DNA of 64,000 nucleotides from NCBI GenBank assembly GCA_021613535.1, contig CP075497.1, forward strand, positions 4,836,001-4,900,000. The letters are read 5' to 3'. Source of the stretch: Adineta vaga (taxonomy: Eukaryota; Animalia; Rotifera). The notes under the pieces are model-generated. The model was not told the origin of the DNA. It did no database searches and worked only from the letters and a program-made list of their open reading frames with translations. The position numbers and the translations under genes were made by a program. Below are positions 1 to 64,000 of this stretch, piece after piece. Position 1 is the stretch's first letter, and every line of letters starts with the position of its first letter.

Positions 1-1608
1 TCATCATCATCATCATCGACTCGGATTCAGTGGCAGTAACCACTTCGCTGCACATGCATGAAAAGAAAGAAAGAAGAAGAGAAAAAAAGGGAATACTTTC
101 TATTTCTAATAATTAAACAGATTAACACTTACTTTTTTTTCTGCTACAGAAAATAGAATATGATCAGATGAATATTTATACATATCGTACAGACAGCTTA
201 TTTTCAATTCCTAGTATTCAAGATAATAAGGATACTATTGAGAAGAATGCAACTATGAATACTAAATTTAGCAATCTCGATCATTTCTGATCTATTCGCT
301 CGATGTTATAGAGGAAAAAATGACTTTGACGTGTCTCAAGAACGTTCTTTTGTTTAGTACCTTTGAAAATTCTCATATGTGTTCGGCAGTAGAAGGTGGA
401 GTAGAAGAGAATATGGGTGTAATAAAGATAAGAATTGAAATCAATTGATTTTCTAACGGACAATGTCTACATACACTATTTATGACGTCGGGCATCGGAC
501 GAACAACGATCACATCAAGGGTACTCGTTGACAATAAGACATGAGGTAGGTGTGACAGAAGAAAAAATAAATATATGATTGATCTCCTTGAGGGCATCTG
601 TGTCATTGATTAATTTTGTGAACAGAGTAGGAAGAGAAAAGAAAAGGTAACATCAAGTGTGGCAACAATCATTAGTTTTTTTTTTGTTCAAAGATTTATT
701 AAACTAACCTTCAAGTGTACTTTGTCTTCATATAATGGTTTCAACTATCTACATATTCAATCTATACATGAACAAGATTGTTACTCATTTGTATGTTATA
801 AATCAAAAAAGATTTTCAAACATAAAATAGTTTTAATTATAACATGAAAAAAAACAAGTTTTGGTCATTTTCTATGATTGACAAATGATGTGTATCATCA
901 TCATCATCATCAAATTTAATCATATCTCTCATCGGATAGATAATGTCCATAATAAAAGCTATAATCTCTTGGGGATGTATGTTGTAGACAGATCGATCAT
1001 TGAACACCACATATATACATAGAGAGTAAGACAGAAGAAGAAAAGTTCTTTTTAAATAAGCAAATGACAAGATGGTTGGTATTAATAATCCTCAACAATA
1101 TGTTCGATTCGGATTCTAATAATCACACAATCCACATCTGCATATAAGCTTTCATATAAAGATTCTTTACAATAATCCATCTTGATATAGACTACTTTTC
1201 ACTTGGCACATACATTGTCTATGTCAAAGTGAGTTACAGAAGAATGATTTATTGTCAAAGACCATGAAGAACGAAACATGGTGACAAAGTACTACTTTTC
1301 ATCAAATTGATCAATGTTACTTACAATGAACATTCTATATAACTAATTATACACAGCTGATACACTTGAACTATAGAACCTTGGGTAAAGATGATCCAAC
1401 TAACTATCTATTTGTGAATCAGAACATATTAAACTTGAAATTTGATCATTAAATATAGATTTTTTCTCATGCATATGAAATTGATGTCAAGTAATATGAT
1501 GCTTATCAACGGATGTCTTTCGTTTGATTGTTTTAATTCAACAAACATTACATAGAAATTATAAATAGGATGAATGCTAAACATCTATGAAGATTTATTT
1601 ATCAAAAC

Positions 1609-2168
1609 TTATTTTAATTTCTGTGCTGCTAATTCACACGGTGTTAGTCCTTGTTGTCGTGTTTTTTCTTCTTCTTCTTCTTCATGATGTGCTTTTTCAT
1701 CATCTTCACATTCACGAATCAGACGTGTATTATCGAATAACATATATGGTTTGACAACTAAACCTAATAATAGATTAAAAAATTAAAAACAAAAAATGAA
1801 ATCAATAATACTACATACGATAAGTATTTTCATCTGTTTGTATCGTTTGTAATACTTCTCGACGAAGAAAACTATCTGTTTCTTTTGCTGCACGAATTAA
1901 CTAATAGAAAATATGGATATGAATTGATTTTCTTCATTCGATGAATAACTTACTTCTTTGATCGTTTTTTCATCGGTAACATTTTTATAATGTGCAAAAT
2001 TTTCTCGTATACCTTGTGTCATACCTAAATAGAGAGATAGATGAGAAAACTTCATGGACAAAATTACTCACTAGCAATTCGTATTGGATCATTTTGAAAA
2101 ACATTTTGTGCGGTACGAAGTAATTTTTTATAATGTGTTAAAACTTGAGAACGTAACGGTGTACCCAT
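1609..2168 (-). CDS. LYRM7: LYR-motif complex III assembly factor (LYRM7/Mzm1), 4 exons; missed by the ORF track
   Basis: Hand-spliced: MGTPLRSQVLTHYKKLLRTAQNVFQNDPIRIA-SMTQGIRENFAHYKNVTDEKTIKE-LIRAAKETDSFLRREVLQTIQTDENTYR-LVVKPYMLFDNTRL...KLK*. GT-AG introns. Follows the LYRM7 pattern (VFxND...F...LLR.V.Q.I.TD). Confidence 0.85.
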
Positions 2169-2326
2169 TACTTCTTTTTAGTTTTCTACAAAATAGAGAA
2201 CAACAAATTTACGATATTGTAAATTTCGATCTTTTCTTTTATTAGTCTTATATTATTAAATAAATATAAATTAGCTTGTACAAGATCAAAGAAAAAACAA
2301 AAGAAAAATTATAGCAGTTTTATTTG

Positions 2327-4191
<1,865 letters not shown>

Positions 4192-4261
4192 TCTGAAAAG
4201 TTGCAATACGTAATAATAAAAAGAACGACGAATATAATATCACTCACTTAAATATGAATAC

Positions 4262-4280
4262 ATTGCGTCAGATTGCGTCA
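4262..4280. promoter_or_regulatory. Tandem ATTGCGTCA x2 (C/EBP-ATF composite-like site) upstream of SerRS
   Basis: cATTGCGTCAgATTGCGTCAg is a direct repeat just upstream of the SerRS 5'UTR intron donor. Confidence 0.45.
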
Positions 4281-4590
4281 GCAATGACGATATATGACAA
4301 AACTATACAGGAAAGTTGCTAGAAATACTTTGAATTGACATCTGCTCGATAAATGATGAAAATTTATATTGTTTTTATGTCTCAAACTAGTAGTCGATAA
4401 ACTATCTCCATCTCAATTCTGAATGGATGTAAACAACATCGCGACGCACATTCGTTCTGTGTAATTCAGATGTCGTTGCTAACCGATTCCACATGATTGT
4501 TTTTATCTGGATAGAAGTATACTATGTACATACTAATCAGATTTATTTCAATACAAGTACAGAAAAACATTTCTAACACTTATTAAAGAA

Positions 4591-5508
4591 TTAAGGAGAT
4601 TTTTTAACAATTGTTCGTAAAAGTCGATTACTGAAAACAAATTCTTTCACTTTGTTTATTAAATATAAAAATGGTAGTAAAGCAGTGACATATTGAATCC
4701 ATGCCCAACGAAATTCTTTCCAGAAACTTGGTACATAACGTATTGATTGTAAACTTGTACTAAGAACAACTCTCAATGTTAATTGTGGTTCACCTGTACT
4801 AGACGATGACCATCGAACATAATCTTGATCGAATGTTGTGAAATAATTACGAGATGTATAATTATTTAATATTTCATTAAGTGATGGTACAAGTGAATAT
4901 GTTCCGTAATTAATAATTGAATCTGAAATTGATGAAATGTCTGAATGATTTGAAATTGGATCTCGTTGATGGAAATTAAGTTGTCCATAAATGGTTACAG
5001 TAGCGTTATCTGCTAATGTTGTTGGTGCTTTCAATGAAATTAATCCAAGTGTTTCCATGCTAATTGTTGAATATTGATTAAGTTTATATTGGAACATAAG
5101 CCAAAGATTGACAGTTGAATCTGCAATTGATTGTGGTAAAATTACATTTAAGATTATTGTCTGTTGATCAATAATATTATCACCATCAGTATCTCGTGGA
5201 ATAGCTGTTCGAAGAGTAGTTGGATAATAATTTGAAATAAAATAATTATTTTGACGTGCATCAGATGAAGAAAAAACAAGAGAGGATGCTGAACCAATGA
5301 TTATTTGATATTTTCCATGATACGATATACGTGGTTGTTCACTATATGTTAATTCTTTATAATAGAAACCACTTGTAAAATAACTCGTAAATAATGGAGG
5401 TAGAAATGTTAGAAGAAGACAACATAGTTGAAAGAAAACAGCACTGGAACATGGATGAGCAAAATAACGAATTCGATGATCTTGAGAGTAGACTTTATAT
5501 AATACCAT
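4591..5508 (-). CDS. TMEM231: Ciliary transition-zone protein TMEM231, intronless
   Basis: MVLYKVYS...LTFLPPL...GFYYKELTYSEQP and C-terminal IRYVPSFWKEFRWAWIQY match TMEM231. Two TM segments. Confidence 0.92.
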   Translation of the reverse strand: MVLYKVYSQDHRIRYFAHPCSSAVFFQLCCLLLTFLPPLFTSYFTSGFYYKELTYSEQPRISYHGKYQIIIGSASSLVFSSSDARQNNYFISNYYPTTLRTAIPRDTDGDNIIDQQTIILNVILPQSIADSTVNLWLMFQYKLNQYSTISMETLGLISLKAPTTLADNATVTIYGQLNFHQRDPISNHSDISSISDSIINYGTYSLVPSLNEILNNYTSRNYFTTFDQDYVRWSSSSTGEPQLTLRVVLSTSLQSIRYVPSFWKEFRWAWIQYVTALLPFLYLINKVKEFVFSNRLLRTIVKKSP

Positions 5509-6451
5509 TTTCTTGGTGATTGAAACTATATTGTCATTAACGAAGATGTTTTATCCAACATTATAGTTTATACTTTTCATATATAACTATGTGAATACCT
5601 CTATACCTGTTTGCTGTCGTATTATTAATCATTACAGATGGAGTTAGTAGTCAATTTTGTTCTCTATGAGCTCGCAATAATCTTTCATTAGAAAGAAGAA
5701 TGAAGAAAAAAATGTATGTAAGGTTCTATCCTACAAACTATCAACGAACACATTTATACGATATAAAAAGTCGTGAAATATCGATACTGCAATACCATTC
5801 CTTTTTTTATTATATCAAAATGTATACTAATAAAATTAACTGCTAATTTCTTACATAAATTTTTAACAATTCCATAAAAACCCTTTATGTTCATTTTCGG
5901 AATAGATTTGATATGCATATAATAATACCGTAGAGATATTTCTAGTCGATTATATAGTATCGATTTATCGGTTCATTTGTAAGATTCATCAAATAGACTA
6001 TTTCTATCGATGATTATCCATAACCACAAAGGCAAATAGGTAAATCAGGACATATCTATTCATTTACAATGTCATTTGACCTGTGGTGTAAATTCATCAT
6101 CATCATCATTTACATAGTAATATAGCCTAGCCTACGCATTCTCTACGACAACAATCTTCGTGACAGGCTAGAGAGAAAGCTTGAGTTATTTCAGGATAAA
6201 GAGAAAGCATAAACAACAGTAACACAAATCGGCCGACGGAAATTACCAGTTATACAGTTGTACTTACTATTATGTAGGAAAAAAAAGAACATACCGAAAA
6301 AAAAAACGAGAAGTACCATCGACTGAAAATCGCCTACATATACCAGAAAAGAAAAAAAAGCCGAAAGAGACACATAATAGCCATTTTTGTGCTCTATTTT
6401 ATCGTATTCCGTCTTGTTTTCTACGATTTTACACGTCCTAACATAAAGAAT

Positions 6452-7367
6452 ATGGCTACAGGTCCAACTGCAAATCGCCCATTGACAAAAACATTTTGTG
6501 CATCATGCCAACAAGCATTCACACCGAAAGATGCCATGCAAATTTATCAAGAGAAATATTATCATCCACATTGTTTTTGTTGTTCAAATTGTGGAAATAC
6601 ATTAGCTGGTAAACCATTTTATCCCAAACCAAATAATCAATTTCAATGTGAAAATTGTAATCATTCACTTGCACCAAAGTATGTCTATTCAATATTCATC
6701 TTTTGATTGTATAGAGAATCGATCATTCTATTTCATTATTATTATTATTATTATTTTAGTTGCTCTGTATGCAATCAGAAGATCCAATCAGGTACTGCAG
6801 CAAAACGATATAAAGAACGTCATTATCACAGCGGTTGCTTTCGGTAGAAAACTTCGATTTGATTAATCAATTTAGTTGACTTTGTTTTCTTTTTCAGTTG
6901 TTGCAAATGTAATGCTGTTATACCTGATGGTAAATCATTCTAAATCTTAGCCATTCTAATTAGACTACTTTGTTTAAATTTATTTAGGACATAATTTTGT
7001 TGATATGTTAGATGGTCGTTTTCAATGTTTAACATGCTCACATCATATTACAGGATCGTATCAAGGCAAAGAACATGCTCCACATCTGGAAAGTATGTTA
7101 GGTGAAGTCGTACCTGTACAATGTGATCAAGCAGGACGTATACCTATTTGTGACAAATGTACACGGCCTGTATCAAGCGAAGAAGATGCATTTAAACTTG
7201 AAACACGTTATTATCATCTTGAATGTGCTCGTTGTAATCGTTGCCGTAAGAAACTTTTAAGAGTTCCATGCCGAAAACTTGGTTCAGCTTTAGGTTAGTT
7301 GAAATTATCGAAAATAAAAATCAATGAATGTGATGTTTCTATTCTAGTTTGTCATACATGCTCATAA
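6452..7367 (+). CDS. LIM-only protein, three LIM domains, 5 exons
   Basis: Three CxxC...HxxCxxCxxC...CxxC units (CASC..HPHCFCCSNC..CENC; CSVC..HSGCFRCCKC..CLTC; CDKC..HLECARCNRC..CHTC) after splicing. Confidence 0.85.
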
Positions 7368-7471
7368 TTCATCAATATATATATAAGTATTAACTCTATA
7401 CAAATAAGCCTGATTATGATATATTTTCTTTCACCTTAATTATTGAAAAACCCTTGATCATTAATTTTATT

Positions 7472-10092
7472 TTACACAATATGAAAGTTTATTCTTTTTT
7501 CTGAAAAAAAATAAAATCGTAAAAATTGAATATTATTAATTAACTTGAACTGTATTGGATTTATGAGGTGAATTGGTGTCACAGTTGATGTACGTACGGA
7601 AGATAATGTTGAATTCTTATTGATTCCATTTGCACGAGAAATACGTCGTTGAACTTTATGTTTAACCATTTCTTTACCAATTTCAACTTGTTTAATCCAT
7701 GGCTTTCGTTTAAAATAATTTGCTTCTTGTAAACAATTGACAGCTGTTGATCGTGTTGATGCACTTGCATAACGTTCATAAGATTTGAGAGTTGTTCGAT
7801 GAACATCAAGATCAAGACGAGATTTGATTGGACTTGCACCAATGTTAATTGGATGATCAGGTAAAGCTAGACATGAATCAATATCCACAAGTGAACCACG
7901 ATTAGTTGATAATGAAGTTGTCAATTGATCTGATGAATATGGAGTTGAATCTTCCTTTTGGTATTGTGGTTGTTTTTGTTGAACATCTCGAACAGATTGT
8001 TCAATTTGTGCGAATAATTGTCGTCTTTTAGCTTCATTCTGTTCTTCAATATCATGTGCGAGACGAGAAGATGAGTATACATAAGCATCAGCTGCTGACA
8101 TTACCGATGGTGAAGTTTGTTTATTATTACTATTGATTAGTTCAGAATAGTATGAGAGTGATGAAAGTGTTGGTGATGGATTTGACATTGAAGATATAAT
8201 TGAAGGCAAGACACTCTTGTCTTTTTCATTACTAATACTATTACGAGATATTATTGGTTGAGGTGTATGCGTTGCTAATTTTGATTTTTCTTTATAAAAG
8301 ATAAGAATCAATATTGAACGATCTGTAACATAAGATACTGATTATATTCTACCTTCATTTAGCGTAGGATTCGTTACTGATAATGATGATGTTCGCAATA
8401 TGCCAGGTGTTGGTGAATGATTATGATCAACTATTGATCGAGCTGTTTTTAAATCTAATAAGAAATAATTAGAATAGATTATGATGGAGATAAGTTACTT
8501 GGGGATAGTCGTGGAGTAAGAATTGAATTTTTTCTTAGATCTGGTATTGTTTCAGATGGTACAGATGTTCGTGGATGTCCTTGATGGTATGCAGCAACTG
8601 CTTGTTTAATAACTCGCCGTCGTTCATCTGATGCAAATTTTTTCATTGAAGTTTTCATTTGTAGAATTTTTTCTTGTTCTTCATCGCTAAAACCAAGATA
8701 ACAATCAGTTCGTGATGCATTATCCGAACGTATTATTCGAAGTTGTTCTGGTGGTACTTCAAATGTATTATTATAACCATCGATTAATACTTTATATCCA
8801 AGTAAACCTGTTTCAGGATAGATTTTTTTTGTTTGTGCAGTTGAAAGTTGTCCACCAAATTTTTTCCATGTTTTTTCTCGTGCTCGTTCGCACCAACTAA
8901 TTAGAAAGAATGAATTTTACTAGAAAAAAAAAAGATCTTCAATAATGAATTTTACCTGACAATTCTGCAATAAATTGGTAGAGAAATGTGAACATGATGT
9001 GGAGATGGACGATGAACAGCATTTGTATTACTTGTTGATGTTAGTAAATTTGTAATATATTCACCATTTGCATTCAATGGTATTCGAAGATAATATTGTT
9101 TATTGTATAAATAAAAATAGATAGAATTATAACATCGTTTTTGATCTTTTGTTTTCGATTTTGATGAATAAGAAAGTGCTAGTCGATATGGTAAACTTCC
9201 CGTAATAGGATCACGTGTTTGTGTACATAAAATAGAATTTTGAACGAAAAGATCAACTAATAACTTATGTCCTCGTTCGATAGCTATATGAATAGGACAT
9301 TGAAGAGTTTCTGGAAATAAATCAATATTTGTACTAGCAGACCATTGACGAGATGGTGGTTCGCCCACTGGACGATCACTTCGTGCACCTTGTCGTAAAG
9401 CATGACCTGCTAATTCCAAATGACCTGAATAGAATTTTGATAGTTTACAAAATGTTCAACTCAATCGTAAAAAAGAAAGAAAATTTACCATAAAAAGAAG
9501 CAATATATAGAGCAACTTGTGCTTGATAATGTCGTGTAAGTTCTTCCGGTGAGAAACGTTCTATAAGACCTTTAACGCAAGCAGCAATAAATTTATCAAA
9601 ACCTTGCCATACTTTTAAATAGACATGATCATGAGTTTTAATATCATAATTAATCAATTTCATTTCATCATATAATCGCTGTGTACCTGAATATGTTTCT
9701 AAACAAAATGTACTCAATGGTAAACCAATTTTCCTCGAAATAATTTGTCTTATTGAACCAATGTCTGTATCCATTGTAATTGTTGAATCAAAAATTTTTA
9801 GTATACGCTTATCAAAAGCACAATAAACATAAAGATCCGCTGCTTTTTGCTCTCGATATAAACAATGAATAATAGCTCCGGATGGAATACCTAAATCTGA
9901 CACTAACCATTGTGGTTTGAGATCAAAACCATTGTAACTAAGAACAACCGATGTTTCCGATGGACCACTACCATGAACTTTCAAACCAAATTTTTGTTTT
10001 GCTAATTCAAGAATTTCTTCAACATGAACATTTTCATCGATATCAATTAAAGTTATTGCTTTTGTTACTGGATAAAATATATGATAACGCAT
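7472..10092 (-). CDS. ANKUB1: Ankyrin repeat and ubiquitin domain-containing protein (ANKUB1-like), about 5 exons; 3' end approximate
   Basis: Two ubiquitin-like folds (GLPLSTFCL, LKVWQGF), QVALYIASFYGH, ALRQGAR, CPIHIAIERGH ankyrin motif, in the ANKUB1 order. Confidence 0.85.
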
Positions 10093-11073
10093 TTTTTTCT
10101 CATTTATTGAATTTTTCTATTAATATAAACATGATTAGAAATGTCAACACTTTCCTCAAAAACAAGTCTATTTATAATAGTCACGACAATTTTTTTATAA
10201 TTAATATAATCAGGAACAGATTTGGAATCAGACATGATTAGAATCGAATCTCTAACCAAATATCTGAAAGCATTGTATTTTTAACGCTAAGTATGTTTAA
10301 AAGTTAAACGATTTTCAGTTAAAAACAATCGCGAAAGATGATGAAAAGAAGAAAAAAAACTTCTTACCTTCGATGGACTGTTGCTCGATCGTTTCAACAT
10401 TTTATTTTCCATGAATATACCAACACTGGTGTCTTCCTTCAATTAATCTAAAAATGATACGAATAGAAATGGAGTTTAAAAATCTACTAAAATATTTGTT
10501 CTTCTTTTTTCTTTCTTACTATTCGATTTAATAACGTCTATTTTTATTTCGCTCAAGAAACAACAACGGATTTCTCTCTTTCTCTCGTATGGACAACATT
10601 CATAATGCATGTTGACAGGCATAATTGAATAAACATAAATACTTCTCGATGTTTCTTTTCAAAAATCCGTATGAGTTATTGTTTTGATGAATAAATTTAC
10701 TAACGCACCTACGCTTCAATATAGATAGTAATGGTAGAAAAACTTAAGAGAGAAATGTTTGCATTAAGTTCTTTTTTTTTAAGTGAATATTTTAACAAGC
10801 ATTTTATGTCAATAATCATGATGGAATTGAAAATATTAGAGGGAAAAAAAAGAAAATAAATACGACGATTGAAATGTCATGTTTAGAATAAACCCGATTG
10901 ATAACGATTGTATGTATTATACTTATGAAGGACAAAAAAAACGGATGAATTTGAATGTAGACAAACATCTGTGTTTTATTATCGAATGATTTTTTAAATA
11001 TCCAACAAAAGAAGTTTTTCGGAGTAGTAGTAGTAGTAGTAGACGATTGAATTGATGTGAATCTAACTAAACT

Positions 11074-11886
11074 ATGATTAATATTAGCTATGTTTTTGTT
11101 TTTTTTAATATTTATATCTTTTTCAAAATAAGTACTTGTGAAATCTTTCCATTTTTTGTCTATGCTGATGAAAATTTTGTAAAATGTTCCGATGGTAAAC
11201 TTGAATCATTTAATAGTACTCAAAATATTCTTCCAAAATGTATTCAAGCAACACAAATAGAACGAATCGATGTTTTTCAATTATTTATTCAATGTCCCGA
11301 TGCACGAGTACATTTTGAATTGAATCGTACATTTCCTTCGAATGCTCCTTCGTCGGAATATTCCCTGACAAGTTTATATCCACATTGTTTTCTCGAACAA
11401 ATTCATCATAATCATTTTATTCCTTATCAAACTCGATATATAGCAGAAAATGAGACATTTACACAAATCATATCATTTCAATGTGATTCATCTAATCTAA
11501 CAAATCAACGTTGGAAATTCAATGAACAATTTTATTTATATTTTAAATTAATGAACTATGGACTTTGTCGATATTTAGTTCAATTGATATATTCCGATGG
11601 GAAATGTAATCGATTCTATCAACAAACGTATAGAATACAACTTCAAATCAAACATTCAGTGTGTTATTATCAATTAGGACTTCAAATTTCAGATAATTCC
11701 TTAGAATATTTTGATCAATTAATACGTACAAATCTTTCCGTTAATAGCCAATCAATTTCTTCGAAAACATCAGCTAATCATTCGATTATTATTATTATTT
11801 TTACTACATCAATGACGGGTATATCTCTATTTTTATGTAGTATCATATTTATACTTATGTATCGGTTTAATCGATTTCGAAGATAA
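11074..11886 (+). CDS. Uncharacterised single-pass membrane protein with Cys-containing ectodomain
   Basis: 270-aa intronless ORF with hydrophobic N-terminus, C-terminal TM (IIIIIFTTSMTGISLFLCSIIFILM) and basic stop-transfer sequence. Confidence 0.65.
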   Translation: MINISYVFVFFNIYIFFKISTCEIFPFFVYADENFVKCSDGKLESFNSTQNILPKCIQATQIERIDVFQLFIQCPDARVHFELNRTFPSNAPSSEYSLTSLYPHCFLEQIHHNHFIPYQTRYIAENETFTQIISFQCDSSNLTNQRWKFNEQFYLYFKLMNYGLCRYLVQLIYSDGKCNRFYQQTYRIQLQIKHSVCYYQLGLQISDNSLEYFDQLIRTNLSVNSQSISSKTSANHSIIIIIFTTSMTGISLFLCSIIFILMYRFNRFRR

Positions 11887-12070
11887 ACAAGAGTCTAAAT
11901 AACAGACAATACTACTTCATCGAATAATAATCGATATTATTAGTTTTCTTTGGGAATAATAAAATAAAATATTGTCTTGTCTTCTTTTAAGATGAATAAA
12001 AATTTATTATTGAAAATTCAGTTAGAACGAATGAAAGAAAACGAGTTTTAGAATTTGTTGCTCTAGTCAT

Positions 12071-12844
12071 TCAAACATGAAGGAATTGAGTTGTTCTATT
12101 CCAATTCCATAACCATTTGTAAATACGAAATAGAATGTAACCAACAAGAAATCCAGCAATAGGACCAACTGCATAAATCCAAGCTGTTGAATGATATGTA
12201 CCCGAAGCTACGGCTGGACCTAACCATCGCCATGGATTTAATGCAGCACCATCTCGATCAGCACCAAGTAAAAACGATGAAAAGACTACGAGTCCAATAG
12301 GATATGCTGCTTCTTTATGTGAATTATATGTCGTTGTAAAGAAAATGACGAATGAAAGGACTGTCGTACAAAGAAATTCAATGGCAAATCCATGCATAAC
12401 AGTTACACCAGGTTGAAGTCCTGGTGTACCTAATGTAGTACCTGTACCATATAAACAAAGAAGTAATGCACCAGAAAGTAGAGCACCTGCAGCTTGTGCG
12501 ATCAGATAACTAATAATTTCAATAATTTTCATCTTACCATCGAAAGCAGAAGCTATCGTTACTCCAGCATTAAAATGTCCACCAGAAACAGGTCCAAATA
12601 CATAGACTAACCATACTGTAACTAGTGCATGTGCAGCAGACACAGTTAAAAGATTATCTGTTTTCGTTGCACAACCAGCACCAAAAAATATAAATAAACA
12701 AGTACCTATTAATTCACATAATAAACGCACACGAAGTGGTGGTGGTTGTATAAATCCATTGTCAAGTCCATTGGGAGATAATTTCGTATATGGATCCGAA
12801 GAAATTGCATCACTTGGATTAATTCTAATAGCACTTAAAGACAT
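12071..12844 (-). CDS. Aquaporin (MIP family, AQP8/TIP-like) with non-canonical NAG/NPW motifs
   Basis: ELIGT, SGGHFNAGVT, YLIAQAAGA, EFLCT, ALNPWRWLGPA, WIYAVGPIAG. Six TMs, intronless CDS. Confidence 0.93.
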   Translation of the reverse strand: MSLSAIRINPSDAISSDPYTKLSPNGLDNGFIQPPPLRVRLLCELIGTCLFIFFGAGCATKTDNLLTVSAAHALVTVWLVYVFGPVSGGHFNAGVTIASAFDGKMKIIEIISYLIAQAAGALLSGALLLCLYGTGTTLGTPGLQPGVTVMHGFAIEFLCTTVLSFVIFFTTTYNSHKEAAYPIGLVVFSSFLLGADRDGAALNPWRWLGPAVASGTYHSTAWIYAVGPIAGFLVGYILFRIYKWLWNWNRTTQFLHV

Positions 12845-13522
12845 CTAAATTAATAAAAGAATAAAGAAAATCATTTGATATCCATTTAGTGACAAATAAA
12901 GTTAAATTCCGGTAATAAATGTATCAAACAAAATGCATGACCTTTTTTAGCTGTAAATTTAGTCAGATCGTCATTTTATCGTGTAATGAGATTCACATTC
13001 CAAAATGTATACCTATATTTATCTGTAGATAAAAGATAAAGTTTACACGTATCATCTTCTTTTCTTTTTCAATGATACTGTCATAATTACATCGTATTTT
13101 CTTTAACATTATGTTATCACGACTTTTTTTTTTTGCAAGATGATTTCGTAAACATTACAATGAATACATAGTTTTTAAGAAAAGAATTCGAATAAAAGAA
13201 GTATTTTGAATGCAATATGAAATAATACAATATGTCAGTTTTATCTAATAGGTTTTTATATGAATATTTTCATTCTTTTATTGTATTAAATTACAATGAC
13301 TTTTATATTATCTCAACTCATTTCATGATTACATAGATATAACAAAACTTTTATTTTACGTTCTTTCTTTCTTTTTTTGTTATTTGACATAGCAGTATGT
13401 ATATATCATACTATCAGACTCAAAAAAGAAGTTTTTTCTCTTTAATCTATCTCTTTTCTTTCTCGTGTATACTGATATGAAGACCACAGTTGTCGATTCA
13501 AGATAAATCACACTATCGTGAT

Positions 13523-14455
13523 ATGTCATCGAAAAGTATAGGTGTGTTTGATATCTACGATGATTCTTTTCGTTGTTTAATTTCTTCAACAGCTACTCTT
13601 CGTCGATTGTATACTGGTTTAACCTGGGCTGAAGGTCCAGCATATTTTCCTGCTTTACGTACACTTGTCTTCTCTGATGTTGCCGAAAATCGTTTATTAC
13701 GCTATGATGAATGTAATGAACAAACAAGTATTCTTCGTTCTCCATCTTCTCATAGTAATGGTAATACTGTTGATCGTCAAGGTCGTTTAATAACATGTGA
13801 ACAACAGACGAGACGTTTGACAAGAACTGAACATGATGGTAGTATAACTGTACTTGTCGATCGTGCTGAGAATGAAAAACGTTTTAATAGTCCCAATGAT
13901 GTTGTAGTAAAATCCGATGGATCAATTTGGTTTACAGATCCAACCTATGGTATTGACTCAGATTATGAAGGTGATCGAGCAGAAAGTGAAATAAAAGGAA
14001 ATTTTGTTTATTGTCTAAAAAATCGAATTTTACATGTCGTAGCACGAGATTTTGAACAACCTAATGGATTAGCTTTTTCACCTGATGAACGTCGTTTGTA
14101 TATTGTCGATACTGGACGAAGTCATCGACCAAAAGATGGACCAGCACATATTCGTGTTTTTGATGTAGGAGATGATGGTATTACATTAACTGGTGGACAA
14201 ATTTTTGCTGATTGTTCAACTGGTTTCTTTGATGGATTACGTATTGATTCCATAGGAAATATCTGGACTAGTGCTGGTGAAGGAGTATCATGCTATAATG
14301 GAAATACTGGTGCTTTATTAGGAAGAATTCGTGTTCCTGAAATTGTAGCTAATGTATGTTTTGGTGGTGGTGTAAAACGAAATGTTCTTTATATTTGTGC
14401 GACAACTTCACTTTATTGTATTCGATTAGCTGTGAATGGATGCAAAACTTTTTAA
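13523..14455 (+). CDS. SMP-30/gluconolactonase family protein, bacterial type (HGT candidate)
   Basis: WAEGP, SNGNTVDRQGRL, NSPNDVVVKSDGSIWFTDPTYGIDSDYEG, PNGLAFSPDE, DGLRID. Intronless. First ATG at 13523. Confidence 0.92.
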   Translation: MSSKSIGVFDIYDDSFRCLISSTATLRRLYTGLTWAEGPAYFPALRTLVFSDVAENRLLRYDECNEQTSILRSPSSHSNGNTVDRQGRLITCEQQTRRLTRTEHDGSITVLVDRAENEKRFNSPNDVVVKSDGSIWFTDPTYGIDSDYEGDRAESEIKGNFVYCLKNRILHVVARDFEQPNGLAFSPDERRLYIVDTGRSHRPKDGPAHIRVFDVGDDGITLTGGQIFADCSTGFFDGLRIDSIGNIWTSAGEGVSCYNGNTGALLGRIRVPEIVANVCFGGGVKRNVLYICATTSLYCIRLAVNGCKTF

Positions 14456-14928
14456 AAAAAAAGATTATTTGTTCAATTTTTCGAATAAACCTAGAGTGAA
14501 TATTGATGTAAAATACTTTTCATCTTCTAATCAATAAAAATGTTAATGAATTAACTTTTATTGACTAGTTTTTATTTAAACAAATATATCATGACGCATT
14601 GATTTACATATGTGAGAGAATATCGGATATTTCGTCGAAAAAAAAGAAACTATTTATAAAAAAATAAAAATGGATGTTTCAGTAATTCATACAAGATGTT
14701 ACATGTATCGCCGTTGTTCTGGTTCGACTATTATTATTTCTCATGACGATATATATTGTTTTAATTTAGCATATTCAAACAATAAAAGCAACAACAACAG
14801 CATTCAGATCAAATAGAAAAAAAGATTAAAAATAAGCACACTTCAACACACATATTCCATGTAAAAAAGAACATAAAAATAGAAAATATTCGTACAGATT
14901 CTAATCATTTTCTCGCAGGATTAACAAT

Positions 14929-17900
14929 ATGAATATCAGTTATGATATGATCGAAGGTAATACATTTATTAAAACAAAATGTTCAAAATAACAACAACTT
15001 AGATTTCTAATAAATATATTTCTCTAATCGAATTAAACAATTTATATTCTATTTAGGTTTTGACTTTGATACAATGTTTTCTCCTATGTCGGAGTTACAT
15101 TATACTCATCTTGAACATCAAACTAGAGAAGAAAGTTCGGAACAAACGATCAATATTCCAAATAACTTATCGGATAGTGGTTATATCAGTGAAATCGACA
15201 TAAATGAAATCTTGACTACTGGTATTGAGTAGAGTTCTTTTTTAAAATAACCTCGTTTTCTCTATATGTATGTATGTACAGACAATCAATCACAAATGCT
15301 ATACTCTTTGAATGAAAATCCATGTAACTTTGAATCGATACAACAAGTTCGATCTAATGAAACATGGATAAGTCATATGGGAAGTCTTCGCAAAAATGAA
15401 TGTTCATTAATACGAAGAAATGTTCCTCGTTTTATAAGATTTCACACTGATGGTTAGTTTATTCAATCTATACTAAATCTAACACTACAACTTATCTAAA
15501 TAGGTACTAACTATCATATAAATTGTGTATTACATATTCTGTTCAATTCATTGATATTTCTGCGATTGATAAACGTATTAAAAAGAATGATACATAACAA
15601 TCTTGTTGATTTACCATCAAATTTATATAATAGTTATGTTAAAACAAATGTCTCAAATGAAAAGAATACTTTTTATGCTTTATTAAATATTGTTGATATT
15701 GCCTATCAAGAATATCGAAATGATGACACTGCGAATTATTTGATTCAATCGATATATCATGTCGATAAAGGAATTCAGCAGAATGTCGTTGATTTTTATA
15801 ATTTTCTCTTGAATAATTTACGATTGATTGCTATTGAAATGAATCAAACAGAAATCTTTTCAAAATTATTCGAAATTAAATTTACTGAAAACACTGATGG
15901 ATGTGAATCACAAATTAAACGAGAACAATTTATCAGTATCAACTCACATCAAAGTACTATTGAAGAATATATCAATAAATATTATACTGGTACCGTAGTT
16001 AGATATAACAATGGACATATCATTGAACAACTATTTGAACAACTACCCGAACAATTATTTATCATTATTGAAAGACAACATAATGACATTTGTACCTATT
16101 GTGACTATCCAGCAGAATTTAAAACTTGTCGTAATCAGTACTATATATTCAATAGTGCTATAGTAAAACAAACCATGTTCGGTAATGATAATCATTGTAT
16201 TGCTGTCGTACGTCGACAAGATTGTATATATCTTCTCGATGGTCCTCAGATTATTGATCGTTCTCATATAAATTATCTATCAACCTATTTTCAAATGGTA
16301 GTATCATTTTTTTTCATTGAAATTAAAATAAAATCTTCTGGACACTTTCTATCATCTGTGTAGGTTCAGGTACAAAATCTTTTATATACTGAAGTCGATC
16401 CATTACATGGCTCAATCTGCATCTTTGAAGATCCACTATACGGAATACTGGCTGGTGAAACAAGTAGTAATATTTCAACAGATCTAATATCATTATCAGT
16501 AGAATCTTACGCCAGTAAGTATAAAACCATATTCAAAGTAATACTACAATAATTTTAATTTAGCATCTCGCATTATTATGCGACATCCCATCGCCAGTAC
16601 GTTTCGTTATTATATGCACAGTGATTTTTATCGACATAACATTAATATTACAATACCTACGTTAAATGATTGTTTAGGTGAACAAACGCTGTATCTTTGG
16701 GTAAATAAAATATCAAATAACAATTATGCTCAATGAAAGTCTTCTTTTTGTTTTTTGTTAGCCTCGTTCGATGTTTGTTGGAGCTTTGCTTGAGTGTACT
16801 TTAGTATCTTTAGCTTCAAATGGATCTTATTATCGAAGTCATTTTGAATTTGTTCTCAATGAACTTTCAGGTTTAAAATTTGAGAATTCAATTTATTTCA
16901 ACATTGATGAAGGCAATTCATCCGATGATCAATGGTTTCCGTAAGTACATTACATAAACTTGATCAATAAAGATATTTGTTTCTCTTTACAAGTCTCCGA
17001 TTGACCATATCAAAATCTAAACAGAATATGTTTCAAAATAAAAATCAACAACAGAATGACAGAGAAGATGATCATCAAGAAAATTCTCTATGTCAACTTG
17101 TACGATATCCTGATGGTATATACAATATCATCATAGTTTTATTAAGTCTAATATTATAAAGTTGTATCTATAGGTAATGTCGAAAATATTGATCAAAAGA
17201 AGTTTTTATCATTCATAAAATACAAGAAAATGAATAGAAGAAAACTTCATAAAACTTCTGCAAATATAACTCCATACAAATTATCAAAAGTCGCCAATCT
17301 GAATTCAATTTGTCTTGCTATTCGTCGAGTTCGATGGCTTCCAGATGAACAGAAATATATACCACAATCAGATGTTTTGTGTTATTCAAATATTTTTACA
17401 CCAGGTATATCTAAAAAGAATATGGATAACTATGAATATACATATCTTCGTTTTTCATTCAGTTCCTTCTTCAATAAAGAAAACTAATTATAATTATTGC
17501 GCAGATCAATTGCAAATTATCGATGTATGTCCATCACAAGTATCATTCGCTTTGCAAACGAATCATTGTACAATTCGTCTATCGTATTCAGTAAGTAAAT
17601 GAGTCTTTTTGTTTCGTCATGTTATTATTTGTATTTGAAAAGATTCCAAAAATGTATGAATGTACATCTCTCAAAGATAAATATGTAAAAATAATGATCT
17701 TAACTGGTAATGATCAAAGACCAGATTCTTATCCATCATATCGATTTCTTCATGATCAAAATTGAGTGGAATCACTCATGTTTTCAGCTATGAATTATAC
17801 TAATACGTAAATGTTCAAAATTTGTCGACTACTAACACTGATATACTTTATAGCATAACATTGATTATTGTCAAATGTACTGTGCAAGAATTCCAAGAGA

Positions 17901-18226
17901 ATGGTAAGTAAGATATTCGATGTGGAATTCAAGTCTTTTATTTCGCATAGAAGTAATTCCAATTGTAGCTCAAGATGGTTTACGAACACTTATTCATAAT
18001 CTCAGTATGGATACCTTTCACATTCAATTACAACTATGTCATGCTGCAAACGATCAATTTATTATGTATGAACATTCGACAGTGAAATCATCAATGATCA
18101 TTGGTAATAAATGTCACTTTTTTGTAGATCAACAAATGTAAGATATATATCTTTTTAGTTAATGAAGAAAGACAAGTTTCGTTATCATCGATGAATACAT
18201 CATTGACTCCATGTCATTTCGAATGA
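14929..18226 (+). CDS. Multi-exon protein: DSGYIS degron + USP-like (pseudo-DUB) domain + divergent Rel-homology/IPT-like region
   Basis: About 15 exons splice in frame with GT-AG introns. USP-like boxes GTNYHINCVLHILF, LPEQLFIIIER, NHCIAVVRRQDCIYLLDG. RHD-like segments RIIMRHPIASTFRYYMHSD, LLECTLVS, LNSICLAI...CYSNIF, then LQIIDVCP. Confidence 0.7.
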
Positions 18227-18842
18227 AGTTTTTTTGCTAACGAATATTTTGTTTTTCAAACTCATGTATTTTAAATACAATAAACTTGAGTGTGGTTCGT
18301 AGTCATTGGAGAAGATTATTCCAGTAGATTCGAAAACATTCCTTAGACAAATTCAATTCACGCAATGCAATAGTATGTATTTTGAAAAGTAAATAATCAT
18401 GATATGAATGCTAATTTCTATTATTCTGTCGAATTATTATCATTAATATCTTTTCAATATGCTCAGAAGACAATAAACAAGAAAACACTGTTTTCAGATG
18501 ACAGACACACTGATTATATACATAAACATTCAAGAAAAAGGGAACGAGAAAAAGAAAGAGAAAGAAAAAAAAAGTACAATCATCATTATCAATTATTCAT
18601 TACAAATTAGCAATAGAAATTGAAATAAAGAAAAAAAACGAACAAGAAATTGAGCACGACGTAGAAAAAGAACACCATTCGTACATAATATTACTTTTCA
18701 GTATACATTATTGAAGAAATTAACAAATAAATAAACAATCTCTTAATAATGTGAGAAGGAAAAGAAATAGGGAGAAAATATATGTACACATTCGTTAGTA
18801 TCGATCTGACCAGGATAATTACTATATCTGTTTTGAAATTAT

Positions 18843-21800
18843 CTAATGTTGTTGAGTTGAAGGTGCAGTCGCTGATGATTGTGCTGTTGGATAATTATAT
18901 GATGTTGTTCCATTACCATTGTATGATATAGAATTGATACCATTCGATGTATAGTATGATTGTGATTCAGATGTATCACCATAGATTGATGCTGGAAGAG
19001 GATAAGTTGAGGATGGTGATGGCGGATAATAGGCCATATAATCCATCGGTGTATTTGGTGGATAATAATAAGGTTGCATACCATAGGATGGTACTGGTGG
19101 ATAAGGATATGGATATGTTACATTATTAAAGTTATACGTCATATTTGTCGATGTATTAAAGTTATTAATTGTTATTGTTTGCTGTGGTTGTTGTTTACTT
19201 CTAGTTGAATAATTGTAATGACTTGATTGAGAGATAATCATGGATGTTGGTGATGTTGAACGAGGTGGTAATTGATCATCGGAGATTTCAACTGGGTTGA
19301 TGGCAGTTTCGAAATGATTTATAGAAGAAGTTGATTTTTCCTCTTCTTTTTCCATATGATTATTATTGATTATATCTACTGTATCGTTTTTTAATTGAGA
19401 TTCAATACGAGCTATTTTAGTCTCATCATCAGTACCATTGATTGATGGTGATGAGAGAAATGGATTAGCAAAAATATCTGAAAATGATGAAGGTGTTTCA
19501 GATGCATTCGTTGTTGTCGTTGCTACACTTGATTGATGTGTTAAAATCGGTTTATTTGTGTCATTCTAAATTAAGAAATGTTTTATTTTCATTTAGAATT
19601 CGGCATTATTTTACTGAGATGATTAAACGAACCTTAGTTGATGAAAATGCATCATCAATTGAAGATTGAATATTTGACGATGTTAAAGCTTGTTTTTCCG
19701 CTGGTAACGATCGATCCATATTGGTGATTGACGGGGAATAAGAAGCTTCTGTCGTTGATGAGCTGTCATTTGATGATACTGTTGACAGACATCCTTCGCT
19801 TGTTTGTCTTGTTAATGCATTTGGAGAATTCACTAAAAATAAGCAGTAGAATGCGTTTAATTAAACATCAGTTATTCGGGAAAGAGCTTAAGCTTTCATA
19901 TTGCAGCTCAAAACATATTTTTGAAACATAGAGGAAAACACAGTAATACATACGATCTAATTTATCTGATGTTTCTGTTTTGATTGGTTCGGTTTCAGAT
20001 TTTGATGTAGAATGTAAACGAGTATTTCGAGTTATTCGTCGTGTTTGTAATGGAACTTCTATATTGTCCTCTGCTTTTGCTTCCGTATTTGATAATAAAA
20101 CATGATTTAATTCAGTTTTTTCGTTGTTAATTGATGAATTTATTGGCTCTGATATTTCCTTTGGTGAAACGACTTTGAGAAATTGATCAAGTTTCAGTTG
20201 TTTGTATGTTGACTGTTTAACAGGAATTTTTGGTGAAGATGCTATCGAAATATCTTTCTTCTCTTCTTCTTCTTCTTCTTCCACTGCTGCTACTGGTACT
20301 GGTACTACCATGACTTTATTTTCGTGTTCTTCTTCCTCTTCCTTTTCCTCTTTAATCATCGGTTCGGTTACAATCATTCTTGATCGACGAGGTTTATATT
20401 CCTGAGAACATTCATCATCATCATTTGCAGTTGTATCCAATGAATAACTATCATTATGAGTGATCATTGATTCATTTTTAATCGATTTATTATTGATTGG
20501 TGCTCGACGTTTGACAATAATTGAACGACGTTTTTGTCCAAATTTTCGTTTACGAATATAACGAACACCATCTGCAGATTGAGTACCATCAGCTGATTCC
20601 GCTGCCAATGATGCAGCTCTAAAACAGAGAGTAAATTTCATCCATGAGAACAAAACTGAACATCTCGGAAATCTTTTTTCAACTTACTCAGCTGCTTCAC
20701 GACCAATTTCTTTGAATACAATTTGTATTTCTTTGACTTCTTTCTCGACAGCTTTTTCTTCATTGGCTAATAAATGTGTAGTAAGTACAGGAGTAAAACG
20801 AAGATATTCATTATCAACTGTCACCCAATGTGCATGTTTTATTTTTTCCTTTTTCATTATACTTTCTAATTGTGTAACATCAACAGTGATGACTGGTCTA
20901 ATACGCAAAACAAAATCAAATCATTTAGATGAATTAGAATTTAAGAAAAAATATGATTCAACTTACTTTCCATTTGATTTCATTGTTAAAACACCTAGAT
21001 TTTGTAGTGTATCAACAATATCATCAATCGCCATTCCTGTTTTATTCATAATTGATTTTATTACACATTTTGAATCATTTTCATTGTAATAAATAAGTAA
21101 TTGTTCGACAATTTTGATTTTCCAATAGGCTTCATATGTTTGCGCACCTAATGTTGACAATGGTCTTTCAGGTGTACCAACTTGCGCTTCTTTTTGAGAT
21201 ATTAAATAACTCAATTCAATAAGAAAACGTCCATAACCTCGACGTTGACAAATAGGTAAAACAGTGATGCATGAGAGATTATATTTTTGTGGACAATGTT
21301 TTTCTTTCGAAAAATAACCAATAAAATGACACCCATTCGCATCATTTCTTGTTAAAACGTAGAATAAAAAGGGTTCAACATCATAATAAAGTGTTTTATG
21401 ATCAAGAAATAATTTTGCTAATAAACATAAATTTTGACAATATATTCGACTGGTATTTCCATCAACTTCAAAAACAGACAGATCATCTTTATGATAGATT
21501 TCATTTGCAGGTGGATGAAACATTGTACATTTTTTCTATTAAATTTAAAATAAAATTATATACTTTCAATGAATGATTTCATCTATCAACTTACACGATG
21601 TCGATCGTAAACTTGTTCACATTTCATATATTTCAAACAAAATTCACATATATATAAACGTGGAACACGTGCATATTCCTGAGGATATGATGATGAATAC
21701 CAAGTTTTTAATAAATCTGAACCAAGAACAATATATGGTGGCCAACGAGTATTTGTGGCATCAGCATCGATTGATTCACTTGAATGGTGGAATTTTTCTG

Positions 21801-23487
21801 AACACTGAAAATAAGAGATAAAAGAAAACGATAGGATAGATATTTTTAGTAGCAAATAACTTACATCTGTGATAAGTTTAGTACAATTTGTTGACGATTC
21901 AACAAATAAATGTACATCATGTTCAGTAATATTATCTGGAAGAGAATCGTTGAGAAATGCGGGTAGATTTTTGTGTTCTAAATCAGAGAGTAAAGGAAAT
22001 TGTGATATATCGATTCTGTTTACATACTTGATAAATTCGATTTGATTTTGTGTTTTTGATCTTTAGAATTTGTCTGTTTATCATTCTCCTCTTCCTCCTC
22101 CTCGTCTTCCTCATTTGATTGATCATCTTCCGTCTGACTTTCTTTTCGTTTCTGATTTCTCACAGGAGAATCTTTTCTCGTTCGTTTTTTAATAATAGAT
22201 GTTGCTGATATTGGTGATATAGAATTGGTTGAATGTTTTCGTTTCGTATTAACTCGAGATAAATTAGTATTATTTGATTCTTCAATTGGATGAACATCGG
22301 ATCGACGATTCGTTTTATGAGGTGGTGTTATCGGATCAATAGTTAACGGTTTTTTATTTGATAATTGACGTGTCAGTAATGGAGTACTTGTTTGAGGACT
22401 GAAAAAGAAAAGAACTTGTTTAGTACGTGAATGAAAACATGAAACAAAAGAATATTCTTTACGTAGAAGTTAAATCATCATGTAACAACTCTTTTCGAAT
22501 TCGTTGTAATTTTGATGAAGCTAAAATTGTTTTCGATAATAATTCATTTTTTAAATCTGTATTTTCTTTGCTTGATTTAATAATTAATGTAGGTGAATGA
22601 AGTCGTTTAAGTAATTTTTTATGTGAAGTTTTCATTGTTTTTTTATCACGCAAATATTTCATTGCTTTTTGTACCGATTGTTGTCGAACTTGATTTGCTT
22701 TTTGGTTATTTGGTAAGAAAAAATTTGATATACCATCATTAAGTGGAACAACTGGACGGGATGTGTCTGTTGTTGTTGTTATATCGTCACTATTTGAATG
22801 GTTACTTCGACGTGAACGTCTTGATGATGATGATGATGTCGATAAAGTTTTGATTAGACTTTTCTTTGGTGATAAAGGTATTTCGTCACGACAAAGATGA
22901 CAAGCAAAATCATCATCAGGAATCGTTTCGAGTGGTGGATCGCAACATTTTGGATGAATACCAGAATCACAAAAATCACAGAATAATAACTGGAAGAATC
23001 GTACAATTACTATTTTTAAATAGACAGAAAAAATTTCTTACTGAATCATCACTTTTATTACAAATGATACACCGTTTACAATCAATACATTGCCATCGAA
23101 TGGTTCGTATTTTTTGTACCAATTTTTCTGAATATTGCAAACATGATGGATGTCCTAGAAATAATAAATTCTAGTTATTTACATAGACAAAACGAATGAT
23201 ATATTTCATACCTGAATTTCCACATTCTGCACAATTTATCATTTTTTCTGGATTACCATTCGCATTTTTTGCATTATCACCTAGACAAAATCCACAAATT
23301 CCAATTGGTTTGGCAATCTTCTGAAAGAGTGCAGAATAAAAAGAATTATTAATCAAAATAAAGATTATTTCTAAACCTTTTTATCATGACTAGTTGATGA
23401 TACTCGTCTTTGTTTCGCTGTTGTAGATGTGTTCGTTGTGTTTGTTGATGATGATGAACATCGAGCTCTTGCTTCTCTAGCTACCAT
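18843..23487 (-). CDS. KAT6: KAT6 (MOZ/MORF/enok-like) MYST histone acetyltransferase with double PHD finger
   Basis: DPF ([38 protein letters not shown]), [41 protein letters not shown]. Confidence 0.9.
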
Positions 23488-24465
23488 TGAAAGTTTTCTC
23501 TATCAGATCATCTGAAAAGATGAGCACTTTTATGTAAATTTCTGTCTTTTTTCACGAAACAAAAGTCAGCCGGTCAAAGTTATACTTGACAATCGCAGAA
23601 GAAAAGATGAATGATGACTCACATTGAAAACCGCAAAAATAATTAACATATCAATGCACTTATGTTTATTACAATAATTAAACAATATTTAATGACGAAA
23701 ATGTTTCGTTTATATTCAAGAGATTGTTTTTAAATTATATTTTGATATTTTTATGATTAGAAAACGTCTTTTATCAAGTGATTTCGTACTATAAGGTAAC
23801 GTCTACTAGTGACATCTTTGGATTATTTTACGATGATTTTCCTAAGAGTAGTACACAAACAAGATAATTCATAAAGTATGATAAATGAGATAAATTGCAG
23901 AATTCGAGTATCTAAAACACGGTAGTGAGACGCACAGTTTTCTGAATCAATAGACTTTCTTCAATGTAGAAGAACACATAATCAATATAAGAATAATTTC
24001 ATTAGATAACTGAAGGAAATATTGTGACGCATTCAGTCCATATGAATAAAAACATCGATCATCTCACTTCATCAATATAGTTTTCATTCGACATTCATCG
24101 CAATCGGCTAGAATTCTAATAAAGAGCTACGAATGAATATTATCAAGAAAAATTAGCATCTATCTTACAATGCACATTGAATATTCTTATTGTGAAGTCA
24201 ATCAATCTCACACTCATCAAAATAAAACGCATACTGCTAGATCAACTGAAGCACCAAAATCACAACGAAAAAGAAAGAAAAAAGATTCGTGAATTCGGCA
24301 AACAGAGGTTATATTTATTCACACAACTAAATATACAAAAAAATGAATATACAAACATGTTACGAGCAGCAATACCAAGCGAACAAGGTATAGAATAATG
24401 CATTGGGTAGAGAAGAGCAAATAATAAGAAATGAACTGCAAATCGAAATCCAAGACCAACTTTGT

Positions 24466-25092
24466 TTATAGTATCTCTTGCCAACACAAAGGCACGTTTG
24501 CATCTGTTTTAGACGTGTTTAAAGAAACTGCTACATTACTAGGCGTATGCACTGCCTCGACACACTCTGTAATCAAGTAGAGCCTAAAAATGCCAATGGT
24601 AGTAGATACAAAACATGACCAATGTAAGATTTCAACGATGTATGTATAGAAACAACTATTTAGTAGATAAATGCCACTCAATATGACGACAAAAGTAATG
24701 ACAGAAACAATCCATAGTACTCTGCGAACGAAACGATGAGTGTCTGAACTGAAAATGAAAATCTCATGAATGAGTAGCAGTTGTAACAAGAATGCAAACT
24801 GTGGCAGAATTTGAGTACCTAGAAGTTCGTAGTAAGTAATACAGTTTTCAGAGTCAACAGATTTGTTCGACGTAGAAGAACACAAACAGTCGTTGTAAGA
24901 AAAGCCACACAACAATGCTGGTAATTCTGATGTGACATTGAATCCACGTGAATGAAGAATTGACTTTCCAACTTCACCAATACGATATCGGAGATGAGTA
25001 TTGAACATGGTGGTGACAAACGCAAAGATCAAAAGTAGTACGAATGCTGCTACACGAAATGGTGATATAGGACCAGCAATGTATATCATCAT
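24466..25092 (-). CDS. Uncharacterised multi-pass membrane protein, intronless CDS
   Basis: 208-aa ORF with about 4 hydrophobic segments. A splice acceptor lies upstream (~25128) and a degenerate paralog is adjacent. Confidence 0.65.
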   Translation of the reverse strand: MMIYIAGPISPFRVAAFVLLLIFAFVTTMFNTHLRYRIGEVGKSILHSRGFNVTSELPALLCGFSYNDCLCSSTSNKSVDSENCITYYELLGTQILPQFAFLLQLLLIHEIFIFSSDTHRFVRRVLWIVSVITFVVILSGIYLLNSCFYTYIVEILHWSCFVSTTIGIFRLYLITECVEAVHTPSNVAVSLNTSKTDANVPLCWQEIL

Positions 25093-25387
25093 TGTGATGC
25101 AATAAGATTTGCTTCGAAGATGTGATATCTAAAAAAAGGAAAAATGTGAGCTGAATCGGAAGATTTAAAAAGAAAGGGAGACAACTTAATGAACATTATT
25201 TTAAACCATTCATTTTCGTCAGCTATCGTTAAGACAAGGTATGTTAGACTAACCTTCGATATAATATAACTTGACTACAGAAAAAATCTTATTGAAGGAT
25301 GTCATTGGTCAATTCAGAAAATAATAATAAAATGAAATAAGAATGTGATTTATTGTAGTGAAATAGAAAACTGAAGGATAGATCTTC

Positions 25388-26008
25388 TTAGAATTGGATT
25401 ATGTTCTGCCAACGTTTAGGAATATCAGTATTCATGGTTGATATATGTGAATATCAACTAGTTTTGTCAGTAAATAAAACTAATTTGAAACGAGATGGCG
25501 TAGTTTCTCGTACATAAATCGAATGAAAGTACAGTAATTAATATCTGCCGAATAAGATTACAAGAGTACGAATATAATAACAAGTATTCGAGAAGATGCC
25601 ATGCCAGTCATCATGACAATGAAGAGAGGTGTATAAATAATATATGGTGCATTTGGGATCAACTGAATGTGAAATGCTGATGTACGAGAAAGATTCGTAA
25701 AATGAATGATATAAATGATAGAAACATAGTTTTGTGAATCGATAGATTTGTTGGATGTATTAGAATAGAGAAAATCGGTACCAGAATAATCTCCTAAGAC
25801 AGTTAGTAAATATATTGTGACATTGAGGTACAGCAACGAAGAATCGAATCTCTAAGTTCATCAATAAAATACTGTAGTTGTATACGGACTGTATCGTTCG
25901 ACCTGGGAAGTTGATACATTTATAGAAATAAAATTGGTGATGTGCAAAAGAGCAAGAAAGAGATAAAACGAATCCAATGAATATCACTCATATGTAGAAT
26001 GGCTGATT
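25388..26008 (-). pseudogene. Decayed tandem paralog of the 24466-25092 gene
   Basis: Fragments in shifting frames: QLQYFIDELRDSIL vs HLRYRIGEVGKSIL; LNVT vs FNVT; SNTSNKSIDSQN vs SSTSNKSVDSEN; TDIPKRWQNI vs ANVPLCWQEI. Contains stops and frameshifts. Confidence 0.7.
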
Positions 26009-28473
26009 GCATTATACTAATGATTTAGCCGAACTCTCATTCAAGTATGATATACATCTAATTGATAATGTCGTTATACTAGTTGACATAGATTGTTTTA
26101 TATGAACAATTTTGTTACATGAGTAGGTAAAGAAGATTATTGTTGAATGCTAGGACATAGTAAGATATCTTTAAGAGTTATTCTTGACGAAGAACTATGA
26201 TATACTCTCTATCAAAGATAAATATGCGAATATAGTGTTATGCGTGGTGATCTTTGAAAGAAGAATAGTTTAAATAAAAACATAAAAAAGAACTTTAGCA
26301 AAAATAGATCACGAGTGTTTTTGCTAGCTGTAAAAGATAGATTGATAGTTTTACGAGTATTGAATCACGAATTATCAGTTTATTATTGCAGCTGAATATT
26401 TGGAAATGATCATTAAAAACAATCAATTCAAAGGGAACACATAATTATAATGAAAACTAAACAATACTTATGCTCAACTAATGTGCTGTGCATCAAAATA
26501 TATGTTAATGCATGAAAAGAACAGAAATCATAGATTAGTTCGAAAACGTATAGAGAAGTATCAACAATTGCTGAATTGAGCTCTCTATCCCTAATCACCA
26601 TTGATATTGCTGAATATATTAAGAATATTTGTCTGTTATTGATGCTGCTTGAGTCTCATTATTTATAGAAAAGATAATGCAATGTCTATATACGAACAAT
26701 CGCACATCGATACAATAGATGTCATTATCATCAATCTATATATGACATCCGATCAAATTCTTCTGTAAAACAAATATATTTCGTTTACATACTCTTTGCC
26801 ACATGTAGATGCTAACAAAAAGATCCACTTTCTGTGAAGTGATAAATTTTCAGTCCATTTATATCTAAACAAGAACATATTAGATCTCATTTTCAACATA
26901 TGTGGCGAAAATACAAAATAATTCGCCTATTGACATTTACTATCACTGATTCAATCGCATGTATGACTCATTTCTCCAAGCAACACATTCAAAACGAAAA
27001 TGAACGAATGCGCATCCTCCATGTGATTTCTCACGATCACAGAAGAAAGAAAAAAACTATAGAATATAATGATTCATCCTGTCACTCTTCTCACTCCCTT
27101 GTTCACATAAATTCTTCACTACCTTTTTTTTCTGAACTCCGATCATATGGCTGCACAAACCATTCATGTTCAAAACACCGAACTCCGACTACGTCGGGAA
27201 TCCATTCAAACACCACCTCCCATTTCCCACATCACGATACAGATAGAAGGCCAATCAACACAAACTCCTCTTGTTGAAACCGAATGCAAAGGTAAGATGA
27301 ATATAACAAAAAATCCACCAGGCTCACCCAAACTCATATATATAATAACTAGTCCTCTCGACAGCTACGAGAACACAATTCCTTACTTTCATGACTTGAC
27401 GGATCTTCATATTATTCAACTGATTGTGTTGTGTGATTTCCTGTGCTCGTTGAACGTGTAGAAAGAAGTTTCTCATTCATTTAGTTCAGTCGTGTCACCA
27501 TCCATTTTACAATTCATGCTAATTGAAACTCCTTTTTTTTTCGTTTAGAAACATTCAACAATAACAAAAGATTCAACATCATGTCGAGGATGAAACCCTG
27601 ACGAAGAGTCACAATTGAATATTTCAATAGTTGAATTCAGCTTTCAAGTTTGATATCACTCCGCTGGTCTTCGTTGGCCCGGTATGTGGGACTGGGCCTG
27701 CGTTTTTTTTCCGCTCTGTTGCCGTTCGTTTTAAGTGTACATTATTTTTTTCTTGGTTGGTACATGGGAAGAAGAATTGTGGTTGCCCGTAATCACTTTT
27801 CTTCTTTCGGTTATTTTTGTTGGTCTTTATTTTAGTTTTTTTTTCTTATAAACTTCTTTTATTTTAACCAACTTTTTTCTATGATCTTTTGGAAAAGATA
27901 TCGGAATGCTGAAGTGGAAAAATATGAGTGAGTGGTTGCGTAATGAGCGAAAAGAGTGAGAAACGTTTTTCACTAACGAGAATGAAGAGAAAAATACAAG
28001 CCTTTTGTGTTGGTAAAGCGTAAAGAAGGAATGAGATTTATTTTTTTATTCTTCATCATAAAATAAAATCGACCAAATATTGTTCTGAATCTGAATGTAG
28101 CACTATCTCGATCTCTTTTCGCATTCGTCTAATCTACCATGAACAGCTAGCGATAGCCTCTATCTTCCATTAAATTATCAATGCACTTGTGTCATAGTGA
28201 TTTGAAATAAAAAATTAGTCTTCAAAAGAAATTATTTAAAATATTCTAAATTTGAGTTTAATTTTTACCGTCATGTATATCTAAACGATTGAAACTAGCA
28301 TATATTTTTCTATCCAATCAAATATCTGTTTATTTCTAGTTTTGATCCACTGAAAAAAGAACTGGGTATTCTCGTTAACATCTCCACTCCATTCTAATAT
28401 TTTCTTTCAAATAAGCATTTTAATGGGATTTTTTTATCAATTTTAGACAAAACAACATATAATCTGATTCAAC

Positions 28474-28998
28474 ATGCCTTATGAACGTTTAGTTCAAGTT
28501 GGCCGTGTGGCATATGTTGCCTATGGTCCTGAAAAAGGTAAAATTTGTTGTATTACAAATATTATTGATCAGACACGTGTTCTTGTCGATGGTCCATCAT
28601 CTCATGTACGTCGTCAAGCATTAAACATCAAATCTTTACATTTAACTAAATATGTGCTCAAACTTTTACCCGGAGCTCGTTCCAAAACAGTCAAAGGACT
28701 TTGGGAAAAACATGATGTTAATAAGAAATGGCAAGAATCACGATGGAATAAAAAATTACAAGCAAAACATTCACGTTCAAAAATGACGGATTTTGATCGT
28801 TATAAATTATTACATGCTAAACAAGCATATAATCGTATTGTTAATCATGAATATAATCGTTTGAAAAAGAAAAACAAAACACAATTAGCAAACAAAACCA
28901 AGAAATCTAAACGACGAACATTTGTTGCTAAATCCAAACGTATTGCAAACAAATTCAAGATCTTTGCTGCACCAGCTGCTGCCGGCAAAAAGAAATAA
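28474..28998 (+). CDS. RPL14: 60S ribosomal protein L14 (eL14)
   Basis: RLVQVGRVAY, IIDQTRVLVDGP, MTDFDRYK. Lys/Ala-rich tail. Confidence 0.97.
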   Translation: MPYERLVQVGRVAYVAYGPEKGKICCITNIIDQTRVLVDGPSSHVRRQALNIKSLHLTKYVLKLLPGARSKTVKGLWEKHDVNKKWQESRWNKKLQAKHSRSKMTDFDRYKLLHAKQAYNRIVNHEYNRLKKKNKTQLANKTKKSKRRTFVAKSKRIANKFKIFAAPAAAGKKK

Positions 28999-29208
28999 AC
29001 AAATAGATTAAAATCCAACGAAACAGCAAGCATCATTTGTTTCCGTTATTTTGTCTTTTTTTGCTTGTATGTTTTTGAGAAAGAAACAAGAAGAAAAATA
29101 AAGCATATAAAAAAAGAAAAATCACAAGTACAAGTTTGTTTTAATATCGTTTTGATTGATTCTAGATCGTATCATTATTGTCTATAAAAGTAAGTGCATC
29201 TCTTGATC

Positions 29209-32200
29209 ATGAGTAACGAATCATGGGATGATACTACGGATGCAACTAATTCTACAGCACAAGTTAGTTCTTTTCACTATCAAAGGAAAAACTTTTTCTC
29301 TATATGAAATTTCTTGTCTATATAGCAATCATCAGCAACGACACTTAAAAGTGGAGTGACTTTAGGTTTTGGACGTGGAAAACCACCACCTAAAACGAAT
29401 GATAATGGTAAGAGATAATTATTTGTTTGTCTTATACACAATTTAGTTGTTTCAGAACCACAATTACCATCAACAACGAAATGGAATAGCAATCAAAACG
29501 ATACATCAACTGGTTTTGGCAGTTTTCGTAGTAGAAATAATGATGAAAATAGTAATCCATCTAGTGGTGGAGGTTTCGGTTCACGAAATGGTGGTAACAA
29601 CAATGACTTCAGTGGTAAAAATTAAAAGCTTGATTATTACAGTTAATAAGTGATAGTTTCTATTCAGGTCGAAATAGATATGAAGAATCTGGATCAGGTG
29701 ATGCAAGCAAGCCTCGTTGTAAGCCTTATTATTTGCCTAAAAAAGACAGTATATATGTGTTTGTTTGTTTTTTTTATTTTAAAGCATGTTATAATTGTCA
29801 GCAAACTGGTCATCTGAGTCGAGACTGTCCTCAGCCACGAAATGAAAATCAAAGTAATAATCGTGGTGGATTTAGTTCAAGTAGTTCGCGTGGTGGATTT
29901 AGTTCAAGTAGTTCGCGTGGTGGATTTAGCTCAGGTGGTTCGCGTGGTGGTTTCAATTCCAGTACTGGTGGTGATCGTAATGTTAATTTGCAATCATCAT
30001 ATGGAGATAGTTCATCAATGAGTGTCACAGTTCGAAATTCTCGAAATCAAAATGATGGCGATCAATATGACGACAATGGTTCAAAATCATCTTTTAATGG
30101 TGGAGGATTTCGAGGTAATAGATTTTTTCATATAATAAAAGAATATGACTTATTTCAATGCAGGTGGACGAGGTGGAGGATTTAATTCTGGCAATCGTGG
30201 TAAGATATATTAAAAAGTCCATTTATTAGCTTTATTGTATTCTGATAGATAATCGTGGTGGTTACAGTAGTGATAATACTAGTAAGTTTTAATTTTTTCA
30301 TGGATAAACAGTTTTAAATCTTACTATTTTATTTCTATTCAGATTGCTTCAATTGGTATAATTATGTGATAAATATGTTTTCCATCTTTTTCGTTTATTT
30401 TTTTTTATTAGTAATAAACCTGGTCATCGATCTCGTGAATGTCCAGAAGAAAGAAAACCGCGTGGTAATATAAATATTTATTTTCTTTGTCTTAAATGTA
30501 TCAAAATATCTTTTAGATAATGGTAGTTCCGGTTTCTTTAGCGGCAATGGTCGTGATGGCGGCGGTGACGGCAATCGCAGAAATGATCGAGTAAGTTGTT
30601 ATTAGTTTGAAGAAAATCATCAAATGCTTGTGAATTTATTCAGGATTCTGATAATATCTTCGATCAACGTAAGTTGATAAACGATATCGAATGATAGCTC
30701 TAATTATTTCTATTAGCGGGTGGTCATACTAGTGCTCATCCTACCGAACGTTATATTCCACCACCTCCACCAACTTCAGAAAATGATATATTTGGTGAAG
30801 CGACTGAACGAGGTAAAAATATTGCTAAATATCATCAAGTACATGTTCAATGCACACCCGAAGGTATATTTTGATTCGTATGAAGATTTCAGTCAATAAT
30901 AAATTATGAATATTTTATTTTGTGTTAGATCGTTTGAAACCTATTGAGTTATATGAGGAGGCTAATTTTAATACACAAATTTTATCCAATATTCGTCGTG
31001 CTAATTTTGCTGAACCAACAGCTATTCAACGTTACACTATACCATGTATACAACAACAAGATGATCTTATGGCTTGCGCTCAAACTGGATCCGGTAAAAC
31101 CGTAAGTGTTAACTATCTTAGTCTTTCTTTCGTGTCATTAATATCATCCACTAAATGAACAATTTTCAAGGCCGCTTTCCTCTTGCCAATTATTTCCAAT
31201 TTACTTGAATTTTATGCGAATGAATTAGCTGAAAAAAATCATCCACCAGCACCACTTTGTCTGATTCTTTCACCAACACGTGAACTTGCTCTACAAACTG
31301 AACGGGAAGCAAGAAAATTTGCATATCAAACTTCTGTGATACCATGTAAGTTAAATATATAAAAATATTTTTGTTGAAATTGTTTATGAATTGAATAGGT
31401 TCTGCTGTCGGTGGTCATGATACGTATGCTGTAAGCGATCGTCTTCGAGAAGGCTGCCATATCTTATCTGCCACTACTGGTCGTCTCAAAGATATGGTTG
31501 AAAAAGGCCGAGTAAGTCGCTTGTTAAATATTATTTCTAGACATTAAAAATTTCTTTTTATTCAGATTTCATTGAAGAAAGTCAAATATTTCGTTCTTGA
31601 CGAAGCTGATCGGTACGGAAAAAAGAATCCTGTTTCATGCTATTAAGTTAAAGTTAACATTTTCTTTCTTTTTCTATTTTAAAGAATGTTAGATACTGGA
31701 TTTGAACCAGATATTCGGCGATTAGAAGAACTTGGTATTCCATCAAAAGACGAACGATGTACATCAATGTTTTCAGCTACATTTCCAGCAGAAGTTCAAA
31801 GATTGGCCAAAGCTTTTCTACGTGATAATTATTTGTTTCTTGTCGTCGGTACTATGGGTGGTGCTAATGAAGATATAGCACAAACAATTCAAGAAGTTCC
31901 ACAAGCGAATAAAAAGGAACGTCTCTTTCAATTGCTTGAAGAAAATCTAAGTATAAATAAAAAAGAATGCATTAACAAATTTCATTCTATTTTCATCTCG
32001 TAGAGGGTGAACGTTGTTTAATCTTTGTTGAAACGAAACGTTCAGCAGATTATATTGGTACATTACTTTCACAAAAAAATTTTATGAGCACAACAATGCA
32101 TGGAGACCGAACACAAAGACAACGATATGAAGCTGTACAACAGTTTTCCAATGGAAAATGTCCAATCTTAGTTGCAACATCAGTTGCAGCACGTGGTTTA

Positions 32201-32764
32201 GATTTTCCACTAATTGGATATGTTATTAATTACGATCTACCTGATTCAAGTGATTTCTATATACATCGAATTGGTCGAACAGGTTGAATTTCATCAAACA
32301 ACAGTTATATGATTAACTTACTGAAAATGTGCTTTGTTTTCATTTTCTTAAGGTCGGGCAGGTCATTTAGGTAAATCAATATCATTCTTCGATCCTGAAC
32401 GAGAATCTGATCGTAGAATTGCTCCTGATCTTGTAACTAAACTAACCGAGGTAAGAATCATTATTTTGTAATAATACAATAGATTCTTACGCTTGTGTTT
32501 TTTTTTTCATAATAGGCTGGACAAGACGTACCAGAATTTCTACAAAAAATAGTTAGTGGTGGTTCGGGTACTGAATTTTCGCGTGGTGCTTTCGGTGGAC
32601 GCAATAATGATGTGAGTTCGACAATTTTTTTTATTTCAGTTCTTTAACTTCTTATTTAGATGCGATCCGGTAAAGGTGGTTTTGGTAGCCGAAATCAAAC
32701 TGGTGGTTTCAGTGGTGGAACAGCTTCGTCTGGTGGGGCTCGAGAAGAAGAAGAATGGAAATAA
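29209..32764 (+). CDS. vas: Vasa/DDX4 DEAD-box RNA helicase with RGG repeats and two CCHC zinc knuckles, many exons
   Basis: MSNESWDD start, [14 protein letters not shown] and [14 protein letters not shown] knuckles, [40 protein letters not shown], acidic-Trp C-terminus EEEEWK*. Confidence 0.92.
29862..29954 (+). repeat. 27-nt coding tandem repeat x3.4 (RGGFSSSSS)
   Basis: cgtggtggatttagttcaagtagttcg repeated. The first two copies are identical. Confidence 0.9.
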
Positions 32765-33784
32765 CAAAAATTATCTTTTTATATAAATTTTACCCAACAA
32801 TATTGTGATTTGATTATTCCGAACATTTAGATCAAACAAGAAATAACAGACGATCTTTTCTTTCATGATTTGTTTGAAAAGAGTAGTTTCTATATTTGTT
32901 TGTACATTTGTCTTTTTTTCTTTTTCTTTCACCTACTCATCAATCCAGTTACGGTTCTATTGATATATGTGCGTTCTCCATCGTCAAGAAGAAAACACCT
33001 TTAGATATTCTTGTTTTTTGTTGCTTTATTCTTGATTTCTCTTTTCGATGTTTTAAAAAAAATTATGTATAAAAAAAACAAGAATCTCAATGATAACCAT
33101 GATTATGATTCATTTCAACGTTGAAAACATGTTTAAACACAGATGTCAAACCAAATACTTGTAACGATTCTTCACTTTCTTCTTCTTCTTTTTTGTTAAT
33201 CATTAATATAAGTGTCTTTATGGCACACTATCTCCAAAACATCGATCTCTAATTGAAAACTTTCTATGCTTTTTCTTCAAAATCAAATATGCACAGAAAC
33301 TATAAATAAAATAAGCGAAAACTTTAGAAATCTTAGTAAGAATAACTCTATATGTCTTCTCTAGTGATGAACGTATTTTATAAGGGAACTTGTTGATTCT
33401 TTCCCATATTCTTCATATGATATTTCGTTTTTTACCCTTAGTAAATAACCTTTACATCGGAATACTGTAAGAACCTAGTAATACATATCGTGTGACTATC
33501 GATTAATTACATTGTTATTTTAAACAAAAAAGTTTGATTACACTGTTAAAGAGTTTGACTCTTCCATACATATGTGTTGATTGTTTTACGTAAATGAATA
33601 CGTCAATTATCAATTAATGTTTCTCATTCTCTATACGAATGCGTGAAATAATCACATTTCTCATCGGACGTTAATTTGATTGGTAAACAGAGAAGAGAAC
33701 AGAGGATATAATATATATATATTTATTCGTCTCAGAAGAAAAGAATAAGTATAATCATTGATTTATTGTTTGAAACTCATCAAA

Positions 33785-34556
33785 ATGATGTCATCTTCAT
33801 TCGATGGAAATTGTTCATCTTATTGGTCGTATTCACCATATCCTTATTGTAATAGTTACGACACTTCATCATCAAATTCATCATATTTCGAATCACCTGT
33901 ATCTTCATCATCGCCACGCATGATTATGTTTCCAGTTTATGATCAACCACAACATCCACAACCTTGTTACTATTATTCAGATCCAACTGTTTCTTATCAG
34001 CAATATACACCACCATCACCGCCCATTGTTCCACAATCTCAGGTGAGAAAATCTTGTGGAAAACTAATTCAAGACCTTTTGCATATATATTTTTTTAGAA
34101 TGTGTATGTTCCATCAACCTCACCACCGATTTCTCGTGCATCAACCAATCTTCCTAATCGATTACAATATACACTTCGTCAACGATGGTTACTCAATGAA
34201 ATATTTGAATATGTACCTTATCCAAACAGTATTCAGAAGAATGTGATCGCTGATCGTATAGGAGCTTCACGTGAACAAATTCGTTAGTTTCTATTTTTGT
34301 TTCATGTTAAAAATTCTTAAACAAAATTTACTTTTCTCATCTAGGTATTTGGTTTCAAAATCGTCGACGAATTGCTGTACAAGGTCATCGTTCGTCTTCT
34401 CGTCGTAGTAATCCATTACCAATCGATAACAGTACAACAATTCAAATGGAATTAGACAATATTTTAAAAGATCTCGATCTTCATAAAAATGCACCACAAC
34501 GAATGCCAATAGGTCAAGGAAATTCATCTCGACGTGTTCGCTCTGTAAAGAAATAA
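33785..34556 (+). CDS. Divergent Q50 homeobox gene (PRD-like), 3 exons
   Basis: Spliced homeodomain NLPNRLQYTLRQRWLLNEIFEYVPYPNSIQKNVIADRIGASREQIRIWFQNRRR. Ser/Tyr/Pro-rich N-terminus. Confidence 0.88.
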
Positions 34557-35112
34557 TTTTTTCTCTTTATCTTTTTTCTTTTTTCAATAAAAATATCTAA
34601 TAGCAATTATGTCAATAATAATTCTTTATCCCCTGTGAACTTGAATCAACATTTCCACCTTTTCATATTTTTTTTTGTGATATATTAATATATATCATTG
34701 TTCTTTGAACGTGCTTGTTTCTCTAAATATTTTCTTCTCTTCCGGTTGATTTATCAATAAAACGATCAACAAAGATCTAAACATGCACACGCACACCGAC
34801 ACATAAGACAAGACCTAGAAATAGTTCTTCGAACGGAAAAGAAAAAAGGCGAGAAGGAGAAGAATGTAGTAAGACCTTCATCGACTCGTTTTGAGCATTT
34901 ACAGACAGTCAACGGTAGTGATTAACATCTTTACTAGCTGCTTTTGTTTTATGTTTCTTACCTTCACTTGTCTGACAGATGAAATGAGTCGAGAAAACGA
35001 TAAATAGAAGGAAAAAAAAGTAGAAGTATTATACAGAGATTTTGAGGGGTGATAAGAGCGAGATTAAATAGAAGAGATTTTTCAAAATATAATTCATATT
35101 ATTGTAGAGCGC

Positions 35113-38100
35113 ATGACAGGACGAACAACAATTGACTATGACAAGGTAATAGAACAAATTATTGTGTGTTTTCAATAGTTCGAAAGATCTGTTTTTAGTT
35201 GCCAAATGCATCTTCGAATTTCACATTATTGGAAAAATTAGGTGAAGGTACTTATGGACAAGTTTATCGAGCGAAATTCGTCGATTCATCGGAATGTGTT
35301 GCGGCGAAAATTATTCGTGTACAAAATGATGATGTGTCGGAGGAATTTGAAAATGAATTACATATTTTAAAGACAACTTCCAAACAAGCAGAGAATTTAC
35401 CTGATTTTTTTGGTATTTTTGGAAATTCGGATGCATTCCATGCACGACATATATGGTTCGTCATGGAACTATGTAGTCTAGGTCCTATATCACCTTTATT
35501 CAAAGAGATTGAAAAAGAAAATCAATTAAAAAACTCCGAAAAGGAGAAATTGATTGCTTATGCATTGAAAAGTACGCTTCAAGCATTGAATTATCTTCAT
35601 GAATCGGGCATTATGCATCGTGGTAAGTGATCTTAGTTTATTTCTCAAAAAACATCCATATGGAAATCATTTTTCTTCAAAGATGTGAAAGGTAGTCATA
35701 TCTTAGTAACAGCAGATTATATTATCAAATTAATTGATTTTGGTGTCGCTGGATTATTCACTCGTGAACAACCGAAACGTAATTCAAGTGTTGGTACATC
35801 ATTATGGATGGCACCTGTAAGAGAAGATACATATTTTTACATTTGTAAATGTTGTTTCGTCTCATTCGAAATATTTAGGAAGTGATTGCATGTGCTCATC
35901 AATTTGATTATGAATTTGATGAAAGATGTGACATCTGGTCTCTTGGAATAACAGCAATTGAATTAGGTGATGGAGAAGCACCGTTAGCTAATCTTCATCC
36001 AACGAAAGTTCTACTTGAAATTCCACGTCGTCCACCGCCAACATTAAAAGATGTAACGCAATGGTCAGAAAACTACTCGAAATTCATTGCTGCCTGTTTG
36101 ATAAAAGATTATGAATGTCGCCCAACTACAAAACAAATACTAACCGGGCAAAACTATGTTAACTTTGATAATGAAACAACAAAGCTATATCGGGATTTGT
36201 TCCGATCTTATCATCAGAAAACATTGACTTTAGCAACAATGAAGCAATCTGTCGAACGTGAATCGTCAACAGTTATCAATGATGATAATGATATTATGAA
36301 TAAAAATCCTTGGATTGCAAATATTAGTAAATCAGCACATTTAATCGATCGTGAAAATAATCTAGCAGATTTAGATAATCTTACTCAACAACGTTTAATT
36401 GAATCAATTCGAAGACGTTTTAATCAATCATTAATTTATACATATATCGGTGATGTTCTATTAGCAATTAATCCTAAACAATATTTACCAATTGATAATC
36501 TAAATTTTCAGTTAAAATATTTAAAAGTTCGAAAAGATTTATTACCACATATTTTTGCAATTGCCACGAAAGTTTATAATCAAATGATGATCAATCATCA
36601 ACGACAATGTATTATTCTTTCCGGAGAATCTGGATCAGGTAAAACTCATGCTGCACAAAATCTCATTAGTGAATTAGCTCTACTTGGTTTTGGTGAACAA
36701 CGTGCCTTAGAAAATCGTCTTGTAACAATGAATTTATTATTAGAATCTTTTGGAAATGCTCAAACTGCATTAAATAATAATTCTTCACGTTTTGGTAAAC
36801 TTCTTGATATATTTTTTTCTGAATATGGAACAATTGTTTATGTAAAACTTTCGGAATTTCTTTTGGAAAAAACTCGCGTGGTATTAGCCAATGGAAATAC
36901 GAGAAATTTTCATATATTTTATTCAATTTATTCTCATTTTTCTCAAGATCACTCGAAACCTTGTGAATTAATCGATCAAGAATCATTCGAATTACTTGCG
37001 CAAAATAAACATTATACATATCTTGGAAAGAATTGTGATGAAACGATTTCATCCTTATCATTATATGATCTGTTTCAAATATTAAAAGAATTAAATATTA
37101 CAGATGATGAACAATCATCAATTTTAGCTATTTTAACAGCAATTATTCATCTTGGTAATGTTATATTTAAACCAGATACAGAAATCAATGAACCTGGTTG
37201 TTCAATTGAAGTAAACTCTCTTCCACATTTCAATGCCGTTTATCATCTATTAAAAATTGATAATGAACAATTCATTCAATCTTTATGTCAATCAAGTTTT
37301 ATGACACGCGGTGAAACAGTAACAAAATTGAATACTATCGCCGAAGCACAGCAAACACGTGATGCCATGGCTAAATCACTTTATTCACGTTTATTTGATT
37401 GGATTATATTTGCATTAAATCGTTATTTTCGTACTGAACTTGAATATAAACCAAAACCCGTCATTGATATTCGTAAACGGCCAGATAAAAATGCGTTTAC
37501 GAATGGATTTTCTATTCGACCAAAAACAAGTGATGATTTAAATAGAATAAAACGAGAAGATGATGATGATACTGATGGCAATTTATGTTCAATATCTATA
37601 CTTGATTTATTTGGTTTTGAAACATTTGATTATAATTCATATGAACAATTATGTATTAATATTGCGAATGAACAATTACAATATTTCTTTCGACAACATA
37701 CATTTGCCTGGGAAATGAAAGAATATGAAAATGAAGGAATTGTAACTAAAAGTAAGTAATGACGAATAGATTTGTTTTTCGCAAGAAAACTTTGCTTATG
37801 ATTTTCTATTTAGCTAATTCAAATAATTTCGATTTTCCAAATAATCGTGCAATTCTTGATATGTGTTTATCCAAACCCATTGGTTTATTAGCATTACTCG
37901 ATGAAGAATCTCGTTTTCCTCAATCAACAGAATTTACTCTTATTGACAAATGGTGTGAAAATTTAAATTCACCTTATTTCATAGCAAATACACCATCATC
38001 TTCTTTATCACGTAAATCATTAAAAAGTGCGAAGAAATTTTCCTTAGATCGACAACCATTATTTACTATTCGTCACTATGCTGGTAGTATTGAATATACA

Positions 38101-39987
38101 GCAAAAGATTTTCTTGAAAAAAACCGTGATTATGTTCCCATGGAAATTATTGATTTACTTTTACAAAGTGATGATCATCTTGTTAATTTACTTTTTCGTA
38201 GTCGTCTTCGCAAGACTGGTAGTGTTATGTATAATGAACAGGAAAAACAAGAAAAAACATCATCACTTTTTCGATCAATATCATCACAGAAAACGGCAAC
38301 AGCAAATCGAACACAAGGAACAGTTTCAACTTATTTTCGTTATTCATTAATGGAATTAGTGAGTACGATGGCATCATCTCAACCAACTTTTATTCGATGT
38401 CTTGTACCAAATCGTTTGTCATGTCAAGTTTCATCTACGACATATGATCATACGAATTATTTTCCACAGAATTTTTCATTTAATTCTAGTCATTTTGATG
38501 AAACAGTTGTTCTTGAACAAATTCGATATAGTGGTTTACTTGAAACAATTGAAATTCGTCGACATGGATATTCACATCGAATACTCTTCGATGATTTCAT
38601 ATCTGTTTATCTATGTTTAATTGAATTTAATCCTCAATCAATTCAAGATAAAGATCCGATAGAAATATGTGAATCAATATTAAAAAAATATCATTTTCAT
38701 GATTATGCAATTGGAAAAACGAAATTATTTCTCAAATTTCATCATATTGAACAATTGAATATTACACATAAAACTTTAATTACAAAACTTATTCGTTTAC
38801 AATCACGTATACGTATGTATCTAATTCAAAAGCAAAATCGAAAATTAAAAGCAAATATTGTCAAATCAGATTATGAATTATCTCTTGCACGTCTTCAAGC
38901 TATGGTACGCGGTTTTCTTGTTCGACATACTATGAAAAAAACCACTCTAGCAACCGTAAAAATTCAAGCTTATTGGAGAATGTGGTATGAACGAACTCGA
39001 TTTAAACGTCGTTTACTTCATTATCGAAATCAACAAATACAAATTTCTTATTTTCTTAAACAAATTGAATTATTTGGTAGTCATTTATATCAACAGTTAA
39101 TTAATTTAGAAAAGAAATCTATTATCCCAAAGAAAGAAGAGAAACAAATAGAGCAGCAAACAACTATATCAAAGAAAAATTTACAATCGATAATACAAAA
39201 TACATTGAAACCAAATGGAAAACGTAAAGTCGGCATTCTATGTGAATATTATGATGCGATTTATAAAGAATTCCTTCGTAAAACGAAGAAAAATATTGTA
39301 CATGAAAATAAGAAGGAAATGGAAGAGAAGACAATTTTACGACGACCATCAACTGCTCCATCTGCAACAAACATACCACAAGCACCACCTTGTCCTCCAC
39401 CAGAATTTTTTAAAAAAACTAGTACTGAACTTCATATTTATAAACGACAAAAATCAGCGCCAGCAACTGTTACAACACCAATTGAAGAATTAAAACAAAT
39501 TTTTGCGACAAAAAAGTAAGACGTCTGCAATTGGTAAACTCTACCTATAATATCTTTACTGTATTTTAATAGACCGAAACCTTCGAATCCGGTATTTTCA
39601 ATCATTGCATTTCGACCTGTATCTCCACCACCTAACATTCTAACAATAGCCGATAATTCATCGTCATCAACTCATCTTGCCGTCAATCGTACTAATCATA
39701 ATGTACGACAAGATGATGATGTACCCCGACGTCGTCTATCTTCAACATCGAGTATAATCAAGAGCAAAACAACTGGTCTATTAACCTGTAGTACATCAAG
39801 TCTTGTTGGTGATATGGTTCTTACATCTGATGATATCATAAAATTAAAGGATAATCTTCGTAATACTGGTTTTGCTGATCGAAATCGAACTTTACGACGC
39901 AAACTACGAAGCGAAACTGTTCAAATTGATTTCCGTGGTGTACTTCGTCCATCAAAAACGAATATAGCGGCAACTACTAATAAATAA
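35113..39987 (+). CDS. MYO3: Class III myosin (kinase-myosin fusion, MYO3/NinaC-like), 6 exons
   Basis: STE20-type kinase (GEGTYG, AAK, HRD, DFG, WMAPE), motor (GESGSGKT, NSSRFGK, DLFGFE), 3 IQ-like motifs, tail DFRGVL. Confidence 0.95.
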
Positions 39988-40477
39988 GCAAAAGAAAAGA
40001 AAAATTGTCCCTCCTACGCAAATCTCCTTGGAATTATTTATGCTTCTTTTTGTTTGACATTTCTCTAAATATTACTGATTGTTTGTATCCCCTCTAGACA
40101 GAAATCAATCATTTCAATGATTATCTCTTAAATAATATCACTGCATGACACATTTCTACGATTTCTTATCGTTTGTTATCAGTCAATAAAGAAGAAAAAG
40201 AAGATGAATAAATAACATTCTAATAATTTAGATTGAATTCAAAGTAACTGCAATCCGATTGAATTGATTGTGGTAATGAAAAGATCTTTATGACTATCTG
40301 TTCTATAAATAAGTATTTGTTTGTATTAACAGAAAAAGAAAAGAGAAATCATTATCAGGTGAAAGATAAGGATAACTGTAAATCGAACACAGCTGGACAT
40401 GACCTCTGATGACAAAAAAGCTTATTCTTTGATAAGGTTATTTGAAAGTTGATTTACATAGAACGACGTTACCATAC

Positions 40478-40484
<7 letters not shown>

Positions 40485-40512
<28 letters not shown>
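40485..40512. repeat. (TA)n microsatellite
   Basis: About 14 perfect TA units. Confidence 0.9.
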
Positions 40513-40515
<3 letters not shown>

Positions 40516-41424
40516 AAGCACAAATTATATTAAAAGAAAGATATAATATAAAGAAAAAGTTCTCATTATTTTTTCTTTTACAGTGTAATTAACTTAAAAA
40601 TGTTCGACAATTATTTTCTTAAGAGTATTTAATTATCGTTTTTTCCTCTTCTTTAACATGTAATATTATTGACGAAAATAAGTTTTTTTCTTTTTGTAGA
40701 TAGAGACCAGGCGTAAAGAAGATCAAAAAGAGAAATAATTCTTCATCTTTCTATTAATATAAATGAAGATTTGAACTTTAACAGATGACACTTCAGAATT
40801 CCTCTCATTAAATGATACATCAAATCTATTATTCGATTGAGTACTAAAGTCAATAATATCATGCCTTTGTTATAGTGAATATATCGTTTCTTTTCAACGA
40901 CAATCATGTTTGTCTATCATCATCATCATAGTCGTCGCCTAGTTGATCGATTCCATATCCCATGATTCTAGAAATTAGCTAGTTTGTTTTATAATATCAT
41001 TGGTACTAGTCTATCTCTAACGTATTTATGTGTTCTGTTCTATTTGTCGAGAACTACAGAGTAGACACAACAATCTACTGTTTTTTTTCTTTCATTCTGC
41101 GCTTATCTATCTGTTCTTTCCTATCGACGTCTATGACATCATTTTCGCATTCCTTTTCTCTCATAGCATTTCTTACGGGAAAACATTGCTGCTAACAGAA
41201 AAATGTTTGCATGTAACTAAACGCACTGGAAGTTACTATCATTTTTTTCTTCTCTTTCTCTCCATATATTCCTCCTCGTCTTTTCTTTTCTTTTCTTTTT
41301 ATTCTTACGCTCGACATTCGTCGTCTTTATGGAAAAAAACTAACGTTCAAAAAAAAGAACAACATTCTAGATTGTTGACGATCAACTATAAACAAAATCA
41401 TAGTAACAAATAAATTTTTTAAAA

Positions 41425-42305
41425 ATGGTCATTTTTATGCCTTATTATCGTCAACATGGACAACTATTACATTCTCATCCACGCAGTCGTCCATCAGCAT
41501 TATCCAACGGACAAAATCATACGACAACAGCACACGCTCTTGTGCATATGAGTACTTGTAAATTTGCATCGAATATTCTCTGTCGTTTTATATTTTCGTT
41601 TTTCCTATTTGCTATTTCATTTGCTTTATTTCAATTGTCGATAAATAATGTGTCAAGCAAGAAAGAAGGCTCAAATGTAATTGCTGCTATTCTATTAACT
41701 GTTGCTATTGTTTCATTTTTACGTACATGCCAAACACTACGACGTTATCTAACCATCATGCAAACAAGACGTCGACTTATCCAGGTAATACAAAAACAAA
41801 ACATGAAATAGTTCTCTGTTTCATTGAAAACACGCACTTTATTCTTTAGAGATTACGTGAACGACAACAAGCATATGATTTAACATTAGCGGCTAATTCT
41901 GATCCGAATTCAACGTATGTATATCAATATCTTATTTTCTAAATTACAAAATGTATACCTTTACTTTTTAGTCTTATCATGGGTGATAACACTGATTTAC
42001 CATTGTATAAAGAACTTTTCCCTTCTCATCCGGATATTAGTACCACTGGTAATGACCCATCATCAACATTACCACCTCCATCTTATGACGATTTTGTAAA
42101 AACATTGGATGTTCGTCCACCTCTTACAACGCTTCCACTGACATCATCACGTCCTCATTCATTATCATTGCCCACGAGCAGTTTATCAACAACAACAACA
42201 ACAACAACAACTCAATCTGAAACAAGTCCAACGCAATGTATATGGATAACGGATCAACAAGCACGTGGAACTGTTTGTATTCGTGGTAATATTACATATG
42301 TATAA
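41425..42305 (+). CDS. Two-TM protein with cytoplasmic LPxY and PPxY motifs, 3 exons
   Basis: Exons about 41425-41783, 41850-41913 and 41971-42305 splice in frame. Two hydrophobic segments, LPLY and PPPSY. Confidence 0.75.
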
Positions 42306-42467
42306 AAATGAATACTTCTTTTTTGTAATAAAGTTGAATAAATGTGTTTATTTTCGAAAATATTGAAAAGACTTTGCACGAACAAAAGGAAAGAAAAAGA
42401 AAAGATAAGAAAAATATTTTATTATTTATATCTCATTGAATGAATATATGCTTTTTTTATATTGTAT

Positions 42468-44200
42468 TCACACCATATTTTGTGCACGGCGATCACGATA
42501 TTCACGATCATCAATGCCCGAATCAGCATCTGATCGATTTTCTGCACTACCACGTCCACCATTCGTCATTTTAGAGGCGTTCGTATTGGATTTTAAATCA
42601 GGAAAAACATCTCCTTTGAGATCGCTAATATCCCAAACTTTTAATGTACCATCTACTGACCCGCTGAATAATTTGTCATTGACAATCTAAATATTTTCAT
42701 ATTTAAAAATAACAATGTCTTATCTTTTTCATAATATAATCTACCTGTATACAATTTACTGAAAGTGCATGTGATTTAAACGTACGCTTTACAGCACCAG
42801 AACGTGCATCAAAACATCGAACAAGTGCATCTCCACAACCAGTATAAACTATTATATAATGTGAATAAAAAGAGATATTTTCTTAAACAAATATTCTACA
42901 TACCAAGACCATTATCAACTTGAATACATGAGACAGTATGTCTATGTCCCTTATAAATTCTAGTACAATCGCCCACATCTGTAACCCAACAACGTGCCGT
43001 ATGATCAGCACTGATTGAAAAAAGTAATTTATTGTAGCACTAAAATGATCATAATAGAATTTTAATACAAAATAAAGTTGATTATATTTCTTTTCTTACC
43101 AGAAGATTAATAATTGCTGCTTGATGCTGATCGAAAACATGTAATTCTGTTCCACGATAGATATCCCATGCGCGAATAGTATTATCACCGGAACCTGTAA
43201 ATAAAATCTTTCCAAGTGGATCTGTTGTTAAGCAAAGTATCGCTCCTGTATGCCCACGAAATGTTTTTAAACATTCGCCTGATTCAAATGACCATGTTTT
43301 CGCGGTATTATCTTGTGAACCAGTTATAATGATATCTTTCTTATAAATTTCCGCATCTTCTTCGAATTCTTCTTCACCATCATCGGGTTCCGATGGAATG
43401 AATAATATAGGTAGAATTCCGTGTTTATGACCACGAAATACACGTACACATGCTCCAGTATCAAAGTCCCAACAACGTGCTGTTCGATCATATGATGTTG
43501 AAAAAAGAAAATCGCCTAGAAGAAATAAGGCAATTGTATTTTTGAAGAAAAGAAAAGAAAATCATAACGATGCTTTCCTATTAAACAAATTAACCGGAGA
43601 AAAACAGAGTTTTCCATATGTTAAATACTTTCTGATATTTATCACTATGAAAAGTAAAAGTATTGTTTTCTTTATAAAAAGGCCAAAACTTCATTAGTAC
43701 TAAAAATAAAAGTGCTAAACGATATGTTAAAATAACTCATTTGCTATGCATCATTGACTATTTACTTTCATTTAAATAAAAAAAAGGTTTTTTTAGTATC
43801 CTGCTTTTCTGACTAGAAATATAAAGAATGAACAATTTTATTTACCAGTACAAACGAGTCGATTAACTAATGATGTATGACCACTATAAATGAATACGCA
43901 CTGCCCATTTGTCATATCCCATTTACGCATAGTACGATCAGCACTAGCACTGACCAAATAGTTTTCATCGATCAATATATAGGTAATATAATCAGCATGA
44001 CCAGATAGAACACTTAGACATTCAACGGGTGATGTTTTAGCACTCCATAAACGTATATTGTGATCATCAGAACCGGTCGCAAGGACACTTCCATCACCAC
44101 TTAATGTCATGCAATTGATGGCACTTTCATGTTCTTCCAATGTTTGTAGAAGATAATCACGATCACGTCCAGCGCGACGTTTTGATGCAGCAGTACCCAT
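42468..44200 (-). CDS. WDR86: WD40-repeat protein WDR86-like, 5 exons
   Basis: MGTAAS (myristoylation-like), GH...WD repeats, GHTSLVNRL, FSTSYDRTARCWD as in WDR86. Confidence 0.82.
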
Positions 44201-46823
44201 CGATATATGGAGACTTGAAGAAGTGTTTAAAGCTAAATTTAACAAAAAGAAATTAAAGAAAAAAAAGTAGAAAAGATGTTGCCGGAAAAATGAAAGAAGG
44301 AGAAGTGTTCAACGTCTTTTGTTTTTTAAGAAAAATATTTAATTTTCTCGCCCAAGTGTCGTTCTATTTCATCCAACATTAACAACACAAAAAAAACGAG
44401 AAAAAAAAAGAAAAGATTTTCCGACGAGTGAAATTTAAAAAAAAAACAATCAACCGAGAGTGTAGTTTACATAGTAGAAAATATTTTTTCAGTAATCAAA
44501 AAAAGAAATTGTTATAGTTGAAAGTTATAGCAAATATCATCTCCTACAATATACTTGTATTTTATTAACAATTCTGGATAAGATTCATTCAATTTCAAAT
44601 TGAACACTAATAACAAAACATTCAATCAACATTTTCTTTTTTAACGGTGTAGAATAGAATTTTATAACGACAATATTCTATTCCGAATATCTTTAAGCAC
44701 GTTAGAACTATAGACAATCAAGAAGCACGTATGGACATATTAAATATCCGAGAAATTTTCTCATAAAATTTATTTTATCCGAACAAAATATTTAGGTCTT
44801 TTGTCTGGGAATTAATTACAAATTACATCTGAAATAACAATATCAACTATTTGCCATGATAATATATTGTTTAAATAGGAAAAAGATTGACCTTCGTTGT
44901 ATTTAATTCAACAAAAAAAAAGGAAATTTAACCTTGTGAACAAACTTCATGTCATATAGACAACTTTCTTTATTAATTATTCTTTCGTGCATGGAATCAA
45001 TGATAGATCTTATATAATGAACTATTCATTTGTCATCGTCGAGTTTTTTTTGGGGGGTAAAACATATGAGCACGTACTATAGTTTAATAAAGTAATAGTA
45101 ACTTTCTATTCCTCGTTCTTTCTTTTTAAGCAGAGGTAATTTGCGTCGTTTTTTCTCTTTCTTCTTTTTTTTTCACTTTTATCGTTCTCATTGTGCAACA
45201 GCTCTCTCTCTCTCATTGGTTCCATTCGTTCATTTCCTGCTTAACAACCAGTTCTAGCAATGTCATAAGAATAGAAAGAGAGAAAAGCTATACAATAGTT
45301 TATAAAGAAAAAGGAAAAAAATGTCAAAATAAATATATGTCTGTCTGTACGTATGTATTACGATTCGACTTTTCTTTATCATGAATATACCGGTAGCATT
45401 TAATGACCTGACCATAGGTGTTTATTGCTCTTGATGTTATAGGAAGAGACATTTCCATAGAGAGAAAAAAAGAAAGAGTAAAACGGACACATCTATTCTT
45501 TCTGTTCAATGAATTTTGATTATTGATTTAATTTTATCACTTCCGTTTGTAGATATAGAAAGATAGCCAAGCCACTTGCTTTCTCACTTCATTTTCTTTT
45601 TTCTTCTTTATTATATAAATAAGTTATTCAAAATATTCGTTTATACTCATATCAATAGGACTGCCTGAATAGATTCTCGTTCTCTAATATTCTCGACAGA
45701 ATATACAAAACATCTATACAGAGAAAATTGTTCGGTTAGCGAAGTAGAAGTATATTATTAAATTTACTTCAGTTGATTGTCCATTTTATTAGTCATAGTT
45801 ATTTTCTTTTATACCTTCATATATTCATGAGAAGACATGACATAAAAAGGAAAAAGAACTTGTTGATACTAGATTTTTTTTTCAAAGAGGCATCAAATAT
45901 CATCAATAACTCTGATTGCATATATCGTATCAGTCATATTTTCAAAGTCAAGTATGAATGTGTCTCAATTACTATTTGTTCATCTACATATAGTTCCGAT
46001 CAGAATCAAAAGCACTTGATCGATTGCTTGTAATTCTCTGTTGAAAGAAATTTTCGTTTTGAAAGTGTGTTTCATGTACAAGATTTGTCCTCGATAACTC
46101 GTGAGCCGTTCATTAAAAGAATTGTCGATTGATAAATGTTTGCTTAACCTCGGTGTAATTTCTTCGTGTGACTCCGTCAACTCTTATAAATACCAAAATC
46201 TATTTATTCTGTAATATTTCAATAGTTTCATTGAAGAGAAAGAAAAACTAGGCATGATTTTTTTCTTTTTTTTCTCGACGATTCAGGTGGGATGTATTAT
46301 AACTATGAGTCTATGTTGAATAATACTCCATGAAAAAGTACACTTCGATCAAATAAATACGATTAGTTTTCTTCTTTTTCCAGTTCTTTAAATTTCTTGA
46401 TCTTGTATTCGTAAAGCGTATGTATGCCTTAGAAAATATTTTAACAGTGTATGATTGTATGGTCTTAGGTGTTATTCTTTTTTTTTGTCAGATGTATATC
46501 TTCCGAACTACTTGTTAGTTTTTGCGTGTTAGTCTGGTTTCTTTCAACAGTCGTTTGGTAATAAGAAAAGGGCAGAAAGAATATTACTAGAATAAATCTT
46601 CTTTTCTTTTCTTATATTAATATTCGAGAAAAGAAGAAAAAAAAGAGTTGATGCGCTCATTCTATCAATGAGAGAAAAGTAGGCGTGTGTTCGCTATGAC
46701 AATGAATCATTTTTTCTCTCTCAACCTTTTTTTTATTATCTTGAATCATACATTCGCAAAAGAGAAGTCATAGTTATATAAAATCTGCTTTATTCCAGAT
46801 TGTATATACATAATTGCGACAAA

Positions 46824-48040
46824 ATGGGACATGGTGGTATGAGTTGTGGGATGAAGACGATGCGTTTTGTAATGGTCGTCTTTAATATATTCTTTTTCGT
46901 ATGTTTCTTTCTTGTTTTTCTCTTGAATCGGATAAATTCGAATTTAATGATTAGTTAATTGGTCTTGCATTATTGGCTCTTGGCATCTATGTCATGGTTG
47001 ATCCATCACTTCAAAAAATACAAAAAGTTTTTCCAATAGGTAAGAATGAATTTTGAATTGACATAGAATGATTGAGTAATTATTTTAGATTCGAGTGTTG
47101 AAGATGGTTTATCATATTTAAAAGTACTTGCCATTGTTGTTATTGTACTTGGTGGTGTTCTTTTAATAATTGGATTTCTGGGATGTTGTGGTGCTATGAA
47201 ACAAGTGAAAATATTTCTTATTTTAGTATGTAGAAACTGTTTGATGAAATAGAATGTATAATCATTGATTTATTTTAGTATGCAATTATTATTGGAATGA
47301 TTATTCTTTTTGAAATTGCAATAACGATCTATTTTGTTGCTTTCAAATCGAAATTTGAAGAACAATTCAAACCAACATTGAAAGATGCAATTCGAAATTC
47401 ATATGAAGGTCCCTTAGGATTGATTAGTAATACGAATCAAACGAAACCAGGACCTATTTCAATTGCTTGGGATTTCATTATGTATAATGTGAGTCATATT
47501 TTCTCATTATCAACATGTTTTGTAGAAAAAACGTTTTATTATAGTTCGAATGTTGTGGTGTTGATAGTAAAGATGATTTTAATGGAACAACGAAATGGAA
47601 TCGACGAAATATCTGGTGGGATGCATCAATGGGAAATAGTGCACAAAATTTTACATATCCATTAACTTGTTGTAAAATAAATAGCGGTGGTGGGAAGAAT
47701 TGGAATGATTTCAATGAAGTACAATTAAGAACAGGTGTCATTTGTGCTGTCAATGGAACCAATATCAATCAACAAGTGAGTTTATTTTCGAGTAGATAAA
47801 ATGAAATGCAAGATTTTGTTTTCGATTTGATTAGGGTTGTTATAATAAATTTATCGATATTTTAAATACTTACAAAACATGGATTATTATTGGTGCAGTA
47901 GTTATTCTACTCATCGAAGTAATTAGTTGATTTGTTTCTATGTGTATACATATTTTCGTTTTTTTCAGTTAACGGCATTTAGTTTTACATTGGCTTTATG
48001 TTGTCGTAAAAGAAAAGATCAAAGATATTATTCATCCTAA
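46824..48040 (+). CDS. Tetraspanin A, 7 exons
   Basis: FNILF, GFLGCCGA, WDFIMYNFECCG, YPLTCC, GC. Four TMs. Confidence 0.93.
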
Positions 48041-48408
48041 GTCCAAACAATTGATGTATTACTATCGAATATAATTTCTTTCGTTGTTTTCTATATCATT
48101 AAATCTTTTTTTATTTTCAACTCGATTACATATATGAACTATTTTGTACATGTAATTCAGATATATTTTCATCGTCTGTTCGTCTGTTTACTAATCACAT
48201 CAATACATGTTGTGAGTTTTATTCTTTACACCATTTTTCTCTCAAAATTTTGTAATGATACACGTCTAATTCTCATCTTTTACCCTTTTTATCTTCTACT
48301 TTATGCACTTTTATCATTGCCTTTATATAAATATGATTTCGAGAAATAAACGAATGAGAAAGAATTTTACATTGGCGGCAAACTTCAATAGATATTTCTT
48401 TGAAAACA

Positions 48409-50715
48409 ATGTTGAAGATAATCTTTATCTATTTTATTGGATACATGATTTCAAGTATTGCAGGTAAATCAATATTCATTCTGAGAAAACAATAATAAAT
48501 GCTCCATAGTTTCCTGACATGTATTATGAACATAAATTATTGACTTAAAACATTTGTAAATATGTCCTCTTTTTACAGGATCATTTTCAATACTAACTCT
48601 GAATTAATTTATTCATAATCTTTTCACTTGAATACAGATATAATTTACAAAATATGCAGAAGAAGAAATTAATCTTTATTTTTGGTTTGTTCAGTTATTC
48701 GTCGAGTTTTATTCGATTTTGTTTCATACGTTGTTCGATGTTTACCAGCCATCTCTTTATATAAAGTATTGTCTTTCGCTTCAATCCATTTTTGTTTAAA
48801 AATTTCAGCTGATTGAGCTTTTTCATTCGTTAAATGAGTTTCTTCTTGTGGTAAAATATCATAAGTTTTCTGATCGTATTTCGTTCCACTGGCATGATTG
48901 GCGTAACGTCGTGAACGAGTAAAACCCATTTGTAGAAATTTTCGAGCCATATCTGCTCCAACGAAATCATCTGTGTTAAGATAATTTAAAAATAATTCAT
49001 AAATTTTATTCGATGATTGAATAGCTTCAGGAACCGTTTTAAAACGCCAATGTGGACATATTTCACTTTTATATGGTTGACAAGTGAGCACACCTTGTTC
49101 TCCTCGACCAATTCGATATAGTTCTGGATGTTTACGATAATCGATATTTGCTTTCCAACCATATGAGTCATGATCGAAATCGAGATAAGAAGGAAGTCGT
49201 TTTTTCGGTTTATCGGATGTTGAGGAAGCAGCACGTTTTCGTGGCATTGTTTGTAATCGATAGAATATCTGAAAAATAAAACGAGAAAAATCTTTGTTTT
49301 GTTTTGTTTTCTATTTATGTAGAACTTATTAATTGGAATTTTAAACCGAAACAATTCATTCAAATCGGTGAAGAATTCAAACGAAAATGTGAAACAAATA
49401 GATTATTAACAAGAGATGAACGTATTGAATGGATCTTATATTATCATGATGGACGAGAAATTAATATTGATAAATCAGATCTATTGATAGAATCATTTAC
49501 TGTAATGACTGAAGGAATTGCTATTTGTCAAGTAAAAGATAATCATGGAAATGTTATTGATGAAAAACATTTTTTTATTACAAGTGATCGTAAGTTGTTA
49601 GATGAGAAATTACAGAAATATGTTTCAAATACTAGTCTCTTAGTGGATAAATGATGAGTAAACACGCTATTATCTCATGAGGACGTAACTCTATGTTTAA
49701 GATTCTTCAACATTGAATGAATTTTTAACAATCGTAAGATATTTTTAGCAAATGAATTGATCGATTATCGATTTGAAGGGTACGATCAAACACTAATTGA
49801 TACGGATATAATTAATGTTGATAGAAATTGTGGACCTGATGAAAATATTTCCTATGTAAAAGAAGATGTAATCGATTTTTATATTGATTTTGTTCAACAT
49901 TATGAACATGTACGATTACATTCAAATCATATTAGAATTCAAAATATAAAACATGAAAATGAAGGTTATTATGAATGTACTGTTCGATTAAGAAATGGTT
50001 TGATTGGTGTTCGTGTTTTTTTTCTCAGTGGTGAGTAAATAATATTTGGAAATTGATCTAATCGAATGGATATCTATTAGTTGGTGGTAATCCACGTGAA
50101 ATAACGAATCGAGAAAGACAAATCTATGCAGAAATCAATGATTCAATTACAATATTATGTCCAATATTTTCAGCAATGCCTGCTTGGTTTACATTTATTC
50201 TTCCTAAAGATTCTAGACAGGACGTGTCAATGTTAACTGGACATGATTATTTACGAATAAAACAAGTGCTAAATACTCACAATGGAATATGTACTTGTCG
50301 AGCGACAACAACTGATGATAATCAAGGTTTTTCATTATCATCTAACATTTATCTCAATGTTTACGGTAATACATATGAATTCTATAGAAACGCTATTTTG
50401 AAAGCTATTCATTATTAAATAGGTCCACCGGAATATGTAAAACCAAGAGAAAATGAATATGAATCGATTTTACTTGAAAGAAATATCGAAAATATTCTAC
50501 GTTGTTCAATAGAAGGGAATCCCAAACCAAGTTATCAATGGTTTTTGGGAAATGTTCAAGTGATTACAAATGAAGAAATTATCTCGAATAAAATTGATTA
50601 TGTAATCACATGGGATAAAAATAACGCACCTGAATCAAACCAAACCGTAACATGTATAGCAAAAAATAATCGAGGCACCAAACGACAAGTTTATAACATT
50701 CAATTCAACAATTAG
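48409..50715 (+). CDS. Secreted multi-Ig-domain protein (about 4 domains); possible exon with three in-frame TGA
   Basis: Signal-peptide exon MLKIIFIYFIGYMISSIA (48409-48463) splices in phase to 49323. Ig motifs: C..IEW..IAICQV, EGYYECTV, ITILCP..NGICTC, CSIEGNPKPSYQW..CIAKNNRG. No TM. Confidence 0.75.
48669..49247 (-). CDS. DUF4385 family protein (HGT candidate), nested in the Ig gene intron
   Basis: YRIGRGEQGVL..PYKSEI.PHWRFKT..DFVGADMARKFLQMGFTRSRRYANH is the DUF4385 signature. Intronless CDS. Confidence 0.85.
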   Translation of the reverse strand: MPRKRAASSTSDKPKKRLPSYLDFDHDSYGWKANIDYRKHPELYRIGRGEQGVLTCQPYKSEICPHWRFKTVPEAIQSSNKIYELFLNYLNTDDFVGADMARKFLQMGFTRSRRYANHASGTKYDQKTYDILPQEETHLTNEKAQSAEIFKQKWIEAKDNTLYKEMAGKHRTTYETKSNKTRRITEQTKNKD

Positions 50716-51832
50716 AATTAGAAGAATAAATAGACAAAGAAATCAGCATTCATGATTCATCTAATACTTCATCATTGGTTTCCTAAAGTATAGAAATACG
50801 AAAGAAGAGGTCGTACACCACCATGTATTTTCCTTTTAATTTATTGATAATATTTGATTATTGTCTTACGCGAATCAAATAAATGTTCAAGTGAATGCTA
50901 AATTTTTTTTCTAAGCATATTTCGATCTGTCATTTGAAAAGTTTATTGACTATTATATTCTATCAATTAATTAACATATAACTTTCTTGATCTGTATCCA
51001 TTTAAAACAACAATTTTTATGATATACTTACTGATAACGATAATTTTCTATTATGTTTATAAATTTGAAAGGAATAAAGAATGTAAAACTGGTTTATTTC
51101 GAAGATAACGAGAAGAACAGAAATTCTCTTCCAATGCATCATCTCCAACGACTACTGTTTCTACATAATAAGTCTGAATGAGTCAAAAGACGATGCTCCG
51201 TCTCTTTTTTGCTTCAAAAAGATATGTCATGATGTGTTTCACATAGAAACGTTTGACAAATGGAAGTAAGTATAAAATCTCCTGAATGTCTGAGTTTATT
51301 TTAGAGAAAAACACAGGAATAAATACATCTTCTCTTATCTTTTCAAGTTAAATATTTCTATTTATACGCAGTTCGATATCAACAAGATTTAATCACGTAG
51401 AACAAAATTGTTCTTTCAATGAAATATAAAATAACTTAAAAAAGATGCTTATATTATGCAAATTATTACAAAGATAAGTAAAATAGTTTCTATGTTAATT
51501 TAATGTTCATTTCGATTTTTTACTCTATACGAATTCTTGATCAGAAAATTTCTTACCTATAATTAAACTCATGCAGTTAGTAGAGAATACATGAATAACC
51601 AGGTGAAAAATTAAGGTCTCCTGCAATGTCATGTCTCTTTGGTTTGTTATGAATTTTCATTTTGATAATAGGAGAATGTATCATCCGTGATTTTGAGTAT
51701 ATTATGCATCAAAATAACATGGGAATTTTTTCATAAATTTTGACGTACTTTATCTATGTGAATATATATAATTTCTTCTTGTGTAAAAAGAATAACAAAT
51801 ACAGAATTATTGTTTTCTTTTAGATTATAAAC

Positions 51833-53126
51833 ATGGGTCATGGAAGAATGAGTTATTCATTGAAAAATGTTCGTTTCATTTTAATTTGTGTTAATGTGAT
51901 TATTTTTGTAAGTTTATTCTCATTAATATTTATGTTTTTTTTTCGTTGCAAGATGATCATTTATTTAGTTATGTGGAGCAACATTAATAGGTGAAGGAAT
52001 TGATTTACTCGTTACTCGACGTTTTCATAATTTCAGAGAATTTCTATTCAATATTGAAAGTATAGAATGAAATCCTAGGAAAAGGAATTCATGTATTCAT
52101 ATTTGAAGATATTTTGTAGATGAATATCCAACGAATAAGAAAATTTATTCGGATGACAGTTTATATTTACTTACAATTATTCCCGGTTTAGTTTTCGCGT
52201 CTATTGGTTTTTTTGGTTGTTCAGGTGTAATAACACAAATTCAATGTCTTCTATTCTATGTTAGTATGATTTTTTGTCTCTATATCATTCAAATATTAAC
52301 ATTCATTTATTCTTGTATTTGTTTTTCAATAGTATGCGTGGCTAATTGGAATTCTTCTGACATTTCAAACGATAATTCTTATTTCTTTAATTACTTTTCG
52401 TATTCAATTGAAAGAAAAGTTAGTAGTAAGTATGAAATTATTTCTTCAAAATGAATATACTGGACCATTAGAGAAAAATTTGCAATTATTCTCATTTCTA
52501 TGGGATTATGTGATGTACCATGTAAGTTGAATTTGATTATGATCAAATGATATTGAATTTTTTTCGATTTACTAGTTTAAATGTTGTGGTATAGAGAGTA
52601 AAAATGATTTCGATATGAATTCGAAATGGAGTCGAACAAATCCTTGGTGGAATCAATCAATGACAATGGAGAATAAAAGTTTTATATATCCATTAACATG
52701 TTGTCCAATAGATGAACTATTTAAGAAAGAAAAGAATTCATTTTCAAAACTTCTTTCATGTGCTATTGATGGAAATGATATCTATGAAATAGTTCGTAAA
52801 AGATTTTCTCGAAGATATTCGAATAAATCTTTTCAATCTTTTAGAATTGTTATGAGAAATTCATTGAAATATTTCAGTCTAATGAAGCAATACTATTAAC
52901 TCTAATATTATCAATGTTTATGATCGAAGTAAATGAACTTTATTTTTCTCGCGAATAATGATGATTATTTGTAATTGAATTCATTTAGATGATGTCATTA
53001 ATATTTGTCTTAGTTATTTATAATCGCAATCGATTGAAACAAAGTTATTGTATACTTGAAGAACGACCACCACCCTATACTCCAAGAACAACAACTAACA
53101 ACACAAATATATACGTTCAACTTTAA
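51833..53126 (+). CDS. Tetraspanin B, divergent paralog of A, 7 exons
   Basis: MGHGRMS vs MGHGGMS, equivalent intron positions, WDYVMYHFKCCG, W.R.N.WW, YPLTCC. C-tail contains PPPY. Confidence 0.88.
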
Positions 53127-53488
53127 ATTTCAGATAAATGTATAGTTGAACTGATTTTTTTTGTACAAATAAACTATTTTGAAAATATTCAAACATAAAT
53201 CCTTAGTAATATGAAATAAATCATTTTCTTGTGATGCAGGAACGAATAAAAAAAATCAAACATATTACCTATACGGTGTCTATTAGTGACAATGAATATA
53301 TAACCTTCGAATATATTCAGTCTTCCCTTAGGTTTCGTTTTTCTTCTTTCTGTTCTATTCGTTTTTTTATTTTTTTTTATCGTTTTATTCGCAGTATGAC
53401 AGATGTCCTTTGATGAAGAATACGTTTGATGCACGAACATGTGGAAGAGAAGATTGTGTTACTTTCATTTTTGGTTATTTTGTAGAAA

Positions 53489-54991
53489 ATGATTTTAGGT
53501 ATTTTAGTTTTTAATCTTTTTATTACTGCTTTATGGTGTCAAGATATCCAACGAGTTGTTATACCACAAGGTGAACCATTTTCATTTGATTGTCTAGCTG
53601 ATGAATCGGCTTATTTTGCTCGAAAAATAAATGAATGGTCTGAAATTCAACAAAACAATGATCAAGATTTGAATTTAAATTTCAATCATTTATCAAAAGA
53701 TAATCGTTTACGTGTTTCATCAGATTCTGCTCAAGCAAAACATGTCGGATTTTATGCATGTCGAAAAGCAACATGAACAAGTACAACAATGAATAATATT
53801 TATCAATTAATTCTTGCTGGTAAATCTATGATCTGATTCTTTTTTGTTTTGTTTTTGAGAAGATTATGTTCTCCTTTTCTTTTAGACATACAGTCATTCT
53901 ATTGGAATTTTATATGCAATGGTCCAATTGGTTCATGTGAACGTTCAGATGATCTTATTGATGAAAATTTAAGTCGTTTTGAAGTTGCTGATCAAACAAA
54001 TCTTGAATTGTTTTGTTGTGCATCTGTAACAGGTTATAAAAATGTGAATATACTTATGAATCAAGTTGGTGATAGTCGAGATATTGTTGAAGTTAATAAA
54101 AAACAAGAACTTGATGGTTCATGGGTCGTTTGTGCAAATCAACGAACGGTATTAAAACGAACATCGTATTCAAATCAACAAACATTAACATGTGAATTAT
54201 TGACAGATGATCGACGTCATTCAACACTTTCGAGTGTTATCACAATGAAAGGTAATTTGAAATTGAGAGATTCAATGTTTTGTAATTTTGTATTTCATTT
54301 AGATGCAATTCTTCCTGATCCATCATCTGGATATACATATTATACAAAAGAAAATTCAAATAATCAATATTTTAATCAACATATGGCAATGTTAGGACGA
54401 TCAAGACGAAAATTATCGAGAAGTACATATATTTTCTAATCTATTTACGAAACAATCATTGTTCCATTTAGAGAAAAAACTGGCAATTATTCTTAGTTCT
54501 GTCTTTGGTGGTCTTAGTCTAATAGGTTTTGTGATCTGTTTAGTAATCTGTATACGTCTTAATAAAACAAGTAATGATATTGAATTTTCATTACATTAAA
54601 GAATTAACCTTTTCTTCATGTTTTATTTTAGCATCATCAAGGTAAGTTCAATCATTCACAAACATATGTGAAGGTAATGTCGTCTATTTTATTCTTATGT
54701 TTCATTTATTCAAGGACAAAAACGACGACGCAAAGTAATCATTGAATTATTATATGTTAATTAATTTCAAACGTTATTCTTTTCATCATAGTTACAAAAC
54801 CATATTTGCCAGTAAAAACATCCGAACCACCGCGATATTTAAATGAAAACGATTCAAAAGGTAAATGAAATCAATTCTGTGGATTTTTTTCGAATCTATT
54901 TCATCATGAAAACAAATCTTTAGATGAAGAACCTATTTATGAAGAACCAACGCCTTTATCTGTTAAATCACCTATATTTATGCGATGTTAA
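53489..54991 (+). CDS. Type I membrane Ig-like receptor with one in-frame TGA (53774-53776), 8 exons
   Basis: Signal peptide, GEPFSFDC..W..GFYAC, second Cys-paired domain, TM LAIILSSVFGGLSLIGFVICLVICI, tail EEPIYEEP. All exons splice in frame apart from the TGA. Confidence 0.72.
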
Positions 54992-55358
54992 TTATATTGG
55001 ATGAGATCTTTTTTCCTCCATGTCTTTCATACAATGAATGATGATCAAAACAACATATTTACCGTGTTATTCAAACGATCGAACTGAAATCTATTTTATT
55101 TGATTTATTTCAGTTATGCTTTCTCTTCGATAAATATTTTCTTTTTAAACAATATGAGAAGAAATATTCGTTTGCATTTCATGCACTATTTGTGTATATA
55201 AATCTTTCGATAAAGATAATTTGTCATGAGACAATGATAAGAATTGAATAATTATTATTTATTGATATGATTTGAAAAATTCTTAGCTTGTTTAGGAAAT
55301 AGTTCATGTACAGTGAAACAAAAGAAAACATGATTAATTATAGGAAGAATATTTTTTC

Positions 55359-56025
55359 TTATCCATAATGATTGAAATGATCAGAAATACGTGTTCGAAA
55401 ATCACGCATTTTTTCATTCATACGATTGATTATTTGAAGAACTTTCTCTCGAATATAGATTCCATATCGTTGTAATTCATCCCGAACATTATGGAAGAAA
55501 TTTGTCTGAACAGATTCTACAGTGACTTCATCAATAACTTCGATATTTGTTGGATGTGTTGGTCGAGGTGCTAGGAAAGATAAAATCATTTCAAAATAGT
55601 TCATAATTTTCACTTCATAGGAAATTTACCAAGACTTTGACAGACTTCACAGCCTTCGGCAACGATTTGATCATCATCTTGAACGAAACACCATGGACCA
55701 TTGAGATTCATATCCGGATTACGACAATAATTTTTTGCTTCTTTTACTGATGGATCGTTGAAAAAATTTGGTTCAATTATAATATCAGGAAAGACAGTTT
55801 GTAAATCAGTCCATGTTAAACATTCATGTTCAAATTTCGAAAATGAATGTTTACCTTGATAATGAAGTATTCCATCAACAGTGATACTACAATCTGAAAG
55901 AGAAAAAGATCATGAAATCGAAATAAAGAACGTGAAAACATACCAGATATGTTTCTGAATATAACGGGTTTACCGTCAAGATAACCAACTAGAACAGCGA
56001 TGACTGTAAGCAATTGTAAGTACAT
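55359..56025 (-). CDS. Small secreted single-kringle protein, 3 exons
   Basis: Signal peptide. Exon 2 reads C..YQGKHS..ECLTW..NYCRNPD..GPWCF..CEVC. Helical C-terminus. Confidence 0.88.
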
Positions 56026-56977
56026 GACCGTTATGTCGTGCTTTTTTTGTATAGAATGAGATGATAGTATATCGATGCAAAGTTCTGGAAGTAATAATAA
56101 TACTCGATAGAAAAAAAGGAGAAAAAAAGATGGAATAAATCAGAAAGGATGTAGATCAATTACACGAAGAAGTTATATAACTCTGACAAACAAAATGAGA
56201 TGGGAATTGTATTGCTCTGCACTTAAGAGAATTTCGATTTTATATATCGAAAAGAAAATGAATGACTCATATTTTGAATTCATCGAGAAGTGAACGTTCT
56301 GTGTTTTTCGAGAATATAGTTTATGAATGTTCATTGTACATCGATGAATGACCGAAAGAATGACCAGTTATACTACATCGATGATTGGTGGTATTGAAAA
56401 GAAAAATGGCGAAATCACACGATCATTCTTTTATATATATGAATGAATGAATGATTCAAATTTCAATTCAATTATATGAACTCTGCTTTGACATTACAAA
56501 GATCATTTCATTTAATATCCGTTATTTCTAATGCAAACGTAGACTTTTGATTTCATAGAATATCTTTTAGGAATAGAATCAAAAGAAACGATACGTGCCA
56601 GAGAGAAAGAAGAAAAGGAACAATTCTGAAATAGATAATACCAGTCGGATCTGATTTTCATACATACGTAGATGTCACTAATGACTGATCATTGTGATTC
56701 AATTTTTTTCAATTTTTTTCAAAAAGTAAAATTAAGTTTCATCTTATACAAAGTTTTATGCTTTATTTCTCGAAAATAATAAGAAAAATTTTCATTTATT
56801 TTTTATCTGATAGGTTACTGATCTACACCTGTATCGAATCATTCCATCATCTGCGACGTGACGTTACGTTTTCTTTGAATCTACGTAACAATATTTCGTT
56901 AAATGTTTTATGAGCACAAACTCGACACATATTTTTCAAGATCTAATGTTTTTCTTAAATAAATTTTTATTTTTATT

Positions 56978-57739
56978 ATGAGCCGTTCATTCGGTAATTC
57001 ACATTCTTCAATATTATTGCAATCATCAATATCTTCACGAATGCCAACAGCACCTGGAACTGATTGGGAAGATTTACGTAAGCAAGCTCGACAGCATGAA
57101 AATGAAATCGATGCAAAATTAATGTCATTTTCGAAATTATGTTCGAATTATGTTGCACATGATCAAATTGATCCAGCGACAACTGCGCCTTCATCATTTG
57201 AAGGTATGTCTATGGAAATTGAAAAACTTCTTGAACGCTTATCGGATATTAACAAACGTATGTCAGATGTTGTTCCATCATTGCTTGGACCGAATTCGGC
57301 TGCAACACATACATTACAACGGCATCATGAAATTTTACAAGATTATCGTCGTGAATTTGAACGTACGAAAGCAAATATAAGAAATTTCAAAAATCGCGAA
57401 GATCTTCTAATGAATACGAATGCAAATAATTCTGATATGGCAACAGGTTTAAGTAGTCGTCGTCAAGATCTTTATCTTCGTGAAATGAATCATTTAAATA
57501 GTTCACATAAATTAATCGATACTAATTTAGAAATGGCATCGGCAATAAAAAAAGATTTATCTGATCAAAGAAGATATTTATTAAATATTACAACTAAAAT
57601 TAATTCTATTGCAAATCGTTTTCCATTGGTGAATAATGTTTTACAAAAAATAAAAATGAAAAAACGTAAAGATTCTCTTGTACTTGGCATTGTCATTGCA
57701 GTTTGTGTTATAATTCTTCTTCTTTATAGTCTTCGATAG
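56978..57739 (+). CDS. GOSR1: Golgi SNARE GOSR1/Gos28 (true start may be 57041)
   Basis: WEDLRKQARQHENEIDAKL, HTLQRHHEILQDY, NRFPLVN, C-terminal TM. Confidence 0.95.
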   Translation: MSRSFGNSHSSILLQSSISSRMPTAPGTDWEDLRKQARQHENEIDAKLMSFSKLCSNYVAHDQIDPATTAPSSFEGMSMEIEKLLERLSDINKRMSDVVPSLLGPNSAATHTLQRHHEILQDYRREFERTKANIRNFKNREDLLMNTNANNSDMATGLSSRRQDLYLREMNHLNSSHKLIDTNLEMASAIKKDLSDQRRYLLNITTKINSIANRFPLVNNVLQKIKMKKRKDSLVLGIVIAVCVIILLLYSLR

Positions 57740-58089
57740 AAGAAAACAAGTAGAAATATACATTTTTCTCTCGCTCTCTTTTTGTCATTTATTTCCCCTC
57801 TTTTTTTTGTGTATTTGGTTTTAACTTTATCGGCGATGATTTCATTTCTCTATTTTTTCTTGTTCTTAATAAAATAAAGAAGAAACAAGAACAAAAATCA
57901 CACCATTCACTTTTAGATATGAATTGTAATTTGAATCATCTCCTATACTTCGCACTTGTTATGTTGATCAATAATGAATATTCCTTAGAAATAAAACAGA
58001 TAGACATTGTTCAAGCGTATTATTGATCGGTTATCACAATTGACTTTATTTTGAATAGAACAGAGAATATTCAAGTTTTTATTTTCTAG

Positions 58090-58507
58090 ATGAATTCTAC
58101 CAGACAATCTGTTATTAGTTTATATAGACAATTACTTCGTGAATGTCATAAATTTTCACTTTATAATTATCGGTAAAATTTCTTCTTCTGTTTTGAAACA
58201 TTTTCTTTTTGAATTATTTCATTGGATTAGTGAATATTTTCTTCGACGTGTACATGAAGAATTTCAACAAAATCGTCAAATACAAGATTCATCGAAGATT
58301 TCGGAGTTATTAAAACGTGGACAAGCTAATCTTGCCGTTATACGAAGACAGGTAGATTTCAGAAATCATTATTCAAGTTTGTCAGATGATTTTCTTTGAA
58401 AATTCTAGGTGATTATTGGAAATCTTTATACACCAGAACAATGCTCGATTATTGAAAACCAACAACGTTTATCAAATTCTTCACAACAAAACAAAAGAAA
58501 CGAATAA
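58090..58507 (+). CDS. LYRM4: LYR-motif Fe-S biogenesis factor ISD11, 3 exons
   Basis: VISLYRQLLRECHKFSLYNYREYFLRRVHEEF...LAVIRRQVIIGNLY. Confidence 0.92.
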
Positions 58508-59080
58508 CTATCAAAACTTGTTATTGTTAAAGTAGTTTTTCCTATTTTTGTTTAATACAAATTATCCCAGAAACGATTTAACCTTTGTTTTTCGTCTGGA
58601 AAATTCTTCTGCAATTCGACAAATCAGTAGAAATTACCTATAGGTTTCATATTCATTTCATTTTGACGAATATCTATTCGATAACATTCATAGTGAAATG
58701 AAAAGAAAATCAAAGTAACAATTGAAGAAATCATTTGTATGAGATATATGTTCAATAATCAATACAACAATGAATTGACATATAAAATACAAGTTTTATT
58801 CAATAGCTCTCTATATGAGCATGTGCATAGATAATGAAATTGAATCGTGTTCTTCTAAGGATAGAGATGAAGAACTTATAATCATTAGGTAGAATTAAAT
58901 GCATTTTAATATAGTTATTTTGTTGGGTCCTTCTTTTGTTCTGTCATTCATTTCTTTGCAATAAAAAAGATAGTCTTATCATCATGACACTATCACATAT
59001 TTTTCTTTATCTTTTCTGTTTATTAACCCTGAGCTTATCACGGTCTGTTTTTATTCATACATCTATCTTTTCTACTGAAG

Positions 59081-60838
59081 ATGAAAATGAATGTACCGAT
59101 GAAATTTTACTTAACGGTATGTTTTCTTCTGGTTTTATTACAAATATCATCAGCAACATGGAACAAACCTCGCCGTTTGAATATGATATCCCAATCACGA
59201 CGTGAAATTCGTGATGATCGATGCAAACAATTTCGAACCTTGACTCAAAAAGTTGATCATTTTGGTTTCACCAATATGGATACATATGAACAAAGATATA
59301 CATTGAATACAGATAGTTGGGAAGCTGGACGACCAATTTTCTTCTATGCTGGAAATGAAGGTTCGATGTAATTTAAATCTATCTATTTCTAAAGAGTCAT
59401 TACTATTTAGGTGATATCGATCTCTTCTGTGATAATACTGGTTTTAGTAAGTCAAACGATTTGTTTTCTCTGCAATTTGTGATGTATTTCTTTGAAATTT
59501 TCAGTGTGGGATATTGCACCCTTGTTTAACGCAATGGTTGTTTTTGGCGAACATCGTTATTATGGAGAATCATTACCCTATGGAAATCAATCTTATTCTA
59601 AACCAGAATACAGTACGAAAAAAGACTGCAACTAAAATAAAATGATTAAATTGAATTATTTTAATCTTATTTCTAGCACGATACTTAACGAGTGGACAAG
59701 CTCTTGCTGATTATGCTTATTTACTTGATTATATACGTAGTACAATCAAAGGTGCTGAACAAAGTCCAACTATTGTTTTTGGCGGATCGTATGGTGGAAT
59801 GTTAGCAGCTTACTTTCGAATGAAATATCCACATGTTGTTGCTGGTGCTCATGCAGCATCTGCACCTACTCTTCAAATGACAACACCCTGTGGATCATTT
59901 TTTCGAGTAAGAATTTTCTATTGAAAAATCATCGGATATTCAATTTTGTTTCTTATGAATGAAAGGTTGTCACACAAGATTTTCTCATAGAAAGTCCACA
60001 ATGTGTTGATATTATTCGATCATCTTGGGGTGCTATCAATCGTATTGCAGCAACATCAGGTGGTTTACAACGTTTGACAAATTTATTTAAACTCTGTCGA
60101 CCATTAGAATCAGGAGATGAATTGAAAAATTGGTTACTTGATATGTATGGAAATATTGCTATGGTTGATTATCCATATCCAACATCATTTCTTGCTGATT
60201 TACCTGCTTTTCCTGCTCGAGTTTATTGTGCAAACGTTACTGCATCCTCATTCGATAAAACTAATGATGATATCGACATTGTCCAAAGAATCGTTCGAGG
60301 AACAAATGTCTTTTTTAATTATACTGGTCAAACGGATTGTTTTGACACTGGCTCACAAGGTAAATAAAAATTGATCGAAATGTTCTGATGTGAATCTATG
60401 AAACAAAAATATTTAGGCACACCGAGTATTGGCGATCTAGGTTGGTCATATCAAGCATGTACTGAATTTGTTATGCCAATGTGTTCGGATGGTGTCAATG
60501 ATATGTTTGAAAAACAGGATTGGAATTTTCAAGCATTTTCTGATTCTTGCTTTGCACAATGGAGTGTTCGACCACGTTCTGAATGGCCTTATATTGAATA
60601 TGGTGGTAAAAATGTAACTAATTTACGTTATTATTCAAATATTGCTTTTACAAATGGAAATCTTGATCCATGGTCACCTGGTGGTGTTCGTGTACAAGTT
60701 GCTCCAACGCTTCCAGCTATATTAATTACTGGTGGTGCTCATCATCTTGATTTACGTTCAGCAAATAAAGCAGATCCACCAAGTGTTTTACAAGCACGTC
60801 AAGAAATAGTGGCTTTGATTGAAAAATGGATTTCATAA
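59081..60838 (+). CDS. PRCP: Lysosomal Pro-X carboxypeptidase (peptidase S28), 6 exons
   Basis: [58 protein letters not shown]. Confidence 0.95.
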
Positions 60839-61050
60839 GCTTGACAATATTCTTTTTCAAATACAGACTTTTATCAAACAGAAAAATAAAAATTACGACA
60901 CAGATTTTCTTTTTTTTTCGTGAAAATTTAAAAAATATACATAAATAATCTAAGGTTCGTTTTGTTATACATACAAATTGCGCATTTATTTATAGAAAAG
61001 CAGAGACAGAGAGACAGAGAGAGAGGTTTGACGTGTGATACTATTCATAT

Positions 61051-64000
61051 CTAAGGTGTACTAAGTTGAACGGTAGGACCCATTTCTGATGGTTGATAGA
61101 GATTAGGACGAGCTTTAAAGCGTTTTGTTGCAATATCAATTTCATAAGTAGCTCCACGAATATAATTCGTCGTGATTTTTTCTCCTTCTGGTGCATGAAC
61201 ATAACCCAAGCATACCTTAAATGATAATAAAAAAAATATTATGATTGAATACAATTCTTTGTACTTGTTTTCCAAGTGTAAAACCATATGCTGTTGAAGT
61301 TACGAAACCACAAAATTCTCCATTTCGATAAATTGGTTCCCCACTCCATGGCCTATAGATGAAGAATATAATCACATATTAAATGAATTTCAGTCTATTT
61401 ACCATGGATCAAGATCAATATCATGATCTTCCAGAAGAAATTGTATGAACCTTTTTTGTATACCTTCATTTTTTTGTTTCAATAGAGCTGCTTTACCAAT
61501 AAATTCTTTCTAGAAAAAATGGTTCAATTGAAAATTAAAACAAATTCATCGAACAATTTCATTTCTTACATCAAATGAAACACGAAATTCACGATTTAAA
61601 TCAAAAGGTGTAGTTTTTTTATCAATATCTTGTCCCCAAAATGCAAACATTCTCTCAATACGAAGAGTTCGTTGAGCAAAATAACTAAAAATAGCCATTT
61701 TATTTAAATATTTGAATTCAATCTCTTCTTACCCAGCATTAATTATTCCGTAATCTTTTCCTTGTTCCATCAATTGTTCATATACACATAAAGCATACTG
61801 AGAATAACAAACATTTCACATCATAGAACATTCAAAAAGAAATCTTCTTACTTCTGATGGAATATAAAGCATAAAACCATCTTCACCTGTATGAGTTAAT
61901 CTCATTGCGTAAATGTGACTAACAAAACCAACATCAATTTCCTTAAAATAACACAAAAAAGAACGTTATGTTTATTCAAAATAGAATGAATGATTTTAGG
62001 TAATTACTCGACAAGTCATTCGCGCGAAATCATTAAAATTTTCATCACTTAATTCTGATAGTAAATATTTTGCTTTTGGTCCAATAACATTTAATGCTGT
62101 GTAAAGTGATGTGACATCCGAAAGAAACACAGATCCATCTTCTGGAACATGAGATTTTAACCATTTCATACTTCGAGTTGATTGAGATGTTGGACTGATT
62201 ATAAGAAAGCTGAAAAACGAATGACGACAATGATAGAATTTATATTTCAATGTCATAATCTTACTGATAATCATCAAGACGTATAACAGAACAATCATTT
62301 TCATATCCACCTTGTTCATTTAACATCCCTGTATGAATAACAGTGCCAATTGGTTTATCAATATTATTTGCACATAGCATTTGTAAGAAATCCACAACAC
62401 TTCGATTAGCTGATTTAAGTTCATATTTGGTGAATGATGTCATATCAATAATAGCTACACCTTTTCGACATACATTATATTCTCGTTTAACAATATTAAA
62501 CCAACGTGCTTTACCAAATGTACCTTGTTTACTGAGATCATCAACATTTTCTCCTAAGAAAAAGAAAATAAGAAATGTGAAGGTAAAATGTATGCGATCG
62601 ATTGAAATACTTTTTTCAAATTCATCTAAATTAAAGAACAAAGGACGTTCATATCCAAGTACTTCACCAAAGACAGCACCAGCTGCTTGTAATTTTGGAT
62701 GTAGAGGTGAAACACGTAATTTTCGTCCCGTTCGATATAATGACATGCCATAAGTTGGATATTTCAATGAATATTGTTTTCCTAAAAAAAAGTAATATTC
62801 CAATGAATATCAACAAAGAAGAACAAACTTACCAGGAATTTCACGAAGACGATCTTTTAAAAATCGTTTATTGGTATGTAAACGCATAAAACGACGAATA
62901 TCTATTGGCCACGTACTCAAGTCAGTATTTCCTGTATGTATTAATTCAGCAATAAATTTTCCCACACCACCAGCAACAGCTATTCCATGTCCATTAGTAC
63001 CTGATGCAACAAAATAATTGTCAATCTAGATATAAATATGTTTAGTTTTGTATCATTAACAAATGAATCGATTACAAACTTCAGCAGATTCATTCATAAT
63101 CAATAGACCATCAGGTGTAAAACTATCAGCTCCTGTAATCAATGTCTCATATTCACTAGTGCCTAATATTGGAAGTCGTTTGATAGCATTATTCAATATC
63201 CAATCTATGAAGAAACAAATCGTTTATTAGAGAAATAAAATGAAAGTACGTACGAAAATCATCCCAATTATCAGGTAAAAGTGAATAATTAAAATTTTCT
63301 GGTACACCATTTGAAAAAATAGGTTTTGATTCTCGAAGAAAGCCACCAATTAACACACTTTGATCGACTAATGGTTGAATATAAAAACGTTCATCTGGAT
63401 TGTGAACAATCGGGCAATCTTTTGGGAAATTAGCTATCGGTTTCGTCTTTAAACACATATATTCTAAATAGTATCAATTGAATATCGAATTATTGACTAA
63501 TGAAACTTACCACAAGCTTGTGTAGGAATACGTACACCTGGTGAAGATCGATATCCGAGTTCTCGAGCCCACTGAAAAAAAATAGATCATTGTTGATGAT
63601 AGTTAAGTTTTCGATAAGAAAATTTCTTACCAATCCTGTACAATTGATAAATACATCACATTTGACATCACCCTGCGATGTAACAACACTCGTCACACGA
63701 TCATATTGACCAGCACGTTGTTTTTCAGTGAGAATTTCTTTAACATAACAATCTTCAATTATTTTCACACCTAAATGAAAATTTTACTGTATTCGTTACC
63801 GGATATCGATAGAAAATTCAATTTTCTTATACCTTTATCTATCGCTAATTTAGCAAATGTTAAAGCAAGTGGTATAGGATCAACCATAAAATCATCTTTT
63901 ACCCATAAACCACCCTATACATAAAATTTATTTGAATATTTAATTTAAATCGACGTTTTATTCCTTTACCCAAATTTCATGTGGATCAAGAATCGGTAGT
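61051..64000 (-). CDS. PDPR: Pyruvate dehydrogenase phosphatase regulatory subunit (DAO/GcvT family), 5' end outside window
   Basis: FTPDG, TGRKLRVSPLH, GEVLGYERP, IDMTSFTK, HTGMLNEQGGYENDCS, LRIERMFAFWGQD, PWPWSGEPIYR, YEIDIA. Confidence 0.88.

Follow-up and report, generated by a model that had tools for sequence, protein, structure and literature searches.

A bdelloid rotifer gene that probably joins an inactivated USP core to a very divergent Rel-like module

A single gene of the bdelloid rotifer Adineta vaga encodes, on the reading we consider fairly probable, an acidic N-terminus, a catalytically inactive USP core, a linker and a very divergent two-domain Rel-homology region. The gene has 14 exons and lies on the forward strand at 14929-18226 of the window, by which we mean the whole 64,000-nt stretch of A. 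vaga chromosome DNA that was analysed. The USP core was recognized by sequence profiles, and the Rel-like module was recognized in the predicted structures of related proteins.

Results

Organization of the gene

The features of the gene are as follows (window coordinates, all on the forward strand).

14929-18226, forward: whole coding region, 14 exons, 2541 nt, 847 codons counting the final TGA
14929-14956, forward: exon 1
15057-15221, forward: exon 2, acidic N-terminal region
15173-15190, forward: DSGYIS in exon 2, proposed as a beta-TrCP degron
15282-15452, forward: exon 3, conserved lead-in to the Cys box (LR.NE..L..RNVPR...)
15504-16297, forward: exon 4, divergent homologue of the USP (peptidase C19) catalytic core
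15512-15514, forward: Tyr codon TAT at the catalytic Cys position (sequence, alignment A3)
16193-16195, forward: His codon CAT of the His box, kept
16364-16514, forward: exon 5, conserved linker (..LLYTEVDPL....C.FEDPL..)
16564-17404, forward: exons 6 (16564-16700), 7 (16762-16940), 8 (16994-17115) and 9 (17174-17404), first beta-sandwich, resembling in predicted fold the N-terminal (DNA-binding) Rel-homology domain
17463-18103, forward: exons 10 (17463-17590), 11 (17643-17806), 12 (17854-17903) and 13 (17951-18103), second Ig-like beta-sandwich in predicted fold, at the place of the Rel dimerisation (IPT-type) domain
17763-17765, forward: in-frame TGA of the reference sequence, codon 743, inside exon 11
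18159-18226, forward: exon 14 (last), short tail and stop codon; the joint 18103/18159 is present in RNA contig X3
18279-18284, forward: AATAAA, likely polyadenylation signal, 53 nt past the stop

All 13 introns were of the GT..AG type and measured 47-100 nt. The gene is represented at NCBI by I4U23_028782 (P0001), a truncated hypothetical protein whose model spans part of exon 4 to exon 7, and it is single-copy, with the family profiles A1-A3 matching only this locus across the A. vaga genome. Pfam was run exon by exon, with exon 11 divided into two pieces around its TGA, and the database proteins P0001, P0018 and P0051 served as stand-ins for the spliced window protein.

Splicing and the in-frame TGA

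An earlier note, made from the DNA letters, had spliced the exons into one continuous reading frame. This was borne out only in part: all 13 introns are GT..AG, but two acceptors proved to be shifted and the TGA at codon 743 interrupts the frame of the reference. RNA-derived contigs contained 9 of the 13 splice joints and confirmed introns 1, 2, 7, 8, 10, 12 and 14, numbered as in the continuous-frame model; they placed the acceptor of intron 9 at 17462, so that exon 10 begins at 17463, and the acceptor of intron 13 at 17950, so that exon 13 begins at 17951. The 81 nt at 17707-17787, which must be removed as an intron if the reference frame is to stay continuous, were rejected as such: the contigs run unspliced through 17643-17806, and both RNA and orthologues showed this segment to be coding. 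In contigs from all four runs position 17763 is C, giving CGA instead of TGA, and Arg occupies the place of codon 743 in the metagenome loci L002 and L003 and in Adineta steineri. The transcribed sequence in the public runs is intact at codon 743, and the nonsense codon, which falls in the second Rel-like domain, belongs to the reference allele.

The USP-like head and its lost catalytic Cys

Exon 4 opens with the Cys-box-like segment GTNYHINCVLHILF, in which Tyr sits at the catalytic Cys position, and it also encodes the His-box-like segment NHCIAVVRRQDCIYLLDG with its His present, both as first described. An Asp (16238-16240, in ..YLLDG) follows the His, and the His box aligns with that of USP12. 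The earlier description of this part as a pseudo-deubiquitinase held. Window exon 4 scored 18.5 bits against Pfam UCH (PF00443), below the cut-off of 23.9, and its relatives passed the gathering score (34 bits for the A. steineri orthologue P0051 and 47 bits for P0017). Searched against solved structures, family profile A3 found USP12 (E = 5.3e-6) and USP46 (3.6e-4), as well as USP14 and USP1, and the remaining matches were nearly all USPs. By these profile comparisons, exon 4 was confirmed as a divergent USP (peptidase C19) core. Since the catalytic Cys is replaced by Tyr, the A. vaga head should be unable to hydrolyse its substrate by the normal thiol mechanism.

The Cys-to-Tyr change was absent from the orthologues, the catalytic Cys being kept in L002, L003 and P0051 as well as in P0049, P0011, P0017, P0023 and P0028 (alignment A3). 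The His of the box was replaced in other family members, by Tyr (L002, P0005, P0006), by Arg (P0051, P0052, P0014), or by Ser or Asn, and some relatives retained both residues. The alignment confirmed that Cys or His was lost repeatedly in the family, and the patchiness of these losses among close relatives shows inactivation to be recent as well as repeated.

The C-terminal module resembles the Rel-homology region in predicted fold

The C-terminal strings in which a Rel-homology domain had been recognized by eye (among them LLECTLVS..YRSHFEFV, FPLRLTISK, ANLNSICLAI..VLCYSNIF and DQLQIIDVCP) were all present and in that order. The resemblance was upheld at the level of predicted fold in two models and in ESM-Atlas features, but no sequence method detected the similarity. 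With the Pfam RHD models nothing matched at E-values up to 10, whether the query was a window exon, one of 19 family members or an A. steineri orthologue, and the family HMMs A1 and A2 retrieved spurious matches and no Rel chain from the PDB sequences. At the place of the L1 loop, with the register set by eye, the family has R-[FYI]-[RY]-[YM]-x-S-D, the A. steineri form being RFRMASD and the window form RYYMHSD; the exact Rel L1 motif R-x-R-Y-x-C-E-G was found nowhere in the A. vaga genome. No canonical Rel gene emerged when this genome was searched with PF00554, PF16179 and a degenerate pattern, RFRYxCEG, a null result that is no proof of absence.

Structural evidence came from relatives 30-54% identical to the window protein. 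AlphaFold models were made of the whole module of the Rotaria paralogue P0018 and of the N-domain of an A. steineri orthologue (mean pLDDT 67 and 69), and in these predictions the C-terminal residues, about 400 in number, formed two beta-sandwiches. For the P0018 model the top 23 Foldseek matches were all NF-kB/Rel, with a best E-value of 4.4e-7; for the A. steineri N-domain model Rel came first in both Foldseek and VIA-align, and the alignment spanned 149 of the 168 residues of the p65 N-domain. NF-kB, Rel and NFAT thus led for two independent models in both aligners. The whole-module model of P0018 aligned across both domains to RelA-cRel, p65, p52 and TonEBP, and only Rel-family chains aligned over both domains. 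The ESM-Atlas feature search also placed Rel-homology clusters first (score 0.88, 176 shared features), and a shape search of the Atlas retrieved a rotifer cluster with PF00554 in 14% of its members. The half-domain of the window protein itself (P0001:285-393) gave no usable match in the Atlas feature search.

The same data bear on the possibility that the C-module consists of two generic Ig-like beta-sandwiches, particular to bdelloids and of other than Rel ancestry, in which case the NF-kB matches would reflect a common fold and a bias of AlphaFold and Foldseek to well-represented families. The silence of Pfam and of the HMM searches is what such a pair would give, and the TM-scores of the structural matches were low, ranging from 0.25 to 0.49. 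The second domain taken alone matched many Ig-like folds equally well, its fit to Rel being no better than that to the Ig-like domains of GH2, FN3 and Sec63 type, and the earlier assignment of an IPT domain stays tentative. However, models from two proteins that are only about 33% identical ranked Rel at the top in two aligners, the alignment over both domains was confined to Rel-family chains, and an independent feature search put Rel first as well. We regard a generic Ig-like pair as unlikely, though worth serious weight. The predicted structures support the assignment of a Rel-specific Ig-like fold to the N-terminal domain, and it is by predicted structure only that the module as a whole is supported as a very divergent Rel-homology region. 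A homodimer prediction for the second domain, run with two copies on alignment A4, gave a score of 0.00, which speaks neither for nor against dimerisation.

A probable single chain for both modules

The USP-like head and the Rel-like module are likely to lie on one chain. The introns between the two parts measure only 49-66 nt, the NCBI model P0001 bridges exons 4-7, and the A. steineri models P0051 and P0052 hold both modules. Exons 3-13 were colinear with residues 95-864 of the full-length P0051, and the window exons were colinear with the metagenome loci L002-L004, in which exon order and spacing are alike. These three loci also have the same flanking aquaporin and SGL genes as the window. 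The conserved stretches include exon 3, found in L002-L004, P0051 and P0052, whose lead-in string, placed by eye, also precedes the Cys box in P0011 and recurs in the shorter form ..TPRL.. in P0028. The exon 5 linker was conserved in L002-L004 and P0051, and in the Didymodactylos protein P0028 the USP domain is followed by a stretch that resembles it.

No RNA contig from the four runs crossed the USP-to-Rel junction (exons 4-6, 15444-16760), and the junction rests on the gene models and on colinear conservation. Two adjacent genes would fit the lack of an RNA contig over exons 4-6: the USP-like one would end near 16514, its Rel-like neighbour would start near 16564, and the single-protein models would be annotation merges. 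The separate occurrence of the parts agrees with such an arrangement, the Rotaria proteins P0021, P0029 and P0031 having the C-module without the USP domain and P0028 having the USP part without the C-module, and an ATG is available within exon 6. Against it, exons 5 and 6 are parted by a 49-nt GT..AG intron with the frame open on either side, the linker exon is conserved, and both the A. vaga model and the A. steineri models, including the full-length P0051 and P0052, run through the boundary. Taken together, the evidence makes a pair of genes very unlikely, and a single chain remains the reading that we follow.

The DSGYIS motif is not conserved

DSGYIS is encoded in exon 2 where it had been reported, and it was proposed to be a working SCF-beta-TrCP phosphodegron, through which a Rel-like factor would become degradable on a signal. 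The motif lies in an acidic, Ser-rich N-terminal region, DSGxxS is used by NF-kB p105 and IkB, and only about 0.008 occurrences of DSGxxS are expected per protein of the composition of the window protein; the window as a whole, translated in six frames, contained a single instance. Such a match is rare for a single protein and unremarkable across the many windows and motifs that were read.

Comparison with other genomes gave the degron no support: neither the A. steineri orthologues nor the orthologous metagenome loci carry the motif. Exon 2 of L002 contained no DSGxxS, the nearest string (placed by eye) being DSTPDN, and none was found in the N-terminal exons of L003, in the A. steineri proteins P0008, P0042, P0043 and P0044, in the Rotaria paralogues scanned or, by eye, in the A. 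steineri proteins P0051 and P0052. Moreover, conservation within the gene is lowest in exon 2: it had no significant tblastn match in the orthologous loci, and inspection by eye recovered nothing of it in L002 beyond its start (FD..D.FSP..EL). DSGYIS is most likely a lineage-specific chance match, and a functional degron at this site would be highly improbable.

Conservation and possible decay of the gene

The window gene was 37-57% identical to its orthologues, compared with 82-86% for SGL at the same loci, and the exon 14 tail was not conserved in L002 or L003. On these comparisons it belongs to what appears to be a fast-evolving family, so far found only in bdelloid rotifers.

The A. vaga copy could be decaying because the reference allele combines the Cys-to-Tyr change with a premature stop. 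A pseudogene with no function of its own would account for both the Tyr at the Cys position and the TGA at codon 743; the divergence of the gene, far faster than that of the neighbouring SGL, and its presence as a single copy are also in keeping with decay. However, the gene is expressed as correctly spliced RNA, codon 743 is CGA in each of the four RNA runs, and apart from this one TGA the 14 exons form one open frame with a GT..AG intron at every joint. The loss of Cys or His is also common in relatives that look otherwise intact, as is typical of pseudo-enzymes. Decay of the gene is decidedly improbable on this evidence, and we continue to treat it as encoding a protein.

Discussion

The protein proposed here would begin with an acidic, poorly conserved N-terminus, followed by a USP-type core with Tyr for Cys, a linker and a two-domain beta-sandwich module. 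The Rel-like module may bind DNA or take part in Rel-type partnerships. Some relatives keep both Cys and His; the USP-like head might have started as an active deubiquitinase tethered to this module, and in A. vaga it may now act as a non-catalytic ubiquitin-binding or regulatory domain. The function first suggested, that of a signal-degradable, ubiquitin-sensing Rel-like factor, is speculation.

Rel-homology factors are central in animal immunity and stress responses, and their control is normally exerted by separate ubiquitin-pathway enzymes. A wider possibility, which we consider rather doubtful, is that bdelloids evolved their own Rel-type factors in which a (pseudo-)deubiquitinase head on the same chain replaces control by IkB and ankyrin repeats, so that the DNA-binding factor itself would read ubiquitin chains, or remove them at chromatin. 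Its background is that A. vaga has been reported to lack TLRs (PMC8609888, PMC6043800) and that the searches of this genome yielded no canonical Rel-homology gene. No relevant paper came to light in literature searches for NF-kB in rotifers or bdelloids and for a fusion of Rel with a deubiquitinase, and none was found that describes this layout of USP-like and Rel-like parts.

A natural protein joining USP and Rel, if real, would link ubiquitin signalling to transcription in a new manner. It would also give a measure of how divergent a recognisable Rel fold may become, the present one being invisible to Pfam. The gene offers a starting point for the study of stress and immune gene control in bdelloid rotifers, and the family, in which close relatives differ in whether they have lost catalytic residues, provides a natural series for the change from enzyme to pseudo-enzyme.

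Comparison with known systems

NF-kB p105/p100 and insect Relish resemble the window protein in carrying a two-domain Rel-homology-type module and a regulatory domain on one chain, and the predicted fold of the module is closest to p50, p52, p65, c-Rel and RelB. Unlike in those proteins, the regulatory domain is N-terminal and USP-like instead of C-terminal ankyrin repeats, there is no Pfam RHD match, the L1 motif survives at most in part, and a conserved degron is lacking. NFAT and NFAT5 (TonEBP) share the two-domain fold class of the predicted module, and TonEBP and NFAT1 were among its matches, but the window protein has no detectable sequence similarity to them and no calcineurin-type regulatory region.

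On the side of the USP core, the closest parallels are the USP-family pseudo-deubiquitinases USP39/Sad1, PAN2/USP52 and USP53/54, in which, as in the window protein, a USP core that lacks a catalytic residue stands beside another domain. The window protein differs from these in that its partner domain is Rel-like and in that Cys or His has been lost in some of its close relatives and kept in others. CYLD and other USPs of the NF-kB pathway likewise combine a USP fold with a link to Rel-type transcription factors; whereas they are active enzymes on polypeptides separate from the Rel factors, the USP-like domain and the Rel-like module of the A. vaga gene appear to be one protein.

Gene structure and expressed sequence

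The focal gene (window 14929-18226, forward strand) is a real, transcribed and lineage-specific gene, and profile searches of the genome found it as a single copy in A. vaga. The gene is on contig 6 of a six-contig, 100.8-Mb assembly, in an AT-rich window (G+C about 30%), and its introns are short with GT..AG borders. Only one database entry matched the big exon exactly, the NCBI model P0001, "hypothetical protein I4U23_028782 [Adineta vaga]". This protein of 393 residues starts from a Met inside exon 4 and ends where the exon 7 donor (..CC/GTAA, window 16941-16946) is read through into a stop, so the public annotation lacks the N-terminus, the Cys box and exons 8-14, and the locus as a whole is effectively unannotated.

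The exon model was rebuilt and then compared with public RNA-derived contigs from four A. vaga runs, whose source was spliced RNA since they showed GT..AG skips. The contigs confirmed introns 1, 2, 7, 8, 10, 12, and 14. They also shifted the start of exon 10 to 17463 (14 codons more) and that of exon 13 to 17951 (6 codons more), with the frame kept in both cases, and both shifted acceptors matched the relatives better than the earlier model. The segment 17643-17806 was read through unspliced; an intron at 17707-17787, needed for a continuous frame in the reference, was thus ruled out. This stretch is homologous to coding sequence of A. steineri and of the orthologous metagenome loci L002 and L003, and contains the following feature:

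17763-17765, forward strand: in-frame TGA, codon 743 of 847

Base 17763 was C in all four RNA runs, giving CGA, and the codon encodes Arg in every orthologue (L002, L003, and A. steineri), which indicates either a nonsense codon in the reference allele or a variant due to assembly or haplotype. In the reference allele the TGA would cut off the final ~100 residues; the sampled RNA sequence is intact at codon 743. The strings quoted in the earlier note were all found in the window sequence, and its proposal that the exons splice into one frame held in part, with two acceptors moved and the 81-nt skip turned into exonic sequence carrying the TGA. The RNA contigs differed from the reference at many further positions, up to 8 in 124 bases (6.5%), implying that they came from another haplotype or strain. 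In a contig of run X1 (window 17116-17181), four of the first eight bases of exon 9 differed from the reference and changed Asn-Val to Asp-Ile, which points to a strongly divergent allele or strain here.

Probable joining of the USP-like and Rel-like parts

Exons 2-3 and 7-14 were covered by RNA contigs, but no contig of the four runs lay over 15444-16760 (exons 4-6), which leaves the USP-to-Rel junction outside the RNA coverage; this gap may stem from an expressed allele that diverges more strongly, from low depth or from a read filter. The one-chain fusion claimed earlier is carried instead by gene models and colinearity. Exons 4-7 are joined in P0001, and both parts are present in the A. 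steineri models P0051 (939 aa) and P0052 (889 aa), with window exons 3-13 colinear with residues 95-864 of P0051. In the metagenome loci L002, L003, and L004, exon content, order and spacing match those of the window gene. The introns between the two parts measure 49-66 nt, with the frame open on either side. On these gene models and this colinear conservation, it is highly probable that the locus is one gene. The neighbouring genes are:

12086-12883, reverse strand: aquaporin (MIP) gene, upstream, syntenic in L002 and L003
13481-14455, forward strand: SMP-30/gluconolactonase/LRE-like (SGL) gene, upstream, syntenic in L002 and L003
18416-20250: downstream neighbour gene, conserved in L002 and L003

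The focal gene shares 37-57% identity with its L002 and L003 orthologues, versus 82-86% for the SGL gene there; judged by these identities it is a fast-evolving gene beside a far more conserved neighbour. The A. steineri protein P0042 (CAF0943024.1, 1828 aa) is a merged model in the order USP-Rel copy 1, SGL, USP-Rel copy 2, and A. steineri thus has two copies flanking SGL versus one in A. vaga.

The USP-like part

Start of exon 4, forward strand: Cys-box-like string GTNYHINCVLHILF, with TAT (Tyr) at 15512-15514
16193-16195, forward strand: His of the His-box-like string NHCIAVVRRQDCIYLLDG

Pfam UCH (PF00443) gave the window exon alone 18.5 bits against a cut-off of 23.9; several relatives exceeded it (P0051, 34 bits; P0008 of A. 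steineri, 26; P0011, 27; P0028 of Didymodactylos, 39; P0017, 47). The profile of 22 family members (A3) matched the solved structures of USP12 (E = 5.3e-6), USP46, Ubp6/USP14, USP1, USP2, and USP21, with few and weak rows besides USPs. These matches settle the homology of exon 4 to the USP core. The one other genome match of A3, in the His-box region (G000:C4:11913726-11913890, E = 0.003), is probably an unrelated USP gene.

The pseudo-deubiquitinase reading was borne out for A. vaga, in which the catalytic Cys is replaced by Tyr and the His is kept. The replacement itself is not conserved: the Cys is present in L002, L003, and P0051, as well as in P0049, P0011, P0017, P0023, and P0028, and P0052 carries Gly or Leu. 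The catalytic His is present in the window, L003, P0049, and many others, and is replaced by Tyr in L002, P0005, and P0006, by Arg in P0051, P0052, and P0014, and in the remaining cases by Ser or Asn. Both residues are kept in no more than about half of the family members, and by these residues the family is repeatedly losing catalysis. Of the two copies in P0042, the second retains Cys and His and the first has neither.

The DSGYIS string

15173-15190, forward strand: DSGYIS, in exon 2

The string had been taken for a beta-TrCP degron. DSGxxS is expected about 0.008 times per protein of this composition and was seen once in the six-frame translation of the window. Its exon is the least conserved of the gene, with no tblastn match in the orthologous loci, and DSGxxS was not found in the A. 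steineri orthologues, the Rotaria paralogues or the N-terminal exons of L002 and L003, where the closest L002 string, placed by eye, was DSTPDN. DSGYIS was treated as a chance match, and a working degron is very improbable.

The C-terminal Rel-like module

All matches to the C-terminal module were bdelloid, and some Rotaria and A. steineri proteins of ~490-550 residues have the module but lack a USP domain. For the window gene, the exons entered the searches one by one, with exon 11 split in two at its TGA. No Pfam family matched it in window exons, family members or orthologues, and the Rel relationship was likewise not seen by family HMMs against PDB sequences. Relatives were folded as stand-ins for the window protein. 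Model 1, the whole module of Rotaria sordida P0018 (19-row alignment), had a mean pLDDT of 66.9, and its first 23 Foldseek matches in the PDB were all NF-kB/Rel chains, with p50-RelB on top (E = 4.4e-7) and NFAT next. Model 2, the N-domain of the true orthologue (A. steineri P0051:457-697; 31-row alignment including the window exons as separate rows), had a mean pLDDT of 69.3 and a pTM of 0.69, and Foldseek again placed p65 and c-Rel on top, with E ~7e-4, weaker than model 1; in the second aligner (VIA-align), which also ranked Rel first, the score then fell to 6.5 for a pilin and was 5-6 for other p53-like factor folds (Velvet, EBF1, STAT, p53, T-box, and Runt). An independent ESM Atlas feature search with P0051:457-870 ranked Rel-homology clusters first (0.88, 176 shared features), and the ten best matches with a family all agreed on Rel homology. 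The shape search returned rotifer clusters, one with PF00554 in 14% of its members. Against the Rel fold stand the middling pLDDT and the low TM-scores (0.25-0.49). Taken from predicted structures, common ancestry of the module with Rel-homology regions is probable.

The second domain is Ig-like and lies at the position of the Rel dimerisation domain, but alone it matched GH2, FN3, and Sec63 Ig-like domains equally well, so "IPT" is at most a candidate label; the Rel-like part of that earlier claim was supported by predicted structure and features. A motif shared by the family, R-[FYI]-[RY]-[YM]-x-S-D (window, RYYMHSD; A. steineri, RFRMASD), may align, by eye, with R-F-R-Y-x-C-E of Rel, as a lead only. 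Row 5 of the shape search was a rotifer-only cluster, with an OTU deubiquitinase domain in 70% of its members; a region of it is shaped like the C-terminal module (TM 0.40 over model residues 135-381), a hint that rotifers also combine similar modules with another type of deubiquitinase head.

Possible function and comparison with Rel systems

No publication on Rel proteins of rotifers or on a fusion of Rel with a deubiquitinase came up in the literature search. Neither a canonical RHD nor an RFRYxCEG motif turned up in searches of the A. vaga genome, which does not prove their absence, and TLRs have been reported absent from A. vaga (PMC8609888, PMC6043800). The data show the order of the domains, the missing catalytic Cys and conservation within Adineta, and they show that most of the gene is transcribed and spliced. 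Since some relatives have both Cys and His, the ancestor probably carried an active deubiquitinase linked to a Rel-like module. The A. vaga head would at most bind ubiquitin or regulate the Rel-like module. Two acidic segments would be compatible with putative activation regions: the beginning of exon 2, which is also rich in aromatic residues and is shared with L002, and the tails of the A. steineri proteins. The Rel-like module may supply DNA binding or partnering of the Rel type.
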